From: an uncultured Rivularia sp.
GTDB lineage: Bacteria; Cyanobacteriota; Cyanobacteriia; Cyanobacteriales; Nostocaceae
Assembly: GCA_963665115.1 (NCBI GenBank)
Contig: OY762007.1
Coordinates: forward strand, 3,456,001-3,520,000
Direction of reading: 5' to 3'
Length of the DNA stretch: 64,000 nucleotides
Shown here: positions 1-64,000 of the stretch, one piece after another
Layout of the letters: every line of letters begins with the position of its first letter
Position numbering within the stretch: position 1 is the stretch's first letter
Program-made: the position numbers and the translations under genes
Notes under the pieces: generated by a model
The model's database searches: none
What the model saw: only the letters and a program-made list of their open reading frames with translations
What the model was told of the DNA's origin: nothing

Positions 1-187
1 ATTTTTTTCCTATAGGAATAAGAGTTAATACTTTTTGGGGACAAAAATCTTGGTATTTTATGACAGTTTGTAATCTGGAATAATTATATAAGGGGTAGAC
101 GGTAATTATAGCTGCATAGTTATTTTATTTCTTCCTCTGCGAGATTGAAATTTATATTATCAACAGAGATATCTGTTATTTTCGATT

Positions 188-375
188 GTAGGGTGCGTTG
201 TGGCGCGATAAAGAATTTGGAATGTGACGAAATATTTTTGTTTCGCGTCTAACGTACCACTTTGATGTTGAGCGGTACGCGAAATTTAGTTCGTGGTTGA
301 TAATTCGTAGGTTGGCTTAGAAGCACAAATAGGTATCTTTCTCAACTAATGATTTAGATTTGCGGCGTAACCCAA
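188..375 (+). repeat. Two degenerate GTAG-type REP-like palindromic elements
   Basis: GTAGGGTGCGTT...TAACGTACC (188-260) and GTAGGTTGG...CGTAACCCAA (307-375), each a GTAG tetramer followed by an imperfect inverted repeat. Confidence 0.5.
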
Positions 376-532
376 GATTATCATCTTCGATAAAGGGCTT
401 TCTTTTCAATTGCGATAAAGTTAAAACTTAATATATATTCCCGTATTCATACAGAAGATAAAAGGGGAAAAAACGGAAGAAAATGGAGATAATGGAAGAT
501 TATCAAACATTAATTCAAAAAATAACTTAAAA

Positions 533-3029
533 ATGGCTATTTACGTCAACCTCAATGCTTCAGGAAGCGGCGACGGTAGTTCATGGGATAATGCATTTAC
601 CAACTTACAGTTGGCATTAGCCAGTGCCACAACAGCAGATGAAATTTGGGTAGCCCAAGGTGTTTACAAACCTGGAGAAAATCGTACAGACAGTTTTCAA
701 CTAAAAGATGGGGTTACTATTTACGGTGGCTTTGGGGGAGAGGAAACAGCTTTAGAACAAAGAGATATCAAGAATAATCTTACCTACCTCAGCGGTGATA
801 TTGGAACAGAACGTAATAATAGCGATAACAGTTACACCGTAGTTAAATTAAACAGCGGTACCGCAACTCTTGACGGCTTCATCATTCAAGATGGTAATAA
901 TACTCAAAGTGATGATGATTTGGATGACGGTGGTGGTGTTTACAACAATGGTGATTTAACTTTAAGAAATGTTGTAGTTCGTTATAACCAAGCTGCTGAT
1001 GATGGTGGGGGTATTCGCAACAACGGTACTATAACTATTATTGATAGCGAGATAACTTACAATACCTCTATCGGTACAAGTAGTACTAGTGGTGGTGGCG
1101 GGTTAATTAACACTGGCGATTCTGCAACTATCATTAACACTACCTTTACCAATAATTCAGCTAAAAACGGTGGTGCAATTCGCAATGATACTAATCTTAC
1201 TTTAACTAACAGTACTCTAAGTGGTAATACTGCATATGAAAGTGGTGGTGGGTTAGTTAATACGATTAATCCATTGATTTTGGCATTATCCTCGGATGAC
1301 AATGTAACGGGTACAGCCCAAGTCACAATTACCAACAGCATCATTACAAAAAATACAGCCCTAGATTCAAGTCAAAGTGGTTCGGCTGTAGGAAGCGGTA
1401 TTGCTAACTTTGCGATCGCGAATATTTCTGACAGCATTATTGCAGGTAATGGAAATGCAGATGATTTGGCAGATAATTTTACCGCTTTTGGCAAAACCGT
1501 AATTGGTAATAATACTAGCGGTGGAAATAACTCGATCGGTAACGGTGATGGTGTAAGCGGTTTTACTGATGGAAGTAACGGCGATAAAGTTGGTGCAAAA
1601 TACAATCGTATCAACCTTACTCTCAATGAAACTTTTGATAACGATTCGCAGTTTAAGAAGAGTACAAAATTTTTCTCTGACGGCAGCGATGATTACTTCG
1701 GTATTTCCGGTGGAGATGGTGGAAGCGATTATGGTAAGGGAAATCCACCTCCCAATATAAAAGCATATACCGGATTTACCAATAGCTTCTTAACAGGTCA
1801 AGACTTGGATGGAGAAGGAGCATCACTACCAATAACGCTCAACTGGTCAAATTTAGATATCAAATGGTTAACTAATTTGCAGTTTAGCGGCGACTTTGCC
1901 CAATTCTTCGATTCACCCGGCGATATTGATGCTCCTGATTCTATTAAACTTTATTACAGCATCGATGATGGTCAAGAACAAAATCTACTTTGGTTCTCTG
2001 GAACTGACTTTAATAACAACTCATCTAATGGTGTATTCTCTCAAGATACAAACTTTGATGGAGTGGGAGACGGAACAGAATTAGGTGATGCGGTACAGAA
2101 TTTTTCCACAGCGATAGCTGGTACCGGTTCCAGACTCGATCTCAAGTTAGAGATTAGTCTTAATGCTGGTAATGAAGACTTTGCAATTGACAATTTTTTA
2201 ATTACTGGCATAACAGCTCCTATTGAAGGAGATGAAGCTAAAGACAACTTAATAGGAACCTCTAGTCACGACCAAATTAACGGTTTTGCAGGGAAACGAT
2301 TACCTCAAAGGGGAACAAGGAGATGACATACTTGATGGAGGAGAAGGTAAAGATAGACTTTATGGTGAAGATGGTGAAGATATTTTAAGTGGTGGAACCG
2401 GAAACGACTATTTAAACGGCGGAAACGATAAAGATTCACTCGATGGAGGAGAAGGTAAAGATAGACTTTACGGTGGTGATGCTGACGATACTTTATTTGG
2501 TGGTGCAGGGAATGACTACCTTAATGGCGGAGAGGGTGAAGATTCACTTGATGGAGGGGAAGGAAAAGACAGACTTTACGGTGGTGACTTAAACGATACT
2601 TTAATTGGTGGTAGCGGTAACGACCTTATTTATGGTGGTAATGGTAATGATAATATTGTAGGTCTTGATATTACTACTTTCGGTATCGGTGAAGTTGATA
2701 GACTTAGAGGAAATGCTGGTGAAGATACCTTTGTTTTAGGAGACGAAAACCGTACTTTTTATAACGATGGCAAAAATACAAACGCAGGTAGATCCGACTA
2801 TGCCATTATTGAAGATTTTAACCAGGATGAAGATTTGATTCAACTTTCTTTCGGCGAACAAAACGATTACTATCTTGGTGCTAGTGGTAAAAGCACTAAT
2901 ATTTACATTGATAACGATGGTATCAGCGGATTGAGTCGCAATGATGAATTGATCGGAATAATTAGGGGAGTTTCTCTAAATGAAGGGATGATTGATAATA
3001 TCAAAGGATTTAGTTTTGCTGGATTTTAA
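533..3029 (+). CDS. Secreted RTX (hemolysin-type Ca-binding) protein with N-terminal pectin-lyase-like beta-helix; +1 frameshift near 2291 (probable sequencing error)
   Basis: ORFs 533-2326 and 2286-3029 join if one base of GCAGGGAAAC is removed (span 3n+1). N-terminal GDGSSWDNAF..EIWVAQGVYKP motif, GGGI/GGAI repeats, many GGxGxDxLx nonapeptides. Confidence 0.85.
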
Positions 3030-3082
3030 AAAGTAAAGTTAATTTAGCAATTTTTAATCGGACTTAGATAGCTAAAACAAAA

Positions 3083-3275
3083 GGAAACATCCCAATTTTA
3101 CAAAAAGCCCGCAGGCTTCTAGTACCGCTGCGCGGAAGTAAAAAGTCAAAAGTAAGAAGTAAAAAGTATTATATGATAAGGCTTTCAAACTTTTTAAATG
3201 GGTGCTTTATTTACGCCGTACTGTACTAGGGTGTTGGGGTAAATAAAATATATGTTCCGGCATTGAGATGCTCCC
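3083..3275. mobile_element. MITE-like element with GGGAGCATCCCAAT-type terminal inverted repeats (outer element)
   Basis: Left end GGAAACATCCCAAT at 3083; right end ATTGAGATGCTCCC ending 3275; non-coding; interrupted by a second element. Confidence 0.6.
3119..3229. mobile_element. MITE nested in the outer element, CTAG at both ends
   Basis: Left CTAGTACCGCTGCGCGGAAGTAAA versus reverse complement of right end CTAGTACAGTACGGCGTAAATAAA; internal AAAAGTC/AAAAGTA heptamers. Confidence 0.7.
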
Positions 3276-3679
3276 AAACAAAATATAGTGTTGCAGATAT
3301 TCAGTTCCCCTTAACCCTTATAAAAAATGAGGGTTTTTTTATAGGTTAAATTACATTTATTTACACCCATTTTCTACAAGTAGATGTAATTAAGCAACTC
3401 TTGCTCTTTCTTTTAAGTTATTTAAATAAATAGCTTACTTTTTCGGAATATATACGCATAAATATTAATTAGAGTATAAAGAACAGAATATTTACTGATG
3501 CTATACGTAGGATAAATTGATTATATTCTTTTGAAGCTACTACCATTTTTCGATCTATCTATTAATACAGATATAAATTAATTAGAATATTAACTACTTA
3601 ATTTTGTGCAGCTATTAAAAAACATTAATAATTAGTTGACTTAAATAGAAGCTAATCTTATAAGCGATCGAGTTATACA

Positions 3680-6148
3680 ATGCCGGTAAAAATTAAAGGG
3701 TACATCATCATTCCATCTTTTTCAATATGGTTAGCTTTAAGTAATCAGATAGCATTCGCTAATAAAATAAATCCTTTATTAAAAGAAAATAATGAATTTT
3801 CCAGCGAATTCAACAGCCATAAAGAAAAGGATATTTTAGTTAAAAAAAATGCATTTCGTGAAAAATTAAAAGTAAAATTTAAAAATTATGTATCGGATAA
3901 TCGTGATTCACTAAAGCAAGAAAAAAAATCATCCGATCGGTTATTCGATGTTTCTCCAACAAATACTCGTAAGGGAAAGTTGATTGCAGATGCAATTAAA
4001 GATTTAAATACAGCCACAAAACTAAATTATCAAAGCTCTAAAATATCCGATAAAAATTCATTGAGAGCTTTACCTTTAATTGAGAGATTAGCCGAGCAGC
4101 CAGAAGTAAAGCCATCAAAATTATCTGACTCCAACTCAAATTATATTCTTCCACCAACAGTAGCTGCTCCAGAAAAAATTCACCCTTTTACAACAACTTT
4201 ACCTTTAAATGGTATACCCATCAGCCATTTAACCGAATGGGAATTGTATACCGGAGCCATTTTTGGAGATAATACAAATACAAGTATTTCTGCGGGTGGG
4301 ATTGTTAAACTTGATGGACAAGTAACAGAAAGTTTGACTAAAGATAATATTTATACAGTCGATCAAAAAGGCAGCTATTTACAGCTACAAAGAATAAGAG
4401 AAACTAGGAAAGTCGAGTTAACAAGGAACGAACCGCATACAATGATTGGTATGCAAATGCAAATGACTTTTACTGCTTCCTGCTTAACTGGTGAAGATAT
4501 TGAAAATAAAAAATGCTCTTACACACCCGGTTTAATTACCGATAGAGACAGTATCGATCCCGACTTCTTTGTACCAACTCGTATAGTCCAAACGGCTAAT
4601 ATGAACGAAGTTGTTACTCCCGAATCATTGGCTATTATGCAGCTTCCAGGTTTTCAAACTGGAGCCAACGGACAACAAGTTGGACTAGATTTATATTTTC
4701 CTAATGCAGGAGCATTTCCCGGTAATACTCAAGGAAATCAAGTTTTCTATGAAAGAAAAGAAAAAATTAATAATACTCAAATAGGGTTATATTCTAAAGT
4801 CAGACAAATTGTCAAAGCTAATCACGAAAAATCTGTGATTGGACGTACAATTCGTGGCTTTGGATTGATAACAGATAGCGATAATCTACTATTAAATTCT
4901 GCCGTACAGTTAGGGAATTTTGTTTTACCCGATGTTAAACCTCGCTTGGAAGAAAGTATTAAAAAAGTTAATACGAATATCAATAAAAACTTATTTTTAG
5001 CAGCTAACAACGTTAGAATTCCAACCAGTAGTTATACCTTCTATCATGCTGGAATCGGTTCCGCTGATAGTCTTAAGCCCGGTATTAAAAAAAGAAGTCA
5101 AATTCCCAGAGCAAAGTTTAATAGCGTTTGGGTTGGCATTTCTCCAGTTATCGATCGCAGAATTGACAGAATAAATCGATATAAACCTACCGGGAAGCAA
5201 AGAATAATCGCTGATGGAGGTGGAGAAGGAGGAGTTGATTCAAATGTAGATTTGCTTTCTGTTGTTAACGGTGAAAATTTTGCTGCCAACGAAATAGAAG
5301 ATTTTTACGGTCAAATTTATCTAACTAATTTTGCTCAAGACGTTAATTTTGTCACCGGGAATCGATTTGTAGAGGATATCAAATATTATCCCCATATTAG
5401 CTTTACAGGAAATATTTTAGGTTCTTTAGATAGCTTTAAATATTACACGGGCGTTATAACAGGTAAAACAATTAAAGCTTATGCTGGTAGTGACTATACT
5501 CGTAACTTCGGTAATTTAAATATTTCTACAGGGGCTATTGGCTATATTAATCCCGATAGAGATTATTACTCTCAACTATACGGTAGTCTTTCTCAAAGAA
5601 TTGGCTCTAGTAGAAGAACTAACTTAGTTTTATCAAGTCGTTTTAACTACGCATTAGACAGAGAAAATCGTATAGGAAAAATTGAAAGTGAAGCACCTGC
5701 AAGTTTTGTCACGGTTAGAGCAAGAGCTAATTTTGGTAACGTTTCTTTGGGTGTAGTCAACTATTTTGACGATATTTTACCAGATTCTGTAGATAAAACA
5801 TTACTGGCAGATTTAGCAATTAAATTTAGTAACAACTTTCAGCTAACAGGTTTTTATACACCGATAAATGAAGCTTCTAGTCAGTCTCGCTATGGAGCCA
5901 CAGCAAAACTAAGATTGGGTGGTAAGTATAATAGTCCAACAATGTCTCTTTCTTGGACGAATAATTATTATGACTTAGGTAAAGATAGTGAAGGAATTAA
6001 ACTTCGTTTTACTGATAATGTATTTAAGGTATTATTCAGATTTGGAAGTCCAGGAAACCCATTTAAGAGAGTAGATAATAAGCGGATTTTGCGACGAAAT
6101 AGGAAAAAGCTTATAGATGGATTATTGAGGGAAAAGAAAAGAATTTAA
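3680..6148 (+). CDS. Uncharacterised exported protein, probably outer-membrane beta-rich
   Basis: 822 aa ORF with a signal-peptide-like N-terminus (..IWLALSNQIAFA), a charged low-complexity linker, one Cys pair, and a C-terminal region of alternating hydrophobic/aromatic strand-like segments. Confidence 0.65.
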   Translation: MPVKIKGYIIIPSFSIWLALSNQIAFANKINPLLKENNEFSSEFNSHKEKDILVKKNAFREKLKVKFKNYVSDNRDSLKQEKKSSDRLFDVSPTNTRKGKLIADAIKDLNTATKLNYQSSKISDKNSLRALPLIERLAEQPEVKPSKLSDSNSNYILPPTVAAPEKIHPFTTTLPLNGIPISHLTEWELYTGAIFGDNTNTSISAGGIVKLDGQVTESLTKDNIYTVDQKGSYLQLQRIRETRKVELTRNEPHTMIGMQMQMTFTASCLTGEDIENKKCSYTPGLITDRDSIDPDFFVPTRIVQTANMNEVVTPESLAIMQLPGFQTGANGQQVGLDLYFPNAGAFPGNTQGNQVFYERKEKINNTQIGLYSKVRQIVKANHEKSVIGRTIRGFGLITDSDNLLLNSAVQLGNFVLPDVKPRLEESIKKVNTNINKNLFLAANNVRIPTSSYTFYHAGIGSADSLKPGIKKRSQIPRAKFNSVWVGISPVIDRRIDRINRYKPTGKQRIIADGGGEGGVDSNVDLLSVVNGENFAANEIEDFYGQIYLTNFAQDVNFVTGNRFVEDIKYYPHISFTGNILGSLDSFKYYTGVITGKTIKAYAGSDYTRNFGNLNISTGAIGYINPDRDYYSQLYGSLSQRIGSSRRTNLVLSSRFNYALDRENRIGKIESEAPASFVTVRARANFGNVSLGVVNYFDDILPDSVDKTLLADLAIKFSNNFQLTGFYTPINEASSQSRYGATAKLRLGGKYNSPTMSLSWTNNYYDLGKDSEGIKLRFTDNVFKVLFRFGSPGNPFKRVDNKRILRRNRKKLIDGLLREKKRI

Positions 6149-6453
6149 CCTCACCCCCTTCCCCTCTCCTTATCAAGGAGAGGGGTGTTTTTTAGCCTCG
6201 TGACTCATTCCCTTTTCTTTATCAAGGAGAGGAGTGTTTTTTTACCTCGTGACTCATTCCCTTCTCTTTATCAAGGAGAGGAGTGTTTTTTTACCTCGTG
6301 ACTCATTCCCTTCTCCTTAACAAGGAGAGGAGTGTTTTTTTACCTCGTGACTCATTCCCTTCTCCTTAACAAGGAGAGGAGTGTTTTTTACCTCGTGACT
6401 CATTCCCTTCTCCTTAACAAGGAGAGGGGTGTCCGTTAGGACGGGGTGAGGTT
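6147..6453. repeat. Palindromic dispersed repeat with internal ~49 bp tandem amplification (5 full units plus 1 partial)
   Basis: Units CCTCGTGACTCATTCCCTTCTCCTTAACAAGGAGAGGAGTGTTTTTTTA start at 6196, 6245, 6294, 6343, 6391; bracketed by AACCTCACCCC and GGGGTGAGGTT. Confidence 0.9.
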
Positions 6454-6475
6454 TTAATATTGTGAAATAAACAAA

Positions 6476-6504
6476 CAGAGACGCAACTAAAAGCTACGTC
6501 TCTG
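6476..6504. terminator. Hairpin between convergent genes (possible terminator or degenerate AGAGACG palindrome)
   Basis: CAGAGACG-N13-CGTCTCTG inverted repeat. Confidence 0.4.
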
Positions 6505-6572
6505 ATAACATTTGAATTTTAACTTGTTAGAAAAATTTTACAAAACCAAACGCTATTTTTGTTATCAATTTG

Positions 6573-6987
6573 TTATGGGGCAGGAGCATCAGGAATTGTA
6601 GCAATAACGTCACCATTTCCAGTACCCAACTGAATGGTTGCAGCACCAGTCAATTCGTTAGCTTGTGCAGTTTCCAAGTGCAGCATCAACTTCACCAGCC
6701 ATACTTGCCGCAGCCGGATCTCCCATACCAGTGATATCGATTTTGCCAGCAGAGCCTAAAGCGAAGGCAGAATTAAAATTCTCATCAATATTATTAAAAG
6801 CTGCGGCTGATGCATCGTTTTTACCTACAGAAGCAGCTACAGCAACTCCATTAACGTTACCATCATCAATTGTGAAAGCAGCAGCACCAGCAGCGCCACC
6901 TTCACCAGCAAAAGCTCCAGAAGATAGACTCAATACGCTCGCAGTAGCAGCAAATAAAGAAATAGATAGTTTTTGGCTGAATTTCAT
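6573..6987 (-). CDS. Small secreted Ala/Gly/Asn-rich protein (~137 aa); +1 frameshift near 6672
   Basis: Sec signal ending SGAFA. Removing one A from GGAAACTGCA extends the ORF as ..DAALGTAQANELTGAATIQLGTGNGDVIATIPDAPAP to TAA at 6573-6575. Confidence 0.75.
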
Positions 6988-7560
6988 GATGCAATCCCTT
7001 TTTTTAAGTACTTTTTGTCAAATTAAAGAAGCACAATGTCTTCGTCGTGGTTGATATTCTCTCGATTTCAACGCACTTATAAATATAACCTATTGCATAT
7101 TCGGCTACAGAGATAACAGAGTATTTACTTAATTGAATACAAAGTTTTTTATGGGAATAAATGATGTTTTTAGATAAATTAGGTAATAATTTTTCAACGT
7201 GACTCTACACTCAAGTTAATAGAGTCAAACGTTTTTTAGATATTTAACTGAAGTGAAAGACAAAAATCCGAAGTTCCTAGCAAAATCGCTCGCTGGCTAT
7301 AAGCAGGAACCTATTTTTACAAAGCCCGCCTGCGTGGCTTAGAAAATTAATTCACAATCAATATAGGTATAATTTTTTACTTTACCTGCAATTTTGTAAG
7401 CTGCGGGCTTTAGAGTTTCTTTGCCGTTAGTAATCCGAAACGTTAATCAGTTTATTAATTCAAACAACAATATACAAACTTTCGTATCTTAATATCTCTA
7501 CTAACATTCAATTAAAACCAGATTTTTCGGTATTATAAAGATAATCCTAACTTCTTAACA

Positions 7561-7595
7561 AAATCGCCCGCACTATTTTCGAGTACGGGCGATTT
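7561..7595 (-). terminator. Probable intrinsic terminator of lepA
   Basis: AAATCGCCCG..CGGGCGATTT stem about 90 bp downstream of the lepA stop. Confidence 0.55.
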
Positions 7596-7622
7596 CCCTT
7601 TATATGTTTGTTTTTGTGACAA

Positions 7623-7680
7623 GGTTCGTAGTTGCGCTTTAGCGCCAAACCTATGTAGCGCTTTAGCGTAATTACAAACG
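7623..7680. repeat. GTAG-type REP-like pair (GCGCTTTAGCGC core)
   Basis: GGTTCGTAGTTGCGCTTTAGCGC...GTAGCGCTTTAGCGTAATTACAAAC; same family as 51842-51897. Confidence 0.65.
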
Positions 7681-7681
7681 A

Positions 7682-9497
7682 TTACGCATTTTGATCCAGC
7701 TTCAATACGGCCATAAATGCTTCCTGGGGAACATCAACCGTACCCACAGATTTCATCCGCTTTTTACCTTTGGCTTGCTTTTGCAAAAGTTTCTTCTTCC
7801 GACTAATATCACCACCGTAACATTTGGCTAATACATCCTTCCGCAATGCTGGAATATGTTCTGAGGCAATTACCTTACTGCCAATAGAGGCTTGAATTGG
7901 TACTTTAAATTGGTGACGGGGAATTAATTCCTTCAATTTTTCAGCCATCCCTCGCCCAACGTTATAAGCTTTATCGCGGTGGACAATCATTGCCAAGGAG
8001 TCAACCGGATCTCCATTAATCAACAAGTCCAATTTCACCAAATGATTTTCACGATAACCAATTAGCTGATATTCCATACTCGCATAACCACGCGATCGCG
8101 ATTTCATTTGATCGAAAAAGTCGGTGACAACTTCGGCTAAAGGTAATTCGTAGGTTAATGTAGTTCGTCCTTGGGTTAAGTATTTCATGTCTTTAAATAC
8201 ACCCCGACGATTTTGAGATAACTCCATCAAGGTTCCCACGTACTCTTCAGGAGTAATCATTTCTACCTTTACGTAAGGCTCCTCAATTTTCTCTCGCTCG
8301 TTAGGAGAAGGTAAATTAGCGGGATTATCAACGAAAACCACTTCACCCTTATTAGTAGTTACTCTGTAAATTACTGAAGGAGCAGTAATAATTAAATCCA
8401 GATTATACTCGCGTTCCAAACGTTCCTGGACAATTTCCATGTGCAGCAAACCCAAGAAGCCGCAACGGAAACCAAAACCCATCGCGCTGGAAGTTTCCGG
8501 TTCAAATTGCAAAGCTGCATCATTAAGCTTAAGTTTATCTAAAGCTTCTCGTAAATCCTTGAATTGGTCGGAATCGATCGGAAACATCCCGCAAAATACC
8601 ATCGGGTTAGCTTCGGCATAACCGGGTAAAGCTTGTGTTGCTTTCGCTTTACTTAAAGTAATCGTATCCCCTACCCGCGCATCTTCCACAGCTTTAATCG
8701 CCGCTGCAAAATAACCTACTTCCCCAGCGTGAAGTTCGTCTAATTGCACCTGATTGGGAGAAAGAACCCCTAACTCATCAATTTCATATTCCTTACCAGA
8801 AGCCATCAGATAGACTTTATCGCCTTTCTTGACTTTGCCATCCATCACCCGGAAATAAACAATTACTCCCCGGTAGCTATCATAATAACTATCAAAAATT
8901 AACGCCCGTAAAGGTTCATCAATGCTATTCTGGGGCTGCGGTACTCGTTCGACAATTGTTTCTAAAATCTCGGGAATACCGATTCCCTCCTTAGCAGAAG
9001 CAAGAATCGCACCGCTGCAATCCAAACCAATAACTTCTTCAATTTCCCCAGCAACCCGTTCCGGTTCGGCACCCGGTAAATCAATTTTATTTAAAACCGG
9101 GATGATTTCTAAATCATTCTCGATTGCCAAATAAACATTAGCTAAAGTCTGGGCTTCCACACCTTGAGAAGCATCTACCACCAATAACGCCCCTTCACAA
9201 GCTACCAAGCTGCGAGACACCTCATAAGAGAAATCAACATGGCCGGGAGTATCAATAAGATTCAGTACATATTCCTGACCATCTTTAGCCTTGTAATTCA
9301 TCCGGGGCCGCTTGCAGCTTAATAGTAATGCCGCGCTCCCGTTCCAAGTCCATATTATCGAGAAACTGCTCCTTCATCTGTCGATTTTCCACCGTACCAG
9401 TGGCTTGCAGAAGACGGTCAGCCAAAGTTGATTTACCGTGGTCAATGTGAGCGATAATGCAAAAATTACGAATGCGAGAAGCGGGAACGTCAGTCAT
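7682..9497 (-). CDS. lepA: Translation elongation factor 4 (LepA); +1 frameshift near 9305
   Basis: [32 protein letters not shown] and [14 protein letters not shown] motifs. The two ORFs join on removing one C from GCGGCCCCGGATG (gives QAARMNY). Confidence 0.97.
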
Positions 9498-9611
9498 ATA
9501 CTTATTAATAAAGCTGTATTCTGCAATCTTGATCTTAATAAAAAAAGCCTTTTACCTAACGTATTGTAATGCTTTCTTCGCAAACACGCTGCTCAAACTT
9601 GTAACAGGACA

Positions 9612-10196
9612 GTAGGGAGTAGAAAGTAGGGAGTAGAGAGTTAGGAGTAGAAAGTAGGGAGTAGAGAGTAGGGAGTAGAGAGTAGAGAGTAGGGAGTAGA
9701 AAGCAGGGAGTAGAGAGTAGGGAGTAGAGAGTAGGGAGTTAGGAGTAGACAGTAGGGAGTAGAAAGTAGGGAGTAGAAAGTAGGGAGTAGAAAGTAGAGA
9801 GTAGGGAGTAGAAAGTAGGGAGTAGAGAGTAGGGAGTAGGGAGTAGAGAGTAGGGAGTAGAAAGTAGGGAGTAGAAAGTAGGGAGTAGAAAGTAGGGAGT
9901 AGAAAGTAGGGAGTAGGGAGTAGAAAGTAGGGAGTAGAGAGTAGGGAGTAGGGAGTAGAGAGTAGGGAGTAGAAAGTAGGGAGTAGGGAGTAGGGAGTAG
10001 AAAGTAGGGAGTAGAAAGTAGGGAGTAGAAAGTAGGGAGTAGAAAGTAGGGAGTAGAGAGTTAGGATTTCGGAGTTAGGAGTTAGGAGTAGTTAAATTAG
10101 TTTTAATTAATAATATTGCCGACTGGGCTGCAAAGAGCATTAATTCACTACTTTTTACTCATTACTCATTACTCACTACTCACTACTCACTACTCT
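9612..10196. repeat. STRR heptamer arrays: G-rich (GGGAGTA/GAAAGTA/GAGAGTA, 9612-10090) then C-rich (CTCACTA/CTCATTA, 10145-10196)
   Basis: Directly visible tandem 7-mers. Confidence 0.95.
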
Positions 10197-10367
10197 CCTC
10201 AAAAGGTACTGGTATTGTTATCCTGGGGGCGTAAAATAAACATGGATGAATGTAGGGCAGCAAGCAACCCGCTTAGTTGGGTAAATAACAAACACTTTGT
10301 TCAACTGTAGGTAAAGCTCCCTGACTTAGCTAGCCTTGGGATAAATAACGCGCAGAGAATATTAGCT

Positions 10368-10604
10368 ATGAACATGAAAGAAAGACCGGATCTCGCGGAA
10401 AACATATTATCCGAGAAGGTAGAAGTTGCTATCCGCTTGGATTCTGAATTATTAGAGAAAATTAGTCACCTGAGTAATGATCCTTCTAAAGTAATTGAAG
10501 TGGCACTGCGTCAGTGGTTGCGCGGCGATATTCCCAGAGATGATGAACTGACGCGCACTCCCCATAGAATAAAGGTTCCACCTCGGGGTGAGTGGAACGA
10601 TTAA
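10368..10604 (+). CDS. Small conserved cyanobacterial protein with ribbon-helix-helix/CcdA-like pattern
   Basis: VEVAIRLDSELLEKI..SKVIEVALRQWL fits a strand-helix-helix pattern. Confidence 0.65.
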   Translation: MNMKERPDLAENILSEKVEVAIRLDSELLEKISHLSNDPSKVIEVALRQWLRGDIPRDDELTRTPHRIKVPPRGEWND

Positions 10605-10748
10605 AAATTTATATTTTTTGCTCGCAATTCCAGTAATACAATAAAAATCCCAAACAAGTATGCTAAAGCTGTAAAAATTTATGCCACACTTTAAGCAGCT
10701 ATTAGCACAACTTAGTTTGGGCTATCATTTTTTTATTTAACTCCAGTC

Positions 10749-12494
10749 ATGAGTATTGCTGCTAATTCCGATCCACCGCATTTATTGTCCGACCATAAGG
10801 AATCTGTTACTAAGTACACTGACGCATTAGCTTGTTTGGGAACTGAGTTAGTGTACGTTCAAGATGCTAGGGGGCGTTTCCTCAATTTTTGTTGGCAGCA
10901 AGGCGAACGTTTGGGATTGAATTCAGAAGATATTCTTGACGATAAAGCGAATCAAGAAAGCTTTACTCCTATTGATAGAACTGCTTACTTGCAACGCTTA
11001 GAGCAAGTGCTAGCAACTTTGCTTCCCCAAAAGTGCCAGTGTTGGTTTAGTCTTCCACAAGCGGCTGTAGAGTTAGAATTGCTGATAACTCCAGTAATGC
11101 CAGCTTTAGGCAGTGCAGCAACTTCAGTATTGGTAATGGGGAGATTATTGCAAGTTGGAGCGAGTATAAATCAAATACAAATAACGCCCAAATCGAGGAA
11201 TTTAGATGATGATATACGTTCGCAGCAATACCAAAAGCTGATTAACAATATCACCAGAAATATCCGGCGTTCTCTGGATTTAAATATTATTTGGCAGCAA
11301 ACTGTTGATAGTTTAGGCACAACACTACAGCCCAATTTTTGTATAATTTGCCCTTACTACGGTGAATCTAAAATACGTGTGATTGCCGAGTCATGCCAGC
11401 CAACCGCGAAATCGATGTTGGGGACGGAAATAGATATAGCTTCTGAAATGGGGTTTACTCAAGCTTTGAGTACTCTCAAGCCCGTTATAGTAGACCAAAC
11501 GAATAGTTCCTTATTTAACACGCAGAAACTTCTAATAGTTGCAACTTCTCACCAAGAGCAGCCTAATAGCTTAATTGCTTTGAGTTTAAATGCTGAATGC
11601 TCCTACTTGTCAACAAAAGAACTTCAATTAACCAAAGAAGCAGCAGATCAAATTGGTACGGCGATCGCCCACGCTACTTTATATAAAGAATTAGAATCAG
11701 CGCGTCAGCAAGCAGAAGAAGCTTCCCGTCTCAAAAGCGAATTTCTTGCCAACGTTTCTCATGAAATTCGCACGCCATTAAACGGCATGATTGGTTTTTT
11801 AAAGCTAATTTTAGACGGAATGGCAGATGATGAAGAGGAAAAAGCCCTTTTTCTTGAAGAAGCTCATAAATCATCCATACATCTACTTGAAGTTATTAAC
11901 GATATCTTAGACTTTGCCAAAATAGAAGCAGGCAAAATGGAGTTAGAACTTACTCCAGTAAAACTAGATGAGTTATTCAGCGATGTAGAAAACTTCATGC
12001 GTCTGCAAGCAGAACATAAGAATCTCAGCTTTGGGATGCAATTACCCGGAACGAATGACGAAATTCTCGTTTATAGCGATTACCTCCGTCTCAAACAGGT
12101 AATGATAAATTTAGTAGGTAACGCGATCAAATTCACTCATGAAGGGCATATAACCGTTACCGCTGATGTAGTCCGTAAAAAAGTAACGTTTAAGGAACAA
12201 GAATTTCCCGGCATGGTGAAAGTGCGGGTAGTAGACACGGGCATAGGTGTTTCTTTAGACCAGCAAGACAAATTATTTCAATTATTTTCTCAAGTAGATG
12301 GTTCCCGTACTCGTCAATACGGTGGTACCGGCTTGGGATTAACCATATCTCAGAAATTAGTAGAAGCAATGGGTGGCGAAGTGCATTTTTACAGCTTAGG
12401 TGAAGGGCTTGGTTCTACAGTTACCTTTACAGTACCCCTTTACCAGCAGCCCGTTTTGGTTTCCAGTGAGGAGGGAGTAGGGAGTAGGGAGTAG
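10749..12494 (+). CDS. GAF-domain sensor histidine kinase
   Basis: IRRSLDL GAF entry, H-box EFLANVSHEIRTPLNG, N-box NLVGNAIKFT, DTGIG, GGTGLGL. Confidence 0.93.
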   Translation: MSIAANSDPPHLLSDHKESVTKYTDALACLGTELVYVQDARGRFLNFCWQQGERLGLNSEDILDDKANQESFTPIDRTAYLQRLEQVLATLLPQKCQCWFSLPQAAVELELLITPVMPALGSAATSVLVMGRLLQVGASINQIQITPKSRNLDDDIRSQQYQKLINNITRNIRRSLDLNIIWQQTVDSLGTTLQPNFCIICPYYGESKIRVIAESCQPTAKSMLGTEIDIASEMGFTQALSTLKPVIVDQTNSSLFNTQKLLIVATSHQEQPNSLIALSLNAECSYLSTKELQLTKEAADQIGTAIAHATLYKELESARQQAEEASRLKSEFLANVSHEIRTPLNGMIGFLKLILDGMADDEEEKALFLEEAHKSSIHLLEVINDILDFAKIEAGKMELELTPVKLDELFSDVENFMRLQAEHKNLSFGMQLPGTNDEILVYSDYLRLKQVMINLVGNAIKFTHEGHITVTADVVRKKVTFKEQEFPGMVKVRVVDTGIGVSLDQQDKLFQLFSQVDGSRTRQYGGTGLGLTISQKLVEAMGGEVHFYSLGEGLGSTVTFTVPLYQQPVLVSSEEGVGSRE

Positions 12495-12845
12495 GGAGTA
12501 GGGAGTAGGGAGTTGGGAGTTGGGAGTTAGGAGTAGGGAGTTGGGAGTAGGGAGTAGGGAGTAGGGAGTAGTGAGTTGGGAGTTAGGAGTAGGGAGTTGG
12601 GAGTTGGGAGTTGGGAGTAGGGAGTAGTGAGTTGGGAGTTGGGAGTTGGGAGTTGGGAGTAGGGAGTTGGGAGTTGGGAGTTAGGAGTAGGGAGTTGGGA
12701 GTAGGGAGTAGGGAGTAGGGAGTAGGGAGTAGGGAGTAGGGAGTAGGGAGTAGGGAGTTACTAATCTAAGTTAGAAATTCATTACCAATTACCTATTACC
12801 CATTACCAATTACCTATTCCCAATGCCCGATGCCCGATGCCCAAT
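12473..12845. repeat. STRR arrays: (GGGAGTA/GGGAGTT)n 12473-12760 then ATTACCA/TGCCCGA types 12781-12845
   Basis: Directly visible; the array overlaps the kinase 3' end and supplies its stop codon. Confidence 0.95.
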
Positions 12846-12912
12846 TGGTCTAGTATGTAGTTAACAAGCTTTGAAAATAAACTTTGTCGCTTAACTGAGG
12901 TCAATAAGGATT

Positions 12913-13143
12913 ATGGAATTAACAAACCAAAATGTAGAAACAGTTCTTGATGAGTTGCGCCCATACTTAATGTCTGATGGTGGCAATGTGGAACTTGTAG
13001 AACTTGATGGCCCTATTGTTAAATTACGTTTACAAGGTGCTTGCGGTTCTTGTCCTAGTTCTGCTATGACTCTGAGAATGGGTATTGAACGCCGTCTCAG
13101 AGAAATGATTCCTGAAATTGCAGAAGTGGAGCAAGTAGTGTAG
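12913..13143 (+). CDS. nfuA: NifU C-terminal-like (Nfu) Fe-S cluster scaffold
   Basis: [26 protein letters not shown]xxC motif, 76 aa. Confidence 0.93.
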
Positions 13144-13186
13144 AAATTAAAGTTGGGAATTAGGATACAAATCCTAATTTCTTGGA

Positions 13187-13211
13187 AGACGTAGCATTGC
13201 TACGTCTCTAC
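13187..13211. repeat. GTAGAGACG-type dispersed palindrome
   Basis: AGACGTAGCATTGCTACGTCTCTAC; relatives at 29012, 37545, 51803, 55560. Confidence 0.8.
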
Positions 13212-13241
13212 AATTCCTCGCTTTTACCTCCTCACTCATTT

Positions 13242-15479
13242 ATGTCTCACCCCCTGCACGTAGCTTTTATCTGGCATCAACATCAACCTTTATATAAGTC
13301 TCCTGAAGGAGGTTCGTCTTCATACCTTGGTGCTGGAAGATACCGTTTACCTTGGGTACGCTTGCACGGTACTAAAGATTATTTAGATTTGATATTAATG
13401 TTGGAACGGTATCCGAAACTGCATCAAACTGTTAATTTGGTTCCGTCTTTGATATTGCAGCTTGAAGATTATATTGCCGGTACTGCTTTCGATCCTTATT
13501 TAGAAGTTAGTTTAACCCCTACAGAACAACTAACGAGCGGACAGTTAGAATTTATTCTCGAACATTTTTTTGACGCTAATTACGATACTTTGATTCAACC
13601 CCATCCTCGCTACAGGGAGCTTTACCAAGTTCGTCAGGAGAAGGGAGAAGCTTGGTGTTTGGCAAATTGGGATTTACAAGATTACAGCGATTTATTAGCT
13701 TGGCACAATTTGGCGTGGATCGATCCTTTATTTTGGGATGATGGGGAAATTGCGACTTGGTTAAACCAAGGAAGAAATTTTAGTTTGAGCGATCGCCAAC
13801 GTATTTACTCCAAGCAGCGAGAAATTTTGGCTAAAATTATCCCGAAACACCGTCAGATGCAGGAAGCTGGGCAGCTGGAGGTGACGACTACGCCTTATAC
13901 GCACCCAATTTTACCTTTACTTGCGGATACTGATGCGGGTAGAGTCGCTGTACCCAATATGACTTTGCCGCGATATCGTTTTTCGTGGCCTGAAGATATT
14001 CCCCGCCATCTAAGTAAGGGATGGGAGTTTTATAAAGATAGATTTAAACGAGAGCCTCGCGGATTGTGGCCTTCGGAGCAGTCAGTAAGTCCGGCTGTTT
14101 TACCGTATATGGTAGAACAGGGTTTTCAGTGGATATGCTCGGATGAAGCTGTTTTGGGATGGAGTTTACAACAGTTTTTCCACCGCGATGAAACGGGAAA
14201 TATTCAACAACCAGAATTACTTTACCGCCCTTACCGCTTACAAACTTCTGCTGGGGATTTATCAATTGTTTTTCGAGATCATGCACTATCCGATTTAATT
14301 GGTTTTACCTACAGTGGAATGTCTGCTCAAGATGCATCGCAAGATTTAATCGGACGATTGCTCCAAATCGCCCAAATGCAGCAAAATAGCGACAGCGAGC
14401 AGCCTTGGTTAGTTACTATTGCTTTGGATGGTGAAAACTGTTGGGAATTTTACGAACAAGATGGTAAACCCTTCTTAGAAGCTTTGTACGACGGCTTTAG
14501 TAAGGAACCGCAGCTAAAATTGGTTACAGTTTCTGAATATTTACAAGAATTTCCTGCTCAAGCCACAATGAAAGCAGAGCAACTGCATAGCGGTTCTTGG
14601 GTAGACGGTAGTTTTACTACATGGATAGGCGACCCGGTAAAAAATAGAGCTTGGGACTACTTAGCTCAAGCCAGACAGACATTAGCAAATCATCCAGAAG
14701 CAACAGAAGAAAACAATCCCGCAGCATGGGAAGCTTTATATGCTGCTGAAGGTTCCGACTGGTTTTGGTGGTTTGGGGAAGGGCATTCATCAAATCAAGA
14801 TGCTATTTTTGACCAACTATTTCGGCTGCATTTGCGAGGAATTTACCGAGCATTAAACGAACCCATACCCACCTATTTAAATCAACCTTTAGAAATCCAT
14901 GAAGCAAGAACAAACCATCGAGCTAGCGGATTTATTCACCCAGAAATCAACGGTAGTGGCGACGAACAAGGTTGGGAAAAAGCCGGACGTTTAGAAATTG
15001 GTGGTGCCCGAGGAACCATGCACAGCAGCAGCCCCATTCAACGGTTGTGGTATGGTTTAGACCAATCCAATTTTTACTTACGCATGGATTTCAAAACTGG
15101 AATACAGCCGACTAAAGATTTACCACCCCAATTAAATCTACTGTGGTTTTATCCAAATCAAATCATGCACAACAGTTCTTTACCAATAGTAGATACGCCC
15201 GATATTGCCCCACTAAATTATCTATTTCACCATCATTTACAAATAAATTTCTCAACACGCTCAATTAAATTTCAGCAAGCAGGTGAGTATTCCCAATGGT
15301 ATACTCGCGAAACCCACGCTCAAGCAGCTTTAAATGCTTGTTTAGAAATAGCAGTACCGTGGAACGATTTACAGCAACCCCCAGAATCTCCCATAAGACT
15401 TGTTTTACTACTTTCCGATCAAGGGCATTTTCGCAGTTATTTACCAGAAAACGGTTTGATAGCGATCGAATTAAATTGA
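13242..15479 (+). CDS. Glycoside hydrolase family 57 (amylopullulanase-like)
   Basis: FIWHQHQPLY, YTHPILPLL, GLWPSEQS, IALDGENCWE, AEGSDWFWW motifs. ATG 13242 is preferred because the upstream TTG extension is a repeat. Confidence 0.92.
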   Translation: MSHPLHVAFIWHQHQPLYKSPEGGSSSYLGAGRYRLPWVRLHGTKDYLDLILMLERYPKLHQTVNLVPSLILQLEDYIAGTAFDPYLEVSLTPTEQLTSGQLEFILEHFFDANYDTLIQPHPRYRELYQVRQEKGEAWCLANWDLQDYSDLLAWHNLAWIDPLFWDDGEIATWLNQGRNFSLSDRQRIYSKQREILAKIIPKHRQMQEAGQLEVTTTPYTHPILPLLADTDAGRVAVPNMTLPRYRFSWPEDIPRHLSKGWEFYKDRFKREPRGLWPSEQSVSPAVLPYMVEQGFQWICSDEAVLGWSLQQFFHRDETGNIQQPELLYRPYRLQTSAGDLSIVFRDHALSDLIGFTYSGMSAQDASQDLIGRLLQIAQMQQNSDSEQPWLVTIALDGENCWEFYEQDGKPFLEALYDGFSKEPQLKLVTVSEYLQEFPAQATMKAEQLHSGSWVDGSFTTWIGDPVKNRAWDYLAQARQTLANHPEATEENNPAAWEALYAAEGSDWFWWFGEGHSSNQDAIFDQLFRLHLRGIYRALNEPIPTYLNQPLEIHEARTNHRASGFIHPEINGSGDEQGWEKAGRLEIGGARGTMHSSSPIQRLWYGLDQSNFYLRMDFKTGIQPTKDLPPQLNLLWFYPNQIMHNSSLPIVDTPDIAPLNYLFHHHLQINFSTRSIKFQQAGEYSQWYTRETHAQAALNACLEIAVPWNDLQQPPESPIRLVLLLSDQGHFRSYLPENGLIAIELN

Positions 15480-15674
15480 ATAGGGAAAACGGTTAATAGT
15501 TAAAGAAAGCAGAAAAAAATTATTCAACCTTCGATCGGTTTTGTTTACGCCTTAGTTATCGGTGATGTTAATCGCAATTTCACAGTGAAAGACTCGAAAA
15601 GTCTATAAGTCCCGCTATTTATAAATTAGTCTTTTTTGTCAAAGGGTAACTTCAGTTTATAACTACAATCAATA

Positions 15675-15709
15675 CTGGTGTGCCGTTTCTCAGCACACCA
15701 GCTTTTTTT
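15675..15709 (+). terminator. Intrinsic terminator
   Basis: CTGGTGTGC-loop-GCACACCAG followed by a T tract. Confidence 0.75.
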
Positions 15710-15735
15710 ACGTGTTACGTATTATTTACTTTATG

Positions 15736-15774
15736 TCTGTGTTTCATATGATTTAAAGACACAGATTTTTTTTT
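15736..15774 (+). terminator. Second intrinsic terminator
   Basis: TCTGTGT..ACACAGA followed by a T9 tract. Confidence 0.6.
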
Positions 15775-16400
15775 GCGACCGAAGCATTTAGAGTAAAGCT
15801 CATAAAATCGCATTGTTCCTTAAATTTTTCCGACTATCTACTTAATTGTATTCGGCTTTTACTTAATACTCACAAAACACTTAGTCATATTCAACAGTTG
15901 TCAGATTTAGCTAAAATATGCCACTGTAGAAATTACATAGGATTTAAAGTAATAAATTGTACTTGAAATTATGTTGCCCGTTTATAAAATAAATGTATAA
16001 TTTATGTAATTAAATAATACTTTTTCTAAGAAATATTACTCAAGTTATAGGTCATATCAAAGTAAAAACTCACAGTTTTTGCTTTTTTATACTAAAAAGT
16101 GAATGAGTAACACTTGAATATACTAAGCAACTTACGAGTATAGAAATAAAGATATGCAACTCTGTATGCGGACTTCGATCGTATCGCCAACCTACCTTAA
16201 ATTATAGTATTTTAGTACTATATTAGAAAGTACAGAAACTAAAGAAATAATTTTGTCAAAAGAATCGGTTATACCAAGCGCTAGCAATCTTTAAGTTAAA
16301 ACCATTCGTTTTAAATATGGTATTTCTCAAAATTAACTACAGGGCTTCAAATCACGTTTTTCTAGTAGCTATTAAATCTATTGTCATCTTGTACAAAGTG

Positions 16401-17292
16401 ATGAATCACTTGTCTCATAAAATATTGAATTTTCATTCAGATTTGTTAAAGAATACTCAACTAGGTCGATTATGTGGTTCTAAAATTTTATTTGACAAAC
16501 GTTATGCAATTTTACGAATTTTAGGTAAAGGAGCTTTTGGAGTCATATTTTTAGCTAGGAATGTAACTTTACCAGGACATCCTTTATGCGTTATTAAGCA
16601 GCTTTATCCTCAAGTAAGTAGTCTTAGAGGTTTGCAAAAAGCTAAACAACGTTTTGAAAAAGAAGCTAAAACTTTAGGGTCAGTTGGGAAATCATTGTCA
16701 AATTCCCATGCTTTTAGATTACTTTGAAATAAAAGAAGATTTTTTTCTAGTTCAAGAATATATTCGTGGTTGTACTTTAACTCGGGAAGTTAGACGCAGC
16801 GGTTCTTTTAATGAAGCTGCGGTTAAACAGTTCTTGAACGAAATACTGCCGGTATTAAATTATATTCATGCAAATCATCTAATTCACCGTGATATAAAAC
16901 CACAGAACTTACTCCGTTGCAATGATGATGGACGTTTGGTATTAATTGATTTTGGCGCAGTTAAAGAAGAATTGGCATTAACTGACGAGCTTACCGATGA
17001 AAATGCTACTACTATGTTCGTTGGAACTATGGGATTTGCACCGCCAGAACAGGTTTTTCTACGTCCGGTTTACAGTAGCGATATTTATGCATTAGGTGTA
17101 ACTTGTCTTTATTTACTAAGTGGCAAAGCACCTTTAGAATTTGATTATGATACGAATACCGGTGAAATATGTTGGCAAAAAGACTTAACCGTTAGCGAAC
17201 ACTTTGCCGAAATTTTGAATAAAATGCTCAGAACTAATTTAAACGAACGTTTCGTGTCTGTTTCTGAGTTGATGTTTTCTCTTAGTACCTAA
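16401..17292 (+). CDS. Ser/Thr protein kinase (tandem paralog 1); +1 frameshift near 16678
   Basis: GKGAFG, VIKQL, HRDIKPQN, DFG, APPEQ. Alignment to the next gene shows one extra G (TTAGGGTCAG); start chosen by homology with ATG 17438. Confidence 0.88.
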
Positions 17293-17437
17293 TCCTATAA
17301 TAGTTTTTTTGTATACATTATATTAAGGAAAAATTAGGTTTGTGCAAAGATACGGTAATTATACTGGCGATAAATACTGATAATAGTTACATTGAGAAAA
17401 TGGCGAATTAGCAATATAAATAATATTGTTTATTATA

Positions 17438-18532
17438 ATGAATCGTTTTTCTCGAAAAATATCTCATTTTAATTCAGACCTTTTGATGAATACAAAGTTA
17501 GGACAATTATGTGGTTCTAAAAGTTTATTTCGCGAACGTTATGCAATATTACGCATTTTAGGCAGGGGAGGTTTTGGAGTTACTTTTTTAGCTAGAAATG
17601 TAACTCTACCCGGACATCCTTTATGCGTTATTAAGCAGCTTTGTCCTAAAGTTAGTAGCCCTAGAAGTTGGCAAAGGGCTAAGGAACGTTTTGAAAAGGA
17701 AGCTAAAACTTTAGGGCAATTAGGGAATCATTCTCAAATTCCGATGATTTTAGATTATTTTGAAGTGGGAGGAGAATTTTTTCTGGTTCAAGAATATGTC
17801 CGTGGCTGTACTTTAACTCGTGAAGTTAGACGCAACGGTGCTTTAAGTGAAGATGCTGTCAAAAAGTTTTTACGCGAAATACTTCCGGTGTTGCAGTATG
17901 TTCACAAAAATCATGTAATTCATCGAGATATCAAACCGCATAATTTACTTCGATGCGATGACGATGAACGTTTGGTATTAATTGATTTTGGTGCGGTGAG
18001 AGAAGAGTTGGCAAAAGCTAGCGAACTTGCAGATAAGACTGCTACTACTAATTTTGTTGGAACTATGGGGTTTGCTCCTCCGGAACAATTTTCTCTACGT
18101 CCAGTTTACAGTAGCGATATTTACGCATTAGGGATAACTAGTCTTTACTTACTTAGTGGCAAAGCACCTTTAGAATTTGATTACGATGCTAAGACGGGTG
18201 AAATATGCTGGCAAAAACAGTTAACAGTTAGCGAAAACTTTGCCTCTATCTTGAATAAAATGCTTAAAGTTAATGTAAAGGAGCGTTTTACATCGGCTTC
18301 GGAAGTCATGTTTGCTTTGGGTGTAGAATCCCACTTACCTCATTTAACTAACTGCTTGACTACTCAACCTTTAGGAGGTGTAAAGAAGTCGGTAACAAAT
18401 AGTTTTGAAGAAAATTACCATAGTTATGTTCCTCCATTTGCACGAACTGCAATCGCGATTCGCGAATGGAAAGCTAAATTAGAAGCAAAAAAAACAAGAC
18501 GCAAATATAAACGTTATTCATCACTGGCATAA
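17438..18532 (+). CDS. Ser/Thr protein kinase (tandem paralog 2)
   Basis: GRGGFG, VIKQL, HRDIKPHN, DFG, GTMGFAPPEQ; basic C-terminal tail. Confidence 0.93.
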   Translation: MNRFSRKISHFNSDLLMNTKLGQLCGSKSLFRERYAILRILGRGGFGVTFLARNVTLPGHPLCVIKQLCPKVSSPRSWQRAKERFEKEAKTLGQLGNHSQIPMILDYFEVGGEFFLVQEYVRGCTLTREVRRNGALSEDAVKKFLREILPVLQYVHKNHVIHRDIKPHNLLRCDDDERLVLIDFGAVREELAKASELADKTATTNFVGTMGFAPPEQFSLRPVYSSDIYALGITSLYLLSGKAPLEFDYDAKTGEICWQKQLTVSENFASILNKMLKVNVKERFTSASEVMFALGVESHLPHLTNCLTTQPLGGVKKSVTNSFEENYHSYVPPFARTAIAIREWKAKLEAKKTRRKYKRYSSLA

Positions 18533-18803
18533 TAATAGGTCTAAAATGTAAAAAAATATCCATATCTAAGTTAAGTAGATTATTTTTTGTACAGTAAAAT
18601 AGATTATTAGTTTCAGGATAGGCAGTTTTTATTAATACATTGATATCGGTAAAGGTAATTACATTGCAAGAAAAATGATTTAATTAATTGAATTTAAATA
18701 TTTTTCTACAAAGATTTTTGTATAATAATGAAATAATTTTCTATTAGAAAGGAAAATTAGGGGCTTTTGTTAGCAAAAACTATCACGCAGTTGCCCGAAT
18801 TAA

Positions 18804-20895
18804 ATGATGATCTGCTGCCTAAATCCCGATTGCCTAAATCCCCTTAACGATAAATCCTCGAAATTTTGCGCTAGCTGCGGGGCACCTTTACTACCATTAT
18901 TACGAAATCGATTTCGAGTTATCCGGGTGCTTTCACAAGAAGGTGGATTTGGAAAAACTTATTTAGCCCAAGATTCAGATAAACTAAATGAACCTTGTGT
19001 TATCAAGCAATTAGCACCTAGAATTGAAGGAAGCTGGGCGCTAAAGAAAGCAGTAGAGTTGTTTGAGAAAGAAGCACAACGACTACAGCAGTTAGGAGAA
19101 AATTCCCAAATTCCTAAGCTTTTAGCTTACTTTGAACAAGACAATTGTTTATATCTGGTACAGCAATTTATTGACGGGAAAAATTTGCTCGAAGAATTAG
19201 AAGCGCGACGCGAAGGCGATATTTGGCTGCGTTGTTATAGCGAAAAAGAAATTAGAGATTTGCTGCTTAATTTATTACCAGTTCTTCATTTTGTCCACGA
19301 GCATGGAGTTGTTCATCGGGATATTAAACCCCAAAATATTATTCGCCGCATTTCTCCTCAAAATTTGGTGGACGATTTAGTCTTAATAGATTTTGGTTCT
19401 TCAAAAGAATTGAAGCCAACACTCAAGTTGAAAGTCGGAACTTCTATTGGCTCGCATGGTTATTCAGCAATAGAACAAATTAGAGACGGATTAGCTTATC
19501 CTGCTAGCGATTTATTTAGTGTTGGAGCTACCTGTTTTCATTTAATGACGGGTATGTCCCCCTTTCAACTATGGACGGAACATGGTTATGGCTGGATGAA
19601 TAATTGGGAAAAGTATTTAAATTATCCAATTAGCGATGAACTTGCTCATGCGATCGATAGGTTGTTAAAAAAAGATATAGAAACAGCGGTACAAATCTGC
19701 TGTAGAAGTAATTGCAGATTTGAAAAAGCCGCAAAAATACCCTATAGTTTTACCTGGGTTGGTAGAGGTTTGCCAACAATTAGTACCACCAACCGAAATA
19801 TTTCCCAAAAATAGATACACGAAGTTTAAGAAAATATTGTTAGCAGGTGCAGCAGTCTTAATGTTTGTGGCTGGAGAATTCTGGTATTGGAAAACTCGCG
19901 AAACCCAAATCCGCAACGATACTAATACTCAACCAAGCATTCAACCAGCAGTTAAACGTGAGAGTCTTTCAGATCGATCCGACTCCAATCAAAAACAGTT
20001 TGCTTTAATCAAAACCTTTAACCTTGTTTATGATTCAGTTTCATCCCTGGCAATTAGCCCAGATAGCAAAACAATTTTGACAAACAGTCTTTTCGGAGTC
20101 AAGCTATGGAGCTTAATAACCAAACAGGAAATATCTGTATTTGATGCTCATAATGCAAAAGTGAATGTAGTTACCATAGATCCAGACGGTACAAAATTTG
20201 TCACTGGTAGCGAAGATAAAACTATCAAAATATGGAATCTGGCAACAGGGCAAGAAATTCGCACGCTACAAAAACATACTTTGGGGATTCATGCTTTAGC
20301 TATAAGCCCCGATGGTAAGCTACTCGCTTCCGGAGGCGATGACAGCAGCATTAAACTGTGGAATATTAATACTGGTGAAGAATTAGTTAGTTTTGATAAT
20401 CACAATCAAAAAATTAGTTCTCTTGCCTTCGATTCCGTTGGTAAGATGCTTGCTAGTGGTAGCTTTGACGGTACGATAAAAATTTGGGATACAAAGGCTC
20501 AAAAACTTTTACGTACTCTACCGAAAAACCATAGTAAAGTTTATTTCACTAACTTTATTGAAAAATCTGGAAGTATAAGTAATAATTCGGTAATTGCTAG
20601 TTACAATAGCGATATACGTATGTGGAATCCAATTACTGGAGACAAAATACGTACTTTTAAAGGACATTCTCAACCCATAACATCTACTGCTATAAGCTCT
20701 CAAAGAAATCTTCTTGCTTCAGGTAGTAGCGATAAAACTATTAAGTTATGGGATTTGAATACTGGGGAACTTTTAATTACTTTAAAGGGACATTCTGGTA
20801 AAGTCGAGTCTCTTGCTTTTAATCAGGATGGAAATATTCTAGTAAGTTCCGCTGACGATAGAACTATTAAAGTTTGGCAAATATCTATTTTTTAA
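18804..20895 (+). CDS. Ser/Thr kinase with N-terminal 4-Cys motif, TM segment and WD40 repeats; +1 frameshift near 19682
   Basis: CLNPDC..FCASCG, HRDIKPQN, DFG; removing one A gives DIEQRYKSAVEVIADL; GH..WD repeats downstream. Confidence 0.9.
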
Positions 20896-21095
20896 TTGTT
20901 AAGAGAATAAAAATTACGTATAAAGTCAATATAAAATACTTATAAAGAATATGCATAACTCTTGGAAATTTATCCGAGATACTATTGAATTGATAGTTGA
21001 ATATATTTCGATCGAATAATAAATTTTAAGTATATTTTTTTTAAATTCGTGGAGTTGAGTTAAAAGCTAAGCTTCATCAAGTATTTATTTTGTTT

Positions 21096-22152
21096 ATGAA
21101 TATGACCAATTACATATTGAAAATTTTAACCACTTCCTCAGTGATGGTTTTGGCCTTCATAAAAGTTTGGGGTTGGGAAACTTATCCTGCTACTAGTGGT
21201 ATATCTTCTCGCTTAGATCGGCCAGTATCAACGCCTTGGAAAACTGCTTCCTTGGGATTCACATTCACGGGACATTCCGATTCCGTTTGGGCGATCGCCA
21301 TTAGCCCGCATCAAGTTGAAGCAGGTGAAGGAAGGATTATAGCTTCTGTTAGCGGAGATAAAACTATTAAATTATGGGATTTGGAAACAAAACAGCCAAT
21401 CCGCACCTTAGAAGGGCATTCTGACTCGGTTAATACCGTTGTTTTTAGTCCGGATGGGAAAATACTGGCTTCTGCTGGTGCTGATAAGGTTATTCGCTTG
21501 TGGGATGTTGCAACAGGTAAGCAAATCCGGGTTATGAGAGGACATTCAGCCTCTGTCGGTTCAATTGCTTTTAGTCCAGATGGAAACTTTATCGTCAGTA
21601 GTAGTTGGGATCAAACCGTTAGTTTATGGAATGCAAATACGGGAATCAAAATTCGCACTATAAGGGGAGATTGTGACGTAGTAAATGTTGTAGTAGTTAG
21701 CCCCGATGGTAAGACTTTCGCAACGGGAAATCATTTTGAAGGGACGATTGACTTGTGGAATTTAGCCACAGGAACGAAAATCAAGTCTTTGACAGGTCAT
21801 TTAGATGCGATAAGTTCTTTAGCGTTTAGTCCAGATGGTAAAACTTTAGCAAGCGGTAGTTGGGATAAAACTATCAAGTTGTGGAATCTAGATACTGGGG
21901 CTAAATTGCGCGTTTTAAGCGGACATTCTCATAGAATTTGGTCGGTTGCGTTTAGTCCCAGATGGTGAAACCCTCGCAAGCGGAAGTTGGGATAAGACTA
22001 TTAAGTTATGGAATCCACAAACGGGAAAAAGAATTAGTACTCTCAGAGGACATTCTCAAAGAGTTTGGTCAGTCGCTTTTAGCCCAGACGGTAAAACCCT
22101 TGCAAGCAGCAGTTTTGATAAAACTATTAAAATTTGGCAAACTTTGCAATGA
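21096..22152 (+). CDS. WD40-repeat protein with N-terminal hydrophobic segment; +1 frameshift near 21958
   Basis: Regular GHSxxVxxVAFSPDG..S.DKTIKLW repeats; extra C in AGTCCCAGAT. Confidence 0.9.
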
Positions 22153-22272
22153 GAATGGGGAAATGGGGAGATGGGGAGAGATTTTTTAGAGTAGCGATTA
22201 GGTGATTTGTATTTACCTACTACTTACTACTTACTACTCACTCCTAATTATTTCCAATGCCCAATTCCCAAT
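22152..22272. repeat. Short STRR tracts between convergent genes (G-rich then C-rich)
   Basis: ATGGGGA repeats at 22155-22180; TACTACT/TTCCCAA types at 22216-22272. Confidence 0.75.
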
Positions 22273-25200
22273 TCAAGTACAAAGTACTGATTTACATGGT
22301 AATTCAATTACAAACTCGGCACCTTCACCCAGTATCGAATTGCAATATAATTTACCACAGTGTTTTTCAATGATTTTGTAACTAATTGACAATCCCAACC
22401 CCGTACCTTTGCCAACTGGCTTAGTAGTAAAAAATGGGTCAAATAGTTTATCTAAAATTTCTGGTGGGATTCCATTTCCGTCATCTTTTATAGATATTTT
22501 TACCCAATCGTTTTCTAAAGTTTGAGTTGTAATAACGATTGTCTTGGTGTTATCTTCTTCAGAAGAAGGTTTTATTGATTGAAGTTCATCAATAGCATTT
22601 GCTAACAAATTCATAAAAACTTGATTAAGTTGTCCTGCATAGCATTGAACTAAAGGTAGCTCGCCATATTCTTTGACAATATTGATAGTAATTTTAGAAC
22701 TATCAGTTTTAAGCCGATGCTTTAAAATCATTAGCGTACCTTCAATACCATCATGGATATCTACAGGTTTCATTTCCGCTTCATCTAAACGCGAGAAGCT
22801 GCGTAATGATAAAACAATTGATTGAATGCGTTGAGTTCCGATAGATAAAGAAGAGCAGAGTTTTGGTAAATCTTCTGCAATATATTCTATATCAGCTTCC
22901 TCAAGTAAAGTTTGAATTTCATTAGAGGGTTCGGGATATTGTTCTTGATAGCAGCTTAATACTTGTAAAATATTGTTTGTGTATTCCTGAAGATGAGATA
23001 AATTAGCGTGAATAAAGTTTACAGGATTATTAATTTCGTGGGCAATTCCTGCCACTAACTGCCCCAAACTAGACATTTTTTCCGTTTGGATAAGTTGAGT
23101 TTGAGTCTCTTTTAAATTAGTTAGGGTTAGTTTCAACTCTTCGGTTTGAGATTTTACTTTATTGAGTAAATCGGATTGCTGTAGAGCCACATTCATTTGT
23201 TCTGATATTTGTTTAAGGAACTGCACTTCAAAATCCTGCCATTCACGAGGAGCATCATTTTGATATGTTGCGAGTAAACCCCATAGTTTGTCTTGCTGAT
23301 AGATAGCAATAATTACATAAGCTCTTGTTTGGTAGAATTCTAATACTTTGGTATAGCAATCAGGAAAACCAGCATTATAAATATCATTACAGACGCGAAA
23401 AACTTCCCCTTTTGCGAATGAACCACCTTGGCTTTCCATTAAATAAGTATCTTGAGAAGATAGTAAGGATAAACTTTTGATACTACATTGGTTGACATTT
23501 TCCTGTACCTTATTGTCTTCCCACTGTATTTCCATCAATCGATCGTAATTTTGAGCTACTGATTCCGCGATAAACTCACCGCTCCAATCTGGGTTGAAAC
23601 GATAAATAACAGCTCTATCTGATTGCAATAGCTCTCGTATTGCTTGTGTTGTAGTGGAAAATATAATATTCATATCAAGCGAGGAACGAATCTTGGCTAC
23701 GATATTTGAAATAGCCTTTTGCGTTTCAAATCCTCGTTGAAGTTCGGCATTAGAAGTTTTTAACTCTTTTGTCTGCTGACGAGTATAAGCAAGTAAGGTT
23801 GAGTGCTGTAAAGCTACTCCTAATTGGGCTGCTATTTGACTCGTAAATTCAACCTCAGAAGGTTTCCAATCTCGCGATTGCTCATGCTGATATAGGGCTA
23901 AAAGTCCCCAAAGGTTTTTGCCTAAAAATATTGGTACTACAATAAAAGCTTTAATGTTAAACTGCTCGTAAATATCTAAATGACATTGAGAAAACCCTTG
24001 TTGATAAACGTCATTTACTACTGAAAATTCACCTTTACGATATCTACCGCCTTGAGTTTCTTGCAGATAAGTATCATCCCAAACGACATCAATTCCTAAG
24101 CTCCCAACATCAAGCCATTTCGGAGTAATACATTCAAAGTCAGCAACAAATTCTCCACCCCAATCCGAATTAAATTTATAAACTGAAACTCTATCAACAT
24201 CAACTATCTGGCTTAATTCGTTAGTGGTAATTCGGAAAATTTCTTCTATTTCAAGAGATTCGCGTATCTTAGCAACAATACCTGCAAGCGCTTGTTGCCT
24301 GGAAATAAAGTTTTCTAATTCCAGATTAGAAAACTGTAACTGTTGGGTTTTTTGTTGAAGCTGTTCGGTACGCTCTTCTACCTGCTGTTCTAAGTTGGCA
24401 TTTAAGACTTGCACTTGCTGATAAAGCCTATATTGTTTAATAGCAGTAGAAAACCTTTCGCTAAGTGCTTGAGCATACTTTAATTCTTCTTCTATCCAAG
24501 GTTGAGCTAGTCCCGTTTTCTCCTGTTTCCATACTTCAAAGGACTGTCGTGTCATCAGTTGACGAGTATCGGGATTGTGCCATCCCGACCATTGAATTTC
24601 CGTATCTACTTCATCTCGGAAGATAGTTAAGCAACCAACGATATGGGTTCCATAATGTAAGGGAATAATAAGCAGACTGCGAACCGAAGTAGATTGAAAA
24701 AATGGAGCTAAAGTACGGAATAAAGGTTCGCGATAAAGGTCATCAATTACCCACAAATTGGGATGTTTCTCAACTTCTTCTTTATAATTTCCCAGATTGT
24801 ACACCGAACGCATCCACTGTACCGACCAAGGTTTATAACCAGTACTATCGGAACCAGATTCAATCACCGAGTGCAAGAAATTCTTCCAAAGGTAATTTTC
24901 TTCAACGACTCGATTTTTTTCTTCACTTATAAAATCTGGCTGCTTTCCGTAGGTATATATTTCCCTGGGCTGATAATCGTCTGCAAGCAAATAAAGCCTG
25001 CCACCAGAACCATCAAGAGTAGTAACTGCTTCTTCAAGGGCTGCCTGGGATTTTACTGTAGGGCTTGTATGAAGAAGCTCGGTAACGCGGTTGATATTTG
25101 CTTCATGTTTTGCTTGCGATCGCACTTGGTTAAGCAGAATTGATTGAGCTATAGCAACACCAACTTGGTCTACCACTGCTTGAACAAACTGTAATTCTTC

Positions 25201-25782
25201 ATCGGTAACGTTACGCGACTCGCTATGATGACAAGCCAGCAATCCCCAAAGTTGAGCAGAAGATTTTGTCGAAGGTTTTTCTTCTTCAGGAGAAATTTCT
25301 TTGATAACTATTGGTACTACAACAGAAGACTTTACTCCCATTGCAGTTAAATATTCCGCATGACAGGGGTCTAAAGGACGATAGCGAATATCGTTTTCTT
25401 CTTGAGCTTCACCCGTTTCTGGATGGTCTAAGGGGCTAATTCCGATTTGAGCGTTAGTAACATCTACTACCGAACGCTGACGTGCCCGTAAAAATAATTC
25501 GCGAGCATAAGGAGGAATATCATCAGCAGGAAAATGCAAATTTAGTAAAGAAGGTAATCGATTATTATGAATTGATTCGGCAATTACCACCCCACTATTA
25601 TTAGGATTGAATTTATACACTTTTACACGGTCAGTTCCCAAGTAATCCCGGACTTCCGCCACCATCGTATTTAAAATCTCTTTTAATTCTAAAGACTGAC
25701 GAATACGATTAGCAATACGATGTAATAAACCTTCCTGAGTAGCAACTAACTGCTGCTCCTGCAACTCCTGCAACTTATTCAT
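22273..25782 (-). CDS. Multi-GAF photoreceptor histidine kinase (knotless phytochrome GAF-PHY plus two CBCR GAFs; AphC-like)
   Basis: GAF1 DIPP..DPCH; PHY-like GAF with TRQSF; GAF3 [18 protein letters not shown]4 with inserted Cys, [13 protein letters not shown]; His[27 protein letters not shown]. Confidence 0.9.
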
Positions 25783-25932
25783 CACTTTACCTAGCAAAAA
25801 TTTTCACTCTTATTAATATTGTTCCCGCTTTTAGTATAGGAATATCATTGCAATTGGAAGGATGAGGGGGAAGAAAAGAGTTAAGAGTTAGGAATTAGGA
25901 GTTAAAAGTTAGATTTTAGATATTAATACTCA

Positions 25933-26020
25933 TTGACACTCCCTGGCGTAAACGCACGGGGATTCTTTAATCTACGAGCCAACTTGCTTTGACTGGATTG
26001 CTACAACCAATGTAGAGGGT
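25933..26020 (-). mobile_element. Orphan right end of an IS200/IS605-family (tnpB) element
   Basis: Minus strand ends GAATCCCCGTGCGTTTACGCCAGGGAGTGTCAA (hairpin plus TCAA terminus) and translates as PSTLVVAIQSKQVGS*IKESPCVYARECQ, resembling cyanobacterial TnpB C-termini as I recall them. Confidence 0.75.
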
Positions 26021-26089
26021 AATTAGGAGTTGAGAATTCAATATAAATGAATCACATCCTCCTAATAAAAACTGTTTACTATTCACCGT

Positions 26090-26491
26090 TTACTGTCTTT
26101 GACGTTCAATAGCGCGTCTGGAAGATTTAGGATTAGTCAAAGTTTTCCATGCAGTTTTTACACCAACAAAAATGCTGCGCGTACCCACTTGTACGTTCTG
26201 TGCTTGCTTTTTGGCGCTATTAAGACTTTGGTCTACTTGTTTTACTACTCCAGAAGCACTTTCCACACCCTCACTAACATCATCAGTTAAATCGGTAATT
26301 TCTAAACCAGTCAAGCGGACGGCTTCTAAGGTCGGTGGTAGCTCCCGCGAAAGTGTATCAAACAACTTTTCTGCGCTACGAGCAGCTCTTGCGACTTCCT
26401 GCAAAGCTGGAATAGCCGCTACCAACAAAGCAGTTAAACTAACAGCGACCAGCAAAATAGATAATCCTAGCCAAAATAGAGGTTCACTCAC
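26090..26491 (-). CDS. DUF948-like membrane-anchored coiled-coil protein
   Basis: N-terminal TM (EPLFWLGLSILLVAVSLTA) then ARAARSAEKLFDTL..ELPPTL; follows a YtxH gene. Confidence 0.75.
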   Translation of the reverse strand: MSEPLFWLGLSILLVAVSLTALLVAAIPALQEVARAARSAEKLFDTLSRELPPTLEAVRLTGLEITDLTDDVSEGVESASGVVKQVDQSLNSAKKQAQNVQVGTRSIFVGVKTAWKTLTNPKSSRRAIERQRQ

Positions 26492-26658
26492 ACTAAATTT
26501 TCCGAGGACAGGTTTAATATCAAATAATTAACCACCTATTAGAGGTAGCTTTAGGATTTTAGATTAACGATTAACTGTTAGGGTTCCAAGCAGCAAAACA
26601 TTATTTATTGAAACCAGAATCTAAAATCTGAAATTAAAATTAGCTTAAGTTAATTAAA

Positions 26659-27006
26659 CTAATTATTTAGATGCTGGGGTAGAGAATTAGAGTCATCTTG
26701 AGTTTTTTGGCGCTTCAATAGTTGATTCTCCCGCATGGAAGCATCTACTCCAGCGTATAGAGCTTCTCGCAGTCTATCTAAAGTATCATCCCAAGAACGT
26801 AACGCATTTTCAGAAATACGATCTGCTTGAATTTGAGCGCTTGTTGACAAATCCTCTGCTAAATCTGGTAAGGCATCAGCAGACTTTTTCAACAATTTAC
26901 GTGTTTCGCGTCCCGTGCGCGGAGCCATAAGCAACCCGGTGAAGGCACCAATAGTAGCTCCTAACATCAAACCACCAATAAAATTTCCACTACGATTATT
27001 AGGCAT
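26659..27006 (-). CDS. YtxH-domain protein
   Basis: FIGGLMLGATIGAFTGLLMAPRTGRETR signature; ATG at 27006. Confidence 0.85.
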   Translation of the reverse strand: MPNNRSGNFIGGLMLGATIGAFTGLLMAPRTGRETRKLLKKSADALPDLAEDLSTSAQIQADRISENALRSWDDTLDRLREALYAGVDASMRENQLLKRQKTQDDSNSLPQHLNN

Positions 27007-27169
27007 TTTATATATATCTCTCCTTAAACCCATTTTAGGTGGCTTTGAGCGGCTTGCAAGATTCTCAAAGATTTTACCGTTCTTCTACTTGATGACAATA
27101 TATCAGCCACATAGGTTGCATTGACTTAATGAAGGTTATTTATTTGACATATTCTGTAAAATACGTGCT

Positions 27170-27650
27170 AGGGGGAGGGGGAGGGGGAGAGTAGTGAGTA
27201 GTGAGTAGTGAGTAGTGAGTAGTGAGTGAAGAGTAATGAATTAATGCTCTTTACAGCCCGGTTAGCAATATTATGAATTAAAAGTAATTTAACTACTCCC
27301 TACTTTCTACTCACTACTCCCTACTTTCCACTCCCTACTCCCTACTTCCTACTCCCTACTTTCTACTCCCTACTCCCTACTTCCTACTCCCTACTTCCTA
27401 CTCACTACTCCCTACTTTCTACTCCCTACTTTCCACTCCCTACTTCCTACTTCCTACTCCCTACTCACTACTCCCTACTTCCTACTCCCTACTTTCTACT
27501 CCCTACTTTCTACTCCCTACTTCCTACTTCCTACTCCCTACTCCCTACTTCCTACTCCCTACTCCCTACTTCCTACTCACTACTCCCTACTTTCTACTCC
27601 CTACTTCCTACTCCCTACTTCCTACTCCCTACCCACTCTTAACTCCTAAC
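27170..27650. repeat. STRR arrays: G-rich (GTGAGTA) 27170-27237 then long C-rich (TACTCCC/TACTTCC/TACTTTC) 27292-27650
   Basis: Directly visible; overlaps the stop of the minus-strand gene at 27629. Confidence 0.95.
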
Positions 27651-27964
27651 TCCTTCAACCTAGTTCTAATTCCCGGACGAGTCCATAGTATTTGTCTACC
27701 GAAAACTACAAGTGCTAAAATTTGCTTTATTTGCCGTAGTTTTACCTGTAAGCTTTGATTTCTTTGGCGCAGATTATTTAAATTCTGCATACCTAGATAA
27801 ATCGCTTCTGGTCTTCGATGCAGCAAGGCATAAGAATTGCGATCGCAGTTTTTGAAAAACTTGGTAAGTCTAACTAATCGCCGTCTTAATTGCCACACTA
27901 GCCAAGTGCAATAGAAAAGTATCAGCGAGATAACAATATTAATAGCGACAACAATAGTTACCAT
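27629..27964 (-). CDS. Hypothetical membrane-anchored basic protein
   Basis: 111 aa ORF with N-terminal TM helix; co-oriented with the ytxH-like and DUF948-like genes. Confidence 0.65.
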   Translation of the reverse strand: MVTIVVAINIVISLILFYCTWLVWQLRRRLVRLTKFFKNCDRNSYALLHRRPEAIYLGMQNLNNLRQRNQSLQVKLRQIKQILALVVFGRQILWTRPGIRTRLKELGVKSG

Positions 27965-28059
27965 TGATTGCGAAAAATAGGATTAGTTCATCAGTTACTG
28001 TAATTTTTACTTATTAAGTATATACAGTGCTAAAGTAGTACTAAAATACTAATAAAATT

Positions 28060-29007
28060 ATGAAGTTAGATAATATATCTGAATTGCCATCTTATTTGCA
28101 ATCGGGATGCATTCAAACTATGCAGGCTGTTGATGCTCCAATGGAACGCTCTTGCTACATTAATTCACCTGACTATTGGGGGCAAGCAAAGCGGGATGGT
28201 AGCAGGTTAATAGTAATTGCAACACCAGATAAAGTTTACTATCAATCGCGATAAGCGAAGCTTGATGCCTTCGGCATTACGCAAAAAATTAAACGTCAGC
28301 CTTGTGAGGAAATAAATCAAGCTTTAACTAAAGCTGCTATTAAGTTGGGTACGTTTATTTTAGATGGTGAATTATATTATCGCTCGGTAACGGGAAGCGA
28401 GCATCGTACTGCCGCACAGGCTGCGACTATTAATGCAAAGCAGGGAACTTCGATTTCAGCTACACCAATGTACGCAATTTTCAAATCTTTATGGTTTTCT
28501 GGGAAGGATTTAACAATTGTAACGGAAGCAGAAAGAATTTCCGTAGGGGAGAAAATTGCTGAATGTTTGAGAACAGATTTTTTTGAAGTTTTACCTACTG
28601 CTAGAAGTAAAGAAGAAAAAGCAGAATTGGCATTAAAACAAGAATCGGAAGGAAGAGAAGGAGAAATTTGGATACTAAAAAACTGTGTTTATGCGGGTGG
28701 AAAGAATAAGCATAACCAGGCAATGTTACGGACAAAATATTGTTTGGAATTAGACTTGGTAGTTACCGATTTAACTTTAGTAAAAGGTACTGGAAGACCG
28801 TTTAGTGCAGCGATTGTAGCTCAAGAAGTTGAAGATAAATTAGTATCAGTTGGTTCGATAGGAACTGGATTTTCTCTTAAAGATATGCGAGAAATTATTC
28901 GTCGTCATACAGCTAAACCGAGAAGCGTCAAAATAACAGTTAGATGTTTAGGAATAACAGAAAATGGTAATTTATGGCATGGACGATTTATTAAATTGTG
29001 CGAATAA
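28060..29007 (+). pseudogene. Minimal ATP-dependent DNA ligase-like gene interrupted by a 27 nt insertion that creates a TAA stop
   Basis: KRDGSR (motif I KxDGxR), FILDGELY (III), EGREGEI (IV), LRTKY (V), OB-type VGSIGTGFS..HGRF. Both ORFs share one frame; deleting 28253-28279 restores a 306 aa ORF. Confidence 0.8.
28253..28279 (-). mobile_element. SDR5-like double-hairpin insertion in a HIP1 site
   Basis: GCGAT[AAGCGAAGCTTGATGCCTTCGGCATTA]CGC; removal regenerates GCGATCGC. Confidence 0.85.
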
Positions 29008-29011
29008 TAAT

Positions 29012-29039
29012 GTAGAGACGTAGCAGTGCTACGTCTCTA
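29012..29039. repeat. GTAGAGACG-type dispersed palindrome
   Basis: GTAGAGACGTAGCAGTGCTACGTCTCTA, nearly identical to 55560-55585. Confidence 0.85.
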
Positions 29040-29092
29040 ACAACGTGAAATCACAACTTCATATTTATATTCAGCAGATCCAAAAATATACT

Positions 29093-29503
29093 TCAACTAC
29101 CCTGCATTTGGTTGAACTTAGTTCTAATTGTTTCTACTCGTTTGCGATTAACACCTAGATCGCTTTGTCCTAAACGAGAAGCAGAACGCACGTGGATAGT
29201 ACTGCTACTGCTATCTATATAAAATTCCACATCATCTACAAATCCCATCAAAGCGCTTTTGAATTCAGCGTATAAATAATCTGAAGATTCGTTAATTATC
29301 GTAGTTCTATCTTCCGATTCAATCACCTTCTTAAGATCGGCTAAAGCTTTTTCTGTTGCAGAAGTATACTTAAGCGGTTGAATGAAGTGGGTTTCATCTG
29401 AAGTTGGACTTTGAGAGGAAACGCAGTTAGGGGAATTGGGACAATCTGTCAATTTACCGCTGTTAACACCCAAGTTATCCGGTTTTGTTCCTGAAAATAT
29501 CAT
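29093..29503 (-). CDS. DUF1499 family protein
   Basis: LTDCPNSPNCVSSQ, GFVDDVEF, VRSASRLGQSDLGVNRKR. Confidence 0.88.
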   Translation of the reverse strand: MIFSGTKPDNLGVNSGKLTDCPNSPNCVSSQSPTSDETHFIQPLKYTSATEKALADLKKVIESEDRTTIINESSDYLYAEFKSALMGFVDDVEFYIDSSSSTIHVRSASRLGQSDLGVNRKRVETIRTKFNQMQGS

Positions 29504-29574
29504 TGATTATTTTTTATCTAAAAGTAAAGTGGACTACTTTTTACTTTATAGGTTAAAAGGTTTTATAACTAGCG

Positions 29575-29669
29575 CTCCCCACTCCCTACTCTCTACTCCC
29601 CACTCTCTACTCCCTACTCCCTACTCCCCACTCCCCACTCCCCACTCCCTACTCCCAACTCCCTACTCC
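29575..29669. repeat. C-rich STRR array (CACTCCC/TACTCCC)
   Basis: Tandem 7-mers just after the reductase stop. Confidence 0.9.
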
Positions 29670-29676
29670 TTGCATT

Positions 29677-30789
29677 TCAAGCAGCTAATGCAGGATAATC
29701 AATGTAGCCCTTTGCTTCGTGAGTATAGAAAGTGTTTGGATCTGCTTCGTTTAAAGCAGCATCTGTACGATAGCGTTCTGGTAAATCGGGATTGGCGATG
29801 AAAGGAACACCGTATGACACTAAATCGGCTTCTTTGTTATCGATGGCTGCGGCACCTTTTACAGCATCATAACCACCGTTGACCATGAATATACCTTTAA
29901 ATGCTTTACGCATATAAGAGCCAACTCGCTCTCCTTGTGCTGCTAGCATATGTCCTGGAAGGGCTTCAAGAATATGTAAATAAGCTAAGTTAAATTGATT
30001 TAATGCTTCAGATGCTTGAGAAAACGTTGCAATTGGATCGCTGTCTCGCATATCGTTGAAGGGATTGGTTGGTGAAAGTCTTACCCCTACACGATCGGAA
30101 CTCCATTGGTTTACTACTGCTTCGGTAATTTCCATCAAAAAACGCAGCCGGTTTTCAATGCTTCCACCGTAAGCATCCGTGCGCTGATTGGAACCATCTC
30201 TGATAAATTGGTCAATTAAATAACCGTTGGCTGCGTGAATCTCCACACCATCAAATCCCGCTGCTTGCGCCCGTTTTGTGGCGTTTACATAATCTTGCAC
30301 TACTCCCGGAATTTCTGATAATTCCAAAGCACGAGGAGTTACATAAGGTTTTTTACCTTCTCTAGTGTATGCATCTCCTTCCGCTTTGATTGCCGATGCA
30401 GATACGGGTAGTTGCCCGTTAGGCTGAAAATATGGGTGGGAAGCTCTGCCAGTATGCCATAGTTGCAGGTAGATTAATCCACCTTCTTTATGAACTGCTT
30501 GAGTGATTTGCTCCCAACCTTTAACCTGTTCTTCAGTATGAATTCCCGGACTTTCACTCCATCCGGCACCTTGCTCGGAAATCTGTGTAGCTTCAGAAAT
30601 AATTAATCCTGCACTGGCTCTTTGGGTGTAATATTCCTGCATCAGTTCGTTGGGAATCCGTTCTTTACCCGCACGCCCGCGAGTCAAAGGTGCCATTACC
30701 AAACGATTTCGTAATTTCACCGCACCTACTTGCAAAGGTTCAAATAGTGAAGAGACTTTAGGGTTTACTACAGAAGTAGTGAATGACAT
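29677..30789 (-). CDS. Old yellow enzyme family alkene reductase (NemA-like)
   Basis: MAPLTRGRA, QLWHTGRASH, EIHAANGYL, YGGSIENRLRF; GGAGG RBS before ATG 30789. Confidence 0.92.
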   Translation of the reverse strand: MSFTTSVVNPKVSSLFEPLQVGAVKLRNRLVMAPLTRGRAGKERIPNELMQEYYTQRASAGLIISEATQISEQGAGWSESPGIHTEEQVKGWEQITQAVHKEGGLIYLQLWHTGRASHPYFQPNGQLPVSASAIKAEGDAYTREGKKPYVTPRALELSEIPGVVQDYVNATKRAQAAGFDGVEIHAANGYLIDQFIRDGSNQRTDAYGGSIENRLRFLMEITEAVVNQWSSDRVGVRLSPTNPFNDMRDSDPIATFSQASEALNQFNLAYLHILEALPGHMLAAQGERVGSYMRKAFKGIFMVNGGYDAVKGAAAIDNKEADLVSYGVPFIANPDLPERYRTDAALNEADPNTFYTHEAKGYIDYPALAA

Positions 30790-30882
30790 TGCTACCCTCC
30801 TTATTTTGTATTTCCAAAAACTCGAACAATTGAAATATACATGAATATACAAGAAAGTGCAACAGGTGATACCAATTATTTG

Positions 30883-30983
30883 AGGGAGTGGGGAGTGGGG
30901 AGTGGGGAGTAGTAAGTAATGAGTAGGGAGTAGTAAGTAGTGAGTAGGGAGTAGGGAGTAGTGAGTAGGGAGTAGGGAGTAGT
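30883..30983. repeat. G-rich STRR array (GGGAGTG/GGGAGTA/GTGAGTA)
   Basis: Tandem 7-mers upstream of the reductase. Confidence 0.9.
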
Positions 30984-31186
30984 ATCTTTTTGAATAAGTA
31001 TAAATACTTTTTTAATTAGTAACTTTATATCTTTTTTATGGAATCGCTAAAAATTTCAGCAATTCTTCTTAGGTATAAACGTGAAATTGGCATGAAGAGA
31101 TGATGAAGTAAAATTTTGTCAGAGAAAAATGGTTAATAATGAAATAAATAAGAATATTTCCTGTGTCTGGAGTATAAATCGAGGTG

Positions 31187-32572
31187 ATGTCTCTTCGTAT
31201 TTTAAAAGAGCGCTACAAAATTGAACGGCTACTTGCGAAAAAAGCGGGAAGAAGGACTCTTTTAGCAAGAGATTTGCAAACGAATGAATTAGTAGTAGTT
31301 AAGCTGCTGACTTTCAACAGTGAAGTTAAATGGGAAGAATTAAAGCTGTTTGAAAGAGAAGCTAAAACTCTACGTAATCTTTGTTATTCTGCGATTCCAA
31401 GTTATATTGATTTCTTTGAAATTACGCTACCAAATAAAAAAGCTTTGGCTTTTGTACAAAGTTATATAGAAGCGGATTCTTTAGAGCAGCAAATAGAAAA
31501 AAGAGGGGTTTTTAGCAAAGCAGAAGTTAAGTATTTAGCTAAATCTGTTTTGCAAATTTTAGTTTATTTGCACGGACAAAATCCATCGGTAATTCATCGC
31601 GATATTAAGCCGAGTAATCTTCTTATTACTAATCGTTCGGGGAATCGTATTGGTGATGTTTACTTGGTTGATTTTGGCTCCGTACAAACTTTGGCTAGTA
31701 GTGATGGTAGTTGTACGGTTGTTGGCACTTACGGTTATATGGCTCCAGAGCAATTTGGATCGCGTGCTGTTGCTGCTTCCGATTTGTATGGTTTAGGTGC
31801 AACTTTAATTTATCTTTTAACTAAGAAGCCACCTGCTGATTTGCCACAGAAACAGGGGAAAATTCAGTTTGAAGTAGCTGATTGTTCGCAAGATTTTTGT
31901 AAATGGCTCGAACAAATGATTGAACCATTGCAAGAAAAGCGTTTTAAGTCGGCAGATGAAGCTTTAAAAAATCTGGATAACTTTTCGTCTGTAACTTTAT
32001 CAGATTTTTCTCAAGACTCTCTTAAAAAACTTTCTATTAAGAAATCAACGGATGTAATCGAGATTGTAACTCCATGTCGAAAGAATAAAGAAAGCTCATT
32101 AGTCCATTTGATGCTTGCAGCAAATGTAGGATTACTGTATGGAATATTTTCAATACCGTTTCTTTCTAAATTAGAAGCAGTTTTTCAATCAATTGTTTTT
32201 AATTACGGTTTTATTCATTATTACTCTTTCGTTGCTGTCGGAATTTTAGCTCTAGTATTGTATTTCTATGTCAATATCTGGCTAAAGATCATAGTAAATA
32301 TGTTGTTTATTCCTTTCAGTAAAAATAAATTAATAATTGATAAACAACGGGTTTATTTTACTTACAGGTTATTAGGTTTAGAATATCGCTATCGTCGTTC
32401 AATTCCGCGTCACGCAATTATAAAACTAGATAGCGATCGAGGCAAAATACCAGAAGTAGTGATTTGGTTAGGAGTTTATAAATACAGTTTTGGTAAAGGT
32501 TTTTTAAATTCTAATCAAGCAGCATGGGTGAGTCGCGAGCTTAATAAATGGTTGAATCTCAAAACGATTTAA
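31187..32572 (+). CDS. Ser/Thr kinase with two C-terminal TM helices
   Basis: HRDIKPSN, DFG, GTYGYMAPEQ; non-canonical Gly loop (LAKKAGRRTLLA); hydrophobic C-terminal segments. Confidence 0.9.
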   Translation: MSLRILKERYKIERLLAKKAGRRTLLARDLQTNELVVVKLLTFNSEVKWEELKLFEREAKTLRNLCYSAIPSYIDFFEITLPNKKALAFVQSYIEADSLEQQIEKRGVFSKAEVKYLAKSVLQILVYLHGQNPSVIHRDIKPSNLLITNRSGNRIGDVYLVDFGSVQTLASSDGSCTVVGTYGYMAPEQFGSRAVAASDLYGLGATLIYLLTKKPPADLPQKQGKIQFEVADCSQDFCKWLEQMIEPLQEKRFKSADEALKNLDNFSSVTLSDFSQDSLKKLSIKKSTDVIEIVTPCRKNKESSLVHLMLAANVGLLYGIFSIPFLSKLEAVFQSIVFNYGFIHYYSFVAVGILALVLYFYVNIWLKIIVNMLFIPFSKNKLIIDKQRVYFTYRLLGLEYRYRRSIPRHAIIKLDSDRGKIPEVVIWLGVYKYSFGKGFLNSNQAAWVSRELNKWLNLKTI

Positions 32573-32646
32573 TCAAAGGAAAGGGGAACAGGAAAGCAAG
32601 CTATAGTCACAAAAATTAAATATAAACACTATTTTCAACAAGTAAG

Positions 32647-34115
32647 ATGAACAAAAAAATAATTGGCGATCGCTATCAGGTAATTTACCTACTGGGGAAA
32701 AAACCGGGATACAGAACTGTACTTTGTAGCGACACTCAGACTCAACAATTAGTTGTAGTCAAATTTCTGATTTGGGATGATGATTTAGAATGGCAAAATT
32801 TAAGGTTATTTGAAAGAGAAGCGCAGGTTTTACAAAGTATTTCCCATCCTGCAATTCCTCGTTACTTAGACTATTTTGAAGTAAATAGACCAAATATAAA
32901 AGGTTTTGGTTTAGTACAAACTTATATAAAAGCAGCATCTTTAGAAGAACATTTGCAAGCAGGAAGGACTTTTAGCATCGAAGAAGTCAAACAGCTAGCG
33001 GAATCACTTTTAAAAATTTTAATTTATCTGCATTCGCAACAACCGCAGATAATTCATCGAGATATAAAACCGAGCAATATTCTTTTAACAAATCGCTCTG
33101 GAAACAGTATCGGAAACGTTTACTTAGTTGATTTTGGTTCTGTAAAAACCTTAGCCGCTTCTACTGCTGAAACGATTACAGTAGTTGGAACCTATGGCTA
33201 TATGTCACCCGAACACTTTGGTGGTAAAGTTGTTTCTAAATCGGACTTATACAGCTTGGGAGCAACTTTAATTTATCTTGTGACAGGAATGCATCCTGCT
33301 AATTTACCCCAAGAAGATGGGCAGATTCAATTTGAAAAGCTAACTAACTGTCCCCTGAAGATTTTGCTGGTTGGTTAAAGCGGATGGTTGAACCCGTGGG
33401 AGAATTGCGCTTTAGTTCTGCCAAAACCGCATTGCAAAATTTAAAGCAACCTTCAATTAGTGCTAACTATTTAACCAAGAAGTCTATTAAGAATAAGTTA
33501 AATAGTAAAACAAATTTTAAAAAGCCTTTTGGCAGTAGAATTTTTCTTCATAAAAATAAAAATGGACTAGAAGTTGTATTTCCCGCACAAAAAATTAGCA
33601 ACTTAAAAGATGATTTTATCTATTTGGGAATAAAAATTTTAGCTTCTGTAATAATACTGCCTTTCTTATTCCTGACAATACTTATGTTCTTGAGTACTAT
33701 GTTTTATGGATTAGAGTATTCTATGTCTGCTTTTTCGCTTTCAATTGCATCCATATTATTAATGATATGTTTCGGAATTTTTGGAATTTCTATAGCTTTG
33801 ATAGCAAATCTTATAGATGATTTAATAAAAACATCGATCAAGTTATTTCAAAGAGAACGGTTGCAAATTGACAAAAAGAAACTCTGCTTATCTTTTGATT
33901 GGCTATGTTTCAAATCTTGGTTTATTCGTTCTATTTCTTTAACAAAGATTAATAAACTCGAAAAAATACTTATCGCAGATGATAATTCTAAGTGGGGAAT
34001 TGTAGCTAATATTGGAAGAAATCAATATAATTTAGCGAGCAAAACCGATTTAACCGAAGTCGAAATTGATTGGCTTTGTAGCGAGTTGAGCGAGTACTTG
34101 AATTTGCCGTTATAA
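32647..34115 (+). CDS. Paralogous membrane Ser/Thr kinase; frameshift near 33352
   Basis: HRDIKPSN, DFG, GTYGYMSPEH; frame change at TGTCCCCTGAAG gives EDFAGWLKRMVEP, matching QDFCKWLEQMIEP of the neighbour. Confidence 0.85.
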
Positions 34116-34198
34116 AAAGTTAGTTTGTGATTCATTGAATGTAAGCGGATAAATCGCAAAACATGGGAGACTGTTTATAAATATTACAAAGATAGCTA

Positions 34199-34705
34199 AT
34201 GAATATTCGTCCTGAAACTAAAAAAGACTACTCAGCAGTAGCTCAAATTCATAAATTGGCTTTTGGTAGAGAAGAGGAAGAATTATTAGTTGAGAAAATT
34301 CGTCATTCTCAATACTATATTCCTGAATTGACGCTATTAGCAGAAGTAAATGATACTGTAGTCGCCCATGTAATGCTTAGTTATATAGATTTAGTAAGCG
34401 AAGAAACATTCCAGGTTTTAGGTTTAGCCCCGATAGCAGTTCATCCGGATTTTCAAAACCAAGGAATTGGAAGTGCGTTAGTAAATGCTGGTTTAAGTAA
34501 AGCAAATGTATTAGAACAAACATTAATTATTGTATTAGGTCATCCAGAGTTTTATTCTCGCTTCGGATTTAAACCATCGACCAATTTTGGTATAGAATCT
34601 CCATTTCCCGTACCTGAAGATGCATTTATGGTGAAGCCTTTAAAAAAATATTCTCCCAGGTATAAAGGTAAAGTTGTTTACCCGGCAGCTTTTCATCATG
34701 TATAG
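34199..34705 (+). CDS. GNAT N-acetyltransferase (YhbS-like)
   Basis: LAPIAVHPDFQNQGIGSAL, VLGHPEFYSRFGF. Confidence 0.9.
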   Translation: MNIRPETKKDYSAVAQIHKLAFGREEEELLVEKIRHSQYYIPELTLLAEVNDTVVAHVMLSYIDLVSEETFQVLGLAPIAVHPDFQNQGIGSALVNAGLSKANVLEQTLIIVLGHPEFYSRFGFKPSTNFGIESPFPVPEDAFMVKPLKKYSPRYKGKVVYPAAFHHV

Positions 34706-34961
34706 ATAATAGTTAAAATCAAATTATATTTTCAGCTAAATGTATTTTGCATAGCATCTTTTTTTGAATAATGAACCGTTAAAAAATAAGTTTAAATCAG
34801 TATGAATTAGATATTTTGTAATGATTAAACATTAAAAGTATTGAGAAACACAATGCCTTTGTTATTTGAGTAAAAGTTAGGTGTTTCCACGTATTTTATA
34901 TACTTAACAAAATTAACGAGAACTCTATAATAAAGTAGAACCACAATCAACTAAATCTAAT

Positions 34962-35411
34962 ATGGCTACAGTTAAAAACTTCGACCGTAGCGTAATAGAA
35001 AGCTATCTAACTAACAGAGGATTGCGATTTACTAAAGACGATGACGGTGATTTTGTGGTGCAGTTTCCCTACCAAGAAGAATTAGGGTGTGAAGTCATTT
35101 TAGTCTTTTGTGCTGAGGGACCTCAAGAAGATGTTTATTCCGTTAGACTTATTTCTAATAAGCGCATTCCCAAGGATGAATGGGAACGTATAATGTCTTT
35201 ATGTAACGACTGGAACAAAGAAAAGCGTTTTCCTAAAGCCTTTCTGGACATCAGAATTACCGCTGAAGAAACTCTCGCTATAGTAGTACTCGAACAACAC
35301 TTGCATCTGAATCCTGGCGTGCATCAAGACTTATTCGATGACTGGACTGATATTATGGTTTCCGGTGGATTCCAATTCTGGATTTGGGTACATCAACAGC
35401 ATGGTTTGTAA
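34962..35411 (+). CDS. YbjN-domain protein (T3SS-chaperone-like fold)
   Basis: DDDGDF and LCNDWNKEKRFPKAFL patterns. Confidence 0.7.
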   Translation: MATVKNFDRSVIESYLTNRGLRFTKDDDGDFVVQFPYQEELGCEVILVFCAEGPQEDVYSVRLISNKRIPKDEWERIMSLCNDWNKEKRFPKAFLDIRITAEETLAIVVLEQHLHLNPGVHQDLFDDWTDIMVSGGFQFWIWVHQQHGL

Positions 35412-35575
35412 CTAATATTGTATTTTAAATAGTATTTATAGCTATTAACTGATTCGGTTAATGGCTTTTTTATGCAATTAATTTGAAATTGTATTTAAAA
35501 TAATTTTTCTTAATTGAATACAAGCACAAATTATTTTATACTTAATACCGCGAGAAAGAAGTCATATGTTTTAAG

Positions 35576-36373
35576 ATGCAAAAAAGAAAAATTTTAATTG
35601 TAACCAAAACTTATCCTTCAATTAGCAGGAAATATAAAGAAACAGTTTGTACGGCAGGGGTTTTGCTGAGTGATTCTGAAAAACCGATACAATGGATTCG
35701 TATTTATCCGATTCGTTTTCGCTCTTTAGATTTAGATAAGCGTTATCCTAGATGGTCTATAATTAGTGCTGAGATAGAGAAGAATACAAAGGATTATAGA
35801 CAAGAGAGCTTTAGGATAAATGATTCGTCTATAGAGATTGTCAGAAAAATTAGTACAAATAATAGCTGGGAAGAACGAAAATCATTAGTTCTACCATTAG
35901 AATTTAATTCTGTCAGTGAAATCGCAAATGATGGCAATTCTTTAGGAATCATTAAACCTCAAAGTATTAAAAAGTACTTTTATCGAAACACGAGCCGTGA
36001 ATGGAGTTATAGACAGCAAGCTATTCAAGATCAATTAGATTTATTTGAACCTTCAGTAGAATTAGAAAAAATACCTTATCAATTTTGTTATGATTTTGTT
36101 GCAAAAGATGGTAAGCATCATAAATACTCTATAAATGATTGGGAAATAATGCAATTGTATAGAAATTGTAGAAATAATTCAGATGAAGAAACTCAAGAAG
36201 ACAAAGAAAAAGAGTCTTTAGAGAAAGTAAGACAAAAATTAGAAGATGATTTTTTAAACAACAAAGATTTATACTTTATAGTAGGTAACTTAAAAAATCA
36301 TAAAAACACTTTCATGATTATTGGTTTATTCTATCCCCCGAAATTAGAATTTGAACAGTTAAGTCTTTTTTAA
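35576..36373 (+). CDS. Uncharacterised protein (probable tandem OB-fold family) with two beta-clamp-binding motifs
   Basis: KTYP..ETVCTAG..WIRIYP, DYRQES, SLGIIKP, INDWE motifs; QLDLF at 36032-36046 and terminal QLSLF at 36356-36370. Confidence 0.7.
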   Translation: MQKRKILIVTKTYPSISRKYKETVCTAGVLLSDSEKPIQWIRIYPIRFRSLDLDKRYPRWSIISAEIEKNTKDYRQESFRINDSSIEIVRKISTNNSWEERKSLVLPLEFNSVSEIANDGNSLGIIKPQSIKKYFYRNTSREWSYRQQAIQDQLDLFEPSVELEKIPYQFCYDFVAKDGKHHKYSINDWEIMQLYRNCRNNSDEETQEDKEKESLEKVRQKLEDDFLNNKDLYFIVGNLKNHKNTFMIIGLFYPPKLEFEQLSLF

Positions 36374-36389
36374 TTAATAAAGGTATAAA

Positions 36390-36812
36390 ATGAACAATAC
36401 ACCAACACATACTAGTAACTATATTTTGACCTTTGGATATGGAAATCGTAAAGATTATCAAGAATTTATCGAATATCTTGAGCAATATAAAGTTGCATAT
36501 GTAATTGATGTGAGAATTCGCCCTCGTGCTTGGAGTCGTAAATGGTACGGTGATGGGGTTGAAAAACTTTGTCTTTCAAAAGGAATTAAATATATCTCTA
36601 AATCGGCTTTAGGTAATACATCAGGTAATGCAAAATGGGAACCACCAGATAAGCAAGAAGCTGAAAAATCATTGCAAGAAGTTGCAGAAATTGCTTTTGA
36701 TGGAACTGTTTTATTAATGTGTGCTGAAAAAGATTGGCATCGATGTCATCGTACAGAAGTAGCGAATGAACTTAAAAAGTTAGCGAAACTTCCCGTACAA
36801 CATTTAGTCTAA
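36390..36812 (+). CDS. DUF488 family protein
   Basis: TFGYG, VIDVRxxP, GIKY..LG, LMCAE..CHR signature. Confidence 0.85.
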   Translation: MNNTPTHTSNYILTFGYGNRKDYQEFIEYLEQYKVAYVIDVRIRPRAWSRKWYGDGVEKLCLSKGIKYISKSALGNTSGNAKWEPPDKQEAEKSLQEVAEIAFDGTVLLMCAEKDWHRCHRTEVANELKKLAKLPVQHLV

Positions 36813-36907
36813 TTCGACGTTATTTCATATTTAACCTCCTCTTTTCTCCTACTCCACGCTCTCAGCCTCTAGTAAGCTTTTTTATTCATACATTACCCAA
36901 CTTAATC

Positions 36908-38275
36908 TCAAACAACTTCTGCCGATATCGCACCCATTTTCTCCAATACCGCAGCAACTCGTAAAATCGCCGTTTCGTTATAAGGAGCGGCGATTAATTG
37001 CACTCCCAAAGGTAAAGCATTTTTACGTTGAATTGGAACCGATAAAACGGGTAAACCTATAAATGATAATGGTTGAGTAAATAAACCCAAATGGGGACGA
37101 ACTAATATTTCTTCACCATCTAAAATCATTGTTTCTTGTCCAATTTCCGGTGCTGCAATTGGTGTAGTTGGGGCAATAATTACATCTACATTTTGAAATA
37201 TTTCTCGAACCTTCTCTTTATACCAACTTCTAAATCTTTGGGCTTGAATATACCAACTACTAGGAATAAATGCCCCTGCAATAAATCTATCTCTTGTCGC
37301 AACATCGAAATCTTGGGGACGGGATTTTAATTTATCCAAATGTAAATTTGCGCCTTCAGATGCAGTAATTATGTATGCAGCAGCACGAGCGCGATGAGCT
37401 TCTGGTATGGAAACGTATTCAGAAACATTTAACGCATCGGCAACTTTCTGTACTGCTTCCAACGCTTCCGGTGCGGCTTTTTTGGTGAAATAATCGTCGG
37501 CGATCGCAATTTTTAATCCATCAATATTTTGTACATACGTTAAATGAGACGTTAAATTTAACGTCTCTACATTTTCACCTTGCAAAACATCGAAAGCCGT
37601 TGCAATATCTCTTACCGAACGTGCAAATGGACCAACATGGTCAAAACTGCTGGAAAATAGCACCACACCAGCCCGCGATAGCCTACCATAAGTCGGTTTA
37701 AAACCAAAAACCCCGCATAAAGCAGCAGGCACCCGAATCGAACCGTTAGTATCTGAGCCTAAAGTTAAAGGTACCAAACCAGCAGCCACGGAAGCAGCCG
37801 AACCTCCAGATGAACCACCAGCTACACGGTTCAAGTCGTGGGGATTGTGAGTAGCGCCGTAATGTGAATTCTCGGTAACAAAACCGTAAGCGTACTCATC
37901 CATATTCAAGGCACCGACAAGAATTGCACCGGCATTTTTCAACTTAGTTACAGCAGTTGCATCTTGAGTAGCTGGGGGATTTTCAGCATTGATTTTTGAA
38001 CCAGCAAGAGTAGTTAAGTCAGCGATATCGTAAAGATTTTTGACAGCAAAAGGTACACCAGCCAACAAACCGGGATTATTACCGAGGGCAATTTCTGCAT
38101 CAATTTTGGCTGCATCTTTCAAAGCAGTTTCCGCTGTCACAGTTGTAAAGCAGTTGAGTTGATTATCCCTGGCTGCAATTCTATCTAAAGCAGCTTTGAC
38201 AACATCTACCGCTTTAACTTTTCCTTGCTGTACTGCGGTTGCAATTGATACCGCATCGGCTGAGTCTAAATTCAT
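36908..38275 (-). CDS. AtzE-family amidase
   Basis: GVPFAVKNL, GGSSGGS, GSDTNGSIRVPA; adjacent to an AtzG-like small subunit. Confidence 0.88.
   Translation of the reverse strand: MNLDSADAVSIATAVQQGKVKAVDVVKAALDRIAARDNQLNCFTTVTAETALKDAAKIDAEIALGNNPGLLAGVPFAVKNLYDIADLTTLAGSKINAENPPATQDATAVTKLKNAGAILVGALNMDEYAYGFVTENSHYGATHNPHDLNRVAGGSSGGSAASVAAGLVPLTLGSDTNGSIRVPAALCGVFGFKPTYGRLSRAGVVLFSSSFDHVGPFARSVRDIATAFDVLQGENVETLNLTSHLTYVQNIDGLKIAIADDYFTKKAAPEALEAVQKVADALNVSEYVSIPEAHRARAAAYIITASEGANLHLDKLKSRPQDFDVATRDRFIAGAFIPSSWYIQAQRFRSWYKEKVREIFQNVDVIIAPTTPIAAPEIGQETMILDGEEILVRPHLGLFTQPLSFIGLPVLSVPIQRKNALPLGVQLIAAPYNETAILRVAAVLEKMGAISAEVV
37545..37571 (-). repeat. GTAGAGACG-type palindrome translated inside the amidase
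   Basis: TGTAGAGACGTTAAATTTAACGTCTCA encodes VETLNLTS. Confidence 0.8.
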
Positions 38276-38293
38276 GGTTTGATATTATAAAAA

Positions 38294-38482
38294 TTATGGT
38301 TCAAATATTGGTGCTGCTTCAATATCTTCGGGTAAAGAAAACTCATTGACAAGTTTCGCTATAATTTGAATTCTCTCAAAGTTTGCGACAACTCCATCGC
38401 GGTATTCGTCGGGTAAATCAAAATTTAGTAATAGTGCTGTTTGTTCTACGTATTCGGTTGCGTTGAATTTTTGATCGTTCAT
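38294..38482 (-). CDS. AtzG-like (DUF4089) small amidase partner
   Basis: YVEQTALLL..YRDGVVANF..EAAPIFEP; 18 bp upstream of the amidase. Confidence 0.82.
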   Translation of the reverse strand: MNDQKFNATEYVEQTALLLNFDLPDEYRDGVVANFERIQIIAKLVNEFSLPEDIEAAPIFEP

Positions 38483-38610
38483 TTATTTATTATGTAGAAT
38501 AACATCGAACCCATACCGTTAAATATCATACCCGTGCGTGGCAACAGTTAACCATCCGGAATTTCAAACTTATCTGCAATTCATCAGCGACAAGCATAAA
38601 TGCTGGTGGA

Positions 38611-38838
38611 ATATTAGAATATCTCGCATTTGAGATGATGAAACCAGAGAATTCTACAGATTTTCGATTGTCAATTTCTCGCAATCAAACGGAAGAGATT
38701 TTAAAGGAGTTTATCAAAGGTGAAGTAGAGTTTCCTGGAGATAAAGCGAAAAAATGGTTGGATAGGTTGTTGAAACATTATTTATTACAGAGCAGAGTAT
38801 AGGAATCCGAGCAAGTTGTAATTGAATTTCATCATTAG
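38611..38838 (+). pseudogene. Decayed fragment of a NACHT/HEAT-type NTPase gene
   Basis: One frame reads ILEYLAFEMMK..EEILKEFIKGEVEFPGDKAKKWLDRLLKHYLLQSRV*ESEQVVIEFHH*, resembling the LAFxMM..F-H motifs after NACHT cores; two in-frame TAG. Confidence 0.55.
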
Positions 38839-39025
38839 GGCGATGATTAAAAAAATAAACGATTACTGCAAAAAATGAATTTAAATAAGTCCAAATAAAA
38901 ACATCCTAATGTACGCATAATAAATCAAAAGTAGATGCATTACCGATGCTCAACCAGTGTTTGCACGGTTGCCAGAATAAAAAATAGGTATGATAGCATT
39001 GATTGTTACAATCTAATTTTTATTT

Positions 39026-39727
39026 ATGTCAGAAACTCCTAAATTTGATTTAAGTCGCATCAGGGTTGGTAATGCAATAGGTAAATTTAAAAGAAATGAA
39101 ATAGCCCTTCCAAAAAATAACTTCTCAAATACAGCTAAAGTTGATGAAGTAGCTAGTCAAAAAACTGAGACTCCCGAGATAGTCAAACTTGATGAAGTAG
39201 CTAGTCAAAAAACTGAGACTCCAGAGATGGTTAAAGCTGATGAACTAGCTAGTCAAAAAACTGAGACTCCCGAGATAGTTAAACTTGATGAAGTAGCCAA
39301 TCAGAAAACAAATAATCCAGAGATGGTTAAAGCTGATGAAGTAGCTAATCAGAAAACTGAGGCTCCAGAGATAGTTAAACTTAATGAAGTAGCCAATCAG
39401 AAAACTGAGGCTCCAGAGATAGTTAAACTTGATGAAGTAGCCAATCAAAAAACGACACTTCTTAGCGGAGAGCAAAAAAAACTCAGTGAATCAGCAAAAG
39501 AAATCCAAGCATTACTAGAACCATTACAAACAACTTACCCAACCAATTCTGACTACGAAAAGCAAGTGTTTGTAAATAAATTCAAGGAAGAAATAAGGAA
39601 AAACTATCGCGTTCAAGAAACACTTGTAGCTGGGGGAACTGAGTTAATTAAAATCATCTGTCAGCCCCTAGATATTCCCATTGAAATGGGTAAAAAATGG
39701 TTGGAAACAGCAAAACACTATCGATAA
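39026..39727 (+). CDS. Hypothetical protein with ~7 tandem 16-aa acidic repeats
   Basis: KLDEVASQKTETPEIV-type units (48 bp) at about 39137-39455; C-terminal helical domain LSESAKEIQALLE..TYPT. Confidence 0.75.
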   Translation: MSETPKFDLSRIRVGNAIGKFKRNEIALPKNNFSNTAKVDEVASQKTETPEIVKLDEVASQKTETPEMVKADELASQKTETPEIVKLDEVANQKTNNPEMVKADEVANQKTEAPEIVKLNEVANQKTEAPEIVKLDEVANQKTTLLSGEQKKLSESAKEIQALLEPLQTTYPTNSDYEKQVFVNKFKEEIRKNYRVQETLVAGGTELIKIICQPLDIPIEMGKKWLETAKHYR

Positions 39728-39756
39728 CGATTAAAAACTATTGAGAAACTGATAAT

Positions 39757-39812
39757 TTAGCCCACGCAGGTGGGCTTTGTTCATTTAGCCCCACTCTTCC
39801 AGATTGAGGGCA
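39757..39812. repeat. CCCACGCAGGTGGG-type dispersed palindrome
   Basis: AGCCCACGCAGGTGGGCT plus second hairpin; relative inside modBC at 49931. Confidence 0.7.
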
Positions 39813-39828
39813 ATTTAATTGATAACTC

Positions 39829-41358
39829 TTAATTAATAATTGAAACAGCCCCTGGTCCCAAAGGCAAACCTAGCACAAACCAAATTATAAACAAAATTGC
39901 CCATCCGATCAAAAAAGCTACCGAATAAGGCAACATCAACGAAATCAAAGTTCCTATTTTCAAACTTTTATCGTACCTTTGTCCAAATGCCACCACGACA
40001 GGAAAATAAGGCATCAAAGGCGTAATAATATTAGTAGAAGAATCGCCAATTCTATAAGCAGCTTGCGTCAATTCCGGCGAATATCCCACTAACATAAACA
40101 TTGGAATAAATATCGGTGCCATTATCGCCCATTTAGCCGAAGCGGAACCGACGAATAGGTTAATTAACATACTGACAATGATAAACATTAACATCAGCGG
40201 TACGCCAGTAAATCCCGTTGCTTTGAGAAAATTGGCACCATTCACCGCCAAAATTAAACCTAAATTACTCCAGCTAAAGTAAGCAATAAATTGTGCAGAA
40301 ATAAACGCCAAAGCAATGTAATAACCCATCCCTGCCATAGAATCGCCTAAAGCATTCGCAACATCTTTATCATTGGCAATTTTTCCAGAAAACTTACCGT
40401 AAACAATTCCCGGAATTAGAAATGCTAAAGCAATAATGATAACTATGCTGTCAATAAAAGGCGAAGGAATAATTGTAAAGGTTTCTGGATTGCGTAAAAT
40501 ACCTTGTGGTGGTAAAACTAATGCCGCGATAAACGCTAGAAATATTAATAATGAAAAACCTGCCCAACGCAAACCTTTTCTTTCCGAAGGTGCAAGGGTT
40601 TGCATTGGGATATCTTCATCTTGGTTATAACTTCCCAAACGCGGTTCAATAATTTTTTCGGTAACAAACCAGGCAATTAAAGTAATAAAAAAAGTCGAAA
40701 CTATCATGAAATAATAATTCGCAGTGGCATTTACCTGATAGTTTGGTTTAATTAATTGCGCTGCACTTTGAGACAATCCCGCAAGTAAAGGATCGAGGGG
40801 ATTTATGATTAAATTAGCGCTATAACCACCGGAAACCCCTGCAAAAGCCGCTGCAATACCTGCAAGAGGATGGCGACGGAAAGCTAGAAAAATCACCGCA
40901 CCCAACGGTACAAGCACCACATATCCAGCGTCAGAGGCGATATTGCCCATAACACCAGCAAACACGACAACAGGACAAATAAACCTTCCCGGTGCAATTA
41001 ATACTATTCGTCTTAATAATGCGGAAAGCAAACCCGAAGATTCAGCAACACCCACACCCAACATCGCCACAAGTACGGTACCGAGCGGTTTAAATCCAGT
41101 AAAGTTATTGACTGCCTCTGTGAATATCTTGCGTATACTTTCGGGGGTAAGCAGAGATACTGCTGCAATGTTTTTATCGTTGCTGGGATTGACTACTGAT
41201 ACGTTTAAGAATGATGCGATCGCGCTAACCAGAACAACTAAGATAGATAGTATAAAAAATAGCGTAATCGGATCTGGTAGTTTATTCCCTACTGTTTCAA
41301 TAAAAGCTAGAAATTTATCTACTAAATTGGGTTTATTTTGCTGAGTGCGGTTTGTCAT
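39829..41358 (-). CDS. abgT: AbgT family transporter
   Basis: GNKLPDPITLF, RHPLAGIAAAFAGVSGGYSAN, GSASAKW, YRIGDSSTNIITP. Confidence 0.92.
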   Translation of the reverse strand: MTNRTQQNKPNLVDKFLAFIETVGNKLPDPITLFFILSILVVLVSAIASFLNVSVVNPSNDKNIAAVSLLTPESIRKIFTEAVNNFTGFKPLGTVLVAMLGVGVAESSGLLSALLRRIVLIAPGRFICPVVVFAGVMGNIASDAGYVVLVPLGAVIFLAFRRHPLAGIAAAFAGVSGGYSANLIINPLDPLLAGLSQSAAQLIKPNYQVNATANYYFMIVSTFFITLIAWFVTEKIIEPRLGSYNQDEDIPMQTLAPSERKGLRWAGFSLLIFLAFIAALVLPPQGILRNPETFTIIPSPFIDSIVIIIALAFLIPGIVYGKFSGKIANDKDVANALGDSMAGMGYYIALAFISAQFIAYFSWSNLGLILAVNGANFLKATGFTGVPLMLMFIIVSMLINLFVGSASAKWAIMAPIFIPMFMLVGYSPELTQAAYRIGDSSTNIITPLMPYFPVVVAFGQRYDKSLKIGTLISLMLPYSVAFLIGWAILFIIWFVLGLPLGPGAVSIIN

Positions 41359-41828
41359 TAACAGTTATCAATTACCAATGAACAATTATCAACATTATGC
41401 GATTTTGATAGTTGTAATTGGTATTAAGCATTTTGTCAAATATTTTGTCAAATATATAATAATTTTTTCTTTTACTTATTCTCTTACTCGCAACTAATCC
41501 CCATTGCTAGCTAAAGCCAAAGGAAGATTATAAGCAAGTGTTTCCGTTCATAAAAGACTTAGTTCTAAATTAGGTGTATCAATAAATAAATCAACTTTTT
41601 CGTTAGTCGTTAAGCCAAATATGTCTTTAACACTTGCTAAAGTAAATTCACTGTATAACATGGGAACATCCTTTAACAAGCGCAATCAATACCTTAATCA
41701 AGATTACTGGATATATACGGAAAGAGATGCAAAATGAAAGCTTTTCGTCAATAGGTAATAAAATAAATACAAATATCTCTTTAAATCTCTTTCCTCAGCA
41801 GATAGTTATTGCAAATAAAAAACAGATG

Positions 41829-41880
41829 GTAGTGGGAGCATCTTGCTCCCTAGTCCGAGGGAGCAAGATGCTCCCACTAC
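41829..41880. repeat. Inverted pair of GTAG-type REP-like palindromes
   Basis: GTAGTGGGAGCATCTTGCTCCC-TAGTCCGA-GGGAGCAAGATGCTCCCACTAC, perfect arms. Confidence 0.85.
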
Positions 41881-41923
41881 GAAATTTAATTGGATTACTA
41901 TTCTCCACGCCTAGTCAGGTTTT

Positions 41924-43360
41924 TTATCCCTTACTCTTCCTCAACTGATTGCAATTCCAAAACCCAAATATCAACCAAAAAGCTAAAACCACAGATGTAA
42001 ACAACAGCATCGGAATTGAACCATACCTAACAATTAAAGCCGGAGCAGCAGCAGTAAATAAACCACCTCCTAAAATTGGTTCAAATAATAACTGTTTATA
42101 AGCAAAACATTCAAAAGCCCCAGTATGGTTATCAGGATCTACCATTCGCAATAATAAGATACCAGTAGCCGTAACTCCCATTGATTGCCCTAAATCTCCC
42201 AAACCTCTTTCATTAGGGAAAAAAGGAATTAAGCGCGGTGCTAAAAATACATATACGCAAACATTCCAGACAATACCTGCAACAGCCAAGATTAACAAAG
42301 GAACAAAATTTGCACCCAAAGCAGTTAAAGAAATACTAGCCAGTGCCGTCACAATCGTTACATCCAAAGCCAATCCACCGATACGTTCGATCAAAGCACG
42401 ACTCACCATATAACTGCGATTTGTCCGCACTAAAAGTAGCTGTACCAAAATCCCGCCAATTAATGCCATTGGAAACAACGGTACGAAAGCAATTAACTTT
42501 AATCCGTCTCCACTTCCCCAAGTAATCGACTCAATAAATGCTAAAAACTGTAAAATTAACCAACCTATTGCAACAGCCAATCCGACAAAACCAAAGTTAA
42601 GCGATATCGGATCGATTAGTAAATCCTTAAATAATCTATCTCTAGCAACTGCAATGGATGGATCTTCTTCTGTATGGCTATGAATGCTATCTTCGTTACC
42701 CAAGCCGATCTCATCTCGACTTTGCACTTGAATTCTTCCGGTGCGTCTTCCCCAATCTATCAACCATGTACCAATGATAATTCCCGAAACCAGCCCAACC
42801 GTTGCTAAAGTTAAAGATAAATCTGCTGCTTCAGCAAACCCCAATTGTTTAAAAGTATCAGCCATCCCTGCCGACGTACCGTGTCCCCCTTCAAAAGCAA
42901 CTTCAATTAACGAAGCTGCAATGGGAGGTAATTTAAAAACTGGTGTTAATACTGTAATTCCTAGTATCAAACCAATGACGTATTGTCCCCATCCCAATAT
43001 CTGACCGAAAGCCGCTTGCGGTGAAGCTTGCCGCCAAATAGTCCCCCAACCGGGAATCATTTGTCCCAGAAACAAAGTTGCAAACACAATGTTTATAAAT
43101 ACTCCAGGGGATTTTGACCATACTGTTAAAATAGCTTCGGGAAAAATTCCATTTACTAAAGGAGAGTCTGCACCAACGGTAGCTTTAATCACCGCACCCA
43201 AAGCACTTGGTCCTAATAATAAGGCGATCGCACCTGCAACAACCGAACTAGGAATAAACAAAGATTTCAATATGCCGATACGCTGTCTGATAAAACGTCC
43301 GACAAGAATTAAAATGGCAATTATAGTGTAAGCCCAAAATACATCTATCAGTTGGAACAT
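41924..43360 (-). CDS. gltS: Sodium/glutamate symporter family protein
   Basis: FEGGHGT and GQSMGVTATG re-entrant motifs; multiple TM helices. Confidence 0.85.
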   Translation of the reverse strand: MFQLIDVFWAYTIIAILILVGRFIRQRIGILKSLFIPSSVVAGAIALLLGPSALGAVIKATVGADSPLVNGIFPEAILTVWSKSPGVFINIVFATLFLGQMIPGWGTIWRQASPQAAFGQILGWGQYVIGLILGITVLTPVFKLPPIAASLIEVAFEGGHGTSAGMADTFKQLGFAEAADLSLTLATVGLVSGIIIGTWLIDWGRRTGRIQVQSRDEIGLGNEDSIHSHTEEDPSIAVARDRLFKDLLIDPISLNFGFVGLAVAIGWLILQFLAFIESITWGSGDGLKLIAFVPLFPMALIGGILVQLLLVRTNRSYMVSRALIERIGGLALDVTIVTALASISLTALGANFVPLLILAVAGIVWNVCVYVFLAPRLIPFFPNERGLGDLGQSMGVTATGILLLRMVDPDNHTGAFECFAYKQLLFEPILGGGLFTAAAPALIVRYGSIPMLLFTSVVLAFWLIFGFWNCNQLRKSKG

Positions 43361-43468
43361 TGTCAGCAGTTTTGTTGAATATTTATTCTTATATCAGAGA
43401 AACGGAAGAAATATTCAAACGATTATAATTACGATTTGCTTAAAATCACAATTACCTGGTAATTAATC

Positions 43469-44119
43469 ATGAAAAATTTACTATACAGATTAATCGGCTT
43501 AGAAATCAAACAAGAACCAAAAATTGTACTGTTTGACTCATGTGAGGCAGCTAATGATATTGCCTTTATGTTAGGTAGCGAACGCGATGATTGTAACGGT
43601 GTGGCGATAGACAAAGTTGATGAAATTGCGATTAATACTGCGGCAAATCTAATACAAGCAAAATGGTGTTATCAAGGTGCATCTCAAACGCTTTTGGAAA
43701 GATTAACAACCGAGAAGCTTTTACAACGTTATGCAATTGGAGATAGATATTTTTATAACGCTAATTTGAGGTGTGCGGAACTTTGTTCGCTTTCTTTAAC
43801 TGACATTAACTTGAGTTACGCTAAATTAAACCACGCTAATTTAAGTCAAACAAACTTGAGTAAAGCTGATTTAACGGCAGCAGATATTACCCAAGCAAAT
43901 TTAAGCGATTGCAACTTAAGTGAATCAATATTATTGAGAGCAAACTTGGAGAATGTAGACTTATCCCGCGCAAATCTTAGAGGTGCAAATTTGAATTATG
44001 TTTGTTTGAATAACGCTAATTTAACTGAAGCAGATTTAAGAGGTGCAAAGCTATCTTATACAGATTTAAAAACCGCTAACTTAGATGGAGCCATTTTTGA
44101 TGATGATTCCCATCCTTAA
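43469..44119 (+). CDS. Pentapeptide-repeat protein
   Basis: A(N/D)Lxx repeats after LLQRYAIGDRYF. Confidence 0.9.
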   Translation: MKNLLYRLIGLEIKQEPKIVLFDSCEAANDIAFMLGSERDDCNGVAIDKVDEIAINTAANLIQAKWCYQGASQTLLERLTTEKLLQRYAIGDRYFYNANLRCAELCSLSLTDINLSYAKLNHANLSQTNLSKADLTAADITQANLSDCNLSESILLRANLENVDLSRANLRGANLNYVCLNNANLTEADLRGAKLSYTDLKTANLDGAIFDDDSHP

Positions 44120-44630
44120 AACCCAACGTTTAATTTTACGTGAATTTCGCGAATCAGATTTAGATGCTTATGCCGAAATGTGCGCTGATGAAGAAGTTAT
44201 GCGCTACATCGGTACCGGAAAAGTTTTATCTCGTGCGGAATCTTGGCGGAGTATGGCAGCAATAATAGGTCATTGGTACTTACGAGGATATGGTTTGTGG
44301 GCAGTTGAAGAAAAACAAAGCGGTGAAATGGTTGGTAGAATCGGCTGCTGGAAACCCGAAGGCTGGATTGGGTTAGAAGTTGGTTGGAGTTTGCGACGGG
44401 CTTTTTGGGGACGTGGTTTTGCAACGGAAGCGGGGCTTGCTTCGATTGATTTTGCATTTACGAACTTGCAGCAATCTCATGTAATTAGTTTGATTCGTCC
44501 AGATAATGCAGCATCGAGGAGAGTAGCGGATAAATTAGGAGAAAAATTACAAGGAGAAACAGAAGTTTTGGGAAATAAAGCTGTGGTTTATAGGATTAGT
44601 AGAGAAGAATGGGAGAAAATTAGGAATTAA
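44100..44630 (+). CDS. GNAT N-acetyltransferase (RimJ/RimL-like)
   Basis: TQRLILRE, EVGWSL..WGRGFATE, NAASRRVA. Confidence 0.9.
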   Translation: MMIPILKTQRLILREFRESDLDAYAEMCADEEVMRYIGTGKVLSRAESWRSMAAIIGHWYLRGYGLWAVEEKQSGEMVGRIGCWKPEGWIGLEVGWSLRRAFWGRGFATEAGLASIDFAFTNLQQSHVISLIRPDNAASRRVADKLGEKLQGETEVLGNKAVVYRISREEWEKIRN

Positions 44631-44695
44631 GAGTTATGAGTTATGAATTAACAAATATTAATTATTACCTTTAACCTTTAACCTATAGTGAAATT

Positions 44696-45262
44696 ATGAC
44701 TCAAGCAACAGACAAAATCCGCTGGACAATTTCCGATCTAGAAGTTTTAGCAGCTGACGAGTGGAAACGTTACGAGATAATTGACGGGGAATTATTTGTG
44801 AGCCGCGCACCTCATATTCGTCACCAAAGTGTTGGTGGACGTATTTATGCTAATATCTTTAACTGGTCTGAACAAACAAATTTAGGTCAGCCGTTTATGA
44901 CTCCCGGAATTATATTTTCTGATGCTGACAATGTGATTCCCGATGTTATTTGGATTAGTAATGAAAGATTAGAGCAGTTAGTTGATGATGAAGGGCATTT
45001 AACAGGTGCGCCGGAATTAATTGTTGAAGTCCTTTCTGCCGGAAGTACAAACGAAAGACGCGATAAAGAAGCTAAATTAAAACTTTATTCTATTAAAGGA
45101 GTTCGAGAATATTGGATTGTAGATTGGCGATTGCGACAAATAGAAGTTTACCGTCGTGAAAATGCTAAGTTGGTGTTAGTCGCAACGCTGATGGAGAATG
45201 ATCAAATTACTTCGCCGATTTTAGCAGGATTTAACTGTAATATTCAGCAGTTTTTTAATTGA
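44696..45262 (+). CDS. Uma2 family (DUF820) putative endonuclease
   Basis: YEIIDGEL, IPDV, APELIVEVLS, KLKLY..GVREYWIVD. Confidence 0.9.
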   Translation: MTQATDKIRWTISDLEVLAADEWKRYEIIDGELFVSRAPHIRHQSVGGRIYANIFNWSEQTNLGQPFMTPGIIFSDADNVIPDVIWISNERLEQLVDDEGHLTGAPELIVEVLSAGSTNERRDKEAKLKLYSIKGVREYWIVDWRLRQIEVYRRENAKLVLVATLMENDQITSPILAGFNCNIQQFFN

Positions 45263-45417
45263 AATACAAAATTTTGACTAGCATTATACTAAATATTTGG
45301 ATTGAAACACTTGATTACGCACACATCTGATAGCCTATATAGTATATTTTTAGTAGTGACAAATTAATTCTAAGTGCTTATTTTTCTTTATACATTTTTA
45401 AAAACTACTATTTTTCA

Positions 45418-46402
<985 letters not shown>

Positions 46403-46509
46403 TTACTCTGTTTTTCACCACACTTTCTTTCTTCCGAGAGATTACAGTTTGAGGTTTTACAGCGTAAGGTTCGCTATATGAGACGCGATAAAAAAAGGGT
46501 GACAAAATA

Positions 46510-46857
46510 ATGGGAAACCTTAAGCAACAAAAATGCGATGCCTGCACGGGTGATTCACCTGCTGTCACAGAAGAAGAGATCAGCAAGCTCCACCCAGAGA
46601 TTCCCGAATGGAATATAAAGGAAGAAAATGGTGAAAAACGTCTGGAAAGAGTTTTTAAATTTAAAGACTTCAAATCTGCTTTGAATTTTACCAATAAAAT
46701 CGGCGAACAAGCGGAAAATCAAGAACATCATCCAGCTTTACTCACCGAATACGGCAAAGTTACCGTCATGTGGTGGACTCATGCCATCCACGGATTACAC
46801 CGCAACGACTTTATCATGGCGGCTAAAACAGACGAAATTGCTGCAAAATCCAGATAA
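46510..46857 (+). CDS. phhB: Pterin-4-alpha-carbinolamine dehydratase
   Basis: AENQEHHP, WWTHAIHGLHRNDFIMAAKTD. Confidence 0.92.
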   Translation: MGNLKQQKCDACTGDSPAVTEEEISKLHPEIPEWNIKEENGEKRLERVFKFKDFKSALNFTNKIGEQAENQEHHPALLTEYGKVTVMWWTHAIHGLHRNDFIMAAKTDEIAAKSR

Positions 46858-47172
46858 ATGTCAATAGAAGAACTAGGTAAGGAATATTTACAGCTAACAA
46901 ACGAGGTGCTTCCAAATCTTGCAAAACAGCGTAAATTTCCCGTGCGATTTAACCACTGCTTTCAGAGAATAATTCTTGATAACCTATTTGGATGCTGTTG
47001 GTACGATGTTCTAGATAAAAGCCAAGGAGCAGCATATCAACAGCTAAACGCGACTCAACTTGAAAAAGCAATTTCTTTAGCTTCTTCAATCATTTCCCAA
47101 CCAGACGAATATATTCAGAAATTAAATCATAATAGCTTGCGCTGGCGAGGGAAACTCGAAAAGAAATTGTAG
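46858..47172 (+). CDS. Conserved hypothetical protein
   Basis: Abuts phhB; FPVRFNHCFQRIILDN..LNHNSLRWRGK pattern. Confidence 0.7.
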   Translation: MSIEELGKEYLQLTNEVLPNLAKQRKFPVRFNHCFQRIILDNLFGCCWYDVLDKSQGAAYQQLNATQLEKAISLASSIISQPDEYIQKLNHNSLRWRGKLEKKL

Positions 47173-47249
47173 ATAGATGAGAAAATAAACCATCAACTAG
47201 GTACAATTAACTGGTCACTGATAATTGTTAATTGATAATTTATTTAATT

Positions 47250-47534
47250 ATGTCGAAAGCAACTTGGAATGGTGCAGTCATAGCCGAAAGCGATAAAACC
47301 GTTGTTGTGGAAGGAAATAATTACTTCCCTCCAGAATCAATCAACAAAGAATACCTCAAAGAAAGCGAGAAAAACAGCTTTTGCCCGTGGAAAGGTACTG
47401 CTAACTATTACAACATCGAAGTTAATGGAGAAGTCAACAAAGACGCAGCTTGGTATTATCCCAGTGCAAAAGAAAAAGCCAAACACTTTGAAAATTATGT
47501 TGCTTTTTGGCGTGGTGTAAAAATCGAAGATTAA
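47250..47534 (+). CDS. DUF427 family protein
   Basis: ATWNGAVIAES, EGNNYFP, CPWKGTANYY, AAWYYP. Confidence 0.9.
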   Translation: MSKATWNGAVIAESDKTVVVEGNNYFPPESINKEYLKESEKNSFCPWKGTANYYNIEVNGEVNKDAAWYYPSAKEKAKHFENYVAFWRGVKIED

Positions 47535-47666
47535 ATGCACAAATCTTCTCAAGAGAGTCATCTTTAAATGACTTCCGCTATTAGCCAGGGAATTACATTC
47601 CCTGGTTGTTTTGATAATGGTGGAAAATGTTAGGTTTAATCAAGCATCAAGAAGAAGAAATACCCC

Positions 47667-48303
47667 ATGTACGTCGTAATTTCCCCTCAAAACACTCAAT
47701 TGCCTCCCGGAACAGTAGTGCGAATGCCCGGAACATGGCAAGATTATTGTCAACTGCGCGATCGCCGTGGGGATGGTTTCTATTCCCAGAATTAAATATC
47801 GTGATGGCGAAATTTTACTTATGAGTCCTTTACCCAGACACGGGCGCGAAGCCCATTTGCTCGCTAGGATTGTAGAAACTTTACTTGATAGCGAAAACCG
47901 CAATTACGAAGCCTTCACGCCGATTACAATGGATATTCCCGAAGAAGGTGGGATTGAACCAGATTACTGTTTTTACATAGATAATTGGCAAGCTGTAATA
48001 GGTAAAGATAGGATTAATTGGCAAATCGATCCACCACCCGATTTAGTAATTGAAATTGATGTCACTTCTTACACTGCTGCTGAGGATTTTCTTCCCTACA
48101 AAGTTCCAGAAGTTTGGTTATTTAAGAAAAGCGGTTTAAGTATTTATGGTTTATCGGAAGATAGCTATCAACAGCGAGCGTTTAGTCGCTATTTTCCCGA
48201 AGTTGATTTGTCTGCGATTATTAATCAAGTGCTGCAAGTTGCATCCGAGCAAGGTACTGGTGTCGCGATTAGGGGTTTGCGGGAGCAGTTGAGTGGGGAA
48301 TGA
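47667..48303 (+). CDS. Uma2 family protein; +1 frameshift near 47779
   Basis: MYVVISPQ..PGTWQDY joins SIPRIKYRDGEILLMSP on removing one T; IEPDYCFY, PPDLVIEIDVT. Confidence 0.85.
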
Positions 48304-48359
48304 TTAAGGACAAGAGGTGAAAATTTTGGAATTATCTCAAATTTTTTTAGAGAAATTAT

Positions 48360-48701
48360 TTGATACGCATTTATACCAAATCCATAAGAAAATATGGGAT
48401 AAAATTTAAACTATTACTCCAACCGCTTTTAGATATGTTAGCTGATAAGTCAGTTTCTGTCCGAATTTCAGTTGTTAATGCACTTGGATGCTTGAGGAAT
48501 AAACAAGCAGTTCCTTCACTGATTCAGCTTTTAAGAAATCGAAAATCTGGGATGAGAATTCAAGCAGCACAGGCTTTAGGAAAAATAGGAGATAGCGCAT
48601 CTTTGGAAGCATTGAGAATGCGTCAAAATGAGAGAATCACAGGACTTGAACTTCAGGTAATTGATAATACTATTAATTACTTGGAAACAAATAATATGTA
48701 A
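48360..48701 (+). CDS. HEAT-repeat protein, probably a truncated fragment
   Basis: VRISVVNALG..AVPSLIQLL..RIQAAQALGKIG; start uncertain. Confidence 0.55.
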   Translation: MIRIYTKSIRKYGIKFKLLLQPLLDMLADKSVSVRISVVNALGCLRNKQAVPSLIQLLRNRKSGMRIQAAQALGKIGDSASLEALRMRQNERITGLELQVIDNTINYLETNNM

Positions 48702-48712
48702 TTAAATTTAAT

Positions 48713-50755
48713 TCAACTCTCCATCAACATCAACCTTCCTGCTTCCAACCTCACATACCAAGGAAACGGACGCTCTTGAATACAAACCCATTTTTCCTTA
48801 TAAATTTCCACCTGCAAATCATAATCTTCAAAATTTTTACAAGGATAATTCAGCTTCAGATATACACTAACTCTATGCTGGGTTTCACTAATATCAGCAA
48901 CCCAACAAGGAAAAGTATTTTCTTGATTACTATCTGTTGAAAATCTCAGGTGATGAGCGCGGATTCCCAAGTATTGTAAATTACTAGGAATCGGTTCTAC
49001 AACTGTCAAATTACAGTTCCAATCCAAAGCTTTAACTGTACGATTATCAACAATTTCAGCGCGAGAAATATTTTTACATTCGGTTACTTTCGCAACTACT
49101 AAATTTGGCGATCGCTCAAATATATTTTCTTTGGTATCATTAGCAATAACCTTTCCTTCCGACATCACCATAATATTGCTACTAACTCGATATGCTTCTT
49201 CTAATTTATGGGTGATAAACAAAGTTGCACCTTGATAAGACGAAAGCACTTTTCTCAACAACTTTTCAATTTGGTTACGCAGATAAGTATCGAGCGCCGA
49301 AAGTGGTTCATCTAATAGTATCGCTTCTGGTTGAATTACCAAAGCCCTTGCTAAAGCAACCCTTTGTTGTTGCCCACCGGATATTTGATGCGGATAACGA
49401 TTTTCTAAATCTTGCAACTGCATCATATCAATATACTGCTGCACTCTCGATATGCGCTCCTGTTTAGGCAATTCTTGCAAACCAAAAGCAATATTCTGCG
49501 CTACACTCATGTGAGGAAACAAAGCATAGTTTTGAAATAGAAAGCCAATGCGACGTTTACGACTAGGAAGATTAATTTTGCGTTTGGCATCAAATAGAAT
49601 TCGTCCATTCAAAACGATTCTTCCCCGGCTTGGCTTTTCCAATCCAGCAATGCAGCGCAAAGTCAGACTTTTACCAGAGCCAGAAGCACCTAATAATCCT
49701 AGAGTATTTTCATCTGCGGTAAAATCAACTTGTAATTGAAAGCTTTTTAAATTCTTTTCGATGTTAACTATAAGTTCTTTTATCTGCTTATTCTGATTAA
49801 ATATTTTTTTTATATTAGATGGCAAATAAGATAATTCATGCGGAGATAATTGACTTTTGCAAACTTCTTCTCGCAGAGAAGGCACGCTACTAAAACTACA
49901 AACCCCACCTGCATTAATCTCCCCAATCCCAAACCCACGCAGGTGGGTTTTGCCTGTGTAGCCGCGATTTACAATCGCCAGGTGCTTATTTACCTCTTTA
50001 GAATAATTTACAAAATCAACATCTCCAAACTGACCAAAAATAACAAAATTGATCGTTTTTCTAATTAAATTTGCACTTCCATTCCTATTTTTAGAAATAC
50101 GTTGCGACTCATCCCAAACGTGAATAGTCGCAATTACAGTTAGAGAAATCGCCACCATTATTAATACCCAAATCAAAGCCTTACGCATATCGCCAGCTTC
50201 AGCAGCAAAAAAGATTGCGATTGGCATTGTTTGAGTTTTTCCCGGTATGCTCCCAGCTAACATTAAAGTTGCACCAAATTCTCCCAAAGCTCTAGCAAAA
50301 GCCAAAATTGTCCCCGCGACAACTCCCGGCAAAGCTAATGGTAAAACAATCAACCAAAATATTTTAAATTCAGAACTTCCCAAAGTACGAGCGCAGTTAG
50401 TTAAATCGCTATCTATATGCTCAAAAGAGCTTAATACAGTCTTATACATTAAAGGAAAAGCAACTACCGTTGATGTAATAACAGTTGCTTGCCATGAAAA
50501 GATAACGCTGATATCCAACTGCGCCAAAAATTGTCCTACAGGGCTATTAATGCCAAATAATAACAGCAACAAAAAACCAACTACAGTAGGCGGTAGAACT
50601 AAAGGAAGAGTTAAAATACCATCAATTAATCCTCTAAATTTACCTTTGTATTGCTTCATCCAACCTGCTGCGGCAATTCCTAAGAAAAAAGCAAAAACAG
50701 TAGCAAATGAAGCAGTTTTTAAAGAAATCCACAAGGGAGATAAGTCAAATTCCAT
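48713..50755 (-). CDS. modB: Molybdate ABC transporter fused permease-ATPase (ModB-ModC)
   Basis: LPLVLPPTVVGF, FARALGEFGAT, Walker A GASGSGKS, SGGQQQR, LLDEP. Confidence 0.93.
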   Translation of the reverse strand: MEFDLSPLWISLKTASFATVFAFFLGIAAAGWMKQYKGKFRGLIDGILTLPLVLPPTVVGFLLLLLFGINSPVGQFLAQLDISVIFSWQATVITSTVVAFPLMYKTVLSSFEHIDSDLTNCARTLGSSEFKIFWLIVLPLALPGVVAGTILAFARALGEFGATLMLAGSIPGKTQTMPIAIFFAAEAGDMRKALIWVLIMVAISLTVIATIHVWDESQRISKNRNGSANLIRKTINFVIFGQFGDVDFVNYSKEVNKHLAIVNRGYTGKTHLRGFGIGEINAGGVCSFSSVPSLREEVCKSQLSPHELSYLPSNIKKIFNQNKQIKELIVNIEKNLKSFQLQVDFTADENTLGLLGASGSGKSLTLRCIAGLEKPSRGRIVLNGRILFDAKRKINLPSRKRRIGFLFQNYALFPHMSVAQNIAFGLQELPKQERISRVQQYIDMMQLQDLENRYPHQISGGQQQRVALARALVIQPEAILLDEPLSALDTYLRNQIEKLLRKVLSSYQGATLFITHKLEEAYRVSSNIMVMSEGKVIANDTKENIFERSPNLVVAKVTECKNISRAEIVDNRTVKALDWNCNLTVVEPIPSNLQYLGIRAHHLRFSTDSNQENTFPCWVADISETQHRVSVYLKLNYPCKNFEDYDLQVEIYKEKWVCIQERPFPWYVRLEAGRLMLMES

Positions 50756-50836
50756 ACGCAGATACTAAACTAATTTTGGATTAAGCTATATAATAAAAAT
50801 CTTGTGGGGCGAGCATCCCTGCCCGCTCACGATCAA

Positions 50837-51640
50837 CTAACTAACAATTTTAAAACCATATTTTGTAAAAGTATCCTTCGCGGTATTACTAAATAAAAAA
50901 TCAATAAATTCTTTAGCCGCTTCTGGATTTTTACTACGTTCAATTGCTGCTACGGGATAAATAATTGGTTTATGAGTATTATAGGCAGCAGTAGCGACAA
51001 CCTTAACTTTATTTGATATTTTGGCATCTGTAGCGTAAACAATTCCTGCATCAACATTACCCAATTCTACATAAGATAAAACTTGACGAACATCTTTGGC
51101 AAATACAGTTTTTGGTTTAACTTGTTCGTAAATCTTTAGATTAGTTAAAACTTCTCTTGCATATTGTCCGGCAGGTACGCTTTCTGGTTCTCCAATTGAA
51201 AATCTTTTGATATTTGAACCTGTTAACTGTTGAAAATTAGAAATATTAGTAATATTAGATTGTTTTGGTACAATTAATACGACATCATTTTTTAATAAGT
51301 TTTTGCGCGTTTCTGGAAGTAAAAGGTTTTTTTTATCTAGCTCATCTATAAACTCTTCGTTAGCTGAGATAAAAATATCAACTGGTGCCCCCTGTTTAAT
51401 TTGTTGAGTCAAGGTACCAGAGCCAGCAAAGTTATAAGTAATTTCAGTATTTAGATGTTCTTCTTGATAAGCTTCTTTTATTTCTTTCATCGCATCTTGC
51501 ATACTAGCAGCAGCAGATACCGTTAATATTTGATTTGTAGGGGTGGTTGATGAGATTTGATTGCAACCCACAACTGTTAAAAATGAAATAAGTATCCAAC
51601 TAGTTAAAGCAAAAAAACGTCTTTTATTTTTTATCTTCAT
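50837..51640 (-). CDS. modA: Molybdate-binding lipoprotein
   Basis: Lipobox VVGC, SAAAS, FAGSGTL..QGAPVDIFISA, VPAGQYA. Confidence 0.93.
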   Translation of the reverse strand: MKIKNKRRFFALTSWILISFLTVVGCNQISSTTPTNQILTVSAAASMQDAMKEIKEAYQEEHLNTEITYNFAGSGTLTQQIKQGAPVDIFISANEEFIDELDKKNLLLPETRKNLLKNDVVLIVPKQSNITNISNFQQLTGSNIKRFSIGEPESVPAGQYAREVLTNLKIYEQVKPKTVFAKDVRQVLSYVELGNVDAGIVYATDAKISNKVKVVATAAYNTHKPIIYPVAAIERSKNPEAAKEFIDFLFSNTAKDTFTKYGFKIVS

Positions 51641-51841
51641 TCGAGTTTGGCTTGAAACTAACGATGAAAAATGCCACAAGCCGATAGTTGATATTCATAC
51701 ATAAATCTTAGATCGCATTCTGTATTAGAGATAACTGACATCATGGCAGAATACCTGTAACACAAATATCAGAAATAAATCGTAATTGAGTTAACACACA
51801 AATGTAGAGACAGAAAACCCATCTCTACAAAAATATTCCAT

Positions 51842-51897
51842 GTTTGTAGTAGCGCTTTAGCGCATCTTATCGGAGGCGCTAAAGCGCTACTACAAAC
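51842..51897. repeat. Inverted REP-like pair downstream of the MCP gene
   Basis: GTTTGTAGTAGCGCTTTAGCGC-N12-GCGCTAAAGCGCTACTACAAAC, perfect arms. Confidence 0.85.
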
Positions 51898-51920
51898 CCT
51901 GGATTATAAATTGCTCACTG

Positions 51921-54875
51921 CTAACTGCTAACTGTAAACGCACCGACACTATCTTGAAGACGTTGGGAAATTTCTACAGTTTTTTGCAGTGAATTAGAAA
52001 CTTCCTCGGAAGAAACGGTAGTGCGCTGCGAGATATCGGCAATATCCTTCATTAAGTGACTAACTTCTTGAGATGTTTGTACTTGAGATGCGGTTGCTTC
52101 GGAAATCGATTTTACTAAAGTGTCTATTTGACGAGAAACTTGTAAAATCTCATTCAAGGAATATTTTGCACCTTCAACAACGCGGGTTCCCTCTACTACC
52201 TGAGAAACTCCAACTTCCATTGATTCTACTAATTCGCTGGTTTCTCGCTGAATATTTTCTACTACTTGCTCGATTTCTTTGGTAGCCGAAGCACTTCTAA
52301 CTGCAAGCTCTCCTACTTCTTCGGCGACTACCGCAAAACCTTGCCCTTCCTCACCCGCACGGGCTGCTTCGATTCCGGCGTTGATTGCTAGCAGGTTGGT
52401 TTGCATGGAAATTTGATTGATTAAGGCTACCACTCTGGTAATTTCTTGAGTCGATTCACCCAAACGTTTTACTTTTTTCGCAGTCTCTCCAACCGTTTCT
52501 CGCAAATGAACAATACTTTCTACCGTTAAATCCATTGCCGCACCACTTTGTGTAGCAGTGGTAGCAGCGGAGTTAGCGACTACAGCAGCTTCATGAGCGT
52601 TTTGTGCTACTGCTTTCATCGAATAAGTCATGCTATCTACAGCATTTAAAGTACGGCTGATTTCCGAAGCTTGGGTTTTAGCTTCTTCTGTTAATTTACC
52701 GATAGCATTAGAGTTTGAACCTAGAGAGTCATTTACTTGAGAAGCTGATGTTTTAACTTCAGTAACAATTTCTCGCAAACTTTCAACAATTGAGTTGAAG
52801 AAATCCGCAACGGTACCAATTTCCCCTTCATTTACATCAGCCCGTACCGTTAAATCGCCAGATGCTGCACCTTCAATATCTTCAAGCAATTCCAGAAGTT
52901 GCATTTGCAGTTTTTCTTTCTGCTCTCTTTCCTGCTCGGAACTAGTTTCGGCTGTTTCACGCTTGTACTGAATCTGTTGTAAAAGTTCGGCTTGCTCTAA
53001 AGCGTAACCACTTTGGATTGCAACTTGTCTAAACAAATTAACTTCTATCTCTTCCCAAGCTCTTGTACCAGTGGAATCATGAGCTGCAAATAAACCGTAT
53101 AGTTTATTATTTACAAAAACTGGTGCTAACAAAAACGCTTTGATATCTAAATCTCTAAGCTGCTCTAAGTAAGATTCAGTCAAGCGTAAATCTTGAATGT
53201 TTTCTACCACTTTGATGCTGCCGAATTCATATTCTTCAGGGTATTCTGTCACCTGATAAGGATCGTTAATTTTTTTCCCTAACACAGTATTCAAAGTATA
53301 ATCCACCGATTCGGCAACTATCTCACCTTGCGATGCATTTAAGCGATAGAAAACCACCCGATTTACCTGTAAAGTTTCTTGGGTAGTTGTTACGACTGTA
53401 TCGAGAATTGTCTCTATACTAAGAGTCTCTCGGATACGACTAGTAATTTGGTTTAACTGTAATGCGATTTTTGCTTCTATTTGCTGACGATAAACTTGTT
53501 CGTTGATTTTCTCAGCCATGCGATTAAAACTAACCGCTAAATCGCCAATTTCATCGGTAGCAAAAACCTCCGCACGAGAAGAGCGATCGCCTGCTTCAAA
53601 TTTCTGTGCTGTTTCTTGTAGGTTTTCAATCGGACGAATCATCCCCCTACGTAAAATTACCCACCAAAGACCAACTAATAGCAATGTGATAAAGATAGTG
53701 AAAGCTTGTATTCCCAAACTTTGTTGAAGCAAACTATTGAACTTTGTTTCAGGAGTTCCCCGTACCAAAATTGCCGGAGGTTGCTTTGAGTAAATAAATT
53801 TTTGTCCTTCAGCTTCTTCAATTATTTGATTGGGAATAGCCTTAGCTGCAACTGTATAATTTACCCCTCCCACGCTAACACCTTGAGTAACTACTTCACC
53901 TCCAGATTTTGCTGCTGCTTCTAATAAAGATTTACTGGAGGGAGGTAAAGGTACATTCGGTGTGGCTCGATCAACATTTCCTTCAGGATTATTCTGAAGA
54001 GATGTGATTAAATTAAATTCTCCTGTTTGGTTTGAATAAACAGCACTGTAACCACCATCAAAAGCCTTCAAAGTTCTTTTTACAATCGCATCTTTTCCGT
54101 TGACAATATCCCCAGAAACTAAAGCAGCTACAACTTCCTGAGTTTGAGGATTTCTAACAGGAGTCACCGTATAGCGAATTAAAGCATCTCGATTGCTCAA
54201 ACCTTCTGGCAGCGGTGGATTCTCTTTACTTAATTCCGATGCTTTAACAATCGCACTGGCTTTAATTTGTTGAGCATCTTGCAAAACTTGATTAACTAAC
54301 CCATTTAATTTGAAAGTCTCACCGGCGCGATCGGTATTAGCATTGACAATAATTTTTAAATCTTTTCCTACTAAAGTCGCATATTCAATATTTCTGGCTT
54401 TTATTTCGTTTTGTAAAATTTGTTTGACCGAATTTCTTAAGTTGCTATCTAAAGGACGGTTGAGAACGTTCAGGGTTGCTGCTCTAATAATCGCAGCATT
54501 ATCCGATTGTCCCCGAAAGCCAAAGCCCATTTGATCTATCTTGATATTGTAATTAATATCCGATACAGCGACTTCTGATTTAGCTTGTTCGCGTAACTGA
54601 GTCCGCAAACCTTGGGTAATAATTAACGTACCTCCGACACCTATTCCTAATATAGATACCAGTTGACAGAAAATTAAAGCAAATAATTGTTTGCGGCTAA
54701 TTGGTAAGTTATAAAACTTCCTTAGCAAAGGATTTCGCATCTTCGATGCAGATGTTTTAACTTGTTTCGTTTGTGGCGATACTTTGGAAGTATAATTCAT
54801 TGCTTTCTCAGAGAATTTTGTCAAGAATATATCTGAAGTTATCTGGTGATTTTTATTATCAGAATTATTGACCAT
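51921..54875 (-). CDS. Methyl-accepting chemotaxis protein (periplasmic sensor, HAMP, Cys-less GAF, MA domain)
   Basis: Two TM helices, [36 protein letters not shown]. Confidence 0.92.
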
Positions 54876-55436
54876 AAGCCGTCTTAAAAGAATTTAGTAA
54901 GCTAGATTAAAACAAAGCTCAGCGGGTTTATAATTATGTGTAAATACTGCTATTTTTAACCTTTATGTGAATAAACTTTATACTATATTTGAAGCGCTAG
55001 ATTTAAATTCGGTTAAACTTTATAATGCCATATTCCAACAAGTTGACAACCATTAAACTAAGAAGAATATTTATAACAGATTGTCTGCAATCGATAGATA
55101 ATCTTGCTTAATAGCAATTATCTCAGACAAAAGAAAAATATTGCAATATGTTTGTTTTCATAATTAATTTACAATATTATCTTTAAAATCTATGTATATT
55201 AAGTAACTCAGAGTCTTTAATTAGATGAACAATTATTAAAAAAAATATTGATGTTAGGTAACTACACTCATTTAATAATCATTATCGCTTAACAATCAAG
55301 CAAATAGCTGTAAGCTTATATTAAAGATATTCTTTTTTAAAGTAATTTTTTCAACAAGAAAATGTATAGATTAAAAATTTAATTACAGATGCAGCAAGTT
55401 TATTTTTCGGCTTGCTGATGAGCAATATACTTTGAT

Positions 55437-55585
55437 ACTTACCCCGCCGTATTGCTCTCTTATCCTTAGCAAAGAGAGGGGAAGGGGTGAGGTTTCGAGT
55501 GTATTAGACTCAACTGAAAATCACGAATAAATAGTACGTTTCATTAATCCCAAGGTATTGTAGAGACGTAGCAGTGCTACGTCTC
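55437..55585. repeat. Degenerate CCTCACCCC-type palindrome plus a GTAGAGACG palindrome
   Basis: ..AGAGAGGGGAAGGGGTGAGGTT (family of 6147-6453) and GTAGAGACGTAGCAGTGCTACGTCTC at 55560. Confidence 0.7.
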
Positions 55586-55772
55586 CAAGCTTAAAAAAAA
55601 ACCGGCATTAACAATACCAGGTTTCTTCATTCTTAAAAGTAATTAAAATAAAAATATCTTTTTGGTACAAATAAATTTATGGATTTAAAATAAAACTTCT
55701 TCAAAAATGCTAACTCAACAAAAAACGGAGTTACGAGTTGTAATTTATCAACTCATAACTCATGCAATTCCA

Positions 55773-58700
55773 TCATTGACTCTTACTGACTCCAGTTACA
55801 GAAAAGATCATGTCGTCTAATGTTCGCAGTAATTCTTGTTCGTTGTATGGTTTAGAGAAGTAAGCCCTAGCACCTAATTGCATTGCTAATTGCCGGTGTT
55901 TATTACTACTACGAGAAGTAAGCATGGCAACGGGTATATTTTTCAAGTCGCCATTTGATTTTACTCTACCTAAAAAGCCGTAACCATCTACACGAGGCAT
56001 TTCTATATCGCAAATTACAGCCTGTACGCTCAAACCACTGTGAAGTTTTTCTAAAGCGTCTTGCCCATCTTTTGCTTGTTCGACTAGATACCCTCCTTTC
56101 TCCAAGGTTAATGCTAAGAAGCGCCGGACGTTGATTGAATCATCTACAATCAAAATCGTACCTTTGCCTTTAGTTATGTGTTCTACAGCTTGTTCTTCTG
56201 TTTGATTTAAGAAAGCTGTTTTTAACCTTGTTGATGGCAGTTGATTATTTTTAGGAGTACGTTCGTTGGTAGCTATCCAGTAAAGTAACTCCCCGACGTT
56301 AGCTAAAGCTACTACCCTTCCATCACCAAGAACCGTACAGTTGTTAAAGCCCGAGGGTAAAGGTATATCTCCTTCAACACGACGAATCGCAACTTCCATT
56401 TCTCCCCAACAACGGTCAATTTTGATTGCTACTAACTGATTGCTATTTTTGACAATTAATACGCTGGTAGCATTAATTGCTGGAGGAGTTTCTAAATCAG
56501 GGTTGTTGTAACGAGGACAGTTAAACTGTAAATAATCAGTCAGTCCAATTAAAGGTACAGTTTTTCCTTGCCAATTTAGAACTTGCCCGCCACCTACAGG
56601 GGAAACTTGTTCTTCATCGAGTAAGAATATTTCTTCAACAACATCTGTGGGGAAAGCTAGTAACATTCTACTGCTTTCTACCAATAGAACTCGGGAAACC
56701 GAGAGTGTGAAAGGCATTGACAGCGTAAAGGTGGTTCCAACTCCCGCTTCAGTATCAACTTTAATATCTCCCCTGACTTGTTTGAGGTTGTTACGAACCA
56801 CATCCATACCCACACCACGACCAGATAATGTTGTAACTTGGTCGGATGTTGTAAATCCAGGTTCAAAAATCAACGATAATATTTCTTCGTCGGTAGCTTG
56901 ATTAATCAAAGATTCATCCAAGCCCATTCCAATAGCGCGATCGCGAATTTTCTCTAAGGAAATACCGTTACCATCATCTTGCATGGTAATTATGGTGCGA
57001 TTGGAACGGTTAGCGGCTTTGATTTCAATCAAACCTTGTTCTGGTTTTCCTTTCTGTTTTCTGACAGGTGGTTTCTCAATGCCGTGATCGAAGGCATTTC
57101 TCAGCAAGTGCATTAAGGGGTCGTTTAAAGCTTCTAAAATGCTCCTCTCAATGAGAATGTTACCGCCTTCTATTTTTAATTGAGCATTTTTACCATATTC
57201 TACGCATAAATCGCGCAAAGCCCTGGGAAAACGGTCGGTTAAATCGGATAGCGGACGCATCCGTACTTGAGTCAGCTTGCGCTGTAATTGCTTTGAGGTT
57301 TTATTTAATTTCCGCGAAATATTATCTGTATCGTCAAGGCTTATTTGGACATCTGTTGTCACCTCTTGCACCATGACGATGGTTTCCATCACTTCTTGGG
57401 AAAGTAGGTTCAACTCGTTGTAGCGGTCCATTTCTAAAGCATCAAATCCATTATTAATGCTATCCGAATCGTAATCATTACTATCAATATTTCCACCGTT
57501 TCCTGGAACTAAGGCAAAAGTCGGAACTGTGGATTTTACTGTAGTTTGAGTAGATATTTTATCGTATGCAGTACGCAAATGTTGATTTTCGCGGTCTAAA
57601 ACTTGCACTCTTTGTCCAAGATTGCGAACTAATTTACGCAATCTTTCCATTTGCAAGTTTAGTCCGTTGCGTTGAATAATCAGTTCGCCGAATAAATCGT
57701 TGATTTCTTCAAGTTGCTTGCTGGGAACCCGGACTGTATTTTCGACTGATTCACTTTTAGCCGCAACTGGTTCGGGTTTGCGTTCGACAAATGGTTGGGC
57801 TACAGTAGCAGGAATTTCTTGAGCGCCGGGTGTATGTACCTCCACATCATCGAATTCCGAAGCAGCGCTTTCTTGAGCAAAAGCCGCTTCTAAAGCTTCA
57901 AAATCTGCCGTAATTACATCGTCAACAAGCCAATCTTGTTCTGCTGTATTTTCTACTAATTCTATTTCTTCTACTGTTTCTGCTTCTTGTATTTCTGGTA
58001 TTTCTATTGATTGTGTAAAATCCGATTCTAATTCTAGTGGTGCAATAGCTCCCAAAGATTCAGTCTCACCAAGTTCACCAAGTTCCAACTGTGTAGGTAA
58101 GCTTTCAGTCTGAGAAGTTAGAACCAAAGCCTGAGAACGTCGCCAACCAGCAAGGGCTGCATTGGCAATTTCTTCAACTTGCTCGGGTGGTGCAACTTCT
58201 AAGTGATATTGAACTGATTCGCAATAACTGCTAAAAGCCTGTAGTTGCAGCATTTCACCCAAACCAGCCAATTCTGCTGCCATAATAGCAACTTCTTCTT
58301 TTAGGCAAGGTTGCTCGCTGTCTGCCAATACAGATTCCAGACGCTGCAAACAGCCTTCCACTTCCGTTTCAAACAGCAGCGGAATAATATCTTGTCCATC
58401 TTCAGGAGACAGCATTGAAGAAGCATCTTCCGGAGTCGGATCGCCCAAACGCTCGTGCAATTCCTCAAAAACCGGATAGCAAAAACTTGCTAGCCACTGC
58501 TCTTCTAACTCATGCCCTTCTGAATGCAGTTCTACTATTTGTCGCAGCCAATCAACACCGGAAAGAAGCAGACTCTGTAACTGAGTATCTACTTCCAGAG
58601 AACTTTTTCTAGTTTTGAGAACTTTGAACGAATCTTCCAGACGGTGAGCCAAATCGCTCAAAGAGCGAAATCCCATCATCGCCGCTCCTCCTTTGATGGA

Positions 58701-58851
58701 ATGAGCGGCCCCGAAGCGCACCGTTTATCTTTTCCAAATCGATGCGGTTGCTGGTGTCGATGTCTAGCAATACCCCTTCAATAGTGTTGAGGTAGTCGCT
58801 AGCTTCCTCCAGAAACTGCATCTGGATTTCAAACTCTTTGTCCTGTGACAT
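55773..58851 (-). CDS. cheA: CheA-like hybrid kinase (Hpt, HATPase, CheW, receiver); +1 frameshift near 58710
   Basis: QFLEEA..LRAAHSIKGGA after removing one G; HLLRNAFDHG, SGRGVGMDVV, receiver DIEMPRVDG. Confidence 0.93.
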
Positions 58852-58865
58852 ATTATTTGTCCCTA

Positions 58866-58932
58866 GCCATTAGTCATCAGTTATTAGTTGTTAGTTGTTA
58901 GTTTTTAGTTCTTAGTTGTTAGTTCTTAGTTA
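58866..58932. repeat. STRR tract (TTAGTTG/TTAGTTC)
   Basis: Tandem 7-mers between the MCP and cheA genes. Confidence 0.8.
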
Positions 58933-58972
58933 TTTATAACCACAAACTTCCGAAGCTAGTAACCAATTACTC

Positions 58973-61792
58973 TTAACTGACCTTAAATGTACCGACACTT
59001 TCCTGTAATTGTTGGGAAATTGCAACGGTTTGTTGCAACGATTCGGAAACTTGACGAGAAGAACTACTAGTACGCTGTGAAACAGCAGCAATTTCTTTCA
59101 TCAAAACGCTAACCTGGTGAGATGTTTCTACACCGCGATTTGTAGTTGTAGAAATCGACTGTACCAAGTCATCTATTTGGCGCGAAACCTCTAAAATCTG
59201 ACTTAATGACAGCTTAGCATCTTCCACAATATGCGTTCCTTCAACCACCTGCGATACTCCTACTTCCATTGCTTGGACAACATCGGTAGTTTCGCGCTGA
59301 ATATTTTCGACAATTTGTTCTATCTCGTTAGTCGCAGCAGCACTTCTTGCAGCTAATTCGCCGACTTCTTCCGCAACCACAGCAAAACCTTGACCTTCCT
59401 CACCAGCCCGTGCTGCTTCGATTCCAGCGTTAATTGCCAATAAGTTGGTTTGCATGGAAATTTGGTTAATCAATGCTACCACACGAGAAATTTGCTGCGT
59501 GGATTCACCCAAACGTTTTACTTTTTTAGCAGTTTCGCCTACGGTTTCTCGTAAACCTAAAATATTTTGTACCGTCAATTCCATCGCTTTCCCAGAATTT
59601 GCAGCGGTACTTCTAGCGGTATTGGCGATCGCCGCAGCTTCTTGAGCATTCTGTGCAACTGCCTGCATCGATTGTGTCATTTCATCAACAGCATCCAAGG
59701 TGCTAGTGATTTCTGCTGCTTGGGCAAGGGCTTGTTCTGCTAAGTCGTTAATTGCACCAGAGTTGTCACCAATCGCTTGATTTACCTCAATCGCTGAGGT
59801 TTGAACTTGGGTAACGATATCGCGCAAACTTTCCACAATCGAGTTGAAAAAGTCGGCTACCGTTCCAATGTCTCCAGCAGTAACATCAGCACGTACCGTT
59901 AAGTCACCTTGAGCAGCACCTTCTACTTCACTTAGCAACTCAATCAACTGCATTTGCAGTTCTTCTTTCTGATGTCTTTCGTCATCGGAATCAGTTTGGG
60001 CTAACTGTCGGGCTTTCTCAACTTCCTCCAACAGTTTGGCTTGTTCTAAAGCAAAACCGATTTGAGTTGCCAGTTGTTTAAACAAATCAATTTCTTGTTG
60101 CTGCCATTCTCGCGGAGTTTCACAATTATGAGCAATCAACAAACCCATCAAATTGTCGTGAATCAAAATTGGTGCAACTAAATTAGCTTTAACTGCAAAC
60201 TGTTCCAACATTTGCACGTAGCAGTCGGCTTTCTTCAAACCAGCATCATCGTAAATATTGGCGATCGCCCGTACCCGACCGTTTTTATACATTTGTACTT
60301 GACGTTCGCGGAAACAGGGATCGTCAATATAAACTCCTTTCATTTTGGGGAATCCAGCACTTACCGATTCGGCAACTACCGCTCCATCCCAATCGGGATT
60401 AAATTCGTAAATAACAACTCTATCTGTTTTCAAAGCTTGACGAATTTCTCTAACTGCCGTTTTCTCAATATCGTCTACTTTGAGGCTTCTACGGATACGT
60501 ATAGTAATATCTGCTTTTAGCTTTTCCCTTGCAGCTTCAGCTTCTTGTTCTTTGAGCAGCAGTTGTAATTGAGAAGCCATTTGATTGATGTTGGCATTTA
60601 ACAACCCAATTTCATCTTCGCCTTCCACATCCAAACGGGTATTGAATTGACCTTTACCCAGTTTTGCAACTGCTTGTGTAGCATCCAAAATCGGCTGCGT
60701 AGCTCGTTTTGCTAACCAAGCTGCAATAGCTGCTACAGCTACTGCCGTTAACAACGTTCCTACAGCGATAGTTAATAGTAAATTTCTTTGCGGCATAAAT
60801 GCAGTCTCAGCATCTATGGCTAAAACTACATCCCAATTCAAAGCTGGTAAGCCTTCTATTTGTATTTGTTCTGTTGATGGGATGTAACTTACTAATTCTG
60901 CTTCGGAATGGTCTTTATGTTTGATAACATCTGTAAAAGCTTTTTCTACATCAGCTTTTTGAGATACTTCTGGATATTCTTCCGCAAGTGCTTTACCTAC
61001 ATATTCTCCTTCCGCACTGAGAAAAATCTTATTTTGGGCATCAGCGATATGATATTTTTGCGCGGAACCAGTATAATTTTTAACTACATTTTCTAATGAT
61101 TTAACCGGCATCCTAGCAATCACTACAGATGTAATTTGTTCGCTACCAGGGTTCTTGATCGGAGCAGCAGTATAAATGAAGCCATTACCGTTATAAATTA
61201 TTGGCTCACTGATAACAGCATTTCCACTATTTTTAGCTTGCTTGAAATAATTTATATTACCTTGATTGCTAAAATTAGTTCTTTGAGATTGAACAATTGC
61301 ATCTCCATTTAAGTTAAAAACGCCGATGCCATCATATACTTTATATGTATTCACGTAATCATCCAGTACTGCCTTTTTTTGAGCAGAATTTGTCCCTGAG
61401 CTTTTGATAGTTGGCAGATTCGAGATTACCTGAATATCGCCATAACGCTCAAACATGAAGCGGTTAACTTTATCTGCAAAACCTTTTGTCTCTACTTGCT
61501 GTAAACTAAAAACTTTGTTCCTTAGTGAGTTACTGGCGGCAATATAGCCTCCCAATCCAATAGCGAACACTGGAACCGTCACCATTGCGATCGCCAAAAT
61601 TGTAGTTTTGGTACTCAAGCTCAATCGCTTAAATCGAGCCATTAAACCATTAGAGGAAACATTGCCAGTATTTCCTACAGTCATTTGTGTGGAAGATAGT
61701 TGTACTGCATTATCAGTCTTACTAGAAGATGAAATAAGTGATGCCTCCGCAGGGACATCACCACTCTTAGCCGAATCAGTTTTATTAAGCAT
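58973..61792 (-). CDS. Photosensory MCP (Cache-like sensor, HAMP, one DXCF CBCR GAF, MA domain)
   Basis: [52 protein letters not shown]. Confidence 0.92.
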
Positions 61793-61854
61793 AAATTAAT
61801 TGCCCAGTCGTGGTAAATTATTACACTAAACATCTATAAAATTTGTATTACACC

Positions 61855-62359
61855 CTACTCACTACGGAGATTAGAAGAATGCACTATCGCTTGTGCATCT
61901 AATACCAGTAATATTTCCTTTTGTTGAACAATGCATCCGCGTAAATAGGGAACTAAACTAGATGCAACCTGACCTATCGGAGAACCAATTTCGTCACTGT
62001 TAAACCTGAGAGTACCGACAATTTCATGTACTACTAAACCCAAAATCATCGAATCAGTACGAACAATGATTACACTGTACTGTCGGGGGCGATTCTGAGC
62101 GGATTGTAGATTGAGTATCTTGGGTAAGTCAACTACCCAAACGATACGACTTCGCCAATTCATTAATCCCAAAATACCGAAAGGCATATTGGGCATAGCT
62201 GTTACGGATTCTACAGACACAACCATTGCTTCTTGTGTCTGGTTCATCGACAAAATCGCAGGAGTTTGGGGGTTTATAAAAAACTTGAGATAACCATCCC
62301 CTAAGCTATCTTTGTCACGGTTTCTGTGCGTTAGCTAACGTAATGCTTGAATTATTCAT
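61855..62359 (-). CDS. cheW: CheW; +1 frameshift near 62321
   Basis: MPFGILGLMNWRSRIVWVVDL. ATG 62359 overlaps the cheY stop and joins after removing one A (CAGAAACCGT), giving LGDGYLKF. Confidence 0.9.
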
Positions 62360-62741
62360 TGATTAAAATTGCTACTGATTTGATCGCACGTAAAAGTTCT
62401 TCACGAGTATAAGGCTTTGTCACATAGGCATCAGCACCTTGTCTCATTGCCCATAAACGGTCAATCTCTTGATTTTTAGAACTGCAAATAACTATCGGAA
62501 GTTTCTGAGTCTCTGGATTTTTTTTCAGAGAACGACAAAGTTCAAAACCACTCATTCCCGGCATAACTACATCTGTAATAACTGCATCGGGTTTTTCTGA
62601 TTCCAACTTTTTTAATGCTTCCGTTCCGCCTGTAGCTTTTATTACTTTATATCCACTTTCATTTAAAAAATGACTTATTAATTCCAATTCACTAGGTGAA
62701 TCTTCTACAACTAAAATCGTTCCAAGTAAGGTAAGACTCAT
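62352..62741 (-). CDS. cheY: Single-domain CheY-like response regulator
   Basis: VVEDS, TDVVMPGMSG, CSSK, YVTKP. Confidence 0.92.
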   Translation of the reverse strand: MSLTLLGTILVVEDSPSELELISHFLNESGYKVIKATGGTEALKKLESEKPDAVITDVVMPGMSGFELCRSLKKNPETQKLPIVICSSKNQEIDRLWAMRQGADAYVTKPYTREELLRAIKSVAILINE

Positions 62742-62816
62742 TTTTATATATCCCAAGTTAGTTTAATCAGCATCTATTAAATTAGGTTACTATTATTCGC
62801 GGTAAATATTGAGATA

Positions 62817-63899
62817 TTAGCTGATATGCTTGAACACCACCTTTAACAAATCTGACTGTGTAAAAGGTTTAGTTAAATAGCCAGAAGCCCTCACCATCTT
62901 TGCTTTCGCTCTATCTATAAATCCAGTCCTCCCTGTTACCATAACGATAGGAATATTTTTAAAAGCCGAATGTCTTCGTAGCAAGGAACACAATTCATAA
63001 CCATCTAAATTTGGCATTTCCACGTCTAGTAAAATTAAGTCTGGCTTACTACGGAGAATTTGCATCAATGCTTTTACAGGATCGTTGATTGTAACAACCG
63101 AAAATTGCTCTTCATCTAAAAAACGTTTAATAGATTTCAAGATAGTTAAACTATCATCAATACAAGCAACTGTATATAATCGTTCTTTTGTACTTTTTGA
63201 AATATTTGTATTGTTGTTAACTTGACTTTTCTCTAAACTTCCTAAATCTGTTTGCTGAGATACCTGTTTCTCAGGTTCTGATAATGGCTTTGCTTGAATA
63301 GATAGTGCATTTGCGTTATTAACTACAGGTGAGACTTGTTGTGGTGTAACTTGCCCTCTTTCTACACGCCGACTTCTCAACCGTTTTTGAACACTTTCTA
63401 TCAAAGAACGTAAATCCAGATGACAGAATGAAGGTAGTTTTAATAAAGGATGTTCGCTCCTAAATTCGTAACTTCCCTCTTTTATTGTAAGAAACGATTC
63501 TAATACTACATGCGCTAATTCAGTTACTAAAATTTCTGCTTGGGGATAAGTGATATAGTCTCCATCAACTAACCAGCAAATTGCTTGATAATCGGCTTGA
63601 GAAGTTGACTCTTCTAGATCTTTAGTTTCAAAAATCATTCGCATTTGCACTCGTGCCGAACTATTCAGAGTCGGGATTTGCTGGTTCAACCGTCGCAAGT
63701 GAGTATCAAGTCGTTCAAATAGCTTATCTGAGGAAGAAGCATAGATCAGTTTACCTTCATCCATATAGATAGACCAAGAATTGGACTTAGTAAATACTCT
63801 TAAGCAACCTGTAGCACGACGGCTGCTAATCTGTGCTAGCAAAGATAGCGGATGGAGTTTCTGGAATAATTTGTAACTATCTATAGGTGTTGTACTCAT
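62817..63899 (-). CDS. PatA-family response regulator (PATAN plus receiver)
   Basis: ATGCLRV..WSIYMDEGKLIYAS N-domain; CIDDS, LDVEMP, YLTKP receiver; first gene of the taxis cluster. Confidence 0.9.
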   Translation of the reverse strand: MSTTPIDSYKLFQKLHPLSLLAQISSRRATGCLRVFTKSNSWSIYMDEGKLIYASSSDKLFERLDTHLRRLNQQIPTLNSSARVQMRMIFETKDLEESTSQADYQAICWLVDGDYITYPQAEILVTELAHVVLESFLTIKEGSYEFRSEHPLLKLPSFCHLDLRSLIESVQKRLRSRRVERGQVTPQQVSPVVNNANALSIQAKPLSEPEKQVSQQTDLGSLEKSQVNNNTNISKSTKERLYTVACIDDSLTILKSIKRFLDEEQFSVVTINDPVKALMQILRSKPDLILLDVEMPNLDGYELCSLLRRHSAFKNIPIVMVTGRTGFIDRAKAKMVRASGYLTKPFTQSDLLKVVFKHIS

Positions 63900-64000
63900 T
63901 TTGCCCTTATGACTATTAAATTTAATAAAATCCAGTCAAACTGTTACCGATTTGTCTTGCTATTTAAAAAATATTCTTTATATATCTTGGTAATAAATAG

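Follow-up and report, generated by a model that had tools for sequence, protein, structure and literature searches.

DarT–DarG combines a DNA-modifying toxin with an enzymatic antidote and serves in phage defence, and SocB–SocA of Caulobacter is built around a clamp-binding toxin. HMCES/SRAP proteins carry an N-terminal catalytic Cys2 and are clamp-tethered on single-stranded DNA. DUF488 was reportedly placed in the rhodanese-phosphatase superfamily by Burroughs and Aravind in 2023, who are also said to have predicted DNA-end processing for the DUF488 clade. Genes lying inside BREX, DISARM or type I RM loci gave rise to the predicted PDC systems, which the accessible text of their source (Payne et al. 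2024, bioRxiv 10.1101/2024.01.29.577857) puts forward for future study with no function given. Our study concerns a pair of genes in a window of 64 000 nucleotides from an uncultured Rivularia sp., and this pair is already catalogued as the PADLOC phage-defence candidate PDC-M19. The PDC-M19B profile covers gene 1 at full length (E 8.9e-75, residues 1–263 on profile positions 1–267 of 269), and gene 2 matches the C-terminal DUF488 part only of PDC-M19A (E 9e-13), with PDC-M45B scoring 2e-10. In the literature searched we found no function for the pair, DUF488, DuOB or PDC-M19, no phage-defence test of PDC-M19 and no biochemical data on the pair; the work of Burroughs and Aravind may already cover the clamp motifs or the subfamily. 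The toxin–antidote asymmetry of the pair, described below, is new with respect to that literature.

The two genes share the + strand and are separated by 16 bp, gene 1 at 35576..36373 (265 aa) and gene 2 at 36390..36812 (140 aa), as the initial annotation had described them. It had also called the pair AT-rich, which holds for gene 1 (29 % GC against 38 % in both window and genome), whereas gene 2 is only mildly so (34.5 %, with four neighbours at 34–42 %). The surrounding genes are unrelated to the pair, as had been stated, and encode a GNAT, YbjN and an amidase; with such housekeeping neighbours, the defence-island neighbourhood that had been named for checking was ruled out for the window. 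A terminator-like hairpin 3' of ybjN (35440..35476, + strand), which is a consensus match only with 1 found against 0.4 expected, would shield the cassette from transcription arriving from upstream, and a promoter scan was at chance level (7 vs 8.6). The nearest named relatives are Rivularia and Calothrix copies at 86–89 % identity, and in the Rivularia-like clade the pair occupies a stable site as a lone insertion among housekeeping genes. Elsewhere in the window, a Ser/Thr kinase gene (32647–34115) is present as two ORFs (243 + 243 aa) where the syntenic gene of loci L002–L004 is one ORF of 486–502 aa, likely through a frameshift or assembly error; an aldo-keto reductase-like gene (45418–46329) is seemingly divided between ORFs of 109 and 185 aa; and a 233-aa protein (39026–39727) carries a tandem repeat of ~17 aa (EVANQKTEAPEIVKLNE-like), its length varying among syntenic relatives.

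Gene 1 matched no Pfam family at E 0.5, and its family comprises 1826 representatives (clusters at 50 % identity) at E ≤0.001; among the best 150 of these the longest match spans ≤327 aligned residues. The AlphaFold model, built on a 148-sequence alignment, has a pLDDT of 95.8, and its top Foldseek matches were the tandem-OB DNA binders RPA, HIN-200, LEF-3 and telomere-end binding proteins, with a best E of 2e-5 and low TM-scores. VIA gave middling scores (Z up to 7.1), mainly across the first OB. Profile comparison by hhalign with 16 cyanobacterial DuOB proteins scored 91.5 % (E 8.7e-7, 117 columns, residues 5–132) in an alignment that pairs C25, R42 and E77, and gene 2, used as a control, scored 0.5 %. 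Gene 1 lies below the Pfam cut-off of DuOB (PF22557), with no match at E 0.5, and the PF22557 model matched 32/201 cyanobacterial genomes and gave 0 matches in the genome of the pair, in a scan in which no control genome matched either. An Atlas search with gene 1 returned as top matches unnamed clusters or an automatic name of doubtful worth, with a DuOB row at 0.82 that served only as a lead. Gene 1 is a distant relative of DuOB with a homologous first OB domain. The initial annotation had proposed an OB-like protein acting on DNA: AlphaFold, Foldseek and hhalign agree on an OB-type fold, and action on DNA is probable.

A set of polar residues in gene 1, which reads C25/R42/D73-x-R75-x-E77/D188-W-E190, was found to be near-invariant among 214 diverse homologues (C25 in 213, R42 and R75 in 212 each, D73 in 209, D188 and E190 in 206 each, E77 in 205). 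These residues may form the active site, in which Cys25 (codon 35648..35650, + strand), the most conserved polar residue, would be the putative nucleophile. The near-invariance of this Cys/Arg/Asp/Glu set therefore makes gene 1 likely to be an enzyme and not a passive adaptor. Y13 was considered as a tyrosine transesterase residue and ruled out, being Ala in 3/12 distant homologues.

Gene 2 matches DUF488 (PF04343) at E 2e-16 and 61 bits against a Pfam cut-off of 22, and the DVR and CxE..CHR residues reported for it at the outset are present as D40-V-R42 and C111-A-E113...C119-H-R121. All seven of D40, R42, C111, E113, C119, H120 and R121 are invariant in 121/121 close homologues. With the structure model (pLDDT 88), Foldseek found dual-specificity and RNA phosphatases (RNA triphosphatase), weakly, at a best E of ~5e-3, and VIA found tetrapyrrole-methylase N-domains, DUF442, PTP-fold enzymes and RapZ-C (Z 6.4–10.3), with phosphatases at Z 8–8.4 against 9–10 for the tetrapyrrole methylase N-domains. 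The canonical PTP/DSP loop of Cys-dependent phosphatases is Cx5R, and this is absent from gene 2, in which C111 to R121 reads Cx9R and the second Cys gives C-H-R. The modelled fold matches fit the rhodanese-phosphatase placement reportedly made for DUF488.

Gene 1 contains two exact matches to QL[SD]LF, as had been noted, one internal and one forming its last five residues. QLDLF (residues 153–157; 36032..36046, + strand) lies where the interior of the model has its lowest confidence (block pLDDT 79), and QLSLF (residues 261–265; 36356..36370, + strand) abuts the stop codon; both are putative clamp-binding motifs. The QL[SD]LF-type clamp motif and the PIP-type motif were used as generally known patterns. 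QL[SD]LF occurs in 12/5293 ORFs of at least 150 aa in the genome, in the last 12 residues of 2 of these and twice in gene 1 only, so the motif pair is beyond chance. The other ORF with a terminal match (211 aa) looks like a DNA methyltransferase fragment. Conservation was assessed in 139 homologues of 230–340 aa taken from the best 150 of the 1826 representatives. In this set Q..LF was found in the inner linker of 66/139 (1.3 in shuffles) and in the variable-length tail of 43/139 (1.0 in shuffles), at either site in 91/139 and elsewhere in the core in 1/139, with the loose motif at both sites in only 40/139. The linkers around both sites are free to vary in length and sequence, and conservation above shuffles within such linkers favours the initial annotation in treating these as real clamp motifs.

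The inner motif appears, from its pattern, to turn PCNA-box-like in an archaeal clade. Of the 86 rows from a search with the copy of Sulfolobus plasmid pSOG2, 51 sequences were used, with 18 near-identical Sulfolobus entries and the 16 weakest set aside; only a few of the rows carry an archaeal name. The inner Q..LF was found in 0/51 and is replaced by an LxxY[LI]-type motif in 47/51 (6.2 in shuffles), against 6/139 in the other set. Tails in this clade include QKTLFDF-type ends, and the strict PIP pattern occurs in 7/51 at each site. The switch is seen in one clade and therefore counts as one event; the Haloquadratum copy retains QAKLF.

Gene linkage across homologues, one of the checks proposed with the initial annotation, was found to be conserved. 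The sample comprised 61 distinct loci (62 rows with one duplicate; 9 repeats or unrelated loci set aside), searched with a DUF488 profile built from 13 partners within the sample. Gene 1 was intact in 47/61 loci, and a full-length DUF488 was the next gene in 46 of these 47. The remaining loci comprised 6 with a broken gene 1 and an intact DUF488, 6 contig-end cuts and 2 partnerless remnants; an intact gene 1 beside a broken DUF488 was found in 0 loci against 6 of the reverse. This 6:0 bias in decay is weak, at about 0.08 by gene length alone and with some of the loci from metagenome assemblies. Two of the four closest syntenic copies (L002:6001-6801 and L004:6001-6798) have internal stops in gene 1 and an intact DUF488. 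The sole intact gene 1 without a partner was that of Sulfolobus pSOG2, where DUF488 is absent from the whole plasmid, so that the putative toxin stood intact without its putative antitoxin in 1/47 loci.

The layout of the pair varies. It is tandem downstream in most cyanobacteria, whereas the genes converge in most Proteobacteria and Actinobacteria and in the Gordonia phages; tandem upstream and fused arrangements also occur. DUF488 partners were found fused to XRE-HTH, to ParB, or to a domain weakly like the DarG C-terminal part and SocA/Panacea. This N-terminal domain of long partners gave weak matches to DarG positions ~177–243 in 5/5 (E 2e-4 to 0.16) and to SocA/Panacea in 4/7 (E 0.002–0.08), and a PDB sequence search with that of one long partner returned nothing. 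Among the archaeal partners are ParB-HTH-DUF488 fusions (L025:1945-2994 and L026:5082-6164), and CTP binding by an archaeal ParB-DUF488 fusion is reported in the accessible part of a 2025 preprint. In two Sulfolobales plasmids a PD-(D/E)xK-looking gene without a Pfam or PADLOC match lies directly 3' of the gene 1 homologue (L024:3852-4358 and L025:3870-4361).

Distribution of the pair in cyanobacterial genomes is patchy (11/301 and 30/401). Gene 1 homologues occur in 24 plasmid records, of which 15 were opened, and in 7 Gordonia phage records, adjoining the repressor, of which 1 was opened. In that phage, Nymphadora, gene 42 (L027:5822-6274) is annotated as ‘HipA toxin’ and is actually DUF488 (E 9e-42 to the partner profile). 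It converges with the gene 1 homologue of this phage, gene 43, which abuts the immunity repressor gene. A solitary gene 1 homologue in the Gordonia phage was thereby ruled out. The accessible part of the CarolAnn paper contains nothing on Nymphadora genes 42–43, and IMG/VR scans with two single-protein queries found no relative. Cyanobacterial copies sit mostly among housekeeping genes, transposases or mobile DNA and not in clear defence islands, and a scan of 100 neighbour proteins (91 from cyanobacterial loci) gave few PADLOC matches there, mostly to generic domains. Generally known LexA-box patterns gave no match suited to the host phylum in the sequence 5' of 12 plasmid pairs, with one CTG-N10-CAG in an alphaproteobacterium, and carried little information.

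Published transposon screens cover two homologous pairs. In Synechococcus elongatus a 271-aa homologue of gene 1 lies between a lysozyme gene and a 140-aa DUF488 (L072), and the three match Synpcc7942_0756, 0757 and 0758 in length and order; 0757 is 69 % identical to gene 1 and 0758 is 52 % identical to gene 2. According to the portion of Adomako 2022 (PMC9239245) consulted, 0757 is non-essential and 0758 is essential; of the 29 prophage genes given a call there, three are scored as essential, namely 0758, 0759 and 0762. The whole prophage and its ‘section 7’, which we infer to span 0758, were deleted (PMC9239245). The strain table there gives single mutants of 0756, 0757, 0759, 0760, 0761 and 0762, with 0758 not listed, and the consulted portion holds no statement that deleting 0758 failed. 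The same study also deleted 0759 and 0762 despite calling them essential, and such calls can therefore be overcome, although these two genes lie upstream and replacing them could silence a toxin gene further down. Two more TA-like pairs are seemingly present in this prophage stretch (L072:6308-10298, 0759–0762): the essential 0759 partners nuclease 0760, not clonable alone, and the SocA-like antitoxin 0762, also essential, is accompanied by a 119-aa downstream ORF. The published 0759/0760 pigmentation phenotype may reflect such TA-like pairing.

In Rhizobium 3841 a convergent pair on pRL8 was mapped to pRL80099 (gene 1 homologue) and pRL80098 (DUF488) by gene order and matching TA-site counts of 11, 20 and 23, with one neighbour at 21 vs 25. 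In the accessible data of Perry 2016 (PMC5118466), pRL80098 scores as essential on VMM, with an insertion density of 0.18, and as growth-defective on TY, where insertions still occur at 64 % of 11 sites; pRL80099 is neutral (insertion density 0.95), and the pRL80098 phenotype is common to only 48 plasmid genes. Because the two genes are convergent, polarity between them cannot explain the split. Rows for pRL80097-99 were absent from the Perry 2014 supplements. As far as the consulted portions go, PMC9239245 and PMC5118466 offer no interpretation of the pair. In two organisms, then, the DUF488 gene could not be lost and gene 1 could, which points to a toxin and an antidote and sets the direction of the relationship, in that gene 1 acts and gene 2 rescues. 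This pattern, as expected of an antitoxin that is indispensable only while its toxin is present, comes from published screens of homologues and not of the Rivularia copy.

A third screen bears on gene 1. In RB-TnSeq of S. elongatus under RSF1010 vs pANS plasmid selection, the accessible results of PMC10653904 place 0757 second-lowest among 1886 genes (-3.69, t -5.6, standard error 0.66, relative to the control plasmid), beside the prophage repressor 0764 and with no follow-up by the authors; in the other screen of that paper 0757 scored +0.65, which is not significant. Loss of 0757 was harmful under RSF1010, so gene 1 can protect the cell during replication stress. The result fits a repair step or a toxin restraining the induced prophage, not addiction or anti-plasmid defence, for which the opposite sign should be expected.

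We consider it quite probable that an action of gene 1 on DNA at the clamp is lethal unless the DUF488 enzyme steps in, a core that is shared with the repair pathway discussed below. Within that core we favour, as a tentative reading at slightly less than an even chance, a DarTG-like defensive toxin–antidote pair. Gene 1 is predicted to fold as two DNA-binding OB domains and would likely dock on the sliding clamp by means of both QL[SD]LF motifs, and its Cys/Arg/Asp/Glu site would likely place a block that contains phosphate on the single-stranded DNA of forks or gaps, making gene 1 the presumed toxin. The DUF488 protein, a Cys-phosphatase-like enzyme, would likely remove the block. As to the chemistry, our preferred and speculative guess is a cut or adduct that yields a blocked, phosphorylated DNA end, because the antidote fold is phosphatase-like; as to the role, the system might, equally speculatively, keep phages that enter or are induced from replicating once the balance is upset.

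Points in favour of a toxin–antidote pair are the essential/dispensable split in S. elongatus and Rhizobium with a deletable prophage, the linkage in 46/47 loci across layouts, the decay of gene 1 alone, the DarG/SocA-like, XRE-HTH and ParB partners and the clamp motifs. Its mobile and patchy spread (30/401 genomes, 24 plasmid and 7 Gordonia phage records) and its standing as a PADLOC embedded-gene candidate count on the same side. Against it, caution is due to the low fitness of 0757 mutants under RSF1010, to the deletion of 0759 and 0762, to pSOG2 with its missing DUF488, to the pRL80098 insertions on TY, to the weakness of the 6:0 bias and to the cyanobacterial copies, which sit mainly among housekeeping genes.

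The strongest competing explanation, which is rather doubtful in our view, is two-step clamp-coupled DNA repair or fork protection, in which gene 1 would capture or cut a single-stranded DNA lesion, loosely like HMCES/SRAP, and DUF488 would clean the phosphorylated end or free the adduct. It explains conditional essentiality equally well, as DUF488 would be essential because step 1 cannot stay unfinished, and it is the main rival because 0757 loss hurts strongly under plasmid replication stress. The clamp motifs, the solitary housekeeping setting, the stable site in the Rivularia-like clade and the DNA-end processing reportedly predicted for the DUF488 clade would also suit it. A repair pathway is, however, at odds with the patchy presence (30/401), the accessory location in prophages and plasmids beside other antitoxin-like genes, the DarG-C/Panacea-like and HTH fusions on the partner, the decay of gene 1 in two of the four closest syntenic copies (L002 and L004) and the lack of a fitting LexA box upstream of the 12 plasmid pairs.

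The initial annotation had gene 1 as a non-catalytic adaptor that brings DUF488 to the clamp, in which case the essential calls would be artefacts of small AT-rich genes. OB folds with clamp motifs agree with an adaptor, as do the small size of the genes, which offer few places for insertion (11 TA sites), the deletion of two other ‘essential’ prophage genes and the existence of pSOG2 without DUF488. We nonetheless think it improbable, and this part of the annotation is not supported in its stated form, since the polar residues of gene 1 are near-invariant, DUF488 is the gene that cannot be lost, an adaptor predicts no lethality from loss of the enzyme alone, and the same asymmetry recurs in both phyla and both transposon datasets, the immediate Rhizobium neighbours being neutral. 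Just as improbable is a SocB-like clamp blocker, in which gene 1 would poison replication by filling clamp pockets and DUF488 would neutralize it by binding: two clamp motifs per chain, the SocA/Panacea-like domain on long partners and the SocB–SocA precedent favour it, but both proteins have invariant enzyme-like residues, the partners scored as essential in S. elongatus and Rhizobium consist only of DUF488 and have no Panacea-like domain, and few homologues carry the loose motif at both sites (40/139, from the best 150 of 1826).

Should the toxin–antidote reading hold, it would amount to a new toxin fold, antidote chemistry and clamp-tethered DNA reaction common to bacteria and archaea; a repair pathway would still be a new two-enzyme one. 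Possible, though we lean against it, is an entirely new DNA-targeting toxin–antidote chemistry, in which a clamp-riding dual-OB cysteine enzyme, found in bacteria and archaea with its docking motif swapped to the host clamp, would form an undescribed DNA lesion or covalent adduct at forks, reversed by an antidote of cysteine-phosphatase fold. That would give a first function to the DUF488 and DuOB-like families and a prophage- or plasmid-borne restraint on phage replication. DUF488 and DuOB-like proteins are widespread, gene 1 alone accounting for 1826 clusters at 50 % identity, and the pair is directly testable in a model cyanobacterium for which a 0757 mutant and a prophage-free strain exist.

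In comparison with described systems, the pair resembles PDC-M19 in that gene 1 matches PDC-M19B at full length and gene 2 matches the DUF488 part of PDC-M19A, although the Rivularia gene 2 is a short, DUF488-only protein that lacks the N-terminal domain found in the 294-position model, and the gene order is the reverse of the long form. With DuOB (PF22557)-DUF488/PDC-M45 it has in common a homologous first OB domain, a C-x-A-G...W-I/V-R...E motif and a DUF488 partner; it differs in having one DUF488 and not two, no RecQ, and clamp motifs on gene 1 itself. Like HMCES/SRAP, gene 1 is Cys-centred and predicted to be clamp-tethered and to act on single-stranded DNA, but it differs in fold, in a Cys at position 25 and not at the N-terminus, and in having an obligate partner enzyme. 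SocB–SocA offers a clamp-binding toxin and a SocA/Panacea-like domain seen in some partners, whereas both partners here look enzymatic and the 140-aa gene 2 is without a SocA-like domain. No ADP-ribosyltransferase, macrodomain or NADAR was detected in the pair with Pfam/NCBIfam at E 0.5. The likeness to DarT–DarG, as described in the consulted part of PMC9503650, lies in the way of working, with a toxin that likely acts on single-stranded DNA, a conditionally essential enzyme antidote and a weakly DarG C-terminal-like domain on long partners, set against a dual-OB Cys toxin with clamp motifs and an antidote of Cys-phosphatase-like fold. By this analogy, our best reading is that the pair works like DarTG while standing outside the DarTG family.
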